From: Oscillospiraceae bacterium
GTDB lineage: Bacteria; Bacillota; Clostridia; Oscillospirales; Ruminococcaceae
NCBI GenBank assembly: GCA_051881875.1
Contig: JBJEQS010000128.1
Span: 1-47,670, forward strand
Reading direction: 5' to 3'
Length of the DNA: 47,670 bases
Both the position numbers and the translations under genes were made by a program. The number at the start of each line of letters is the position of its first letter. The first letter of the stretch is position 1. Positions 1-47,670 of this stretch are shown here, piece after piece. The notes beneath the pieces were generated by a model. The model was not told the DNA's origin, did not search any database, and was given only the letters and a program-made list of their open reading frames with translations.

Positions 1-111
1 AAGTTTTTTGGCAACCTTTTTATAAAAAAAGGTTGGGCGGCTGAAAGCCGCCTGACGAAATTCCCAGTAAACCACAACGGGCGACCAGTGGTCGCCACTA
101 CAAAAATAATC
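1..111 (+). repeat. Intergenic hairpin-mosaic repeat, copy A (the window starts inside it)
   Basis: Positions 1-34 (AAGTTTTTTG followed by an AACCTTTTT/AAAAAGGTT hairpin) parallel 23490-23526. Positions 36-52 form a GGCGGC-TGAAA-GCCGCC hairpin. Positions 54-111 are about 85% identical by eye to 24893-24953 and match a deleted copy at 23556-23596 (shared ATTCCCAGTAAACCA...GGCGACC...GGTCGCC...TACAAAAATAA). Confidence 0.75.
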
Positions 112-125
112 ATCGAACTTACATA

Positions 126-163
126 AAATAAAAAACGGACAGTTTTTATAATCTGTCCGTTTT
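126..163 (-). terminator. Intrinsic terminator downstream of bioY
   Basis: AAAACGGACAG (132-142) pairs with CTGTCCGTTTT (153-163). Read on the minus strand, the hairpin is followed by a T-run. It lies 24 nt past the bioY stop codon. Confidence 0.75.
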
Positions 164-186
164 GATTTTTTCAGATAAATAGCCGC

Positions 187-738
187 TTATTTATTTAATA
201 CAGGAATTCTCTTTTTTACTTCAACTCCAAGTACATATGCTATTACAACGGATATAACGTCCTTTAAAAGATATGGTACGGATACGACAAGCAATGACTG
301 TACAAATGATTTATCTGTAAGTATTGTAAACTGTATTACTCCGAAAAGATGGTCAACGATAAGTCCTGCTATACCAAGAGCTATTGTGATAATTCTGTTA
401 TCTGATTCAGAGCCTATTCCGCATAATAAAGCCATAAATATGAAGCCTATGATAAATCCGCCTGTAACTCCGGTTATTGCAGCTATGCCTCCTTTGAAAT
501 TGGCAAATACGGGCATTCCGACTGCTCCGACCAGAACATATATAAATGCTGACATAAATGCATTTCTTTTTCCAAGAAAATATCCTGTCAATGCTATTGC
601 AAAGGTTTGCAGAGTTACCGGAACTCCTGACGGCATCGGTATCGCTATCTGTGAGAGTACAGCGATTACTGCTGCAAAAAGTCCTGTCATTACAATATCC
701 ATTGTGGAATATTTTTTGTTTTCATTATGATTCTTCAT
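187..738 (-). CDS. bioY: Biotin transporter S-component BioY
   Basis: ORF 187..807 trimmed to the ATG at 736-738, which has GGAGG 11 nt upstream. The product is a multi-pass hydrophobic protein with a BioY-like pattern (QIAIPMPSGVPVTLQTFAIALTGYFLG ... VGAVGMPVFA ... GGFIIGF). Confidence 0.8.
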   Translation of the reverse strand: MKNHNENKKYSTMDIVMTGLFAAVIAVLSQIAIPMPSGVPVTLQTFAIALTGYFLGKRNAFMSAFIYVLVGAVGMPVFANFKGGIAAITGVTGGFIIGFIFMALLCGIGSESDNRIITIALGIAGLIVDHLFGVIQFTILTDKSFVQSLLVVSVPYLLKDVISVVIAYVLGVEVKKRIPVLNK

Positions 739-800
739 AATATGAAAATCCTCCTTTAAATAAAAAATTACCGTCATTATTATATCATATATACGGAGCA

Positions 801-833
801 TTGTCAACCATTTATTTATAATACGGGTGACAT
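801..833. promoter_or_regulatory. Candidate BirA operator (bioO-like inverted repeat) upstream of bioY
   Basis: TTGTCAACC-N15-GGGTGACAT is an imperfect inverted repeat (7 of 9 positions). It resembles the TTGTAAACC half-sites of the E. coli bio operator and lies 63-95 nt upstream of the bioY start. Confidence 0.45.
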
Positions 834-985
834 TAATATGCTGTATGAACCAGATTATGTATTTTTATATGACAATTTGCTCAGATAGTCTAATTAATCT
901 GCTTTTATTATGTATGATTGTGCAATACATACAATATAAATAAATTAAATCATATTATTTGTAAAAGCTATTTTGTAAATATATC

Positions 986-1014
986 TTGATTTTTCATGTA
1001 ATTTGGTTTATAAT
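986..1014 (+). promoter_or_regulatory. Sigma-A-type promoter of the large flagellar operon
   Basis: TTGATT (986-991), a 17-nt spacer, then TATAAT (1009-1014), about 85 nt upstream of the flgB ATG. No other strong -35/-10 pair stood out in 808-1098. Confidence 0.55.
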
Positions 1015-1098
1015 TATAATATTGGTAAGTAATGCTGAGGTATAGGAATTATTTGGCATATTTATATAGAATCATTTGTTTAAAAGGTGGTGTGTCTG

Positions 1099-1497
1099 AT
1101 GTTTTTTGATTCAATTCAGTTCAAAGCTATGGAAAGCGGCCTTGCAGCTCTCAACATGAAACAGGAAGTTATTACTCATAATATTGCAAACCTCGATACT
1201 CCTGACTATAAAGCGTATGAAGTAAGTTTTGGAAATACTCTTGAACGTGCTTATGAGGCTGCTCAAAGAAAAGATGACGATGAAAAAACAAAAGATGATA
1301 AAATTGATTATGATTTCAAGGCAACTGTAACAAGAACCGGTGATATTTCAGTTCTGGTCGATGGAAACAATGTTGATATTGATGAACAGTCGCTTGAACT
1401 TTACAGTGCATATCTTCAGTCAGCTGCTATAATTCAGAAAATGAATTCAAAAATTTCTGATATAAGATATGTGCTTACTCAGACAAACTTTAAGTAA
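1099..1497 (+). CDS. flgB: Flagellar basal-body rod protein FlgB
   Basis: The ATG at 1099 is 8 nt after AAAGGTGG. The N-terminus has the rod-protein motif (ITHNIANLDTPDYKA). It is the first gene of the canonical flgB-flgC-fliE order. Confidence 0.9.
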   Translation: MFFDSIQFKAMESGLAALNMKQEVITHNIANLDTPDYKAYEVSFGNTLERAYEAAQRKDDDEKTKDDKIDYDFKATVTRTGDISVLVDGNNVDIDEQSLELYSAYLQSAAIIQKMNSKISDIRYVLTQTNFK

Positions 1498-1510
1498 GGG
1501 AGTGGTTTAA

Positions 1511-1933
1511 ATGTCTTTTTTAAATTCGCTGAATACTGTAGGCTCGGCACTTACTGCTGAACGTTTCAGAACAAATATAATTCTCCAGAATATCGCCAAT
1601 CAGAATACTACCCGTACCGCAAGCGGTGAACCATACAGAAGAAAACAGATTATTTTCCATGAAGTACCGCAGAGCTTCGATGAAACTCTTAATAATGTAT
1701 ACGGCGGCGGAGTAAAAGTTACTAACGTTGTGGAAAGTCAGGAGGATTTCAGACCTGTATATGACCCTGAACATCCTGACGCTGATGAAGATGGTTATGT
1801 TCTTTACCCGAATGTAAACAATACTGAAGAACAGATTGACCTTATGGAAGCTTCAAGAGTATATGAGGCAAATGTAACGGCTCTCGCTGTTGTAAAGGCT
1901 ATGGCTGCCAAAACTCTTGAAATAGGAAAGTAA
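1511..1933 (+). CDS. flgC: Flagellar basal-body rod protein FlgC
   Basis: N-terminal SALTAERFRTNIILQNIANQNTTRT and C-terminal NNTEEQIDLMEASRVYEANV are typical of FlgC. Confidence 0.93.
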   Translation: MSFLNSLNTVGSALTAERFRTNIILQNIANQNTTRTASGEPYRRKQIIFHEVPQSFDETLNNVYGGGVKVTNVVESQEDFRPVYDPEHPDADEDGYVLYPNVNNTEEQIDLMEASRVYEANVTALAVVKAMAAKTLEIGK

Positions 1934-1962
1934 TAAATATATTCTGAAAGGATTTGATAGCA

Positions 1963-2295
1963 ATGTTTATTGTTCCGCTGACTCCTATGGCTACTCAGCT
2001 TGACAATATTTCCAGTGCTTCCAGAAATATTCAGGCAGAAAGTGCAGATACTTCTGATTCTGTTAAGTCAGAAGTAAAATCCTTTGCCGAATATCTGAAA
2101 GAATCAATAAATAATGTAAAGAATCTTGAAGCTGCTTCGGATAAAAGTGCTTATGACCTTGCACTCGGCAAAACAGACAATCTTGAACAGGTAATGCTCC
2201 TCTCAGCCAAGGCATCTACTGCTGTTGAGGCTACTGTTCAGATTACAACCCGTGCCGTTAATGCATATAAGGAAATAATACAGATGCAGATATAA
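1963..2295 (+). CDS. fliE: Flagellar hook-basal body complex protein FliE
   Basis: About 110 aa. The C-terminal helix (AKASTAVEATVQITTRAVNAYKEIIQMQI) is FliE-like, and the gene sits between flgC and fliF. The start is taken at the ATG at 1963 after GAAAGGA; the TTG at 1954 is also possible. Confidence 0.85.
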   Translation: MFIVPLTPMATQLDNISSASRNIQAESADTSDSVKSEVKSFAEYLKESINNVKNLEAASDKSAYDLALGKTDNLEQVMLLSAKASTAVEATVQITTRAVNAYKEIIQMQI

Positions 2296-2320
2296 ATTTT
2301 ATTAGATAGTTGAGTGAAGT

Positions 2321-3925
2321 ATGAAAGAAAAATTTTTGAAGTTTTTGGATAAAGTTAAAAACTCATGGCAAAAGCTTAAAAAAAATACAAAGATAATTAT
2401 TATATCCGCTGCATCCGTACTGCTTGTCGGTGCTGTCATACTGACTGTTATGCTCAATGCATCATCTAAAAATGATTACATAGTTCTTTTTCCGGATATG
2501 ACATCTTCCGAAGCAACAGAAGTTTATCTTGAACTTCAGAACATGGGCGTTGACACAAAGATAAATCAGAACGGCGAAATTGAAGTTCCGGCGGAACAAT
2601 GGGACGAGCTTGTTTATAAACTCGCACAGCTTGGTTATCCGCAGTCTGTACCTTCATACGGTACTTTTTTCGATAACCTGAGCATGACCATGACGGAATT
2701 TGAAAAAAAACAGACGCTCCGTTTTGAACTTCAGGACAGACTTCAGACAACTATTTCCAGAATAGATGGCGTGAAAGGCGTAATAGTCAATATAAGCGTT
2801 CCTGACGAAAACAGCTATGCATGGTCGGATGATGAGGAAAAAGCTACTGCTACAGTAACCCTTACACTTACTGACCCGGTTTCATTTACTGCTGATAAGG
2901 TTTCAGCGATAAAAAACTTAGTTGCATACAGTGCACAGCAGATGCAGCCGGAAGATGTAAAAGTAATAAATGCAAATTCAGGACTTGAATTGTTAAGTGC
3001 TGAAGAACTTGATGATACTCAGGAAGATTTTCAGAGCGATGAAAGAGTATATTATGAAAATATAATAAAATCACAGCTCGAAAAAAGTGCGGAAAAAATC
3101 CTTGAAGCCGTATATGGCGAAGGTGTTGTTGCCGTTGCCAATGTTACTGTCGATTATGATAAGATTTCTCAGGAAATCAAGGAACTTATCACTAATGAAG
3201 ACGGTATGGGAGTAAAGGATAATGAACACGTTGAATATGATACAAACAATACCGTTGACCAGGGCGGTATAGTCGGCGAAGAAGATAATACAGATATTCC
3301 TAACTATGGAAATCTTGAAGATGAACTCTCAACCGATAATTCAAATCATTATGAGCGTGATACGGAATGGGCGATAGGTTACATACTTACTCAGAAAGAA
3401 CAGGCAAGAGGTATTCTTACAGATGCTTCAATTGCAGTTGTTGTAACTACTCAGAATGTTCTTTCCGATAAGGAAAAAGATGCTCTTGTTGCTCTTGTTA
3501 AAAATGCTACCAATATCGAGGAAGGCAAAATTTCCGTTTACAGCAATCAGGATATAATCATTGATGACAATGGCGGAGATGAAGAGGAAAATCCTGTACC
3601 GGCAACACTTCAGGATATGCTCAGACCATTCATCATTATTATCACACTTATCGTTCTTGCTGCTCTCCTGATTATCGCTCTTGTTGTATATCTGATAACA
3701 AAGAATGCGAGAAGAAAAATGGAAGAAGAAAGAGAAACAAGTCAGAATGCTATACGCACTCTGCAGAATACAATTGAAGAAACAAGGAAACAGAGTCTTA
3801 TCGAGGCTGCTCAGCAGCATAGCGAAGAAGAACAGAGTACCGCTAATGAGGTTAAGGAATTCGTAAGAAAGAATCCGGAAGTTACTGCCGCCATCATTCG
3901 TGCAATGCTCAAGGAGGACGAATAA
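2321..3925 (+). CDS. fliF: Flagellar MS-ring protein FliF
   Basis: 534 aa with an N-terminal transmembrane segment, a periplasmic-type ring region, a second transmembrane segment (IIIITLIVLAALLIIALVVYLI) and a charged C-terminal tail. Its position precedes fliG. Confidence 0.93.
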   Translation: MKEKFLKFLDKVKNSWQKLKKNTKIIIISAASVLLVGAVILTVMLNASSKNDYIVLFPDMTSSEATEVYLELQNMGVDTKINQNGEIEVPAEQWDELVYKLAQLGYPQSVPSYGTFFDNLSMTMTEFEKKQTLRFELQDRLQTTISRIDGVKGVIVNISVPDENSYAWSDDEEKATATVTLTLTDPVSFTADKVSAIKNLVAYSAQQMQPEDVKVINANSGLELLSAEELDDTQEDFQSDERVYYENIIKSQLEKSAEKILEAVYGEGVVAVANVTVDYDKISQEIKELITNEDGMGVKDNEHVEYDTNNTVDQGGIVGEEDNTDIPNYGNLEDELSTDNSNHYERDTEWAIGYILTQKEQARGILTDASIAVVVTTQNVLSDKEKDALVALVKNATNIEEGKISVYSNQDIIIDDNGGDEEENPVPATLQDMLRPFIIIITLIVLAALLIIALVVYLITKNARRKMEEERETSQNAIRTLQNTIEETRKQSLIEAAQQHSEEEQSTANEVKEFVRKNPEVTAAIIRAMLKEDE

Positions 3926-3927
3926 TA

Positions 3928-4947
3928 ATGGCTTCTTCATCAAAAGCATCGGTAAACAATTCGCTTAAAAAAGTTGCAACCATAATGATTGCTCTTGGCA
4001 GCGAAAGTGCCTCCGAAATATATAAATTCCTGCGTGATGATGAAATAGAAGAAATTTCCTGTGAGATATCTAAGATTGACAGAATATCCGCAGAAGAAGT
4101 AAAAAAAATTGTTGATGAATTCTATGATTTGTGCGTCGCCCAGAAGGTTGTTACCGAAGGTGGTCAGAAATATGCTCAGGATATTCTGGAAAAGGCTTTC
4201 GGGGCTCAGCGTTCCGCTATGCTTATCGACCGTATTGCAAAATCCGGTCAGAAACGTTCATTTGAGTTTATCAGAAAAGTTGATAATAAAAATCTCCTGA
4301 TGATGATTCAGAATGAACATCCGCAGACTATAGCGATTATTCTCTCTTATGCAAAAGCTGAACAGGCTTCTTTCATAATATCCGAACTTCCGCAGAATGT
4401 TCAGGTCGATGTAATCAAGAGAATTTCAAACCTTGACCGAGCATCTCCGGAGGTAATCGCAATAGTTGAAGAAGTCCTCGAAAAACGTCTTGCATCTATT
4501 AATTCTGTTGACCTTATGGAATTCGGCGGCGTAAACTATATTGCTGAAATAATGAACAGAGTAGACAGAAAAACTGAAAAATATATCCTCCAGGAACTCA
4601 AGGAAGATTCGCCTGAACTCGCTGATGAAATCAAAAAACTCATGTTCGTTTTCGACGATATTATTTACCTCGACAACCTCGAAATACAGAGCTTTATCAG
4701 GGAAGTCGATACCAAAGACCTTACTATTGCTCTCAAAGCCGCAAACGAGGAAGTTGCAAATGCTATATTCGCCAATATGTCCCAGCGTCAGCAGGAAACT
4801 ATCCGTACGGATATGCAGTATCTGCATAATCTGCGTATGCGTGATGTCGAAGAAGCTCAGCAGCGTATTGTTGCTGTTATCAGACAGCTTGAGGAAGCAG
4901 GCGAGATTATTATTTCAAAAGGCGGAAAGGATGAGATAATTGCCTAA
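3928..4947 (+). CDS. fliG: Flagellar motor switch protein FliG
   Basis: 339 aa. Has the FliG pattern (VATIMIALGSESASEIYKFL ... MFVFDDIIYLDN ... RMRDVEEAQQRIV). Confidence 0.95.
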   Translation: MASSSKASVNNSLKKVATIMIALGSESASEIYKFLRDDEIEEISCEISKIDRISAEEVKKIVDEFYDLCVAQKVVTEGGQKYAQDILEKAFGAQRSAMLIDRIAKSGQKRSFEFIRKVDNKNLLMMIQNEHPQTIAIILSYAKAEQASFIISELPQNVQVDVIKRISNLDRASPEVIAIVEEVLEKRLASINSVDLMEFGGVNYIAEIMNRVDRKTEKYILQELKEDSPELADEIKKLMFVFDDIIYLDNLEIQSFIREVDTKDLTIALKAANEEVANAIFANMSQRQQETIRTDMQYLHNLRMRDVEEAQQRIVAVIRQLEEAGEIIISKGGKDEIIA

Positions 4948-5761
4948 AATCTTTAAACCGCAGAATGTGGTTTCAATTGATGAACCGGCTGTGATTCCGG
5001 ACTATATTCCGCCGGCTCCGCCTGTGGTGGAACTTCCGGATATTGATAACATTAATATTGAAGATGAAAATATAAGAAAACAGTATGAGCTTATCATGGA
5101 AAGAGCAAGACTGAAAGCCGAAAATATGGCAGAGTCAATCATTGAGCAGGCTGAAACAGAAAAACAGAATATTATCAGTATTTCTGAATCCAAAGCTGAT
5201 TCAATAGTTGAAGCGGCAAATGAAAAATCAAAGGAAATTATTCAGAATGCCATTCAGCAGGCTGAAAAAATCAGGACTGACGCTTATAATGAAGCGGCTC
5301 AGAAAGCTATTGACGAGAAAAATGCCGAAGTCAACAGTATTATCAGTGAATTCAGAAGTGTTCTTGAAGATATGAAAGCCGCACAGCTTGATTACTTTGA
5401 ACGCTATGCGGTTGAAATGAAAATGCTGGCTCTTGACATATCAGAAAAAGTTATCATGCATAAGGTCGAGGAAGATGACCTGCTCATGCTTGACCTTATT
5501 GCAAAAAATATAAAATCCATACGAGATGCAGACTGGATTACAATTGAAATATCAAATAAGCTTCCACAGCTCGCTGAAGCTATTGAACGGGCAATGGAAT
5601 CTGTAGGTATGAGTGATAAGACTGAAATCCAGCAGATTGCATCAAAGGATAAATCCTCCTGTATTCTCAGGGCAACAGACAGAATTGTGGATATATCCCT
5701 TAAAACCCAGCTGAATAATATCCGTTCATATTTTGAAAAGTGTGATGAAACAGATGATTAA
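4940..5761 (+). CDS. fliH: Flagellar export apparatus protein FliH
   Basis: TTG start after AAAGGA, overlapping the fliG stop by 8 nt. The protein has a long charged coiled coil followed by a globular C-terminus, and sits between fliG and fliI. Confidence 0.8.
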   Translation: MPKIFKPQNVVSIDEPAVIPDYIPPAPPVVELPDIDNINIEDENIRKQYELIMERARLKAENMAESIIEQAETEKQNIISISESKADSIVEAANEKSKEIIQNAIQQAEKIRTDAYNEAAQKAIDEKNAEVNSIISEFRSVLEDMKAAQLDYFERYAVEMKMLALDISEKVIMHKVEEDDLLMLDLIAKNIKSIRDADWITIEISNKLPQLAEAIERAMESVGMSDKTEIQQIASKDKSSCILRATDRIVDISLKTQLNNIRSYFEKCDETDD

Positions 5762-7076
5762 CAGAGTTGAATTTGATAATTCCAGAATACGTCAGGGACT
5801 TAAATTCAATGACTTTAATACCTGTCTTGGAAAAATAGACCAGATTGTCGGAATGACGGTTGAAGCTTCAGGTCTTTCATGCAATATCGGCGATGTATGC
5901 AATATATCCATTGACCATGGTGAAAAGACTGTTCCGGCAGAAGTAGTAGGATTTAAGAATAACAAGGTTCTGCTTATGCCTTACTACGATATTGATGGTA
6001 TCGGTTCAAACAGTTATGTCAGCAATACGGGTGAAAAATTAAAGGTAAAAATGAGTGATGACCTTATCGGCAGAACAGTCGACCCTCTGGGAAATCCTAT
6101 GGACGGCAAGGGCGAGATTGTCGGGAATCGCTATTATCCCATAAATGGTGAACCATCAAACCCTATGCAGCGTCCGCCTATAGAGGAATCTCTTGAATTC
6201 GGTGTAAAAGCCATTGATGGTATGCTTACTATCGGCAAGGGACAGAGAATGGGAATATTCGCAGGAAGCGGCGTCGGAAAAAGTACGCTTATGGGTATGA
6301 TTGCAAGAAATATCAGTGCTGAAGTAAATGTAATTGCTCTTATAGGTGAACGTGGCAGAGAAGTTCTTGAATTCATTAATCGTGACCTCGGTCCTGAGGG
6401 CATGAAACGTTCAGTGCTTGTTATTGCAACATCAGACCAGTCTGCTATGATGCGTTCAAAATGTGCTCTGACTGCCACAGCCATTGCAGAATATTTCAAA
6501 GACCAGGGAAAAGATGTACTCATTATGATGGACTCTCTTACACGTTACTGTATGGCACAGAGAGAAATCGGTCTTAGCATCGGTGAGCCGCCTGTTGCAA
6601 GAGGATATACTCCGTCAATATATGCTGCATTGCCTAAGCTGCTCGAAAGAAGCGGTAATTTTGAAAATGGCTCTATAACAGGTATATTTACTGTACTTGT
6701 TGAGGGCGATGATTCAAATGAACCTATTTCGGATACGGTAAGAGGTATTATTGACGGACATATAATGCTTTCCAGAAAGGTTGCCATGAAAAATCATTAT
6801 CCGGCAATTGATGTTCTTGCAAGCATAAGCCGTCTTATGTCAACAATTGCTTCTCCGGAGCATAAGGAAATAGCGGGAAAGATACGACATACAATGTCGC
6901 TTTATCAGGAAAATCAGGACCTTATTTCAATCGGTGCTTATAAAAGAGGTACTAATCCTGAACTCGATGAGGCTATCGCAAAAATGCCGCTTATAAATGA
7001 ATTTTTGCAGCAGGCAGTCGATACTCGTTTTACCCGTGAGGAAACTTTAGAAATTATGAAGAAGATTTATGAATAA
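5745..7076 (+). CDS. fliI: Flagellum-specific ATPase FliI
   Basis: Walker A motif GSGVGKST and Walker B motif VLIMMDSLTR, with F1/T3SS-ATPase-like sequence throughout. The start is ambiguous: TTG 5733, ATG 5745, or ATG 5754 overlapping the fliH stop. Confidence 0.95.
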   Translation: MKQMINRVEFDNSRIRQGLKFNDFNTCLGKIDQIVGMTVEASGLSCNIGDVCNISIDHGEKTVPAEVVGFKNNKVLLMPYYDIDGIGSNSYVSNTGEKLKVKMSDDLIGRTVDPLGNPMDGKGEIVGNRYYPINGEPSNPMQRPPIEESLEFGVKAIDGMLTIGKGQRMGIFAGSGVGKSTLMGMIARNISAEVNVIALIGERGREVLEFINRDLGPEGMKRSVLVIATSDQSAMMRSKCALTATAIAEYFKDQGKDVLIMMDSLTRYCMAQREIGLSIGEPPVARGYTPSIYAALPKLLERSGNFENGSITGIFTVLVEGDDSNEPISDTVRGIIDGHIMLSRKVAMKNHYPAIDVLASISRLMSTIASPEHKEIAGKIRHTMSLYQENQDLISIGAYKRGTNPELDEAIAKMPLINEFLQQAVDTRFTREETLEIMKKIYE

Positions 7077-7105
7077 TCATTCTTTTAAGGAAGGAAAATC
7101 AGTTT

Positions 7106-7552
7106 ATGAAGAATTATGTATTCTCACTGGAAAAAATCAGAGAATATAAGAAACAGATTCTTAATAAGGAAAAAAATACTCTTTTAGGTCTGAAAATTGA
7201 AAAAAGCGGTCTTGAACAGCAGAAAGAACGTCTGTTCGATGACCTTAAAACAATAACTGACAATCATAATGCTGATATGGCAAGAGGTGCAAGCGTTATG
7301 CAGCTGAAGCTTTTTCAATTCAGCAGAGAGAGTATTGCAAGAGAGCAATCAGAAATAGATAAGCAGATGCTTTTCCTTGATACATATATTGAACGTCAGA
7401 GAAAGGTTGTTATGAAGCTTTCTCAGGAACTGACAAGTTTTGATAAGCTTGAGGAAAAACAGTACAGCGAATATCTCCGCAAAAATGCCAAGGAGGCTGA
7501 AACGCTTATCGAAGAATTCGTATCATTCAAATCAGCAAGCGAAGGAGTATGA
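7106..7552 (+). CDS. fliJ: Flagellar export chaperone-like protein FliJ
   Basis: 148-aa coiled-coil protein (FSLEKIREYKKQILNKEKNTL...) immediately downstream of fliI. Confidence 0.8.
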   Translation: MKNYVFSLEKIREYKKQILNKEKNTLLGLKIEKSGLEQQKERLFDDLKTITDNHNADMARGASVMQLKLFQFSRESIAREQSEIDKQMLFLDTYIERQRKVVMKLSQELTSFDKLEEKQYSEYLRKNAKEAETLIEEFVSFKSASEGV

Positions 7553-7591
7553 TAACTTAATTATATAGTTCCCTGAAAGGTGGTGATATAG

Positions 7592-9259
7592 ATGATAAAT
7601 GCAGCAGTAAGTGAAAGTATTCCTGTTGTAAATCAGAACAGAACATCATGTTTGAAGAATGATGATGGCTTGCTTTGTGATGATTTTATGAGTAATATTC
7701 TTAAAGCGGCAAAGGAAATCGGTATAGGTGAAGAAAGTATGCCAATGGACAGTGAAAAAACTTGTTCAGAGCAGAACGATGATAATACTGAAAATCCTGA
7801 TGTGCTTATAATGTGTATGCAGATGAACAGTCTGAATGTGCCTGATATGCAGATACCTGAAAACAGCTTTGATATTGATATGCTGTCTGATGGTGAGAGC
7901 AGTTCATCGGATATAGATATTGCAGATGCTGAAAAAATCACAGCATTTTCAATGCAGAATGATGATTTATTGTATAAAAACACAAATTTATCCGATTTTA
8001 CAGTTGAAAATATGGACTCTCAGCCGATTATTCAGATGTACGATAATTTTTCTGATATTCAGGAAAATGTTCAGGATTATGATAACAGTGCTGATATTCA
8101 GACAGAAGTACAGGATATTGTATCTGTGAATGAAGACATTGTACTGCCGGAGATAACCGGTACTCAGAATACAGTTGATGAAAAAGTATACAATGATATA
8201 CAGAATACTGTAACGGATAATGTTCAGACTGACAGGAATGTTCCCGAAATGAATATGCAGACTGCGGCAGATGCTGTTCAGAATAATGAGAAAATTGCTG
8301 AAAATACAGAAAAACATGAGGTTCAGACAGTTGATTATTCGGACAAAATTCCGCAGGATAATGTACTTTCATATGTTCAGGCTGAAGTGGCAGGCAATTT
8401 CTCATATACTGAAAATGTCAAAGATGTTTCAGCTGTATCAGATAACAGAAAAACTGAAAATTCAGCTGTGAAATTAAGCGATGCTGATAATACGGGGACT
8501 GATAAAAACATTCCGAAAATCAGTGTGCAGTTCAGTAAGTCGGGAAACAATGCAGAGGCTGGATTGTCGCAGGATAAAAGCAGCTCATTCGGCGAAAACA
8601 GTCAGAAAAGTGAGTCATTCAGCGATGCTCTTATAAGAGAACACAGAATTCAGTCCGATTTTCGCAGGAATATTGATGCGGTAAAAGAGATAATCCGAAA
8701 TATTGATGCAAATTCATCAGGCGAAAAATCAGCGGCTCAGCTCACAGAACTTTCAGCCGGAAATCTTGATATTGCCGGTATGCAGACATTATTCATTCCG
8801 CACAATGATTTACAGATAATGGCTGATATTCAGAACAATGAGTTTGATGAAACCTCGGAAATAGTCAATCAGACTTTCAATGGAATTGTTTCAAAGATAA
8901 ATGGCAATGGCGAACAGTTTACCATAAAACTTAATCCTGATGGACTGGGAGAGATTACTGTAACCATCATTAAGCATGATAATTCGAGTATTCTTACTCT
9001 TTCAGCCTCGGAAACAAAAACTGCTGAAATACTTAACAGCAATATGAAAGTTCTTCAGGAAAATCTGAAATATCTTAACATTGAGATTGCTGATGTACAG
9101 GTTTCTGAAACTGAACAGTCAGAAAATTATCAGAGTTATAACCATGGTTTTGAACAGAACAGTTCAAAATATAAGAAAAATGATGGAAAACATCATAACG
9201 ATGATGATGATATTGAAGAAAATGATTATTCAGTGGAAGATGTTCTGTATTCTGATTAA
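7592..9259 (+). CDS. fliK: Hook-length control protein FliK
   Basis: 555 aa. It has a long acidic, low-complexity N-terminal and central region. The C-terminal Flg_hook-like segment is FTIKLNPDGLGEITVTIIKHDNSSILTLSASETKTAEILNSNMKVLQENL. Confidence 0.85.
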   Translation: MINAAVSESIPVVNQNRTSCLKNDDGLLCDDFMSNILKAAKEIGIGEESMPMDSEKTCSEQNDDNTENPDVLIMCMQMNSLNVPDMQIPENSFDIDMLSDGESSSSDIDIADAEKITAFSMQNDDLLYKNTNLSDFTVENMDSQPIIQMYDNFSDIQENVQDYDNSADIQTEVQDIVSVNEDIVLPEITGTQNTVDEKVYNDIQNTVTDNVQTDRNVPEMNMQTAADAVQNNEKIAENTEKHEVQTVDYSDKIPQDNVLSYVQAEVAGNFSYTENVKDVSAVSDNRKTENSAVKLSDADNTGTDKNIPKISVQFSKSGNNAEAGLSQDKSSSFGENSQKSESFSDALIREHRIQSDFRRNIDAVKEIIRNIDANSSGEKSAAQLTELSAGNLDIAGMQTLFIPHNDLQIMADIQNNEFDETSEIVNQTFNGIVSKINGNGEQFTIKLNPDGLGEITVTIIKHDNSSILTLSASETKTAEILNSNMKVLQENLKYLNIEIADVQVSETEQSENYQSYNHGFEQNSSKYKKNDGKHHNDDDDIEENDYSVEDVLYSD

Positions 9260-9277
9260 TCAAAAAGGAGGATTATT

Positions 9278-9823
9278 ATGGCAGCAGTAAACGGTGTAAG
9301 TTCCGAAAGAAATTATGAAAGCCTTATCAACAGTGCAGGCAAGGAAAAAGTTCAGAGTCCTTTCGGCGATGCTGTATTTTCAGACAGCAAAGATAATGAC
9401 TCTCTCTCAGTAAGCGATTTCTTTGACCTTATGATTGCTCAGCTTACAAATCAGGATTTTATGAATCCTGTAGATGATACCCAGTATCTTGCACAGCTTG
9501 CTCAGTTTTCATCATTGCAGGCTATGAATGAACTCGCACAGTATTCAAAAACCAATTATGCCACTTCACTTATAGGCAAGGAAGTAACTATTGCAACTAC
9601 AAGTGAAGATGAAGAATCAGGAATTATCACAGGCGTTGTTGACAGAGTATCAGTAAGAAACAATAACTATTATGTTCAGGTCAACGGCAAGGATTATTCT
9701 CTCAGCCAGATAAACAGTTTCGGCAATGTTTCAGAAATTCAGAATGAGGAAACTACAGAAGAAAATGCTTCTGAAATAAGTGAATATTATGCCGGAAATG
9801 ACGAAGTACAGATTTGGCTCTGA
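9278..9823 (+). CDS. flgD: Hook assembly/capping protein FlgD
   Basis: Contains DFFDLMIAQLTNQDFMNPVDDTQYLAQLAQFSSLQAMNEL, the hallmark FlgD N-terminal motif. Confidence 0.92.
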   Translation: MAAVNGVSSERNYESLINSAGKEKVQSPFGDAVFSDSKDNDSLSVSDFFDLMIAQLTNQDFMNPVDDTQYLAQLAQFSSLQAMNELAQYSKTNYATSLIGKEVTIATTSEDEESGIITGVVDRVSVRNNNYYVQVNGKDYSLSQINSFGNVSEIQNEETTEENASEISEYYAGNDEVQIWL

Positions 9824-9844
9824 TTTTTAAGGAGGGGTATAAGC

Positions 9845-10237
9845 ATGGATGATTTGACTTTAAAAAGAATATCATCACCTATAACCACCGGTATTGCTTC
9901 ATCCTATTCTATAAATGTTGCAGGGAAGTCGTCTAAGGAGAGTGCTTTTGAAAAAGTTCTTCAGTCACAGCTTTCGGGTGCTGACAGCGTAAAATTTTCA
10001 AAGCACGCTATGAACAGAGTTATCGAAAGGAATATTGATATATCGGGAGATTATCTCTCAAGACTAAACGAAGGGGTAAAGCTTGCTGACGAAAAGGGAC
10101 TTGATGATACGCTTATAATCGTGGATTCATCTGCCTTTATAGTAAGCGTAAAGAATAATACAGTAATTACTACTGTTGGAGGCGAAGAACTCCAGAACAA
10201 TGTTTTTACCAATATTGACGGAACTGTTATAATATAA
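9845..10237 (+). CDS. Small flagellar-operon protein of unknown function (family typically found between flgD and flgE in Firmicutes, TIGR02530-like)
   Basis: 130 aa with its own RBS (AAGGAGG). Contains a KFSKHAMNRVIERNI motif, and its position matches the conserved flgD-X-flgE arrangement. The family assignment is from memory and was not searched. Confidence 0.55.
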   Translation: MDDLTLKRISSPITTGIASSYSINVAGKSSKESAFEKVLQSQLSGADSVKFSKHAMNRVIERNIDISGDYLSRLNEGVKLADEKGLDDTLIIVDSSAFIVSVKNNTVITTVGGEELQNNVFTNIDGTVII

Positions 10238-10319
10238 GCCGGACCTTTACGGAAGCTTTTCTGAATTCCGAATGACAGAGGAATTCAGCAGTTCTACTGA
10301 TGAAAGGAGTTTATTTTTT

Positions 10320-11918
10320 ATGGTAAGATCACTTTATTCAGGTGTGTCAGGTATGATGGCACAGCAGACAAAAATGGATGTAATAGGCAATAATATCTCT
10401 AACGTTGGTACATACGGCTATAAATCAAGCCGTGCTACTTTCAAGGACGTTTACTATCAGACAAAGACCAATGCTACAGCAGGTTCTGCAAATTCAGGCG
10501 GTACAAATGCTACACAGATTGGTTATGGTGCAAAGCTTGCAAGCGTTGATGTGAATACCAGTCAGTCAATTATGACTTCAACAGGCTATACACTGGACTG
10601 TGCCATTACCGGTGAAGGCTATTTTCAGGTAATGGATAATGACGGAAACGTATTCTATACAAAAGCAGGTATGTTTGATATTGATGCAAACGGAAACCTT
10701 GTTGATATTAATGGTAACTTTGTACTTGGTTCAAAAGGCTATCCAAACAACAGCCTTACAGGTGCAAACCCCAGCTCTGATAAAATTTCAATTTCCCTTC
10801 CTTATGAGGATTCATCTTTTTCAAGTGCAGAAAACACTATAAACGGTGTGAATATCACAATCAGGTCATCTGTTGAGAATACAGCAGGCAATATCAGCAT
10901 GAGTTTTACTTCAACAAACGCCCTCCCTGTCGGTCAGAAAGTAAGTGCTACTGTTACAAGTACTGCAATCGTTATTAAACTTAATGCGAACGAAACTTTC
11001 TCAAGCCTTAGTGAACTGGAAGCTGCTGTAAATGATGCAATAACAAATGCCAACGGCGGTCAGCCTCATGAAGCAGGTGATTTTAAAATAATTATGGACG
11101 ATGAGTCAGCATTCGCAGGCGGCAGCCTTACAGGTGCTGAAATCGTAGGTTCAAACTTTGGTGTTAATTCAGGTAAGGTAACACTTCCTGCACCATTTTC
11201 AAATTTCTGTTCAGTAAAGTCAATCGGCGATGGATTTACAGGAAATACTGTAAATGCTGATATGGATTTTACTCTCGATTCAGACAATAACCTTACAATT
11301 ACAATCGGTGACTATGTAGGTACTGTTTCAGCAAAACAGCTTGAAGCTACAGGTACAGTTATGATGAAGCGAAACGGAAGCGAAACAGACAGCTTTACTA
11401 TGACATATCCAAGCTATTCTGCAATAAAGAATAATGGTCTTGATTCACTTACAACCACACCTTCTGCTATTCTTGAACCAACCAGAAAATCAAACGATTT
11501 AGGTCTTGGTTCAACAATATTTACTCTTTCAGGCGGTACTTCAGGCGGTGAACAGACTGTTGCGAACCTTACCGGTATTTCAATTGGTGTAAATGGTGTA
11601 ATCACAGGTATTCACCCTGTACTCGGCGTTATTGAACTGGGAAGAATTGACCTCGCAACATTCCAGAACCCTGCCGGTCTTACTCAGGAGGGAGATACAT
11701 ACTTTGCTGTATCACCTAACTCAGGTGAGCCTATTCTCGCAGTTCCCGGCGAAAACGGTACAGGTGCTATTTCAGCCGGTACTCTTGAAGCTTCAAACGT
11801 TGACCTTTCTCAGGAATTCTCTGATATGATTATTACTCAGCGTGCTTATCAGGCTTGTTCAAGAATTATTACAGTTACTGACACAATGCTTGAGGAACTT
11901 ATCAATCTCAAGAGATAA
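10320..11918 (+). CDS. flgE: Flagellar hook protein FlgE
   Basis: The ATG at 10320 follows AAAGGAG. N-terminal MVRSLYSGVSGMMAQQTKMDVIGNNISNVGTYGYK and C-terminal LEASNVDLSQEFSDMIITQRAYQACSRIIT. There is a large central insert. Confidence 0.93.
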   Translation: MVRSLYSGVSGMMAQQTKMDVIGNNISNVGTYGYKSSRATFKDVYYQTKTNATAGSANSGGTNATQIGYGAKLASVDVNTSQSIMTSTGYTLDCAITGEGYFQVMDNDGNVFYTKAGMFDIDANGNLVDINGNFVLGSKGYPNNSLTGANPSSDKISISLPYEDSSFSSAENTINGVNITIRSSVENTAGNISMSFTSTNALPVGQKVSATVTSTAIVIKLNANETFSSLSELEAAVNDAITNANGGQPHEAGDFKIIMDDESAFAGGSLTGAEIVGSNFGVNSGKVTLPAPFSNFCSVKSIGDGFTGNTVNADMDFTLDSDNNLTITIGDYVGTVSAKQLEATGTVMMKRNGSETDSFTMTYPSYSAIKNNGLDSLTTTPSAILEPTRKSNDLGLGSTIFTLSGGTSGGEQTVANLTGISIGVNGVITGIHPVLGVIELGRIDLATFQNPAGLTQEGDTYFAVSPNSGEPILAVPGENGTGAISAGTLEASNVDLSQEFSDMIITQRAYQACSRIITVTDTMLEELINLKR

Positions 11919-11946
11919 TCTGACTTTCAAGGTTTTATCATAATAC

Positions 11947-11980
11947 AGACAGGAAGTTCTTTTTTCTGAATTTCCTGTCT
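11947..11980 (+). terminator. Strong hairpin after flgE (partial terminator or mRNA-stabilising element)
   Basis: A 13-bp stem, AGACAGGAAGTTC (11947-11959) with GAATTTCCTGTCT (11968-11980), and an 8-nt loop. It is followed only by TTGAT, so the U-tract is weak. Confidence 0.45.
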
Positions 11981-12001
11981 TTGATAATAAAAGGAGTATT
12001 T

Positions 12002-12211
12002 ATGATAGTATTAAGCCGCCTGAACGGCGAACAATTTGCTCTCAACTGTGACCTTATTGAAACCATGCAGACTAATCATGATACAGTGATAAGATTATCA
12101 AATGGCAATTCATATATTGTATCAGAAACAGTTGATGAAATAATCGAAAAGATAAAGGAATATCGGAAAAGCGTTTTCAGCGTTATTGTAAACAGTGCGT
12201 TTGAAAAGTAA
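12002..12211 (+). CDS. flbD: Flagellar protein FlbD
   Basis: The ATG at 12002 follows AAAGGAG. MIVLSRLNGEQFALNCDLIETMQ...IVSETVDEIIEKIKEYRK is the typical FlbD sequence, and the gene precedes motA. Confidence 0.88.
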   Translation: MIVLSRLNGEQFALNCDLIETMQTNHDTVIRLSNGNSYIVSETVDEIIEKIKEYRKSVFSVIVNSAFEK

Positions 12212-12237
12212 ATTTATGATTTAAGGCGGATTTTTAT

Positions 12238-13065
12238 ATGGATATATTAACTTTATTAGGCTGGATTTTTGGTATAGCATTTATACTTATCAGTATATTT
12301 CTCGGCGAAGACCCTGCTACGGGAAATACAACGCTTATTTTTTCGCAGATTAAAGGCTTCATTGACCCTGCTTCAATTATGATTGTTCTCGGCGGTACTA
12401 CAGCTGCTCTTATGGTATCTTCTTCAATTGATACAATAAAGAAAATTCCAAAGCATCTGAAAATAGTTTTTTTCCCGACTAAATACAATCCTGTAGAATA
12501 TATAGACCAGATTACTGAATTTGCAAGGGAAGCACGAAGCAATGGTCTTCTTGCACTTGAAGACAAACTCAATGAAACAAAAGAACCATTTATGAAAAGT
12601 TCACTTCTTTTGGTTGTTGACTCAATAGACCCTGAAAAATTAAGTTATCTGCTCGATTCACAGCTGGAAAATCTTGATGACAGACATTCAAAGGATATAG
12701 CGTTCTATCAGAGGGCAGCAGGTTTTGCACCGGCATTTGGTATGATAGGTACTCTTATCGGTCTTATTAATTTGCTCGCAAACCTCAGCGACCAGGAGTC
12801 ACTTCCAAAAAACATGGCTGTAGCCCTTGTTACTACATTCTATGGTACAATTCTTGCAAACCTTATTTTTAATCCTATCGCAAACAAATTGAGATTAAGA
12901 CATGAGGAAGAATATCTTTGCAAATTAATTATAGCAGAAGGTGTAAAGTCCATTCAGGACGGAGATAACCCTACTTTCATACAGGAAAAGCTTACCAAGC
13001 TTCTTAATGAAAAGATGGCTGATAAAGTCGGCAAATCCGGCGGCAGTGCAGCTGCCTCAAAATAA
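12238..13065 (+). CDS. motA: Stator protein MotA
   Basis: 275 aa, four transmembrane segments, and the MotA/TolQ/ExbB channel motif (ALVTTFYGTILANLIFNPIANKL). Confidence 0.92.
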   Translation: MDILTLLGWIFGIAFILISIFLGEDPATGNTTLIFSQIKGFIDPASIMIVLGGTTAALMVSSSIDTIKKIPKHLKIVFFPTKYNPVEYIDQITEFAREARSNGLLALEDKLNETKEPFMKSSLLLVVDSIDPEKLSYLLDSQLENLDDRHSKDIAFYQRAAGFAPAFGMIGTLIGLINLLANLSDQESLPKNMAVALVTTFYGTILANLIFNPIANKLRLRHEEEYLCKLIIAEGVKSIQDGDNPTFIQEKLTKLLNEKMADKVGKSGGSAAASK

Positions 13066-13096
13066 CAGAACTATTTCAGAAAGAGGGTGACGATTC

Positions 13097-13969
13097 ATGG
13101 CTAAAAAAAAGGTTGAAGAAAGCGGCGGAAGCTGGATGGACACCTATGGTGACCTTGTAACATTGCTGCTTACATTTTTTGTTCTGCTTTACAGTATGTC
13201 ATCAATAGCTGAAGATAAATGGGCTAAACTTGTAAAGGCTTTTAATTCAAAGGGAAATACCGTTGTTGAACAGATTGTTTTTACATATGATGCAACTGAT
13301 GGCGAAGATGCACTTAACAATACCGGTGAAGGCATGGGTGAGGATGATTCTGCTGTCAATCAGGATGAAGTTACCATTGACTTCAATGAGCTTTATTCAT
13401 ATCTCAGGGACTACATTGCCGCAAGCGGTATGGAAGAAAATATTGTAATAGAACAGAGTGAGGAAGTCAATGCCGGCGAACAGCAGGAACCCGGCAGCCA
13501 GAATATTTATATACAATTTAAGAACAATGTTCTTTTTGAACCGGACAAATCCGCTCTCAGACCTGAAAGTACCGATATGATGAACTTCATCGGAGATTGT
13601 CTTAAAAGTCTTGAATCCCAGATTGCTCTTGTAATAATCAAAGGACATACTGCAACAGGTTCAGTCGATTCCTATGTTGATTCAAGAATTCTTTCTTCTG
13701 AAAGAGCAAGTACTATTTCAAATTATTTTGAAGATAATTTTGGATTGCCGTCCACAATGCTGATACCTATGGGGCTTGCAGGAGATTATCCTATTGCTAC
13801 AAATGATACCGATGAAGGCCGTGCTATGAACAGACGTGTTGAAATGGTAATCATAGGCAAGGACAGCAGTTTCGCTCAGAGCGGTGAGCTTCTTAGAATT
13901 CTCGGTGCTTCATTTACTGTTGATTCAGGTGATGTAAATGATGTTGTAGTTGCTGATGAAGTTAATTAA
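13097..13969 (+). CDS. motB: Stator protein MotB (OmpA-like peptidoglycan-binding C-terminus)
   Basis: N-terminal SWMDTYGDLVTLLLTFFVLLYSMSS carries the conserved Asp. The C-terminus has the OmpA-like NRRVEMVI. An acidic linker insert is present. Confidence 0.9.
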   Translation: MAKKKVEESGGSWMDTYGDLVTLLLTFFVLLYSMSSIAEDKWAKLVKAFNSKGNTVVEQIVFTYDATDGEDALNNTGEGMGEDDSAVNQDEVTIDFNELYSYLRDYIAASGMEENIVIEQSEEVNAGEQQEPGSQNIYIQFKNNVLFEPDKSALRPESTDMMNFIGDCLKSLESQIALVIIKGHTATGSVDSYVDSRILSSERASTISNYFEDNFGLPSTMLIPMGLAGDYPIATNDTDEGRAMNRRVEMVIIGKDSSFAQSGELLRILGASFTVDSGDVNDVVVADEVN

Positions 13970-13992
13970 CTGTTTTTTATAGGAGGGATATA

Positions 13993-14952
13993 ATGCAGAC
14001 GGCAGCGGCTGAAAAGCAGTCTGATAATTATAAGGAATATTACAGCAATGTCAAGAAGTATGATTTCCGAAAACCTAAAAAATTTACAAAAGAACATCAG
14101 AGAGATTTAAATACTCTCAATGAAAACATAATAAGAATACTTGCTTCAAATCTTTCAGGTATGCTGAGAGTTTTTTGCGAGGCGAGTGTTTCAAGGGTTG
14201 TCGAAAAGAAATACAGCGATTTTATATCCACTCTGCCATCAAAAACTCTTATGGGTATCATTGGAATGGCTAAAAACGGAATTGAGGAGGACCAGGCAAC
14301 ACTGCTTCTGCACGTTCCGTCATCAATCAATTTTTTTATGATTGATATACTTCTCGGCGGTTCGGGTGAAGGGTACTATTTCGACAGAGCATATACCGAA
14401 ATAGAAACAGAAATACTCAAAAACTTCTATGGCAAAATTACAGGATATATTCAGGATGCATGGTCAATGCTTATTGATGTCAGACTGAAAAATAATTCAT
14501 TTGAAACAAATCCTCGTCTTGTACAGGTATTTTCTCCTGATGATTCGGTAGTTGTGGTTGATTATGAAGTAAAACTTGGAGATGTGAATGTCAGTACAAT
14601 AAGTTTATGTATACCGGCAATATGTCTTGATGAATTCCTTGTGCCTGCAAATGCAAATGGTTCTTATAATTTCTCAAAACATTATGACGCTAAACAAAGA
14701 ACAGAAACTATACTTGCTGCACTTGGTGAAACAAATATGGAACTCAAAGCCGTACTTGGTTCAGTTCAGCTTGATATGCATGATATTGTAAATCTTTCTG
14801 AAGGTGATGTAATACCTCTGGGAGTGAAAACCACAGACAATATCGTCGTTGAAGTTGATGAAGTTCCATGGTTTTTTGCAAAGCTTGGCGAATTTAAAAT
14901 CAAAAAAGCTGTCAAGATATGTGCAAATATAAAGACTTCCAATAAAAACTGA
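13993..14952 (+). CDS. fliM: Motor switch protein FliM (lacks the N-terminal CheY-P docking peptide)
   Basis: YDFRKPKKFTKEHQRDLNTLNENIIRILASNLSGMLR and the rest of the protein are FliM-like. The RBS is AGGAGGG. Only 23 nt separate it from the motB stop, so no N-terminal extension is possible. Confidence 0.9.
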   Translation: MQTAAAEKQSDNYKEYYSNVKKYDFRKPKKFTKEHQRDLNTLNENIIRILASNLSGMLRVFCEASVSRVVEKKYSDFISTLPSKTLMGIIGMAKNGIEEDQATLLLHVPSSINFFMIDILLGGSGEGYYFDRAYTEIETEILKNFYGKITGYIQDAWSMLIDVRLKNNSFETNPRLVQVFSPDDSVVVVDYEVKLGDVNVSTISLCIPAICLDEFLVPANANGSYNFSKHYDAKQRTETILAALGETNMELKAVLGSVQLDMHDIVNLSEGDVIPLGVKTTDNIVVEVDEVPWFFAKLGEFKIKKAVKICANIKTSNKN

Positions 14953-14988
14953 TAAAAATAAATCTGCCGAAGGGGGAAAAATCAAATA

Positions 14989-16029
14989 ATGGGCGGTATT
15001 AATAATTTCAGCGATTCTCAGATAGAATCAATGATTGAAGTAATAAATATTGGACTGAATCTTTCAGCCGGAACTCTTACTTCAATATTAAGCAAGGATT
15101 TTATATTTTCAGGCGGAACAGGCTGTGTTTCAGAACTTAATGCAGTTGATGGTTCAGCTTTTCAGCCGGCAATTGCTATGCTTATTGAAAATTCAGGAAT
15201 TCTCAGCGGAAAGTGCATTGTACTCATAAAATATACTGATGTTCAGAATATCATCAGTATATTTATGAACGGCGATGTCGTACCTGATGATAATTTTGAA
15301 CTTGATGAACTTACATTCAGCACTGTCAAGGAAATAATGAATCAGGCAGTAAATGCCTGTGCAGCACAGTTAAGTGAATTCCTTGGCGGCGATGTTGCAA
15401 TGACTCTTATTGATGCTGTTATGTTTGAATCGAATGATTTGTTTGCTTCTGAATTAAGCGGAAATTCTTCAGCACTTGTGCTTGATTATGGCTTTACTGT
15501 TTCAGATTCTTTAAACAGCAATATTATGTGCGTTATTCCTGAAAATCTCACAGTTCAGATTAATGACAGAGTAAATGCTCCGATGCCAGAGCCTGAATTG
15601 GATGATAACAAGGCATATGACGAAGATGTATCAGACGGATACACCGGCACATCTTCATACAGCAGCAGAAAAACTCATAAGTCAACTGAAAATCAGGTTA
15701 ATATTCAGAATGGTCAGTTCCCTGATTTTTCAAAGCAGACTTCATCAGCTGCAAAATCACTTAACGGCAATATGGATATTCTTATGGACGTTCCGCTCAA
15801 TGTGAGCATTGAAATCGGAAAAACCAAAAAGAAAATGAAGGAAATTCTTGAATTTGGTCAGGGTACTATAATCGCCCTTGACAAACAGGCAGGTGCTCCT
15901 GTCGATGTAGTTGTAAACGGTCAGCTTATCGCAAGGGGTGATGTTGTTGTTATTGATGATAACTTCGGTGTAAGAATAACAGAAGTAATAGGAAATGCAC
16001 CTCTTTTGCATGATGAACAGGGAGGCTGA
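14989..16029 (+). CDS. fliY: Motor switch protein FliY (CheC-like N-terminal region fused to a FliN domain)
   Basis: The C-terminal LMDVPLNVSIEIGKTKKKMKEILEFGQGTIIALDKQAGAPVDVVVNGQLIARGDVVVIDDNFGVRITEVI is a FliN/SpoA domain. The N-terminus has CheC-like repeats (ESMIEVINIG, STVKEIMNQA). Confidence 0.88.
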   Translation: MGGINNFSDSQIESMIEVINIGLNLSAGTLTSILSKDFIFSGGTGCVSELNAVDGSAFQPAIAMLIENSGILSGKCIVLIKYTDVQNIISIFMNGDVVPDDNFELDELTFSTVKEIMNQAVNACAAQLSEFLGGDVAMTLIDAVMFESNDLFASELSGNSSALVLDYGFTVSDSLNSNIMCVIPENLTVQINDRVNAPMPEPELDDNKAYDEDVSDGYTGTSSYSSRKTHKSTENQVNIQNGQFPDFSKQTSSAAKSLNGNMDILMDVPLNVSIEIGKTKKKMKEILEFGQGTIIALDKQAGAPVDVVVNGQLIARGDVVVIDDNFGVRITEVIGNAPLLHDEQGG

Positions 16030-16032
16030 TGA

Positions 16033-16443
16033 GTGGATATGACAGATACTTCAGTTGCCGGACAGGTTCTCAGTGCTGTAATGGCACTCCTCGGATTCGG
16101 CGTAGTTATCGTACTGGCATACATATCAACAAAGTATCTCGGCAGTAAATATTCACTTAAAAGCGGTAAATCCGAAAATATAAAAATTATAGAAAAAATG
16201 CCTGTAGCTCAGGATAAATTCCTCATGATAATCCGGTCGGCAGGGAAAACTATGCTTATTGGAGTAACATCACAGCATATCGAACTGATTACCGAACTCG
16301 ATAACGATATGATTGTTGAAAGTACGGCTAACCAGAGTGTAAATCAGGATTTTTATTCTCTGCTTAAAAATACTGTTGCAGGCATGAAAACAAACAGAAA
16401 AAAAGATGCCGGTGAGGAGAAAACAGATGAAAAACATGATTAA
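16033..16443 (+). CDS. fliO: Flagellar biosynthesis protein FliO (FliZ of Bacillus nomenclature)
   Basis: GTG start 7 nt after GGAGG. It has a single N-terminal transmembrane segment (VLSAVMALLGFGVVIVLAYI) and a position immediately upstream of, and overlapping, fliP. Confidence 0.75.
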   Translation: MDMTDTSVAGQVLSAVMALLGFGVVIVLAYISTKYLGSKYSLKSGKSENIKIIEKMPVAQDKFLMIIRSAGKTMLIGVTSQHIELITELDNDMIVESTANQSVNQDFYSLLKNTVAGMKTNRKKDAGEEKTDEKHD

Positions 16444-17278
16444 GTCAAATGCAATTATTCTGAAAAATGCAGTCTGTTTCATAGCTGCACTTATTATTAT
16501 GTGTTTTGCACTGAATTGTCCTCATACATATGCCGCAGGACTTGCCGATAATGAGGAATATCCTGATTTATACGGCGATAACGGCAGCAGCATTACAATA
16601 GATTTGGGTTCAGGAGAGGCAGAAGATTCATCAAGTGCATTGGATTTGCTGTTTCTGCTTGCACTTATTGCCCTGATACCTACAGTACTGATTATGGCTA
16701 CTAGCTTTACGAGAATAATAATATCATTCTCGTTTTTAAGAAATGCTCTGGGAACGCAGACTTCTCCTCCTAATCAGGTGCTTACGGGACTTGCACTTTT
16801 TCTTACGCTTTTTATCATGATGCCGGTAATAAATGAGATAAATGAAAATGCATACAAACCATATGTTGCCGGTTCTATAACTCAGGAGGAGGCTTTGAAT
16901 GAAGGAGTAAAGCCTCTTAAAGTGTTTATGCTGAAACAGGTTTATAAAGATGACCTGAATATGTTTATGGAAATTGCAGATTCAAAAGGAGCTATAAACA
17001 TTGAGGAATATAATTCTCAGGATAAGCTTTCTGATTTAAGTCTGCTTGTAATAATGCCTTCATTTATACTAAGTGAGGTAAAGAGAGGCTTCCTTATCGG
17101 ATTTCTGCTTTACATACCTTTTCTTATAATAGATTTGGTTGTATCAAGTACGCTTATGTCAATGGGTATGATGATGCTTCCTCCATCAATGATTTCACTG
17201 CCTTTCAAGCTTATGCTGTTTATATTGGCAGATGGCTGGAATCTGCTGATACAATCGCTTATTGCAGGCTTTAACTGA
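16427..17278 (+). CDS. fliP: Flagellar export gate protein FliP
   Basis: The ATG at 16427 is 6 nt after GAGGAG. It has a signal-peptide-like N-terminus and conserved FliP core motifs (FTRIIISFSFLRNALGTQTSPPNQVL...). Confidence 0.93.
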   Translation: MKNMIKSNAIILKNAVCFIAALIIMCFALNCPHTYAAGLADNEEYPDLYGDNGSSITIDLGSGEAEDSSSALDLLFLLALIALIPTVLIMATSFTRIIISFSFLRNALGTQTSPPNQVLTGLALFLTLFIMMPVINEINENAYKPYVAGSITQEEALNEGVKPLKVFMLKQVYKDDLNMFMEIADSKGAINIEEYNSQDKLSDLSLLVIMPSFILSEVKRGFLIGFLLYIPFLIIDLVVSSTLMSMGMMMLPPSMISLPFKLMLFILADGWNLLIQSLIAGFN

Positions 17279-17304
17279 TAATTTGCTGAGAAAGGTGTGA
17301 TTTT

Positions 17305-17568
17305 ATGGATTCAGGACAGGTTCTGATGATATTTCAGTATGCATTGATTATTGCATTTAAAATTGCAGGTCCTTTTCTGATAGTAAGTATTCTGGTGGGA
17401 CTTATAATAGCTATATTTCAGGCTGCGACTCAGGTTCATGAGCAGACTCTTACTTTTGTTCCGAAAGTTCTGGTCATATCCCTCATGCTTCTGTTTTTAG
17501 GTTCATGGATGATTAAGCTGATGACCGAATTTTTTGAGCTTATATTCTCAAAAATAGCAGTTATATGA
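17305..17568 (+). CDS. fliQ: Flagellar export gate protein FliQ
   Basis: 87 aa with two transmembrane segments (GPFLIVSILVGLIIAIFQAATQVHEQTLTFVPK). Confidence 0.93.
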   Translation: MDSGQVLMIFQYALIIAFKIAGPFLIVSILVGLIIAIFQAATQVHEQTLTFVPKVLVISLMLLFLGSWMIKLMTEFFELIFSKIAVI

Positions 17569-17578
17569 GGTAAGTAAA

Positions 17579-18358
17579 TTGGTTAATATTCTTATTGACA
17601 ATCTTTATGTATATGTGCTTGTATTTGTAAGGATTGCCGGAGTAATAAGCTTCAATCCGATTATGGCACGAAGCAATATTCCGAATATGGTAAGAGCTGC
17701 AATGATATTCTTTTCAACAATATGCATTGCACCATCGGCGATGCTGCCGGAAAACTTTACTGTCAGCACTATATCCCTTGTTGTATCAATAGGCAGAGAA
17801 CTGCTTGTAGGTTTTGTTCTGGCATATGTATTCAATGTTTTCTATTATATGCTTTTTGCTGCAAGCGATTTGCTGGATATGCAGTTCGGATTCTCAATGG
17901 CAAAGGTCATGGACCCCGGTACGAGTGTACAGACTGCAATAACAGGAAATATACTGAATATTTTTTTTATCGGGTATCTTTTTGCAACAAACACTCATCG
18001 TCTGCTGATAAGACTGATAGTGTTTTCATATGATGTACTTCCTGTTGGTGCAGCGTCAATGGTTATTGACGGACTTCCTGATTTTGCATTTGAAATATTC
18101 AAAACTGCCTTTATGCTTGCAATGCGTCTTACATTTCCTTTTGTAGCAGTTGAAATTATCATTGAACTGTTTCTTGGTGTAATGATGAAGCTTATCCCGC
18201 AGATTCATATTTTTATAATAAATATGCAGATTAAGATAATTCTGTCAATAGTTATGCTTTATCTGCTCTCAGAGCCGATAGCAGGCTTTTTCGATAATTA
18301 CATATTGCTTATGTTTGATTATATGCAGAATGCTCTGTATCTTATTGCAGGAAGTTAA
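17579..18358 (+). CDS. fliR: Flagellar export gate protein FliR
   Basis: TTG start. 259-aa polytopic membrane protein located between fliQ and flhB. Confidence 0.9.
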   Translation: MVNILIDNLYVYVLVFVRIAGVISFNPIMARSNIPNMVRAAMIFFSTICIAPSAMLPENFTVSTISLVVSIGRELLVGFVLAYVFNVFYYMLFAASDLLDMQFGFSMAKVMDPGTSVQTAITGNILNIFFIGYLFATNTHRLLIRLIVFSYDVLPVGAASMVIDGLPDFAFEIFKTAFMLAMRLTFPFVAVEIIIELFLGVMMKLIPQIHIFIINMQIKIILSIVMLYLLSEPIAGFFDNYILLMFDYMQNALYLIAGS

Positions 18359-18382
18359 ACGGTTTAAAAAGGGGGGAGAATA

Positions 18383-19450
18383 ATGGCAGACAGCGGTGAA
18401 AAAACCGAACAGCCTACCGCCAAAAAGCGGCAGGATGAACGAAAGGAAGGTAATGTCTTTCAAAGCAGGGAGATTAACACCATAGTTTCACTGGTGGCTG
18501 TATTTTACAGCTTCAAACTGCTTTATTCCCTTACAAGTTCACAGATTTTACAGTCAATAGAAAACTGCTTCAAATCCGCTGCGGATATATCTGTTCTGGG
18601 TTCATCCGAACTCTCAAAGCTTTTTTCTGACGGGCTTATAACTTTTGCTCTGGCATCTTTGCCAATACTCCTCATAGCCGCCATTTCAAATATAATCCCT
18701 GTTATTGCTCAGACAAAAGGTCTTGTATCATTTAAGTCGATAAAACCGAAATTCAGCAATATAAATCCTCTCAGCGGCATAAAAAAGATGTTTTCGCTTA
18801 AAAGCATGGTAGAACTTCTTAAATCCATAATAAAGATTACTGTGCTTATATATATTGTTTACAGTGAACTTAAAAAGAAAATTCCTGATTTTTACAAATT
18901 TATAGATATGGAACTTAGTGAGGTATGTGCCTATACTGGAAACTTATTTATGAGCATACTTGGAAAGCTGATAATAGCTTTTGTATTTATAGCGGCTCTT
19001 GATTATATTTATCAGAAATGGGAATATGAGAAAAATCTCAAAATGACCAAGCAGGAAGTAAAGGAAGAATATAAAAATACTGAAGGTGACCCGCAGATTA
19101 AGGGCAAAATCAAACAGAAACAGCGTGAGGCTTCACAGAGGCGTATGATGCAGGCTGTTCCCGAAGCCAATGTTGTTATCAGAAACCCTACTCACTATGC
19201 TGTTGCTCTGAAATATGAGCATGGACAGAATTCAGCACCGATTGTTGTTGCAAAAGGTAAGGACAATATAGCTTTGAAAATTATTGAAATTGCAGACGCA
19301 CATGATATTGTAATAGTAGAAAACAGACCTCTTGCAAGAGCATTATATGCTGAAGTTGAACTGGATAATGAAATTCCAAGCACTTACTATCAGGCAGTTG
19401 CCGAAGTAATCGCTTTTGTATACAGAGTCAAGGAAAAGGAACTGAAATAG
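18383..19450 (+). CDS. flhB: Flagellar export switch protein FlhB
   Basis: N-terminal GEKTEQPTAKKRQDERKEGNV. The autocleavage motif NPTH is present (VVIRNPTHYAVALKY). Confidence 0.95.
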   Translation: MADSGEKTEQPTAKKRQDERKEGNVFQSREINTIVSLVAVFYSFKLLYSLTSSQILQSIENCFKSAADISVLGSSELSKLFSDGLITFALASLPILLIAAISNIIPVIAQTKGLVSFKSIKPKFSNINPLSGIKKMFSLKSMVELLKSIIKITVLIYIVYSELKKKIPDFYKFIDMELSEVCAYTGNLFMSILGKLIIAFVFIAALDYIYQKWEYEKNLKMTKQEVKEEYKNTEGDPQIKGKIKQKQREASQRRMMQAVPEANVVIRNPTHYAVALKYEHGQNSAPIVVAKGKDNIALKIIEIADAHDIVIVENRPLARALYAEVELDNEIPSTYYQAVAEVIAFVYRVKEKELK

Positions 19451-19451
19451 A

Positions 19452-21512
19452 ATGAAAAAATTTTTAAAACTTATGAGCAATGCTGTTGCGGCATTTGTAA
19501 TACTGATAATATTTCTGCTTATCATACCGCTTCCGACCGCACTGCTCGACTTTATGTTCATAGTGCAGCTCGGTCTGTCGCTGATTATACTGCTTACTTC
19601 AATGTACATAAAAGAACCTCTCGAATTTTCAGTGTATCCTACAATGCTCCTTGTTACCACCATATTCCGACTCGGTCTTAACGTTTCATCAACACGTTCC
19701 ATACTTACAAATCAAGGGTATGCAGGCGAAGTTGTAAAGACATTCGGTCAGTTTGTTATCCGTGGAAATGTAATAGTCGGTCTTGTTGTATTCCTTATCA
19801 TCGTATTGGTACAGTTTCTTGTAATTACCAAAGGTTCAGAGCGTGTAGCTGAAGTATCTGCACGTTTCACACTTGACGCTATGCCGGGTAAACAGATGGC
19901 TATTGATGCTGACCTCAGCTCAGGTCTTATAGATGAGGCAACAGCAAGAATAAGACGTGAAAAAATTCAGCGTGAAGCGGACTTTTTCGGCTCAATGGAC
20001 GGTGCTTCCAAATTCGTTAAGGGCGACTCAATCATGTCGATTGTTGTAACGCTTATAAACCTTATAGGCGGTATAGTAATCGGTTTTGTCGAAAAGGTCG
20101 GAACATTTCAGGAAATTATGAATATATACACGATTGCCACTGTCGGCGATGGTCTTATGTCACAGATACCGGCACTGCTCATATCGGTTGCCACAGGTAT
20201 GATGGTTACACGTTCATCATCAGAGGACGATTTCAATACAGATTTCATAAGACAGTTCCGTTCACAGCCGCTTGCACTTATAATTGCAGGTGTGGCTCTT
20301 ATATGTCTTACATTCATAGGATTTCCGCCCTTGCAGACATTCCTTTTCTCAGCAATAATGATAGTCCTTGGAATACTTCTTCTGCGTCAGGCAAAGCCAA
20401 AGCCGCAGGAGGAAGAACAGCTTGCTCAGGAGCCTGTTGAGGAAATTACAAGCGAAGCTGTATATTACAGAAATATCGACAATCTCTATTCACTTCTCAA
20501 TGTTGAACTCATAAGAATAGATTTCGGATACAGTCTTATACCGATAGTCGATGAAAACAGCGGAGGAAGTTTCCTCGACAGAGTTGTAATGTTCAGAAAA
20601 CAGTATGCAAGCGAGATGGGCTTCATTATTCCGCCTGTTCAGCTAAAGGACAGCGGTGAACTCAATCCGAACCAGTATTCAATATGCCTGAAGGGAGAAG
20701 AAGTAGCAAGAGGAGATGTGCTTATAGACCATTACCTTGCACTTGCTCCGGGCGATGAGGATACCATTGACGGTATTGATACAATCGAACCGGCATTCGG
20801 CATAAAGGCTAAATGGATAAGTGAGGATAAGAAAGTAAGGGCAGAAATGCTCGGATATATGCTTATCGACCCGACTTCCGTTATAATAACACATCTTTCC
20901 GAGGTTATAAAGGCTCATGCATATGAACTGCTTAACCGTCAGGAAACAAACAATATGCTCAATAACCTTAGAAAAACAAATGAAGCTGTTGTAAATGAGG
21001 TTATTCCGGGAGTAATTACAGTAAGTGAACTTCAGAAAGTTCTCTGCCGTCTGCTTCAGGAGGGTATTCCGATAAAGGATATGGAAACAATCCTTGAAAC
21101 TCTTGGCGATTACGGCGTTAAGATAAAGGATACAGATATGCTTACCGAGTATGTAAGACAGGCTCTCAAAAGAACTATTTCACATAAATTCTCCGAGGCA
21201 GGTCAGATGAAAGTTGTAAGCCTTGACAGCAGTGTTGAAAATGCTATTATGGCATCAGTAAAGAAAGTTGACAGCGGTTCATATCTTGCACTTGACCAGT
21301 CCACTATTCAGAAAATCGTTCTGTCTGCCACTGAACAGATTGATAAGATTAAGGAGCTTGTTCAGATTCCTATCGTTATTACATCACCGGTTGTAAGAGT
21401 ATATTTTAAAAAACTCATAGACCAGTTCTATCCGAATGTTGTTGTAATCTCGTTCAATGAGATTGATTCAAATATTCAGGTTCAGGCGTTGGGAAATATA
21501 GCTATAAAATAG
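19452..21512 (+). CDS. flhA: Flagellar export gate protein FlhA
   Basis: 686 aa of the FHIPEP family (ARFTLDAMPGKQMAIDADL...GASKFVKGD). Confidence 0.96.
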   Translation: MKKFLKLMSNAVAAFVILIIFLLIIPLPTALLDFMFIVQLGLSLIILLTSMYIKEPLEFSVYPTMLLVTTIFRLGLNVSSTRSILTNQGYAGEVVKTFGQFVIRGNVIVGLVVFLIIVLVQFLVITKGSERVAEVSARFTLDAMPGKQMAIDADLSSGLIDEATARIRREKIQREADFFGSMDGASKFVKGDSIMSIVVTLINLIGGIVIGFVEKVGTFQEIMNIYTIATVGDGLMSQIPALLISVATGMMVTRSSSEDDFNTDFIRQFRSQPLALIIAGVALICLTFIGFPPLQTFLFSAIMIVLGILLLRQAKPKPQEEEQLAQEPVEEITSEAVYYRNIDNLYSLLNVELIRIDFGYSLIPIVDENSGGSFLDRVVMFRKQYASEMGFIIPPVQLKDSGELNPNQYSICLKGEEVARGDVLIDHYLALAPGDEDTIDGIDTIEPAFGIKAKWISEDKKVRAEMLGYMLIDPTSVIITHLSEVIKAHAYELLNRQETNNMLNNLRKTNEAVVNEVIPGVITVSELQKVLCRLLQEGIPIKDMETILETLGDYGVKIKDTDMLTEYVRQALKRTISHKFSEAGQMKVVSLDSSVENAIMASVKKVDSGSYLALDQSTIQKIVLSATEQIDKIKELVQIPIVITSPVVRVYFKKLIDQFYPNVVVISFNEIDSNIQVQALGNIAIK

Positions 21513-21595
21513 CATAAGATTTTTTCAGAATTATTTTGAATACAGGATTATTAAGCTGTTACATTAAAACAGTATAAACAGGGAGGTTTGTCCTG

Positions 21596-22381
21596 ATGGC
21601 AGAAAATATTAATGATGCAAAACTGTCTGATGATGAGTTTTATCAGATGCAGAAGAAATATAAAGAAACAGGCGATGTCAGGATACGCAATAATCTTGTC
21701 ATGCAGTACAGCTATATACCTAAAATGGCGGCTATGCAGATGAGAAGTCTTGCAGCAAGCTATGCTCAGGTTGATGATATGATTAATCAGGGAATGCTTG
21801 CCCTTATTGACAGTGTTGAACGATTCGATTATAATAAAGGTATAAAGTTTGAAGCATATGCTTTTATGAGAGTAAAAGGAAGTATAATCGACCTTATCAG
21901 AAAACAGGACTGGATTCCAAGACGTGTCAGAACTACAAAAAAGGAAATATCAAATACAATAAGCCAGTTAAGCAATGAATTAGGACGTGAACCGACTGAC
22001 GAGGAAATTGCTGCAAAAATGGGGATTACCGTTGAGAAACTTGCCAAGTATTATGAGGAAATTGCCGGCGGAGTAGTCTTTTCATTTGAGGAGCTTATCC
22101 AGAATGTTGCCCAGATGGGAAACGTATTTGATTCAGCTGTAAATGATGATATAACTCCGGAGAAAAGAATTCTGAAACAGGAACTAAGAGAACTGATAAA
22201 AGAGGCTCTTGACAGTCTTCCTGAACGTGACAGACTTGTTGTTACATTGTATTATTATGAAAATCTGACTTTATCTGAAATAGCACAGGTGCTTGATGTT
22301 ACCATACAGCGTGTTTCACAGATAAATTCAAGAGCAATTTTAAAAATCAAAAATAAATTAAAGGATTATATGGAAATTTAG
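21596..22381 (+). CDS. fliA: Flagellar sigma factor sigma-28 (FliA/SigD)
   Basis: 261 aa with sigma-70 regions 2, 3 and 4 (NLVMQYSYIPKMAA; RVKGSIIDLIRKQDWIPRRVR; LTLSEIAQVLDVTIQRVSQINSRAI). It lies directly after flhA, with no flhF or flhG between them. Confidence 0.9.
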   Translation: MAENINDAKLSDDEFYQMQKKYKETGDVRIRNNLVMQYSYIPKMAAMQMRSLAASYAQVDDMINQGMLALIDSVERFDYNKGIKFEAYAFMRVKGSIIDLIRKQDWIPRRVRTTKKEISNTISQLSNELGREPTDEEIAAKMGITVEKLAKYYEEIAGGVVFSFEELIQNVAQMGNVFDSAVNDDITPEKRILKQELRELIKEALDSLPERDRLVVTLYYYENLTLSEIAQVLDVTIQRVSQINSRAILKIKNKLKDYMEI

Positions 22382-22397
22382 AAAGGAGAATTTTTTT

Positions 22398-23141
22398 ATG
22401 CTTGCCGGATTTTATACTGCAGCGTCAGGTCTGCTTGTTCAGCAGAGAAATATCAATGTTATCGGCAATAATATAACAAATGCTGAAACACCCGGTTATC
22501 GTACAGAACGTGCTGTTATGAGCACTTTTGACCAAGAATATCTTGTGAGGGTTCATGACAACGGAATAAAGACATATGTAGGCACAGGCTCTCCTGTAAG
22601 TCTTGTTGACGATATTCCTGTAAATTATGACGGAAGCTCTTTAAAGGAAACTGAAAATCCTTTTGACCATGCCATAGTAGGTGAGGGATACTTCAATATT
22701 CAGGGTGCAGAACGTGAATATATGACAAGAAATGGAAATTTTAATGTTGATACAGAGGGATACCTCGTTCTTGAAGGAGTCGGCAGAGTTATAGGTCAGG
22801 ACGGATTTATTAATGTCGGAGGCTCTGATTTTACAGTTGATACACATGGCGTTGTATACGATGCAGACCATAATCAGCTGGGTACTCTTAAAATTACCAT
22901 GCCTGAAAATGAACCAGACCTTGTAAAGTATAACAATGCATTGTTCATATGTACAGGAAATACAAGAAATGCTGAAAATTATTCTGTATATCAGTTCTGT
23001 CAGGAACGTTCAAACCTTGATGTAAATCAGGAATATACAAGGCTTATTGAGGCTCAGAGTGCTTTCAAGGCTTGCAGTACAGCTTTGACTATCGTTGATA
23101 CAATGAATGCAAAAGCTGCTCAGCTTGCAAGTATTACATAG
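22398..23141 (+). CDS. flgF: Flagellar distal/proximal rod protein, FlgF/FlgG family (paralogue 1)
   Basis: N-terminal FYTAASGLLVQQRNINVIGNNITNAETPGYR and C-terminal NLDVNQEYTRLIEAQSAFKACSTAL. It starts 16 nt after fliA. The F-versus-G assignment is tentative. Confidence 0.85.
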   Translation: MLAGFYTAASGLLVQQRNINVIGNNITNAETPGYRTERAVMSTFDQEYLVRVHDNGIKTYVGTGSPVSLVDDIPVNYDGSSLKETENPFDHAIVGEGYFNIQGAEREYMTRNGNFNVDTEGYLVLEGVGRVIGQDGFINVGGSDFTVDTHGVVYDADHNQLGTLKITMPENEPDLVKYNNALFICTGNTRNAENYSVYQFCQERSNLDVNQEYTRLIEAQSAFKACSTALTIVDTMNAKAAQLASIT

Positions 23142-23600
23142 CGGCGGCGAGTCGCCGCTTCCGGTGTTTAGTCAATATTTTTCTTTGTGGTGGTCAATAA
23201 TATGAACTTACCTGACAAATAACCATATATCAGCATAAAAGCGGTCGGGTAGGTAAAAAGTTTATCAATAAAGATAAGTAACGAAATTGCCAGCGGCGGC
23301 TTGCCGCAAGTTTGTGCGGACACAGTTCGCAAATTTGCTGATATTTAACGTAAGTTTGACAACCAAAAGAAAAAGTTTTGGTCAAGCTTTTTCAAAAGCT
23401 TGCAGTTTCCAAAGGCAGAGCCTTTGGTCGCTCGAATGAGCGAAATGGGGGTGCGGGGGCGGCAGCCCCTGCCTTTAAAGGCGTTCAAAAAAGTTTTTTG
23501 TCAAACTTTTTCCAAAAAAAGTTTGTGCGGACGCAGTTCGCAGAACAGAAACAATAAAATTCCCAGTAAACCATAACTGGCGACTATACAGAAAAAGTTT
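23142..23600 (+). repeat. Composite array of short hairpin repeats (copy B, the most complete)
   Basis: A chain of at least 9 short palindromes, including GCGGCG..CGCCGC, CCAAAAG..GTTTTGG, CAAGCTTTTT-C-AAAAGCTTG, CCAAAGGCAGAGCCTTTGG, CGCTCGAATGAGCG, GGGGC..GCCCC, CAAACTTTTT..AAAAAGTTTG and GCGGACGCAGTTCGC. Its sub-modules recur at 1-111, 24880-24953, 43814-43900 (inverted) and 47589-47670. Confidence 0.85.
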
Positions 23601-23624
23601 TACAAGATAAAGGAAACATTAATT

Positions 23625-24098
23625 ATGAAAAAAAGTTTTTTATTGTTACTTGCAGTAATATCATTGTGTGCCTGCGGAAAAGAGGATACTGTAAAGCCTG
23701 AAGCAAATCAACAGACAGATACACAGATTCAGTCCGAAGTACAGCCGCAGGAGAAAGGCTGTAAAATCAGCGGCTCTTTTACCGTTACTGTTCATGAAGT
23801 GATTCCTGATTATGGTGTTGATAGTGATATTCCGGGTGTTGCTGTTGTAACAGAATTTCAGAGTCATCCTTTTACTATTCGTGTAGGCGAGGAAATTGGC
23901 AAAAAACTTATTGATGAACAGGCTGATAATGTTTTTGTGTTTACAATAGAGCCAATCGAAGTGGATTGCAGTAAAGAAGATGTACAAAAAATGGAGCTTT
24001 CTTCTATCGTGTGGGAATTCCCTGTCAAAATCACAGATTACAGACCGGCAGAGGAAAATGAACTTGGACTTGAAAGTCTTCATTTAACTATCGAATAG
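23625..24098 (+). CDS. Predicted lipoprotein of unknown function, embedded between the two rod genes
   Basis: Signal peptide plus lipobox (MKKSFLLLLAVISLCAC|GKE). The RBS is AAGGAAA. The antisense ORF 23661..24083 has the Phe/Ile/Cys/Arg-rich composition of a shadow ORF. Confidence 0.7.
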   Translation: MKKSFLLLLAVISLCACGKEDTVKPEANQQTDTQIQSEVQPQEKGCKISGSFTVTVHEVIPDYGVDSDIPGVAVVTEFQSHPFTIRVGEEIGKKLIDEQADNVFVFTIEPIEVDCSKEDVQKMELSSIVWEFPVKITDYRPAEENELGLESLHLTIE

Positions 24099-24129
24099 CA
24101 ACTAAAATAACGAAAGGTTGATTTTTTAT

Positions 24130-24879
24130 ATGAATATTGCATTTTATACAGGTGCATCGGGACTTAGAGCCTATCAGAACGGCGTCAATGTTATATCTCA
24201 CAATATAGCCAATATCGGAACAGCAGGCTATAAAAGCACTAATTCTGCTTTCAGAGAGCTGGTTTACAGCAATATGGATACAAATATAAATCGTGAACTT
24301 GATGAAGATGATAAAAACAAAGTAGGTCATGGAGTTAAGTTTTCAGGTCAGGATATGATTTTCAGTCAGGGCAATCTTCAGTCATCAGAGTATCCGCTTG
24401 ATTTTGCTATAGCAGGCGACTGCCTTTTTCAGATTGAGCGTGATGGAAGAATTGAATATACAAGAAACGGTCAGTTCGATATAAGTGTTGAAGGTGACGG
24501 AAATTATCTTGTTACTGAAGACGGTGCTTATGTTATGGATAAGTATGGCAATCATATGAAAGTTATGTATGATGAATATGGACATATTTTAAACAGCGAT
24601 ATGGCTGATGAGTTCGGTCTTTATAAGTTTGATAATCCTTATGGTCTTTATCGTACAAATCATTCAAGCTTTCTGGTAAGTGATATTTCAGGCGAACCGC
24701 AGAGAATTGACCCTGACCATGAAAACAGAATTTATCCGAATGCTTATGAAAATTCAAATGTAAATCTTGCAAAGGAAATGTCCGACCTTATCGTTACTCA
24801 GAAATCATATCAGTTCAGTGCAAAGGTTGTACAGGTTGCTGATGAAGTAGAGGAAATTGTAAATACTCTCAGAAAATAG
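24130..24879 (+). CDS. flgG: Flagellar distal rod protein FlgG family (paralogue 2)
   Basis: The ATG at 24130 follows GAAAGG. N-terminal MNIAFYTGASGLRAYQNGVNVISHNIANIGTAGYK and C-terminal NVNLAKEMSDLIVTQKSYQFSAKVV. Confidence 0.88.
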   Translation: MNIAFYTGASGLRAYQNGVNVISHNIANIGTAGYKSTNSAFRELVYSNMDTNINRELDEDDKNKVGHGVKFSGQDMIFSQGNLQSSEYPLDFAIAGDCLFQIERDGRIEYTRNGQFDISVEGDGNYLVTEDGAYVMDKYGNHMKVMYDEYGHILNSDMADEFGLYKFDNPYGLYRTNHSSFLVSDISGEPQRIDPDHENRIYPNAYENSNVNLAKEMSDLIVTQKSYQFSAKVVQVADEVEEIVNTLRK

Positions 24880-24953
24880 CGGCAAGTTTCCGTCTGATGA
24901 AATTCAATGTAAGCCACAGCGGGCGACCGGTGGTCGCCCCTACAAAAATAAAA
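24880..24953 (+). repeat. Hairpin-mosaic repeat, copy C
   Basis: CTGATGAAATTCAATGTAAGCCACAGCGGGCGACCGGTGGTCGCCCCTACAAAAATAAAA aligns with 51-111 at about 85% identity by eye, in the same orientation. Confidence 0.8.
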
Positions 24954-24986
24954 TAGTCAAATTTATAAGGGAGGAGGAACTGCTTT

Positions 24987-26399
24987 ATGGCTGATATGCT
25001 TAAAATCACAACACCTATTGCAAATAAAAATTTAATACATCATACAAATGATGCAAGAAATATTGACGGTGTAGGCTTCAATATGCAGGATACCACCAAA
25101 GTAGTCAAATCCTCGCCCGATTCAGAACTGCTCGGACAGAATAACAGCTTTTTTGATGACGGAGCTCCGAAACTCCTTCTTGATATGCTGAAAGACCCGG
25201 CTGTTACAGTTACATTTCTTAAAAACATATTTTCGCTTCAGGAAATGCTCACTTTGATGCCGCTGAAAAATAATCCTGTTACTGAAGAACTGGAGCATCT
25301 TTTTGATGGTCTTATGCTTAATCCGGAGCAGATTGCTTCAGAGATGAAAAATCAGGAAAATAATGCGACTGCATTCAAAGGAGAATTATTCGATTTTCTC
25401 AGAAATATTACCACTGAAAATCAAAGCCCTGAAATGAGAAATGCAGTTGCCAATCTTCTCAAATCAATAAGCTGCGAATCAAGTCGTGATGAAATTTTAA
25501 GCTCAATATGCAATGGTCTGAAATTTCTTGCAGATGGTTTTGAGGGAAGTGCAACGCTTACTGACAGAATGAATGTTCTTGCAGAAAAATTCAGTAATCC
25601 TGAGGAGGCAGGCAAAAATTTCAATGTACTGAAAAAGGAAGTTGCCGAGCTTATGGACGATGCTGAGAAAAGTGTGCTTTTTTCGGAAAAGTTATCAAAG
25701 ATGGTCAATATTGTAAGATACAACCTTACACGATACAATACAAACGATAATTTTACAAATGATGCCGCAAGAAGCCTTTTAAGACTTTTAAGCAATCGTC
25801 AGGACAAATCATATTTTGTGGAACTGCTGAGGAATTTTACAGGAAAGGATAATGCTGCGGCTGAAAATATGGAAAGCTCCAAAGTAATGGACGCTCTTGT
25901 TGAAATAATAAGCAGGCAGGCAAATGAGGCGGGTTCGCAGGTTATCAATTCCGATAAGATTGATAAAATAATCGAAAGTCTGCTTTCATCTCCATGCAAT
26001 TTCACTCCTCTGCTTCATTTTGTTATCCCTGTTGAAGATATGGATATGAAAGCTTTCGCTGAGATATGGATTAATTCGGAGGAAGATGAGGAGAAGAAAT
26101 CCTCTGGCGGCAGCGTCAGAAATAATACCCATATGCTTATTGTTTTTGATATTGAGAGTATAGGTCAGTTTGAAATGGAACTGTTTGTAAATGACAAGAA
26201 TATTTCCATGTCATTGCTCTGTCCGAAAGAGTATTATGATGACTTTAAGGATTCAGCAAAAAGCTTCAATGAATGTATCAGTTTTTCAGATTACAGATTT
26301 AAGGAGATAAGAGTTGACAAGCGTGAACATCAGCGTTCACTGATTGAGGTATTCAAAACTCTCCCTTATAAAAGGACTGGTGTAAATGTCAAAATCTAA
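24987..26399 (+). CDS. Uncharacterised 470-aa protein with a FliK-C-terminal-like (Flg_hook-like) end
   Basis: RBS GGGAGGAGG. The body is largely helical. The C-terminal MLIVFDIESIGQFEMELFVNDKNISMSLLCPKEYYDDFKDSAKSFNECISFSDYRFKEIRV matches the hydrophobic/Gly pattern of this locus's FliK segment FTIKLNPDGLGEITVTIIKHDNSSILTLSASETKTAEILNSNMKVLQENLKYLNIEIADVQV. Confidence 0.5.
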   Translation: MADMLKITTPIANKNLIHHTNDARNIDGVGFNMQDTTKVVKSSPDSELLGQNNSFFDDGAPKLLLDMLKDPAVTVTFLKNIFSLQEMLTLMPLKNNPVTEELEHLFDGLMLNPEQIASEMKNQENNATAFKGELFDFLRNITTENQSPEMRNAVANLLKSISCESSRDEILSSICNGLKFLADGFEGSATLTDRMNVLAEKFSNPEEAGKNFNVLKKEVAELMDDAEKSVLFSEKLSKMVNIVRYNLTRYNTNDNFTNDAARSLLRLLSNRQDKSYFVELLRNFTGKDNAAAENMESSKVMDALVEIISRQANEAGSQVINSDKIDKIIESLLSSPCNFTPLLHFVIPVEDMDMKAFAEIWINSEEDEEKKSSGGSVRNNTHMLIVFDIESIGQFEMELFVNDKNISMSLLCPKEYYDDFKDSAKSFNECISFSDYRFKEIRVDKREHQRSLIEVFKTLPYKRTGVNVKI

Positions 26400-26679
26400 A
26401 AGGAATAAAGCGGTTGCTCTTAAATATAATGCGGAAAAGGATAAAGCTCCGATTGTAATTGCTTCCGGATATGGTACAATTGCTGACAAGATAATTGATA
26501 TTGCGGAAAATAATGGAATACCTGTGTTCAGAGATGACAGTGCAGCATCAATGATGTGTATGCTTGAGGTGGGAACGACAATCCCTCCTGAACTCTATGA
26601 GGTAGTTGCTGCTATTTATTGTCAGCTGCTTAAAACATCTGCCGATATTAAAAACAGAGAAAAATTACGAAAAAAATAA
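26386..26679 (+). CDS. Stand-alone FlhB C-terminal (FlhB-CC) domain protein, FlhX/YlqH-like, without an NPTH site
   Basis: KAVALKYNAEKDKAPIVIASGYGTIADKIIDIAENNGIPVFRDDSAASMMCMLEVGTTIPPELYEVVAAIYCQL aligns with FlhB residues just after NPTH (YAVALKYEHGQNSAPIVVAKGKDNIALKIIEIADAHDIVIVENRPLARALYAEVELDNEIPSTYYQAVAEVIAFV). Its ATG overlaps the upstream gene by 14 nt. Confidence 0.85.
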   Translation: MSKSKRNKAVALKYNAEKDKAPIVIASGYGTIADKIIDIAENNGIPVFRDDSAASMMCMLEVGTTIPPELYEVVAAIYCQLLKTSADIKNREKLRKK

Positions 26680-26708
26680 ATTTATGAAAAAATTTTTTAT
26701 AAATCCTA

Positions 26709-26737
26709 TTTACTTAGCATTTTTCTTTGTGTATAAT
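26709..26737 (+). promoter_or_regulatory. Candidate sigma-A promoter for the PilZ gene
   Basis: TTTACT (26709-26714), a 17-nt spacer, then TATAAT (26732-26737), in an AT-rich gap. Confidence 0.35.
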
Positions 26738-26869
26738 GTTATTAGATAAACTTTATATTTTATATCAAAAATCTGCTATAATATTGTATAAAGTATATTT
26801 AAAAAGGCATAATAATCCATTTGCTTTATAAAAAACTATACATTTAATATGAAAGGAGGAGTATAATTT

Positions 26870-27514
26870 ATGATTTTGCCTTCAAACTATGTGGATTCTT
26901 TGTGTGAAGTGAAAAATATGACAAATCATATCATTGCAAGAGGCAAGATTGTTGAAATTGATGACGAATCAATAAAAATTGCTGATAAAGATGGAAATAT
27001 GAATTTAGTAAGCTACAATGTTGAGGTCAAGGTAAATATATTCAACAGAAAACATGGTTTCAGAGTGATAATCGGAAAGGTTCTGACATCTACTCCTAAT
27101 GAAATGAAAATTACAGATATTATTTCTCTTGTTGAATCTGAAAGAAGAAATTTTTTCAGAGTGGATATATGCAATCCGACAAATATGTATGTAGCTGATA
27201 CTTTTATTGAGGCAAAGGTCACAGAACCTGATGAGGTCGTTATAAATGATATAAGCCTTAGCGGTCTTCGCATTGAAACAAAAAAAGAACTGAAAATGGA
27301 TACAGTTGTATGGATTGAAATGCAGATTAAAAACAGAGTGTATTTCTGGCAGTGCAAAATAATGCGTATTACATTTTTCAAGGAACTTGGTGTTTACCAC
27401 TATGGCTGTCAGTTTGTAGTCGATGATGATGAAAGCTCAAAAGGCAATGATGCACTGTGTTCATATATTTTCCAGAAACAGCGTGAACAGATTAACAATA
27501 AGAAAGACGATTGA
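26870..27514 (+). CDS. PilZ-domain c-di-GMP receptor, MotI(YpfA)/YcgR-like flagellar brake/clutch candidate
   Basis: Both c-di-GMP motifs are present: RxxxR (ERRNFFRV) and D/NxSxxG (NDISLSGL). An N-terminal beta-rich PilZN-like half is present, the protein is 214 aa, and the RBS is AAAGGAGG. Confidence 0.8.
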   Translation: MILPSNYVDSLCEVKNMTNHIIARGKIVEIDDESIKIADKDGNMNLVSYNVEVKVNIFNRKHGFRVIIGKVLTSTPNEMKITDIISLVESERRNFFRVDICNPTNMYVADTFIEAKVTEPDEVVINDISLSGLRIETKKELKMDTVVWIEMQIKNRVYFWQCKIMRITFFKELGVYHYGCQFVVDDDESSKGNDALCSYIFQKQREQINNKKDD

Positions 27515-27601
27515 TATTTCCGAAGATATACTGAATAAATCCTTATATTATTGTTGAATATGCATAAAATATTTTAAAATAATTTGTGCAGAATTAGGGG
27601 T

Positions 27602-27629
27602 TTAATTCTTAATATAATGGACGATTTAT
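27602..27629 (+). promoter_or_regulatory. Sigma-28-type promoter of the flagellin gene
   Basis: TTAA (27602-27605), a 16-nt spacer, then CGATTT (27622-27627) with GGA immediately upstream. The same TTAA-N16-CGA architecture is found at 34212 and 40371. It resembles the TAAA-N15-GCCGATAT consensus. Confidence 0.55.
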
Positions 27630-27709
27630 AAGACATAAGCACAAAAAAAAGTGCAAGATGTACTTGAAAATATACAGGCCTGTTATTGATAGTGTATCGT
27701 TTATTATAT

Positions 27710-27726
27710 GGGGAATGGATATCCTC
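27710..27726 (+). promoter_or_regulatory. Candidate CsrA binding site 1 in the flagellin 5' UTR
   Basis: GGGGAAUGGAUAUCCUC can form a 4-bp stem that presents AUGGAU (GGA at 27717-27719) in the loop. Confidence 0.35.
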
Positions 27727-27759
27727 ATCATATCAATTTTATTTTAATTTTTTTAATTA

Positions 27760-27770
27760 CATGGAGGTAT
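27760..27770 (+). promoter_or_regulatory. Flagellin Shine-Dalgarno, also candidate CsrA binding site 2
   Basis: CAUGGAGGU contains GGA within the SD (GGAGG at 27763-27767), 7 nt before the ATG at 27775. This is analogous to the B. subtilis hag BS2 site. Confidence 0.45.
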
Positions 27771-27774
27771 TATT

Positions 27775-28914
27775 ATGGGAATGGTAGTTAGATCTAATAT
27801 CGCAGCTATGAATGCGAACAGAAACTTAAACAAGAACAACAATGGCGTTTCAAAGTCACTTGAAAAATTGTCTTCAGGTTTCAAAATCAACCGTGCAGGC
27901 GATGACGCTTCAGGTCTTGCAATTTCTGAAAAGATGAAAGCTCAGATTAAGGCTCTTGATACTGCATCAGCTAACGCAGAAGACGGTATCTCTCTCATTC
28001 AGACAGCTGAAGGTTACCTTGGCGAAATTCATGACCAGCTTAACCGTATGGTTGAACTTGCTGAAAAATCTGCTAACGGTATCAACGAAGATAATGGTAA
28101 AACAGGCGGAGATGCTTATGGTATCGGTGATTATACTGATAGTGCTGGCGGAACAGTAAAAGGTCAGAGAGCAGGTACAGACCGTGCAGCTCTTCAGGCT
28201 GAAATGGATCAGCTCTCAGCAGAAATTGACCGTATAGCTATCACAGCTAATTTCAACGGCAATAAGCTCTTTAATGGTGCTATGGAAAATGGTTCATCTA
28301 CAGTCATTGGTGAAAAAGGTTCACAGATTGCTGGTGTTAAGGGAAAAGCTCTTACACTTCAGATTGGTGAAACATCAAATAAAGCAGATAAGTTGGCAGT
28401 AAGCCTTAAGAGAATGACAACAGATAATCTTTTCAGCAAGATGTCAGGTACTGTTAGTTATATTGGTAATGATGGTAAAGAAACAACAACTACCAAGATG
28501 CTTATTGACAATGGTGCAGGTGCTAATTCCAATACATTGACAGTAGGTGCACGTGATGATGGCAATACTGATATTACACAGGGTCAGGCTTCTGCTTATC
28601 AGAGCGGTAAAACAATTAACATCAGCGACCAGGCTATTGCTTCAAAGGCAGCTGAATTAATCAGAGATGCTATTGACAATGTATCATCACAGCGTGGTGA
28701 CCTCGGTGCTATGCAGAACAGACTTGAATATACTATTAACAACCTCAACACAGCTTCTGAAAACATGAATTCTGCTAACAGCCGTATCCGTGACACAGAC
28801 ATGGCTAAGGAAATGATGAAGTACACATCAGGAAACGTTCTTACTCAGGCTGCTCAGGCAATGCTTGCTCAGGCAAATACAAAGACACAGAGCGTTCTTC
28901 AGCTTCTCCAGTAG
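27775..28914 (+). CDS. fliC: Flagellin
   Basis: N-terminal MVVRSNIAAMNANRNLNKNNNGVSKSLEKLSSGFKINRAGDDASGLAISEKM and C-terminal LGAMQNRLEYTINNLNTASENMNSANSRIRDTDMAKEMMKYTSGNVLTQAAQAMLAQAN. The variable domain is Ser/Thr/Gly-rich. Confidence 0.96.
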   Translation: MGMVVRSNIAAMNANRNLNKNNNGVSKSLEKLSSGFKINRAGDDASGLAISEKMKAQIKALDTASANAEDGISLIQTAEGYLGEIHDQLNRMVELAEKSANGINEDNGKTGGDAYGIGDYTDSAGGTVKGQRAGTDRAALQAEMDQLSAEIDRIAITANFNGNKLFNGAMENGSSTVIGEKGSQIAGVKGKALTLQIGETSNKADKLAVSLKRMTTDNLFSKMSGTVSYIGNDGKETTTTKMLIDNGAGANSNTLTVGARDDGNTDITQGQASAYQSGKTINISDQAIASKAAELIRDAIDNVSSQRGDLGAMQNRLEYTINNLNTASENMNSANSRIRDTDMAKEMMKYTSGNVLTQAAQAMLAQANTKTQSVLQLLQ

Positions 28915-28959
28915 TCTTGTATTCAGTAAGATTAATATTAACTATTATTTTTATAGACA

Positions 28960-28988
28960 GGCCGCTCCTTCGGGGGCGGTTTGTTGTT
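28960..28988 (+). terminator. Intrinsic terminator after the flagellin gene
   Basis: CCGCTCC-TTCG-GGGGCGG forms a 7-bp stem with a UUCG tetraloop (28962-28979), followed by TTTGTTGTT. Confidence 0.8.
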
Positions 28989-29002
28989 AAGAAAGGTATT
29001 CC

Positions 29003-30970
29003 ATGAAAGTAAAATTAAAAAATGTAAATTCAGATAATAATCAGATTCTTTTGTCAATAGGTATGATTGTAAAAAATGAGGAAAGACATCTTGAAAATTG
29101 CATGAAGGCTCTTATGCCTCTAAGACAGCAGATAAAAAGCGAGCTTATAATTGTTGATACCGGCTCTACTGACAGAACAATTGAAATTGCTAAAAAATAT
29201 GCTGACAAATTTTATGAATTTGAATGGTGCAATGATTTTTCAGCTGCAAGAAATTATGGACTTGAAAGAGCAGAAGGATTATGGTTTATGTTTATTGATG
29301 CTGATGAATATTTTGATGAAGATATCAGTGAAATAGTTAATTTCTTTAAATATCCGGAACTTTATATGAAATATCGTTCTGCAAGCTATAAAATAAGAAA
29401 TTATCTTGATTGTACTCAAAAATATTTTTCAGATTTTCTTGCAAGCCGTATGATAAGACGTGAACCGGATATAAGATTTGAAGGAGAAATTCATGAAGCA
29501 TTGCCCATGTATGCTCCTCATGGATTTTTTACAACAATTGCACACCATTATGGATATGCATATAAAAGTGTAGACCAGAGAATGGCTAAAAAAGAGCGAA
29601 ATTTAAAACCTTTGCTTGAAGAATTGGAGAAAGACCCTGAAAATTCAAGAACTTTAGCTCATCTTGTAGATATAAGCAATGAAGAAGATGTTGGAAAATA
29701 TCTTGAAATATGGATTGAAGTTTGCCGGAAAGGTAAGGGGTTAGGATACAGAAATCACTGCTATAAAGAGTATATTGCTTATCTTGGACATAATGAACGA
29801 TATGATGAAGCAGAGAAAATTTATGAAGAGTATATGGCGTTGGATGGTGCTGAAAATTCAGCGTGTACTATTCAGATTTATGCTATGATGGCTTTGTTGT
29901 ATTATAATCAGGATAATTTTGAGAAATCATATGAGTATTATCTGAAATATTTTGAGATTTATAGACAGTATTTAAACAATGAATTGAATTTGAATGATTT
30001 AAGATACAGTGCTATAAAAGGGATAAATAATCTTGATTATTATGAAGGCATGATAAATGCTGCTCATTGTCTTTTTAGACTCGAACGTGACGAGGAAGCT
30101 TTGAAGCTTTTATCTGAAATTGATATTAAAAATATTGATTTAGCAAGATTTAGCAAATATATAAAAATTATATCTGCACTTGCCGAAAATGCTGAGTATT
30201 ATAAATATATTGCTGACATTTATAAGCGTATTCTTGAAATGAACGATTCAGATAAAATCAGTATTGCAAATAAGCAGATTGAAGATTTTTATTATGACAA
30301 TCCTGATACAAGAATTGAATTTGCAAAAGAAATCTCAAAAATAAAATCAGATGATGCTTTTATTTCAATGATGAAAATTATTGCGAATGAGAAAAACAAA
30401 AATACTCCGCAGAAAATTCAGAAGCTTGTCAATTCGATTGATGACTGGAACGGCGGATATTCAGAACTTATATATCTTGCTATGAAATATAAAACAGATG
30501 TTTCAGAGGCAATTCCCAAAATGACATATGAACAAACAAGAGATTATTTTGTAAAAATAGCATCAAAGCACGATGATTATGCTGAAGTTACACTCGAATA
30601 TTCTCAGGAATTCAGCTTTACAGATTCAATAAAACAGCTTTTCTGGATTGTTTCAGCTCTTGAGGTTGCTGTACTTAATTCAAAGGAACTTCAAAATTCT
30701 GATAAGCATGATTTGTACTATATATTTATTTCAATGCTTTCAGATTATGTTTTCAATATTTACAATCCGGAAATTTTCAATGAAAATGATGTTGAAATAA
30801 TGCCTCCCCTTCATCGTTTTGGCTATTATATGGGTACTGCTATGATGGCTCTTAATGAGGGAAATAAGATTGCATACATAAGGCTTATAAAAACAGCTTT
30901 GAAAAACAGTGAGCCTATGAAGGAACTTGTGGCTTTTTTACTGGAAGAATTTGAAACCGGTTTAAAATAA
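29003..30970 (+). CDS. Family-2 glycosyltransferase with a long helical/TPR-like C-terminal region; candidate flagellin glycosyltransferase
   Basis: The N-terminal GT2 fold signature is LSIGMIVKNEERHLENC...IIVDTGSTDRTIEIAKKY...NDFSAARNYGL...FIDADE (DxD). About 430 aa of Tyr/Leu/Glu-rich helical repeats follow. The gene lies directly downstream of flagellin. Confidence 0.7.
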   Translation: MKVKLKNVNSDNNQILLSIGMIVKNEERHLENCMKALMPLRQQIKSELIIVDTGSTDRTIEIAKKYADKFYEFEWCNDFSAARNYGLERAEGLWFMFIDADEYFDEDISEIVNFFKYPELYMKYRSASYKIRNYLDCTQKYFSDFLASRMIRREPDIRFEGEIHEALPMYAPHGFFTTIAHHYGYAYKSVDQRMAKKERNLKPLLEELEKDPENSRTLAHLVDISNEEDVGKYLEIWIEVCRKGKGLGYRNHCYKEYIAYLGHNERYDEAEKIYEEYMALDGAENSACTIQIYAMMALLYYNQDNFEKSYEYYLKYFEIYRQYLNNELNLNDLRYSAIKGINNLDYYEGMINAAHCLFRLERDEEALKLLSEIDIKNIDLARFSKYIKIISALAENAEYYKYIADIYKRILEMNDSDKISIANKQIEDFYYDNPDTRIEFAKEISKIKSDDAFISMMKIIANEKNKNTPQKIQKLVNSIDDWNGGYSELIYLAMKYKTDVSEAIPKMTYEQTRDYFVKIASKHDDYAEVTLEYSQEFSFTDSIKQLFWIVSALEVAVLNSKELQNSDKHDLYYIFISMLSDYVFNIYNPEIFNENDVEIMPPLHRFGYYMGTAMMALNEGNKIAYIRLIKTALKNSEPMKELVAFLLEEFETGLK

Positions 30971-31055
30971 TTGAAAATTTTTTCTTGCGGTACTTGCATT
31001 TTTATATAAATTATTATACAATATACTTAGATATTATTTTATTTGAGAGGGTATA

Positions 31056-31568
31056 ATGATGAAGAATAAAGCTGAAAAAAACAATAATGCAGAAAAAAGA
31101 GAAAGAACTCAAAGCAGGCTCATATTTTTGATTGCGGCAGCAATTTTTCTTATAGGAGTTGCCGGTGTACTCAATCGCAATATCAACAGTAATAAATATA
31201 TAGGAACTGTGTTTGTAATAGTTGGAAGTAACTCATCTGAACTGAAAGGTTATAAGATTCAAAAACAATATGAGGATAAAATTACTGAATATGATTTACC
31301 CGTTATTGCTGATATACAGTCAAGTGATTCTATTCCTTGGTTTGAACAGGATGTAAATGGAAATACTGCTGTGTCATTTACAGGCAACTATATAGGAGAT
31401 GTCCTTTATTCTGTATATGACATGAATTATGAACCTGTTTATACTAATAAAACATCACTTGAAATCCCATCAAAGAATGATGAGGGGTATATAGTAAGTA
31501 TGGACATAAAATGGGGAAAAAGCAAAAACAATGTTACCATGCGTTATTATTTCCAGATAAAGCCTTAA
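31056..31568 (+). CDS. Hypothetical single-pass membrane-anchored protein
   Basis: Charged N-terminus, one transmembrane segment (LIFLIAAAIFLIGVAGVL) and a roughly 125-aa extracytoplasmic domain. The RBS is GAGAGGG. The ATG at 31059 is an equally plausible start. Confidence 0.6.
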   Translation: MMKNKAEKNNNAEKRERTQSRLIFLIAAAIFLIGVAGVLNRNINSNKYIGTVFVIVGSNSSELKGYKIQKQYEDKITEYDLPVIADIQSSDSIPWFEQDVNGNTAVSFTGNYIGDVLYSVYDMNYEPVYTNKTSLEIPSKNDEGYIVSMDIKWGKSKNNVTMRYYFQIKP

Positions 31569-31584
31569 GCAAATTTAAGATATA

Positions 31585-31619
31585 AAAAACGGATTGAATA
31601 ATAAATTCAATCCGTTTTT
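31585..31619. terminator. Bidirectional intrinsic terminator between convergent units
   Basis: AAAAACGGATTGAAT (31585-31599) pairs with ATTCAATCCGTTTTT (31605-31619). A/T runs flank the stem on both sides. Confidence 0.85.
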
Positions 31620-31649
31620 GTATTATGTGAATTCGCATTATTATAAATA

Positions 31650-32267
31650 TTATTCCTGTTCACTGTCTTCTTCTTTTTCTTTGAAAGACTGTTCCCATGC
31701 ATCAAAGCGATTCATAACTTCGGCATAAGTTTCCTTAGTTATATCCGGCATTTCTTCATCTTTAAGACCGAGTTTCTTCGCTGCGTCACTGAAACCGGCT
31801 GTAACAGCTTCACGAAGCATTGCAAGTTTTGTCTGGTCGCCGCCTGCAAGAGCCTCTGCCATATCCATTATTCTTGTAGCAACTGCATCAACAGAATATT
31901 CACCGCCATCTGAGATGGCTTCAAGAGCTTTCTGGCTGTCAGCTTCTGTAACTTTGAGATTGAGTCCGGCAAGAGTGAAATTTGATTCTTCAAACTGTTC
32001 GGTTACCATACTCTGAATGAAGTTATGGAAAGCCTGCTGACGCTGTTCTTCGGCTAATTCAAGCTGCTCGGCAATTTTCTCTTTTGAATAGATACCTGTA
32101 GTATCTTCAGATGATGAATTTGATTTTTCAAAAGTATCATATCTTCCTTCATACTGCTCAGAATTACTGGATTGTTTCTGTTTGGTTGAAGCAGATGCTG
32201 TTTCAAGTTTTTTTACAGAAATATCGGATACGGCATTAGTCTGTGTGCTTTGGATATTGTTTACCAT
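31650..32267 (-). CDS. Acidic hypothetical protein (possibly DUF5610-like; from memory only)
   Basis: RBS AAGGAG. 205 aa with a Ser/Gln/Glu-rich N-terminal half. The helical C-terminal half is YSVDAVATRIMDMAEALAGGDQTKLAMLREAVTAGFSDAAKKLG...ETYAEVMNRFDAWEQ. It is the last gene of the ParA operon. Confidence 0.55.
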   Translation of the reverse strand: MVNNIQSTQTNAVSDISVKKLETASASTKQKQSSNSEQYEGRYDTFEKSNSSSEDTTGIYSKEKIAEQLELAEEQRQQAFHNFIQSMVTEQFEESNFTLAGLNLKVTEADSQKALEAISDGGEYSVDAVATRIMDMAEALAGGDQTKLAMLREAVTAGFSDAAKKLGLKDEEMPDITKETYAEVMNRFDAWEQSFKEKEEDSEQE

Positions 32268-32363
32268 ATAAATACATCTCCTTTGAAAATAAAAAAATTA
32301 AAACAGATTTTTCTAAAATATAAATCGGAATAAAAATCAGAAATTAAATAGTTGCAAAGTTAA

Positions 32364-33269
32364 TTATTTATGAACAGGGTTGGCTCTTAAAGTTATTATA
32401 GCATTTATAAGAGCTGAATTTATCTTGGCATAACTGCTTTCAGCAATTGCATCGGGAACAGTATGTTCATTCCTTTTGATTACATACTGAGGAGAGAGCT
32501 TATTGAGGGCAGTTGCAATTACTTCAAGTTTGCAGTCAGGACACTTGCAGCAGTTAAATTTGTCAAGTATTTCATCAATTTTATTGTTAATCATAACCTC
32601 GTTTATATTTATAAGTTCAGGAAGCTGAACCTTTGGAGCAGATTTGACAGAAGGCTTGTTCTCAGGAATTTCATTGAGAATATCATCAACTGAGAATTCC
32701 TTTTTGCTGTCAGAAACTGTGGAGTTATCGGATACAGCAGTTTCGTCCCGGATTGCTTTATCAAACGGAACATTTTCTGCCAAAGGGGTATTTTCAGTGA
32801 TAACTTCGGCATCATAATTTTTTACAATCTGAACAGGCTGCGGCGGTTCGGGAGTTTCAGGCTGAATATTTTCGGCAGGTTTTTTCAGTTCAGGCTTTTT
32901 TTCGTTAACAGCATTAGGAGCAGGCTGAATGTTTTCAGCAGGTTTGGGCGGTTCGGGAGGCTGATGAATCGTTTTTTCCTTTTCTGAGAGTATTTTTACA
33001 ATGTTTTCATTTTCAGAGTCTATCTTTTGGGCTGCTCTGTCTTCTTCGGCGGCCATGCGGGCTTTTCTTTCACTTGCACTTTCTGCCGGAGTTTTTGGTT
33101 TGAATTCCTCCGGATTTATATCAGCTTTTTCAGGAAATGAAATTGAGGAAATATTATTATCATCATTAACGTCAACATATTCCTCGAAACCACTTCTTTT
33201 CATATGTCCTGTCGGCATTATTTTATTATACATAATCTCTTTATGTATATCACGTTTTGTTTTCTTCAT
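32364..33269 (-). CDS. ComFB-domain protein with a basic N-terminal peptide and a long Pro/Glu/Lys-rich linker
   Basis: C-terminal INEVMINNKIDEILDKFNCCKCPDCKLEVIATALNKLSPQYVIK matches the ComFB-type CxxC helix pattern. Residues of roughly 40-190 are low complexity, with KPAENIQP duplicated. The RBS is GAGG. Confidence 0.65.
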   Translation of the reverse strand: MKKTKRDIHKEIMYNKIMPTGHMKRSGFEEYVDVNDDNNISSISFPEKADINPEEFKPKTPAESASERKARMAAEEDRAAQKIDSENENIVKILSEKEKTIHQPPEPPKPAENIQPAPNAVNEKKPELKKPAENIQPETPEPPQPVQIVKNYDAEVITENTPLAENVPFDKAIRDETAVSDNSTVSDSKKEFSVDDILNEIPENKPSVKSAPKVQLPELININEVMINNKIDEILDKFNCCKCPDCKLEVIATALNKLSPQYVIKRNEHTVPDAIAESSYAKINSALINAIITLRANPVHK

Positions 33270-33304
33270 AAACAGACCTCATTCATAAAATTTTCGGTAT
33301 CTTA

Positions 33305-34066
33305 TCAAAGCCCTCTGTCTTTAAGTTCATTTGCGAGCATATTGAAATCCTTGACGCCACGGCAGCGTTTTGCATAATCTGTGATGTCGCACTGGAGTGA
33401 CTGTGCTTCTGACAATTCATTGCAGTTTCTGATGATTGTATTGAAAACCGGCACGTTGATGCTTTCGGAAATCATCTTTGCAGTACCGAATACTTCACGA
33501 TGGAGAAGTGAACGCTTATTGAATTTGTTTACAAGTATGCCGAGTGGTTTTAAGTTAGGATTGCATGACTGCTGGATATGCTCGACTGTTTCATATACCA
33601 TGGTTATGCCCTGAAGACTGAATATGTCAGGCAGCATAGGCATTATGACATAATCAGAGGCTGTAAGTGCGTTTACAGTGAGTATTCCAAGTCCCGGAGG
33701 AGAATCTATAAGTATAAAATCATATAATGGTTTTATACTTTGTATAGCTTTTGAGAGAAGATATTCTCTGTTGTATCCGGTGAATTCAAGTTCGACACTG
33801 CTCAGAAGGATATTTGATGGTATTATATCTGTCATTGCACATCTCTGGACAGCATACTGGGCATCTACATCTCCTGTAAATACTTCATATACGGTAGGAG
33901 AAACTTCGGTTTCCGCACCAACACTGTATGAGAGATTGCCCTGAGGGTCCATGTCTATTGTAAGAATTCTTAAACCACGTTTGCTGAGTACAGAAGCAAG
34001 TGCATTGACGATAGTAGTTTTGCCGACACCGCCTTTTTGCGTTATAATTGATATTACTTTGCTCAT
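33305..34066 (-). CDS. Orphan ParA/Soj-family P-loop ATPase
   Basis: The deviant Walker A KGGVGKTT lies at residues 10-17, with a Soj-type DMDPQGN and Walker B FILIDSPPG. The RBS is AAGGAGG. No parB-like gene is present in the window. Confidence 0.88.
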   Translation of the reverse strand: MSKVISIITQKGGVGKTTIVNALASVLSKRGLRILTIDMDPQGNLSYSVGAETEVSPTVYEVFTGDVDAQYAVQRCAMTDIIPSNILLSSVELEFTGYNREYLLSKAIQSIKPLYDFILIDSPPGLGILTVNALTASDYVIMPMLPDIFSLQGITMVYETVEHIQQSCNPNLKPLGILVNKFNKRSLLHREVFGTAKMISESINVPVFNTIIRNCNELSEAQSLQCDITDYAKRCRGVKDFNMLANELKDRGL

Positions 34067-34095
34067 TTGTGCAATCCTCCTTTATAATCCCTTTT

Positions 34096-34124
34096 ATTAT
34101 ATCAGAAAATTAAACTTTTTACAA
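34096..34124 (-). promoter_or_regulatory. Sigma-A-type promoter of the ParA-ComFB operon
   Basis: Read on the minus strand: TTGTAA (34124-34119), a 17-nt spacer, then TATAAT (34101-34096), about 30 nt upstream of the parA-like ATG. Confidence 0.5.
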
Positions 34125-34211
34125 TATGATTTTATAAAAAAACTGTTTTTTATGATATAAATTTTTTACAAAACAGGCAGTATTTTAGAATTTTATTTGC
34201 AGAAAAACTAT

Positions 34212-34239
34212 TTAAATATTTATTTCTTTGACGAATATA
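34212..34239 (+). promoter_or_regulatory. Sigma-28-type promoter of the flgM operon
   Basis: TTAA (34212-34215), a 16-nt spacer, then CGAATA (34232-34237) preceded by TGA. The spacing is the same as in the fliC and fliD candidates. Confidence 0.45.
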
Positions 34240-34299
34240 TATATAGCGTTATTAATTTTTCATTCCGAAAAAATATTCCGTTTAAGAGAGGTGTGTTTT

Positions 34300-34617
34300 A
34301 TGAATATCAATAATGTTATGAATAACGGATATATCAGCAATACTGCTGTGGTAAATCCTTATAAGGACAGCGTTTCGATTCATAATATCAAAAGCGGAAG
34401 CAGACTTTCTGAGGAAAAGACCGATACTGTTTCAATAAGTTCAAATGCTGATTCATTCAGAGCTATGAACGAAAAAACAAAGAGTATCTCTGAGGAAGTA
34501 AAGAACAGTGCATCTGCTGAGCGTGTTATGGAAATAAAATCAAAAATTGAAAACGGCACTTATGCTGTTTCATCAGGTGCTGCTGCAGATGCTATTATTG
34601 CACATATGATATTCTGA
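34300..34617 (+). CDS. flgM: Anti-sigma-28 factor FlgM
   Basis: The ATG at 34300 follows AGAGAGG. 105 aa. The C-terminus (SAERVMEIKSKIENGTYAVSSGAAADAIIAHM) matches the FlgM sigma-28-binding helix pattern. Confidence 0.85.
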   Translation: MNINNVMNNGYISNTAVVNPYKDSVSIHNIKSGSRLSEEKTDTVSISSNADSFRAMNEKTKSISEEVKNSASAERVMEIKSKIENGTYAVSSGAAADAIIAHMIF

Positions 34618-34648
34618 GGCAGATAATTTTTTTGTGAGGTGCTTTTAT

Positions 34649-35125
34649 TTGGCTGATTATAGTAAGATTTATAAATTTATGACAGAATATGTTTCATTTC
34701 TCAAGGAAACTGAAATTAAGGAACAGGAAAAACTTGCCGCTTTGCTTTCAAACGATGTCAGGCGTGTCGAGACAGTTATGTCAGAATATCAGTTCATTAT
34801 CAGAAAAATGCAGGATTTTGAAAACAACCGTCAGATTCTTTTCCTTGATGAAGGCATCGCAGATATTAAATTAAAGGAAATCGCTGCTCTTTTTGAAGGC
34901 GATGAAAAAGAGAATCTTGAAAAAATCTGTGAGGAATTTATACTTGCATCTGATAATATAAAGCAGTATAACAGCAAATCACTTGAAATTGCTGATATGA
35001 ACCTCAGAATTATGGACGAACTGAACTCGGTTTCCGATAATATCTCTGACCCCAACTGTTATAATCAGAAAGGTATCCAGAACGGCAATGTCAGAAAAAG
35101 TTCGATTTTCAATACACAGATATAA
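34649..35125 (+). CDS. flgN: FlgN-family flagellar export chaperone (YvyG position)
   Basis: Helical protein between flgM and flgK (FLKETEIKEQEKLAALLSNDVRRVETVMSEYQ). The start is uncertain: GTG 34634, TTG 34649 (7 nt after GAGGTG) or ATG 34679. Confidence 0.7.
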   Translation: MADYSKIYKFMTEYVSFLKETEIKEQEKLAALLSNDVRRVETVMSEYQFIIRKMQDFENNRQILFLDEGIADIKLKEIAALFEGDEKENLEKICEEFILASDNIKQYNSKSLEIADMNLRIMDELNSVSDNISDPNCYNQKGIQNGNVRKSSIFNTQI

Positions 35126-35148
35126 ATTATTAAAAGGAGGAATTTAAA

Positions 35149-36657
35149 TTGAGACCTACATATTTAGGTTTTGAAGCAAGTAAATCTGCTATATTCTCAA
35201 CTCAGAAATCCCTCGATATTACAGGTCACAACCTTGCAAATATTGCTACAGAAGGCTATACAAGACAGCGTGTTGTGCAGACTTCAAATTATACCGATAA
35301 CACGAAAACAAGATATGCTCCGATAAAAGGCGTCAATGACGGTGAAGGCATTACAATAAAGGGTGTTAACCAGATAAGAAGCGACCGTCTTGATACTTCC
35401 TACAGAACACAAAATAAGGAAGTAGGATACTTTGAACAGAAAAATGATATGCTTTCAAATATTGAATCCATACTTCAGGAGTTTGACGAAGGTCTGGAAG
35501 GAAGCGGCTATGCAATAAGCAATTCAATCAGGGAAATATATACTGCCCTTGAAGATTTTTCAAACAATCCTACTTCCGAAGCCGATGCAAACGTTGTTGC
35601 AACTGCCTTTAATGGTATGGCTCAGACTCTTAACCAGCTTTACAAGGGACTTGAAGAATATTCACAACAGTGCAGGACTGAACTCGGTGTGGATGTTGCA
35701 GATGTAAACAATGATTTTGCAAAACTTGCTGAATTGAATAAAAGTATAAAAACTTCGGTTGTAGCTAACGGATATACCGATGAATACGGTCCTAATGAAC
35801 TGCTTGATGAGAGAAATCTCATACTTGATAAGCTTTCAGCATATGGTGACATAACTGTACAGGACAATATTGACGGAACTATAAATCTAACTTTCAATGG
35901 CCATGAGGTTGTAAACGGTCTTGAATATGATATGATTAACTATCAGGAAAATTCAAGCGGAACAATAAGCCTTACATGGATGAAAGACGGCACTGATGCC
36001 ACAAAAGGTACAGGAAAATTAAAGGCTTATTCCGATATAATCAATGGTGCGGGGGTTAATGCCTCTGAAAAACAGTCCGCTGAAAATGGTATACCATATT
36101 ATATGAACAAGCTTGATGAGTTTTCAGCAACCTTTGCTGAAACTTTCAACAATATTATTCCTAACGGCACTGATGCTAACGGTAACACAACATATGTAAA
36201 GATTTTCGGTGTTCAGAAAGATGATGGAAAGGTTTATCCGAATATGAGATGCGATGCAGCAAGCATTACAATTACCGATGAACTCAGAAAAAATTCTTCA
36301 GTCCTCATTGAAGACAAAGATGTTGCTGATAATCAGAATATTCTTAAAATGATTTCATCGCTTATGGAGAAAAATCATAATTTTGATAATAATGATTTTT
36401 CAGGCACTTTCAGCGATTATGTAAACAGCTATGTGGGAACTCTTGCAAGCGATGTCCGTTTAAGTGAAAACAAATTCAAAGCTGCCGAAAATATTGCAAA
36501 TGAAGTTCTCAACAGCAGAGATTCTGTTTCAGGTGTAAGTGAAAGCGAAGAAACTGTAAATATGCTTACATACAACAGAGCTTATCAGGCAGCGGCAAGA
36601 ATGATGACAGTTATGGATGACCTTCTGGACGTTCTTATAAACCGCATGGCTGTATAA
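35149..36657 (+). CDS. flgK: Hook-filament junction protein FlgK (HAP1)
   Basis: TTG start 8 nt after AAGGAGG. N-terminal LGFEASKSAIFSTQKSLDITGHNLANIATEGYTRQRV and C-terminal SEETVNMLTYNRAYQAAARMMTVMDDLLD. Confidence 0.92.
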   Translation: MRPTYLGFEASKSAIFSTQKSLDITGHNLANIATEGYTRQRVVQTSNYTDNTKTRYAPIKGVNDGEGITIKGVNQIRSDRLDTSYRTQNKEVGYFEQKNDMLSNIESILQEFDEGLEGSGYAISNSIREIYTALEDFSNNPTSEADANVVATAFNGMAQTLNQLYKGLEEYSQQCRTELGVDVADVNNDFAKLAELNKSIKTSVVANGYTDEYGPNELLDERNLILDKLSAYGDITVQDNIDGTINLTFNGHEVVNGLEYDMINYQENSSGTISLTWMKDGTDATKGTGKLKAYSDIINGAGVNASEKQSAENGIPYYMNKLDEFSATFAETFNNIIPNGTDANGNTTYVKIFGVQKDDGKVYPNMRCDAASITITDELRKNSSVLIEDKDVADNQNILKMISSLMEKNHNFDNNDFSGTFSDYVNSYVGTLASDVRLSENKFKAAENIANEVLNSRDSVSGVSESEETVNMLTYNRAYQAAARMMTVMDDLLDVLINRMAV

Positions 36658-36676
36658 AGCAAGGAGATGATATAAA

Positions 36677-37717
36677 ATGAGAATTACTCAGAACAGTATT
36701 ACAAGAATGTATCTTGCAAATATGAACAATACTCTTTCGAATGTTTCAAATTCTGCTGAAAAGCTTGAATCAGGAAGAAAATATAACAAAATTTCACAGG
36801 ACGTTTCAAGCGGTATAACTGCCCTTAAAACAAGACAGAAACTTTATAAAAGTGAACAGCTTCAGGAAAATATCGGCGTTGCTGATGAGGAATTAAAGGT
36901 TACTGAAACAAATCTTATGTCTGTAAAGGAAATAGCAGATACTGTTCATGAACAGTCAATAAAGCTTCAGAATGGTACAAATCAGACTGAAAGAGAAACT
37001 TTCGCTGTACAGTTCGATTTATACAGAGAACAGATTCTTGAGTTGGGAAACTGTACATATAACGATAAATATGTACTTGGCGGTATAAATAACAGTTTAA
37101 CTGCTCCTTTTACTGTAAATGACAGCGGGGCTGTATGCTACAATGGCGTTGAAGTAGATTCCATATCAAAGAATAACGGAATATTTGAAACAGCTGGCGG
37201 TCAGGTTCCTGACAGTGAAGATGTATATATGGATATAGGTCTTGGAGTATCCTTTATCGGTTCGGAACTCAATACTAAAACTGCTTTCAAGGTTTCAGTA
37301 TCAGGTCTTGACTGCCTCGGATATGGAACAAGCAGTGTGGAATATACAGGAAGTGACGGTGTTTCAAAGGAATATGAAGTTCCTAATAATTTATGCAGCC
37401 TTCTGAAAGGTATGTCCGATGCTATAAGAAATGGTGATATGGATACGTTCGGAGCTTATGAAGTGAAATTTAAGGAGTCCACCGATAATCTTGTTACCAA
37501 TATATCCGAAATAGGCGTAAGAACAAATTTCCTTGAATCAAATCTTTCAAGACTCGAAAATGAAAATGCTCTCCTAAAGGAAAAACAATCAAACCTTGAA
37601 GGCGTGGAAGATACTGAAGAACTTATAAACTATAAATCATTTGAATATGCATGGATGCTTACGCTTCAGTACGGAAGCAAGGTTATACCACAGTCTTTGA
37701 TGGACTTCGTAAAATAA
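36677..37717 (+). CDS. flgL: Hook-filament junction protein FlgL (HAP3)
   Basis: MRITQNSITRMYLANMNNTLSNVSNSAEKLESGRKYNKISQD is a flagellin-type N-terminus, and the gene follows flgK. Confidence 0.9.
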   Translation: MRITQNSITRMYLANMNNTLSNVSNSAEKLESGRKYNKISQDVSSGITALKTRQKLYKSEQLQENIGVADEELKVTETNLMSVKEIADTVHEQSIKLQNGTNQTERETFAVQFDLYREQILELGNCTYNDKYVLGGINNSLTAPFTVNDSGAVCYNGVEVDSISKNNGIFETAGGQVPDSEDVYMDIGLGVSFIGSELNTKTAFKVSVSGLDCLGYGTSSVEYTGSDGVSKEYEVPNNLCSLLKGMSDAIRNGDMDTFGAYEVKFKESTDNLVTNISEIGVRTNFLESNLSRLENENALLKEKQSNLEGVEDTEELINYKSFEYAWMLTLQYGSKVIPQSLMDFVK

Positions 37718-37747
37718 TGATAAATTTATTAAGTCAGGAGGATTAAT

Positions 37748-38350
37748 ATGGATTTATTGCTTAAAATTACAAGTAAGCCTATAGAGTATAATATTCATAC
37801 TGAACCTGCCACTCTGACTGCAAGACAGACTCCGCCGCAGAGAAATCAGACCTCTAATCCTGCAAGGGTTAACATCGCTACCAAAGACGCAGAGGTTAAT
37901 ATGGACTTTACTAAAACATATGAAAGTCTTGGTATGAAAAGCGTATCAAAGGTTATTGCAGAGGAAGGTACAAAATCAATACAGGCTTCAAATAATGCAA
38001 CCGCTGAATTTGTAAAAGACGGGAACGCTCTTTCGCAGATTCAGAAAGGTATCACTATAGGCGACTATATCAAAAATAAAAATCTCAGCAATGTTTCAAT
38101 TACAGGTCAGCTTTCAGCTGTTGAAATCGCTTCACCTGAAATGAGCGTTGAACCTGGCGGTATAGACGTTTCGGTTACAGCTGCGGAACTGAAAAATGAA
38201 TGGAATATTGAAAAAAATAAGATGGAATATGTTCCTGGTAAATATCATATGGAAATAACTCAGTTTCCGGAAGTAAAGATTGAATATGTCGGAGGCATTA
38301 ACTATGTTCCGCCGTCATCAGATCCGGATTATGAAAAACCAGAAGAATAG
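37748..38350 (+). CDS. Conserved hypothetical flagellar-locus protein (occupies the B. subtilis YviE position between flgL and fliW)
   Basis: 200 aa with RBS AGGAGG. The call rests on synteny only; no motif was recognised. Confidence 0.5.
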   Translation: MDLLLKITSKPIEYNIHTEPATLTARQTPPQRNQTSNPARVNIATKDAEVNMDFTKTYESLGMKSVSKVIAEEGTKSIQASNNATAEFVKDGNALSQIQKGITIGDYIKNKNLSNVSITGQLSAVEIASPEMSVEPGGIDVSVTAAELKNEWNIEKNKMEYVPGKYHMEITQFPEVKIEYVGGINYVPPSSDPDYEKPEE

Positions 38351-38392
38351 TTTTTTAATCAAATCTGTTCTAAAGGACAATCGGATTAAAAA

Positions 38393-38426
38393 AGGACTGT
38401 TCAAAAAAATTTTTTTGAACAGTCCT
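38393..38426. other. Perfect 34-nt palindrome (17-bp arms) between the YviE-position gene and fliW
   Basis: AGGACTGTTCAAAAAAA/TTTTTTTGAACAGTCCT. No U-tract follows on the plus strand, so its function (attenuator, processing site or stabiliser) is unclear. Confidence 0.6.
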
Positions 38427-38427
38427 G

Positions 38428-38456
38428 TTGATTATATCATCATTTTATTATATAAT
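38428..38456 (+). promoter_or_regulatory. Consensus-like sigma-A promoter upstream of fliW-csrA
   Basis: TTGATT (38428-38433), a 17-nt spacer, then TATAAT (38451-38456), 17 nt before the fliW ATG region and its RBS (AAAAGGGG). Confidence 0.55.
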
Positions 38457-38472
38457 GAAAAGGGGTATTTCT

Positions 38473-38907
38473 ATGAAAATTAATACAAGAGATTTCGGAG
38501 AAATTGAAGTTTCAGAAAACGATATTATAACATTTGTGCAGCCATTGTACGGATTTGAAGAATACAGCAGATTTGTTATACTTCAGGATGATGAAGTTGA
38601 AAATATCGCATGGCTTCAGTCAGCTGAAACATCTGAACTCTGTTTTATACTCGCTGATGCATCAATAGCCGTTGAAAAGGAAAACTATAAAAAGAACGTT
38701 GCAAAATCAGAACTTGAAAAAATAGATGCAGATTCTGATTTTGAATGCTGGCTTGTAATGGTTGTAAAAGATAATCTTCAGGAATCAACAGTTAATCTTA
38801 AAAGTCCTGTTATAATCAATCCGGCATCATCAAAGGCTATGCAGGTTATACTTGATGAGAATTTCCCTGTACGTTATTTTGCATTCGCAAAAGGAAAGGA
38901 GAATTAA
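38473..38907 (+). CDS. fliW: Flagellar assembly factor FliW (CsrA antagonist)
   Basis: ATG at 38473. MKINTRDFGEIEVSENDIITFVQPLYGFEEYSRFVIL is the typical FliW N-terminus. Confidence 0.92.
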   Translation: MKINTRDFGEIEVSENDIITFVQPLYGFEEYSRFVILQDDEVENIAWLQSAETSELCFILADASIAVEKENYKKNVAKSELEKIDADSDFECWLVMVVKDNLQESTVNLKSPVIINPASSKAMQVILDENFPVRYFAFAKGKEN

Positions 38908-38913
38908 CATATA

Positions 38914-39144
38914 ATGCTGGTTTTATCAAGAAAAAGCGGTGAATCATTATGGATTAATGACAACATCGAAGTAAGAATCGTTGAAGTTTCAAATGATAAG
39001 GTGAAAATAGGCATAACTGCTCCTAAGGATGTTAAAATCCTCAGAAGTGAACTTTGTATGACTATGGAAAGCAATAAGGAATCCACTGAAAAAGTAGATG
39101 CTTCAAAGATTGCCGATATGTTCTCAAATCTTAATGGGAATTGA
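38914..39144 (+). CDS. csrA: Carbon storage regulator / translational repressor CsrA
   Basis: MLVLSRKSGESLWINDNIEVRIVEVSNDKVKIGITAPKDVKILRSEL is the canonical CsrA sequence. Confidence 0.96.
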   Translation: MLVLSRKSGESLWINDNIEVRIVEVSNDKVKIGITAPKDVKILRSELCMTMESNKESTEKVDASKIADMFSNLNGN

Positions 39145-39769
39145 CATTGTCAATTATAAGTGTACTATACTGTCTTATAAACGTATGCAGCGTTGAACGT
39201 TCTTTTTCTTTCAGACCGGTAAGACTGTATATATACTTGTATTTTTCTCCGAAGATTATAGGCTTTCCGCTTATTTTTATGCTTATATCCGTTGCCGAGG
39301 GAAACACAGGCTGATGTATCTGTATCTTTGAAACGTTGCTTGCGGCAGTTTTCCTCCATGATGTATAAAAACATATTTTTTCGGCGGATATTGATGAGAT
39401 AGTGCAGTCAAGCCACTTTTTAGTGGTTCTTACACTGAAAAATGATGCTTTCTGTGATATTTCAAGTATTTTTGCAGGTATGGAAACTTCCATTGTCAGA
39501 ACCTGTTCCGCACCGTCAAAAAGCTTTATATTTATATTATCAATTCTGAGCAGAGTTGTGGATGAAAGATATACATTTCCGGTTATAAGGTGAGTGTTGG
39601 TTTCATTTTCACAGCATATGATTTTCACCATTGTTGACATCGGGAGCAGCGGAACAAAGCTGTTTACAAAATCAACAGTTTTGTTTTTCAGAGAAATTTT
39701 TGCTTCTCCATATTCAAGAATACTGTTGTTTTCAGTCATTAATATTGCTTTGCATTTGTTCGGAAACAT
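39131..39769 (-). CDS. Hypothetical protein, possibly a degenerate PilZN-PilZ protein lacking the c-di-GMP-binding motifs
   Basis: ATG at 39769, 6 nt after AAGGAGG. It has a two-half beta-rich layout that parallels the 26870 PilZ protein (DISLSGLRIET versus SSISAEKICFYT; YHYGCQF...CSYIFQKQ versus YKYIYSL...HTFIRQYS). It has no RxxxR and no DxSxxG. Its 3' end overlaps csrA by 14 nt in convergent orientation. Confidence 0.35.
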   Translation of the reverse strand: MFPNKCKAILMTENNSILEYGEAKISLKNKTVDFVNSFVPLLPMSTMVKIICCENETNTHLITGNVYLSSTTLLRIDNINIKLFDGAEQVLTMEVSIPAKILEISQKASFFSVRTTKKWLDCTISSISAEKICFYTSWRKTAASNVSKIQIHQPVFPSATDISIKISGKPIIFGEKYKYIYSLTGLKEKERSTLHTFIRQYSTLIIDNVNSH

Positions 39770-39875
39770 GATTTTCCTCCTTTGGTTATTATCAGATATA
39801 TGTATTATATCATAATTTTTTGTCAAATAAAATATGCAAAGTTAAAAAAAATAAAATATTTTTAGGAGAATTAAT

Positions 39876-40367
39876 ATGAATAATGTTGAATTGAGTCCTG
39901 AATATATATTGAAGTTAATAGAAAATATAAATGAAAATCTTTTGAAAATGAAAAAATTTACAGATGAAATACTCATATGCAATTATGATGAACTGGAAGA
40001 AAATATATATAAGCGTGATATCTGTTTTGAAAAGGTAAAGGAAAATTTTGAAATACTAAAAGGTATAAATACTGAACAAAATGATGAGCTTCACAATATA
40101 ATGTCGGATAATGCGGAATATGATTCACTTTCTGAAATCAATAAAAAAATATATGATGAGCGAATGAAAATGAAATCACTTGCTGCAGATATCCGTTCAA
40201 GAGATAATCTTGTTTTTGAAAAATTATCTCAGTGCAGGGACCTGATGATTGAAAAAATAAAAGAACTCAATTCCGGTGCAGAGGCAAATGCTTCAAAATA
40301 CTATTCATCTTCCGCTGCGGCGGCAAGTCAGAATGTTTATTTTCCCAAGCGTAACCGAAAAATATAG
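39876..40367 (+). CDS. Hypothetical helical protein upstream of fliD (in the FlaG/FliT-type accessory position; no FlaG motif recognised)
   Basis: 163 aa with RBS AGGAG. It appears predicted all-helical and is Glu/Lys/Asn-rich, with a basic tail (YFPKRNRKI). Confidence 0.5.
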   Translation: MNNVELSPEYILKLIENINENLLKMKKFTDEILICNYDELEENIYKRDICFEKVKENFEILKGINTEQNDELHNIMSDNAEYDSLSEINKKIYDERMKMKSLAADIRSRDNLVFEKLSQCRDLMIEKIKELNSGAEANASKYYSSSAAAASQNVYFPKRNRKI

Positions 40368-40370
40368 TAT

Positions 40371-40398
40371 TTAATTTCAGCTTTTTCGGACGATATAT
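40371..40398 (+). promoter_or_regulatory. Sigma-28-type promoter of fliD-fliS
   Basis: TTAA (40371-40374), a 16-nt spacer, then CGATAT (40391-40396) preceded by GGA. This is the closest of the three candidates to the GCCGATAT consensus. Confidence 0.55.
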
Positions 40399-40455
40399 AA
40401 TATATAAGATAATGGATTGTCAATTGTGATATTATTGAAAGGATTGTGATGTTTT

Positions 40456-42663
40456 ATGAATATTAATGCAACTACAACATCGTCAGCTGCTTCAAGCAAC
40501 GGTCTTTCGGGCATGATTTCGGGTATGGATACCGAGTCAATGGTTGAAAGTATGCTCTCCGGAGTTCAGACAAAAATAGACAAGCAGAAACAGCAGCAGC
40601 AAGTTCTTACATGGCAGCAGGAATCATACAGAGATGTTATTACTAAAATTAACGATTTTCAGGATAAATATTTCAGCCTTACTTCAAGCACTTCACTGCG
40701 TTCTACTTCAACATTTAATCTTTCCACCTCGACTTCATCATCAGATGCTGTAAAAATTATTTCATCATCAGGTGCTGATGAACAAACCTTTAATGTAAAG
40801 GTAAATTCACTTGCATCTGCCGCTTCTGTATCATCAGCCAAGGTAAGTACAAATAAAGTTACTATGAACAGTACAGCGTCAAATTATGACAGAAAAGTTA
40901 AATTTTCAGTTAAGACAGGTACTGATGATGAGGGCAAGGATACATTTAAAGATGTGGAAATTGACCTCGCTGAAATTGCAAACAGTGTTTCCAAGGACGC
41001 TGATGGAAAAACCAATACAGAGGAATTTGCCAATGCCATAAATGCAAAACTTCAGAGTGAAGGCATGACAGAAATATCACTCAGTTTCAAGGCTAAAGAC
41101 CCTGATGATGAGAATTCCTATGATTCGATTGAATTCACATCTTCATCTGAATTCAAAGTTTCCGGTTCAACAGGCGGTCTTGCTATGATTGGTTACAAAG
41201 GAGGTGTTTCATCTTCAAAGGCTGAAAAGGCTGATGAGTCCGACCCTGATTCCTATACTCTCAAGACAGGTACTGTAAATCCTGATATAAAGCTTAACGG
41301 CGAAGTAACAATTGCTCTTGACGGCAATTCAAAAACCTTTAAGCTTGATGAAGGTCAGACTCTTATGGACATAAAGAGCGATATTTACAAGGCGTTCGGT
41401 TCAGGTATAAATATCGCTGAAAATAATGGCAAAATTGAACTTTCTGCAAACGGTACAGGAAGAAGCGTTTCTGTATCAGGAAATGATGATGTTCTCGGAA
41501 CTCTTGGCGTATCAAAGGATAATGCAGCATCAGGAATTTCATTTACTGCCGCCCTCAAAGATGTTACCACTTCAAACGGTACACCTATCGGAAGCGGCAA
41601 GCTCACTATAAATGACGTTGAGATTGAATATTCCGAAACGGATACAATTTCACAGGTTTTAAGCAAGATAAATAACAGCGGTGCTGGCGTTAAGATGGCT
41701 TATAACGGTCTTAGCGATACATTTTCAATAACTAATGCAAATACAGGCTCGGACTTTGCCCTTAATATTGCCGATGATGGAAATTTCCTTTCTGCACTCG
41801 GCTTTGATATGAATTCAGGTCAGATAGATACATCATCTGCAAATTATAAAGCAGGTGCAAATGCTCAGTTTGAAATAGATGGAAATATAATTGAAAGAGC
41901 CGGAAATACAATCAACTATAACGGCGTAACATTTGAAATGAAGAAGGTAACTTCAGAAAATGTTGAAATTTCCTCCGACAAAAATGTTGACAAGATGTAT
42001 GATACTATAAAAGGTTTCGTTGATGACTATAATACACTTATTAGCGACCTTAACAAGCTTATCCATGAGGAAGCATCATATAAGAAATATCCTCCGCTGA
42101 CAGAGGCACAGAAAAAAGAAATGAGCGATAAGGAAATCGAACTCTGGGAGAAAAAATCTAAAACAGGTCTTCTTCATAATGATTCCGATATATCAAAGTT
42201 CCTTCAGGATATGCGTGCTGCTATATATACAAAGGGTTCAGATTCAAGCCTTGTACTTTCAAATATAGGAATAAATTCAAGTTCCAACTGGAAAGATTAC
42301 GGTAAACTCAGTATTGATGAGGATACTCTGAAAACTGCTCTTAAAACCAATGGCGAAGCAATTGCAGATATGTTTACAAATGTTGAAAGCGGTCTTGGTA
42401 CAAGGCTTAATACAGCCTGCAAAAATGCCGCCAATACCTCATCGGGAAGTCCTGGTACGCTCGTATCACTCGCCGGTGTAGTCGGCAAGGCTACTGAAAA
42501 GCAGAATACAATATACAAGAAGCTTGAGCAGATTAATAATAAACTCAAGAATCTTAATACACTTTATGATAAGAAGAAGAATAAGTATTGGGAGATGTTC
42601 AATAAAATGGAAACAACTCTCTCAAATTATGCTTCACAGAGCGATTATCTGGCTCAGATGTAA
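40456..42663 (+). CDS. fliD: Filament cap protein FliD (HAP2)
   Basis: N-terminal GLSGMISGMDTESMVESMLSGVQTKIDKQKQQQQVLTWQQESYRDVITKINDFQDKYF, with a C-terminal FliD-type coiled coil. At 735 aa it has a large central region. Confidence 0.92.
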   Translation: MNINATTTSSAASSNGLSGMISGMDTESMVESMLSGVQTKIDKQKQQQQVLTWQQESYRDVITKINDFQDKYFSLTSSTSLRSTSTFNLSTSTSSSDAVKIISSSGADEQTFNVKVNSLASAASVSSAKVSTNKVTMNSTASNYDRKVKFSVKTGTDDEGKDTFKDVEIDLAEIANSVSKDADGKTNTEEFANAINAKLQSEGMTEISLSFKAKDPDDENSYDSIEFTSSSEFKVSGSTGGLAMIGYKGGVSSSKAEKADESDPDSYTLKTGTVNPDIKLNGEVTIALDGNSKTFKLDEGQTLMDIKSDIYKAFGSGINIAENNGKIELSANGTGRSVSVSGNDDVLGTLGVSKDNAASGISFTAALKDVTTSNGTPIGSGKLTINDVEIEYSETDTISQVLSKINNSGAGVKMAYNGLSDTFSITNANTGSDFALNIADDGNFLSALGFDMNSGQIDTSSANYKAGANAQFEIDGNIIERAGNTINYNGVTFEMKKVTSENVEISSDKNVDKMYDTIKGFVDDYNTLISDLNKLIHEEASYKKYPPLTEAQKKEMSDKEIELWEKKSKTGLLHNDSDISKFLQDMRAAIYTKGSDSSLVLSNIGINSSSNWKDYGKLSIDEDTLKTALKTNGEAIADMFTNVESGLGTRLNTACKNAANTSSGSPGTLVSLAGVVGKATEKQNTIYKKLEQINNKLKNLNTLYDKKKNKYWEMFNKMETTLSNYASQSDYLAQM

Positions 42664-42689
42664 GTTTTTAATTTTAGAAAAGAGGTTAT

Positions 42690-43082
42690 ATGGTTATGGC
42701 TGCTAACAATCCATACAGTCAGTATAAAGAACAGTCAATTATGACAATGACTCAGGAAGAACAGATTATACAATTGTTTGAGGGCTGTGTGAAAGACCTT
42801 AATTATGCTAAGGTTTATATTGAAGACAAAAAATATGACATGGCAAATACATACTTGCAGAAAGCAAAAAAAATTATAAGATATCTTGACGAGTGCCTTG
42901 ACCATAAATATGAAATATCTCAGAATCTTGCTGCTTTATATGATTATTTTGCAAGACGTATTGTAGATGCAAATATAAAAAAAGATGTCGAAATACTTGA
43001 TGAAATAACCCCTATGATTGCTGAACTTGGCGATTCATTCAAACAGGCTTATAAAATCGTAAAAAGCGGAAAGCAACAGTAA
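42690..43082 (+). CDS. fliS: Flagellin-specific chaperone FliS
   Basis: NPYSQYKEQSIMTMTQEEQIIQLFEGCVKDLNYAKVYIEDKKYDMANTYLQKAKKIIRYL is a FliS four-helix pattern. Confidence 0.92.
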   Translation: MVMAANNPYSQYKEQSIMTMTQEEQIIQLFEGCVKDLNYAKVYIEDKKYDMANTYLQKAKKIIRYLDECLDHKYEISQNLAALYDYFARRIVDANIKKDVEILDEITPMIAELGDSFKQAYKIVKSGKQQ

Positions 43083-43104
43083 TATTAAATAATATGTTTT
43101 ATTG

Positions 43105-43145
43105 AGGGCGTTTTTATAATCATTACATTATAAAACGCCCTTTTA
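43105..43145 (+). terminator. Intrinsic terminator after fliS
   Basis: AGGGCGTTTTTATAAT pairs with ATTATAAAACGCCCT and is followed by TTTTAATATT. Confidence 0.8.
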
Positions 43146-43172
43146 ATATTTATAAGGAGAATTAGTATTTTT

Positions 43173-43784
43173 ATGACAGGCAAAACCCATCTTACTGCCG
43201 GTATGGCTCTTACTATGCTTATAACTCAGCCGCAGACCATCCCTGAAACCGTTATGTGTCTTGGAGTTGCTTCAATTGGCTCGGTCATAAGCGATATTGA
43301 TGTAAGCACATCAAAAAGCAGACAGAATTTCAATAAGGTTCTTATCATCATTACAGTATCAGTTTTATTGATTGCACTTTCGGAAATAATATTCCATGTA
43401 GGTTTGGTAGCAAAATTCAGCAGTGACAGCAATATTATGCGTATAATGGTCGGGATTATGACTCTTATTGCCATATGTATGTTCGGAAAGGGCTGTCCGC
43501 ACAGAAGCTTTATGCATTCAGCATTAGGACTTGTGCTTATGACTATTTCCGCATATATAATACTTCCGCAGGCGGCTCTTTACATGGGAATTTCAATACT
43601 TACACATATAGGTCTTGATGTATTCAACAAAAAGAAAATAAAGATTATGTATCCACTGAAAAAGCCGGCAATCGGTCTTGGAATGTGCAGAGCAGGCGGA
43701 ATTGTTGACCAGATTATTTTCAGAGTTGCCGGTATTGGTCTTGTTGTTGAACTGATACTGAAAATAGTTTCATTTTTAAGATAG
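43173..43784 (+). CDS. Membrane-bound metal-dependent hydrolase, YdjM/DUF457-like
   Basis: MTGKTHLTAGMALTML at the N-terminus, conserved His residues (CPHRSFMHSALG, LTHIGLD) and a polytopic topology. Confidence 0.65.
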   Translation: MTGKTHLTAGMALTMLITQPQTIPETVMCLGVASIGSVISDIDVSTSKSRQNFNKVLIIITVSVLLIALSEIIFHVGLVAKFSSDSNIMRIMVGIMTLIAICMFGKGCPHRSFMHSALGLVLMTISAYIILPQAALYMGISILTHIGLDVFNKKKIKIMYPLKKPAIGLGMCRAGGIVDQIIFRVAGIGLVVELILKIVSFLR

Positions 43785-43813
43785 ACTGTTATTTTAACGT
43801 GATTTCGACAACT

Positions 43814-43900
43814 CAAAACTAAAAGTTTTGGATTTTGCTTTATTGGTGCGGTTTGTACCTACCCGACCGCTTGTATAAATTGGAGGCGGCAAATTATCGT
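43814..43900 (-). repeat. Hairpin-mosaic repeat, copy D (inverted orientation)
   Basis: The reverse complement of 43838-43872 (AAGCGGTCGGGTAGGTACAAACCGCACCAATAAAG) matches 23238-23273 (AAGCGGTCGGGTAGGTAAAAAGTTTATCAATAAAG). There is also a CAAAACT-AAA-AGTTTTG hairpin and a CGATAATTTGCCGCC module. Confidence 0.7.
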
Positions 43901-43902
43901 AT

Positions 43903-43945
43903 AAAAAAGAGATGACATATAAAATATGCCATCTCTTAATTTTTA
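43903..43945. terminator. Bidirectional terminator (mainly for oadB on the minus strand)
   Basis: AAGAGATGACAT pairs with ATGCCATCTCTT (one mismatch). A6 lies on one side and T5 on the other. It is 22 nt from the oadB stop. Confidence 0.7.
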
Positions 43946-43966
43946 TAACTAAAATATGCTTTCCGA

Positions 43967-45160
43967 TTACTTTACAATACTCAGGAGTACACCGGCTGCA
44001 ACTGCTGAACCGATAACACCTGCAACGTTTGGTCCCATAGCGTGCATGAGAAGGAAGTTTGTTGGGTTTTCTGAAGCACCAACCTTCTGTGATACACGAG
44101 CTGCCATCGGAACGGCTGATACACCGGCTGAACCGATAAGCGGATTTACCTTTCCGCCTGTTACCTTGTACATAAGCTTTCCGAGGAGTACGCCGCAGGC
44201 TGTACCGATGCTGAATGCGATAACACCAAGAATGATAACCTTTGCAAATGATGAATTGAGGATATTTTCAGCCTTTGTTGTTGCACCAACTGATACACCG
44301 AGGAATATTGTTACAATATTCATAAGCTCATTCTGTGCAGTCTTTACAAGTCTGTCACATACTCCGCTTTCTTTCATAAGGTTTCCGAGCATGAGCATAC
44401 CAACAAGCGGTGCTGCTGACGGAACAAGGAGTGAAATAACGATTGTAACTGCGACAGGGAATATAATCTTTTCAGTCTTTGAAACTGTTCTGAGCTGTTC
44501 CATAACGACTGAACGTTCCTTCTTTGTTGTAAGACCTTTCATTATAGGCGGCTGTATGATAGGAACAAGAGCCATATAGGTATATGCCGCAAGAGCAATT
44601 GTTCCTGTATTGATGCTGTCAGTTGGTTTAAGGAGCTTACTTGAAACATAGATTGCAGTAGGACCGTCAGCACCGCCGATAATAGCGATTGAACCGGATT
44701 CAGTAGCACTCATTCCGAGGAGTGCAGCACCTATGAATGTGAAGAAGATACCGCCCTGTGCGGCAGCTCCGAGAAGGAAGCTCTTAGGATTTGCGATAAG
44801 CGGTGAGAAATCTGTCATAGTGCCAATTCCGAGGAATATAAGCGGCGGATAAAGCTGGAGTTTTACTCCGAGGTAGAGGAGGTCGAGAAGACCGCCGTTT
44901 GTAAGAACGTTCAGAACATCGATGTGACCTTCTTCATTAATCAGAAAGAGGTCAGGATTGTAAAGTCCTGAGAAAGGAAGATTTGTAAGCAGCATACCGA
45001 ATGAAATCGGAAGCAGAAGAAGAGGTTCAAATTTCTTTGCAATAGCAAGATACATAAATACAAAAGAAATAAGAAACATTACTATTTCTTTGATTCCAAG
45101 CCCTGCAAAACCGCTTGTTGCTGCAAGGTTGGTAATGGCTTCAATAAAAGTCTGTAACAT
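43967..45160 (-). CDS. oadB: Na+-translocating decarboxylase beta subunit (OadB/GcdB/MmdB family)
   Basis: 397-aa polytopic protein with the family pattern (LLLPISFGMLLTNLP ... IIGGADGPTAIY ... NLMKESGV ... GSAGVSAVPMAAR). Confidence 0.88.
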   Translation of the reverse strand: MLQTFIEAITNLAATSGFAGLGIKEIVMFLISFVFMYLAIAKKFEPLLLLPISFGMLLTNLPFSGLYNPDLFLINEEGHIDVLNVLTNGGLLDLLYLGVKLQLYPPLIFLGIGTMTDFSPLIANPKSFLLGAAAQGGIFFTFIGAALLGMSATESGSIAIIGGADGPTAIYVSSKLLKPTDSINTGTIALAAYTYMALVPIIQPPIMKGLTTKKERSVVMEQLRTVSKTEKIIFPVAVTIVISLLVPSAAPLVGMLMLGNLMKESGVCDRLVKTAQNELMNIVTIFLGVSVGATTKAENILNSSFAKVIILGVIAFSIGTACGVLLGKLMYKVTGGKVNPLIGSAGVSAVPMAARVSQKVGASENPTNFLLMHAMGPNVAGVIGSAVAAGVLLSIVK

Positions 45161-45194
45161 AAAAAGCTTGCCCTTTCCTAAAAATTATTTTTGA

Positions 45195-45587
45195 TTAAAA
45201 CGGATTTGTATTTTCTCTGATACCTGCCATAGCCCATGCATTGCGTGAGCCTGAATTTCTTACAGGCTTAACAGATTTGATGCGGTATGTCTTGTTTTCA
45301 GCAGCAGCCATCATTGCAACAGCCGCAGAGATTACAGCTATAACCTCATCGTTGTCATCATCAGTTTTTTCAGGGGCAGGCTGAATGGATACAGCTTCCT
45401 GAACCGCCTTTACAGGCTCTGATTTTGATACGGTGTTCTGTTTCGGCTTTTTTGATTTGTTCAAAGCCTCAAAAATTTTGCCGATTGCACTTATGAAAAG
45501 GATGAGAAGAACAAGTCCTGCAAATACAACAGTGATACCTGTTATTACTACAGCCCATACATAAGACATTTCCATCTGCATTTCCAT
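45195..45587 (-). CDS. oadG: Decarboxylase small membrane subunit (OadG/MmdD-like)
   Basis: ATG at 45587, 8 nt after GGAGAG. It has a single N-terminal transmembrane segment (VWAVVITGITVVFAGLVLLILFISAIG) and an Ala-rich C-terminal helix (VIAVISAAVAMMAAAE), and lies upstream of oadB. Confidence 0.7.
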   Translation of the reverse strand: MEMQMEMSYVWAVVITGITVVFAGLVLLILFISAIGKIFEALNKSKKPKQNTVSKSEPVKAVQEAVSIQPAPEKTDDDNDEVIAVISAAVAMMAAAENKTYRIKSVKPVRNSGSRNAWAMAGIRENTNPF

Positions 45588-45811
45588 ACACATAACTCTC
45601 CATTCTATTAAAATAACATATAAATTAATTATATAACAATTTATAAATATTTGCAACATAAATTTGAAAAAAATTTTTTATTCGATGAAATTTTATTGAA
45701 ACTTTCAGTGTAATTGTTGACTTTTTCAGCTTATGATTTATAATATATTTGTAAAGAAGTATGCTGTATGTATTTTTCTTACATAAATTCACAATTACGG
45801 AGGTATAAGAA

Positions 45812-46711
45812 TTGAAGGAATTTATAACGCTTTATTCAGGTCTTATGGCTGAAAATGCAGTTGAAAATGTTATGAGCACCGCAAAGGAGGAAACTGAAAA
45901 GGTAACAGATATTCTCAGCAAGCTGGCTGATATGGTGCTGGACATACTGCCTAAGCTGGTCTATGCGGTAATTATACTCATTATAGGTCTTATGCTTGTT
46001 AAATCGGTTGTCAAAGTGGTGCTTGCATTTATGCAGAAGGCAAATGTTGATGAAACACTCCATGGATTTGTTAAATCTCTGCTCACAATCGTGCTTGATT
46101 CACTTGTTGTAATCATCGTGCTTACTCTGCTTAATGTGCCGATGGATTCGATAGTGACAACGCTTGGTGCGGCAACTCTTGCAATAGGTCTTGCATTGCA
46201 GGGAAGTCTTGCAAATATTGCCGGCGGCTTTCTGCTGCTGATTACAAAGCCTTTCAAGGTAGGCGATTTTATTGAATGCGGTGACATTGTCGGTACAGTT
46301 GAAAATATAAGCATACTGAATACTACAATCGTCACTGCCGACAATAAGACCATTCATACGCCTAACGGAAATCTTTCAAATGTCAGAATTGTAAACTATA
46401 ATCAGAAAAACAAACGCCGTCTTGACCTTAAATTTTCAATAAGCTATGATTCCGATTACAAAGAGGCAAAGAAAATTATTTTAAACCTTATTGACAATCA
46501 TAAGCTTGCACTCCATGAGGAAGGACTTGAGCCTGTTGTAAGAGTGGGCGAACATGGCGACAATGCAATTATAATCTATGCAAGAGTATGGGTTCTGGCT
46601 GATAATTACTGGGATTTGAATTTCGACCTTCTTGAGCAGGTTAAGGATGAATTCGATAAAAACGGAATTGATATTCCTTATAACCATCTCAATGTTCATA
46701 TTGATAAATAA
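45812..46711 (+). CDS. mscS: Small-conductance mechanosensitive channel, MscS family
   Basis: TTG start 8 nt after GGAGG. It has transmembrane helices followed by the pore and beta-domain motif LAIGLALQGSLANIAGGFLLLITKPFKVGDFIE. Confidence 0.88.
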   Translation: MKEFITLYSGLMAENAVENVMSTAKEETEKVTDILSKLADMVLDILPKLVYAVIILIIGLMLVKSVVKVVLAFMQKANVDETLHGFVKSLLTIVLDSLVVIIVLTLLNVPMDSIVTTLGAATLAIGLALQGSLANIAGGFLLLITKPFKVGDFIECGDIVGTVENISILNTTIVTADNKTIHTPNGNLSNVRIVNYNQKNKRRLDLKFSISYDSDYKEAKKIILNLIDNHKLALHEEGLEPVVRVGEHGDNAIIIYARVWVLADNYWDLNFDLLEQVKDEFDKNGIDIPYNHLNVHIDK

Positions 46712-47547
46712 TGAGTAAAGATAAGAAAAAACAGAGAAGAAGCTATGGCAGAATAATTGTTCTGCTGCTTATCGTATTCATATGGTATTTCAATAATCTC
46801 ACGCTTAAACAGACCAATGCGGTTATTTACAGCAGTAAGATAAGCAGTAATGTTAAAATTGCTGTTATAAGCGATTTGCATTATGATAAAATTCATGTGA
46901 GTACATCAAAAATATTTTCAAAAATAAAGAAAAACAAGCCTAACCTGATATTTGTAATGGGTGATATGTATACAAACGGCAGCAGCGAAAAGATTATATC
47001 AACAGTCACTGATTTTGTAATATCTCTTACGGATATATGTCCTGTGTATTTTGTTCCCGGTGAGCATGACAGAGATGAAGATTATCTTGCATCACTGAAA
47101 TTAAGCTCGGTGAATGTTATGGATTATAAAACAAGTACAATATGGATGGACAGAAATGAAATACAGATATACGGTATCGACAATGTGTATTTCTCCGAAA
47201 CCTTTGACCTTGAAAATGAATTTGACCCGCCTGACAGGAATGTTTTCAGCATACTGCTTGCACATATACCAATGTATGAGCAGTATCAGAAATTCGGTGC
47301 TGATTTGACTGTATGCGGCGATACTCATGGAGGTATAGTGCAGATTCCATTTATAGGCTGTGCATATTATGAGGGACAATGGCTGCCCGAGATTTTCAGA
47401 AGCAGCAGTGAGATATATGACAAGGGACTTTTTGAGAACAGAAGGGGATATATGTTTATAACCTCCGGTCTTGGAAATAATCCTGTTCCTGCACGTTTCT
47501 GCAATCGTCCCGAAGTTGCATTCATAGACCTTATGCCTGCTAATTAA
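46711..47547 (+). CDS. Membrane-anchored calcineurin-like metallophosphoesterase (YkuE/YaeI-like)
   Basis: Metallophosphoesterase motifs are present: ISDLHYD, GDMY, GEHD, LAHIP and GDTHGG. The start overlaps the mscS stop (TAATG). Confidence 0.85.
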   Translation: MSKDKKKQRRSYGRIIVLLLIVFIWYFNNLTLKQTNAVIYSSKISSNVKIAVISDLHYDKIHVSTSKIFSKIKKNKPNLIFVMGDMYTNGSSEKIISTVTDFVISLTDICPVYFVPGEHDRDEDYLASLKLSSVNVMDYKTSTIWMDRNEIQIYGIDNVYFSETFDLENEFDPPDRNVFSILLAHIPMYEQYQKFGADLTVCGDTHGGIVQIPFIGCAYYEGQWLPEIFRSSSEIYDKGLFENRRGYMFITSGLGNNPVPARFCNRPEVAFIDLMPAN

Positions 47548-47588
47548 TATGAGTTCAACAGAAAAATTTTAAGAAAAAATAACTGAAA

Positions 47589-47670
47589 AATAAAAGTTTT
47601 TGCCAAGCTTTTTTCAAAAAGCTTGCGGTTTCCAAAGGCAGAGCCTTTGGTCGCTCGAATGAGCGAAACG
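47589..47670 (+). repeat. Hairpin-mosaic repeat, copy E (the window ends inside it)
   Basis: AAAAGTTTTTGCCAAGCTTTTTTCAAAAAGCTTGCGGTTTCCAAAGGCAGAGCCTTTGGTCGCTCGAATGAGCGAAA is nearly identical to 23372-23447, in the same orientation. Confidence 0.85.

Follow-up and report, generated by a model that had tools for sequence, protein, structure and literature searches.

The FlhX gene of an Oscillospiraceae flagellar locus is coupled to the gene of a partner with a modelled FliK-type switch fold

Introduction

The CC domain of FlhB is an inhibitory lock, which is ejected by the C-terminal domain of FliK (FliK-C), a step that does not take place without the final residues of FliK (PMC13344023). The flagellar locus described here, found in a window of 47,670 nucleotides (the whole stretch of DNA analysed) and originating from a relative of gut Clostridia, encodes a canonical FlhB and a canonical FliK. 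It harbors in addition a free FlhB-CC homologue, denoted FlhX, the gene of which starts within that of a 470-residue protein, denoted K2. This arrangement raises the question of what K2 is, whether it is related to FliK as proposed in the initial annotation, and what the two proteins might do together at the export gate.

Results

Gene layout and conservation of the pair

K2 is encoded on the forward strand at positions 24987..26399 and the 97-residue FlhX, on the same strand, at 26386..26679. The FlhX ATG lies 14 nt within the K2 gene, so that positions 26386..26399 (forward strand) are shared, and is preceded by AAGGA 9 nt on its 5′ side; the two genes are translationally coupled. Both reading frames are located where the initial annotation had placed them, and its statement that the pair lies outside the main operon is equally correct, since the genes are found off the block extending from flgB to flhA and sigD, flanked by a flgG-type rod gene (24118..24879) on one side and by a gene for a PilZ-domain protein on the other (26870..27514, forward strand; Pfam PilZ, E 6.4e-10). 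A sigma-70-like site at 26709..26737 lies ahead of the PilZ gene, which is probably a transcription unit separate from the pair. A motif scan upstream of K2 found no sigma-28 type promoter (TAAA-N14-17-CCGATAT-like), and K2 and FlhX may be transcribed by read-through from flgG. The hook-length gene position beside flgD/flgE is occupied by the 555-residue FliK (7592..9259, forward strand; Pfam Flg_hook, 52 bits, residues 435-511) in the order fliJ-fliK-flgD, while K2 follows flgG instead. A search of the whole window against Rfam gave zero matches.

The pair is kept in related genomes, in 79 of 80 of which FlhX directly follows K2, with an overlap of exactly 14 nt in 69 of the 79 loci. It always resides in a motility context, adjoined by flgG or che genes and by the PilZ gene, which comes after FlhX in the majority of these 80 loci. 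Mean identities across the related loci amount to 75% for FlhX and 75% for FlhA, compared to 66% for FlhB-CC, 56% for FlhB-N and 46% for K2. No natural K2-FlhX fusion was found in a search for such proteins, and synteny with rnhB/sucC, as in Bacillus, is absent from all 80 loci.

FlhX is a free FlhB-CC domain

FlhX aligns to positions 262-332 of the 335 positions of Pfam Bac_export_2 (E 2.7e-18) and shares 39% identity with residues 273-342 of the window's own FlhB (18383..19450, forward strand; TIGR00328, 417 bits), in which the NPTH motif comprises residues 268-271. The best NCBIfam model is TIGR00789 (flhB_rel; E 4.3e-27), although the score of 94.1 bits lies below its curated cut-off of 117.35. 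The N-terminal segment MSKSKRNK runs straight into AVALKY, and both NPTH and the transmembrane/CN part are missing. FlhX corresponds to the part of FlhB directly after NPTH and mimics the cleaved FlhB-CC, as had been claimed. FlhX is not a plain copy of FlhB-CC: the PLARALY switch motif is absent and one residue is deleted at that site, the loop of FlhX being DDSAA-SMMCML. Purifying selection on this soluble, already 'cleaved-like' FlhB-CC domain is very strong.

Architecture of K2

According to structure prediction K2 is a three-part protein, all parts being given here on the forward strand. The N-terminal residues 1-99 (24987..25283) are predicted to be disordered (pLDDT <50) and nevertheless conserved in sequence, with the family motifs MAD..., SELL.QNNG and LKDPsVTV.FLKNI. 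Residues 100-335 (25284..25991) form a predicted helical-repeat region of family-variable length with weak HEAT/ARM matches, the helices of which have pLDDT values of 70-90. The third part consists of a modelled α/β domain of the T3S4 type, i.e. the fold of FliK-C and of the PscP switch domain (residues 343-445, 26013..26321), and of the tail (residues 446-470, 26322..26396), which is the most conserved part of the protein (RSL.EVF..LP.KRTG.[DN]VKI) with Arg450, Ser451, Leu452, Phe456, Leu459, Pro460, Arg463 and Gly465 being invariant. In the Oscillospiraceae 630 homologues of about 465-475 amino acids were found (522 representatives at 50% identity), and the family proteins span 444-985 amino acids due to insertions or duplications at profile positions ~255-292. 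A cluster look-up gave no names for the divergent long variants, and neither Pfam nor NCBIfam assigns a family to K2.

Such an architecture could also belong to a secreted second ruler or switch, in which case K2 would be a true paralogue of FliK and a substrate of the flagellar T3SS. FlhX would then serve in the cytoplasm as a chaperone or docking adaptor, which either presents K2 to the gate or shields the T3S4 domain until export. Flagellar and animal-pathogen T3S4 proteins (FliK, YscP) are indeed secreted (PMC3040844); the predicted disorder of the first 99 residues, the ruler-like variation of the middle region by segment duplication and the resemblance of proteobacterial FlhX partners to classical disordered FliK proteins point in the same direction. 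However, no FxxxPhi gate-recognition motif was found in the K2 N-terminus, whereas the local FliK, rod and hook proteins possess it, and the strong sequence conservation of this N-terminus is unusual for an export signal. Furthermore, the prediction for the middle region is that of a folded helical repeat and not of an extended ruler, and the canonical FliK is already present at fliJ-fliK-flgD. Secretion of K2 as a second ruler is regarded as unlikely.

The C-terminal domain of K2 compared to FliK

In the initial annotation the last roughly 60 residues of K2 were considered FliK-like. This is not borne out by the sequence: BLASTP of K2 against the local FliK gave no match, neither Pfam Flg_hook (PF02120) nor NCBIfam matched K2 in the profile comparison that had been proposed, and profile-profile alignment (hhalign) of K2 with a FliK-C alignment resulted in P 0.011, inside the decoy range. 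FliK sequences for these comparisons were gathered via FliI-anchored loci; neither a search for homologues of the C-terminal fragment of FliK nor a metagenome scan with full-length FliK retrieved any sequence. Against most FliK and FliK2 sequences the hhalign scores of K2 are within those of decoys, a FliK-C HMM performs no better on the K2 family than on reversed sequences, and just three of 93 K2 relatives reach Flg_hook (E ~0.007). Profiles built from the complete K2 alignment and from the C-domain retrieved chance matches only from the PDB sequences. In a set of 1776 sequences the top match of the K2 C-domain HMM is the FlhX partner of Acetoanaerobium (E 0.0025), aligned for 113 residues over its Flg_hook region, and weak recurrent matches are also seen to a ~340-residue FliG-looking protein. 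The very C-terminus of K2 is matched by Bacillus YlqG in hhalign (P 0.0013-0.003).

At the level of the predicted fold the picture is different. The last 146 residues of K2 were modelled with pLDDT 83 and pTM 0.76, and a Foldseek search of 350,542 PDB chains with this model ranks the PscP SS domain first (5cuk, E 0.017, prob 1.00, TM 0.50) and FliK-C fourth (2rrl, prob 0.98). The model of the whole protein retrieves the PscP T3S4 domain and FliK-C as well. With 0.017 and 0.12 the E-values are modest, and the TM of 0.50 spans only 76 columns. As modelled, the K2 C-domain has a T3S4-type fold, and its resemblance to FliK is real at the fold level only; what stands of the original claim concerns residues ~343-445 and not the last 60. 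Likewise, the notion that an FlhB-CC mimic is produced together with a protein carrying a FliK-type domain is backed by the fold match and the conserved context, but not by sequence similarity.

If the T3S4 likeness were convergent or a model artefact, FlhX could be a spare FlhB-CC acting alone, with K2 as an unrelated co-transcribed helical scaffold or regulator. The lack of FliK support from Pfam and NCBIfam, the decoy-like hhalign scores for most targets and the Foldseek E-values above 0.01 would all be in line with this. On the other hand, two independent models place the PscP T3S4 domain and FliK-C at or near the top of all 350,542 chains, the gene at the same position in other phyla encodes a Flg_hook domain that is significant in Pfam, and most loci (69 of 79) have retained precisely the 14-nt overlap; an FlhX acting on its own is quite improbable. 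A toxin-antitoxin or other non-flagellar module, suggested only by database names (NCBI 'antitoxin' for K2 homologues), and a degenerating remnant of an flhB duplication are both hardly credible, as PADLOC, Pfam and NCBIfam all lack a toxin-antitoxin family match, the motility context of flgG or che genes and the PilZ gene is invariable, and FlhX, which is intact in 79 of 80 loci, matches FlhA in conservation with a family-wide identity of 75%.

Comparison with known systems

A protein of about 450-570 amino acids abutting or overlapping FlhX is also found in Cupriavidus (three cases), Acetoanaerobium and Bacillus velezensis, where the two genes overlap by 4 nt or are 3 nt apart. The partners in Cupriavidus and Acetoanaerobium match Pfam Flg_hook at or just below threshold (E 7e-12 for the one Cupriavidus protein that was scanned; 29.4 bits in Acetoanaerobium). 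In Pseudomonas putida, fliK2-flhX is a FliA-dependent operon (10.1101/2021.08.29.457346). P. putida PP_4328-PP_4329 and the Cupriavidus pairs resemble the present one in that a gene for a protein of 447-477 amino acids with a FliK-type C-domain directly precedes and overlaps a gene of ~91-100 codons for a stand-alone FlhB-CC, in or near flagellar genes. The proteobacterial partners differ from K2 by a Pfam-significant Flg_hook domain, an Ala/Gly/Pro-rich FliK-like body and a 4-nt overlap. In K2, by contrast, no Flg_hook sequence is detectable, the body is a helical repeat and two additional β-strands precede the core; the tail ends in the conserved ...V[DN]VKI and the overlap measures 14 nt.

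YlqG-YlqH of B. velezensis is similar to the window pair as well, with a ~570-residue protein whose gene overlaps that of a 93-residue FlhB-like protein by 4 nt. Like K2, YlqG lacks a Pfam Flg_hook match, and its C-domain aligns to that of K2 through the last residue (...GGRKVDVKI in YlqG, ...KRTGVNVKI in K2). Over the full length no homology to K2 could be detected: hhalign of the K2 alignment against complete YlqG or the Acetoanaerobium protein is not significant, and a full-length K2-family HMM gave no signal with YlqG and other FlhX partners. Unlike the window pair, YlqG-YlqH is located beside rnhB and sucCD and not beside flagellar genes, and YlqG is annotated as 'glycosyl transferase'. 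A further stand-alone FlhB-CC homologue is FlhX of Helicobacter pylori (HP1575), which can partly replace FlhB function according to work cited in 10.1101/2021.08.29.457346.

In Salmonella, a T3S4-fold domain and the essential C-terminal tail of FliK act on FlhB-CC (PMC13344023), and K2 similarly combines a modelled T3S4 fold with a very conserved tail, FlhX being the CC domain. However, Salmonella FliK is a secreted ruler encoded beside flgD, and its target CC resides within membrane-bound FlhB and has PLARALY, while both K2 and FlhX are soluble and FlhX lacks this motif. In Xanthomonas, HrcU-C functions in trans and is bound by the cytoplasmic T3S4 protein HpaC, a binding that requires NPTH (PMC3040844). 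That injectisome system has no free CC gene, and its need for NPTH differs from FlhX, in which NPTH is missing.

The gene pair noted in the initial annotation is real but not peculiar to this locus. K2-FlhX is interpreted as the local form, in the Oscillospiraceae, of a module that is widespread and already known as FliK2-FlhX or YlqG-YlqH, and of which it would be a diverged and mis-annotated member.

Discussion

With somewhat better than even confidence we infer that the complex of K2 and FlhX modulates the specificity state of the export gate. The two products would be made in roughly equal (1:1) amounts and associate in the cytoplasm, where the T3S4-like domain and tail of K2 would hold FlhX in the manner in which FliK-C engages FlhB-CC. 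At the export gate the complex would govern whether the variant CC, FlhX without PLARALY, occupies FlhB-CN. In this way the early or late state of substrate specificity may be modulated or re-set, the variant CC "lock" being either supplied or withheld. K2 would be a keeper or loader-unloader of FlhX and not a hook ruler. The putative role given to the pair in the initial annotation was to titrate, time or back up the switch. Counted against this model of a gate-modulating complex are the missing significant sequence match between K2 and Flg_hook, the decoy-like hhalign scores, the weak matches to the FliG-looking protein, the modest Foldseek values, the NPTH requirement of HpaC binding, the absent fusions and the lack of an upstream sigma-28 type promoter.

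A more specific role, which we consider rather doubtful, is that of a re-arming module. After ejection of FlhB-CC by FliK from the finished hook-basal body, FlhX would take the vacated place on FlhB-CN, and the gate would become competent for early export again or be altered in some other way, e.g. for repair or regrowth, with K2 delivering or withholding this CC variant devoid of PLARALY.

Within the broader reading of a gate-modulating complex, and against the background of FlhB-CC as an ejectable lock on the export gate (PMC13344023), a free CC variant that has a T3S4 keeper of its own is an obvious candidate second layer of switch control. Ever since its naming, FlhX/YlqH has remained an orphan in flagellar biology. 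Its conservation in the Oscillospiraceae equals that of FlhA, and an exactly kept overlap ties it to a partner whose modelled fold is that of the FliK-type switch domain. Pairs built on the same two-gene principle are present in Betaproteobacteria, Clostridia and Bacilli. Entries termed 'antitoxin', 'glycosyl transferase' or 'hypothetical' can be corrected to FliK-like partner of FlhX, and the role of the pair is open to testing in the tractable B. subtilis via ylqG-ylqH. If re-arming were true, the supposedly irreversible specificity switch would be reversible in the many phyla that possess the pair.

Genomic setting of the gene pair

The window is a single large flagellar region from a low-GC (about 37%) genome of the Clostridia. 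Its gene order opens with flgB, flgC, fliE, fliF, fliG, fliH, fliI, fliJ, fliK, flgD and flgE, continues with motA and motB, with fliM, a FliN/FliY-type switch gene, fliO, fliP and fliR and with flhB, flhA and a FliA/SigD-type sigma factor gene, and then reaches two rod genes and the pair under study, followed by a PilZ gene, a flagellin gene and a GT2/TPR gene and, further along, by flgM, flgN, flgK and flgL. No ORF like flhF or flhG separates flhA from the sigma factor gene (19452..22381); further downstream, the minus strand carries genes for a MinD/ParA-like ATPase and a ComFB-domain protein (32364..34066).

Both ORFs of the pair are present as described in the initial annotation, namely K2 (24987..26399, 470 residues) and FlhX (26386..26679, 97 residues), the ATG of the latter lying 14 nt within the K2 gene with AAGGA 9 nt 5′ of it. 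The rod genes (22398..23141 and 24118..24879) lie side by side in the closest relatives (loci L001 and L002), but here about 980 nt (23141..24118) come between them. A 24-nt sequence occurs twice in direct orientation within this insert (at 23308 and 23519), which also contains several inverted repeats and a 157-residue lipoprotein-like ORF without family (23625..24098) and had no match in Rfam. The interval between flgG and K2 contains a GC-rich hairpin (24919..24941, GGGCGACC-GGT-GGTCGCCC), which is not a canonical terminator, since the stretch following it is A-rich and not T-rich.

FlhX is a stand-alone FlhB-CC domain

The Pfam family Bac_export_2 covers FlhX in its final part only (positions 262-332 of 335, E 2.7e-18), and the top NCBIfam model is TIGR00789 'FlhB-like' (94 bits, under the trusted cut-off of 117). 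FlhX shares 39% identity with residues 273-342 of the local FlhB (18383..19450), whose NPTH motif occupies residues 268-271; FlhX therefore starts one residue past the cleavage motif and lacks NPTH. This bears out the free FlhB-CC domain proposed initially, and FlhX is a stand-alone FlhB-CC of the FlhX type. A plain copy of FlhB-CC would nevertheless be the wrong description. The segment PLARALY carried by FlhB proteins, whose tyrosine is a position of fliK-bypass suppressor mutations (as cited in PMC3040844), is missing from FlhX, which is one residue shorter there and reads DDSAA-S[LM][LM]CMLE in Oscillospiraceae, PALV-NLLMQVD in Cupriavidus and RTLV-ELMRHLT in Bacillus. In some FlhX relatives (P0282, P0284, P0285, P0305, P0331) a charged, low-complexity extension of 40-65 residues follows the conserved CC core.

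Sequence comparison and predicted structure of K2

K2 matches no Pfam or NCBIfam family. Flg_hook was detected in just 3 of 93 K2 family members scanned singly (E about 0.007). For profile comparison, 48 distinct FliK ORFs, taken 3′ of fliI in metagenome loci, were aligned over their C-terminal part. In hhalign the K2 C-terminal domain (K2-C) pairs with this alignment in the expected register (Flg_hook core against K2 residues of about 379-444) at P 0.011, a value likewise reached by the best of 65 decoy fragments, and of the 16 FliK-like targets only 3 scored better than every decoy. FliK ORFs account for 8 of the top 30 K2-C HMM matches among 1776 six-frame ORFs (hypergeometric 4e-6, the matches not being independent); a roughly 340-residue protein resembling FliG is also matched, weakly but recurrently. 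Being negative or marginal overall, including the decoy control, these comparisons are only suggestive of a link between K2 and FliK.

In the full-length K2 model (pLDDT 61), N-terminal residues 1-99 are disordered, residues 100-335 form helical repeats and residues 343-445 make up an alpha/beta domain. Modelled separately from a 35-sequence alignment, the C-terminal 146 residues reach pLDDT 83 and pTM 0.76. The best of 350,542 PDB chains is the substrate-specificity-switch (T3S4) domain of PscP (5cuk; E 0.017, probability 1.00, TM 0.50 over 76 columns), and the FliK C-terminal domain (2rrl) ranks fourth (probability 0.98); both again stand out with the whole-protein model. The FliK-like C-terminus claimed initially is thus supported by the predicted fold but not by sequence, as BLASTP of K2 against the local FliK (7592..9259) gave no similarity. 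Judged from the models, K2-C is probably homologous to T3S4, the modest E-values keeping this short of proof. The most conserved K2 segment is the tail after the T3S4-like fold.

The main rival explanation, according to which K2 is a secreted second ruler, would fit the disordered N-terminus of the model and the variable length within the family; against it stand the helical middle, modelled as folded, and the absence of the FxxxPhi gate-recognition motif from K2. K2 was scanned with Pfam, NCBIfam and PADLOC, none of which supports the name 'antitoxin' given to its homologues in many NCBI Oscillospiraceae records.

Conservation in Oscillospiraceae

Close homologues of K2 number 630, and at 50% identity its family is represented by 522 sequences. 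The initially suggested conservation survey was carried out on 80 species-representative Oscillospiraceae genomes (Ruminococcus, Anaerotruncus, Marasmitruncus, Angelakisella and others): FlhX lies immediately 3′ of K2 in 79, the lone exception being a contig that ends there, and 69 of these 79 loci share an overlap of exactly 14 nt. Across 15 loci, mean identity to the corresponding window protein is 75% for FlhX, 75% for FlhA, 66% for FlhB-CC, 56% for FlhB-N and 46% for K2; the constraint on FlhX is very strong. K2 lengths range from 444 to 985 residues, because the middle region carries insertions or duplications around profile positions 255-292. This variation is concentrated at the junction preceding the C-terminal domain, and in P0121 (837 residues) profile segments 99-200 and 254-333 are repeated.

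Two relatives (L050:5870-10394 and L028:6001-9046) show altered arrangements, with two K2 copies (one full, one partial) ahead of FlhX in one and a 1.35 kb insert separating K2 from FlhX in the other. The pair adjoins flgG in some lineages and a divergent cheA-cheW-cheR-cheB operon in Anaerotruncus colihominis. In most related genomes, as in the window (26870..27514), the PilZ gene comes next after FlhX; of the sigma-70-like sites in the region, the best (26709..26737) lies 5′ of the PilZ gene. By its RxxxR (RNFFR) and DxSxxG (DISLSG) motifs the PilZ protein looks capable of c-di-GMP binding, as a YcgR/MotI-like brake.

The same module in other organisms

A tblastn search of PLSDB with FlhX gave matches in chromids and mis-filed chromosomes. 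Three 'plasmids' of 0.8-4.6 Mb (NZ_CP083716.1, NZ_CP154629.1, NZ_CP069303.1), which supplied the Bacillus and Clostridia sequence used here, are chromosome pieces, since NZ_CP083716.1, the one inspected with annotation, carries the core genes rplS, rnhB, sucCD and topA. In Cupriavidus metallidurans CH34 a 447-residue protein with Flg_hook (E 7e-12) overlaps a 91-residue FlhX by 4 nt; in two further Cupriavidus the upstream proteins have 447 and 477 residues, and the overlap with FlhX is likewise 4 nt. The 499-residue partner in Acetoanaerobium noterae (Clostridia), next to rnhB and 3 nt from FlhX, carries DUF6240 and Flg_hook (29.4 bits, cut-off 29.8) and is the best K2-C HMM match (E 0.0025; 113 aligned residues, Flg_hook region included). 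Bacillus velezensis YlqG (567 residues) overlaps YlqH by 4 nt, with rnhB upstream and sucCD downstream. Its alignment with K2-C reaches the final residue (P 0.0013-0.003), the ends reading GGRKVDVKI in YlqG and KRTGVNVKI in K2. A Pfam scan of YlqG found no Flg_hook, nor does it support the annotation 'glycosyl transferase' (L161:2277-3980). Such pairs have already been named in the literature, as the FliA-dependent fliK2-flhX operon of Pseudomonas putida (10.1101/2021.08.29.457346) and as 'flhX-fliK' in Nitratiruptor.

Possible role of the pair

The identity of the genes, the match in fold, the coupling of translation and the strength of selection are established for K2-FlhX; what follows is proposed. 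The two proteins would be produced at a ratio of about 1:1 and assemble into a soluble complex mirroring that of FliK-C with FlhB-CC. FlhX might then be an exchangeable CC variant for FlhB-CN, with K2 as its keeper or loader-unloader. The proposal draws on three reports: FlhB-CC holds the gate in its early mode, and FliK-C ejects this domain in a step for which the final residues of FliK are essential (PMC13344023); a C-domain of the FlhB family can act in trans and is bound by the cytoplasmic T3S4 protein HpaC (PMC3040844); and in H. pylori part of the function of FlhB can be taken over by FlhX (as cited in 10.1101/2021.08.29.457346). Two points count against it: HpaC binding requires NPTH (PMC3040844), which FlhX lacks, and a search for natural K2-FlhX fusions found none. 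The observation behind the initial annotation is largely right and its interpretation appears reasonable. In K2-FlhX, a gene pair that is already known and widespread takes a diverged and mis-annotated form.
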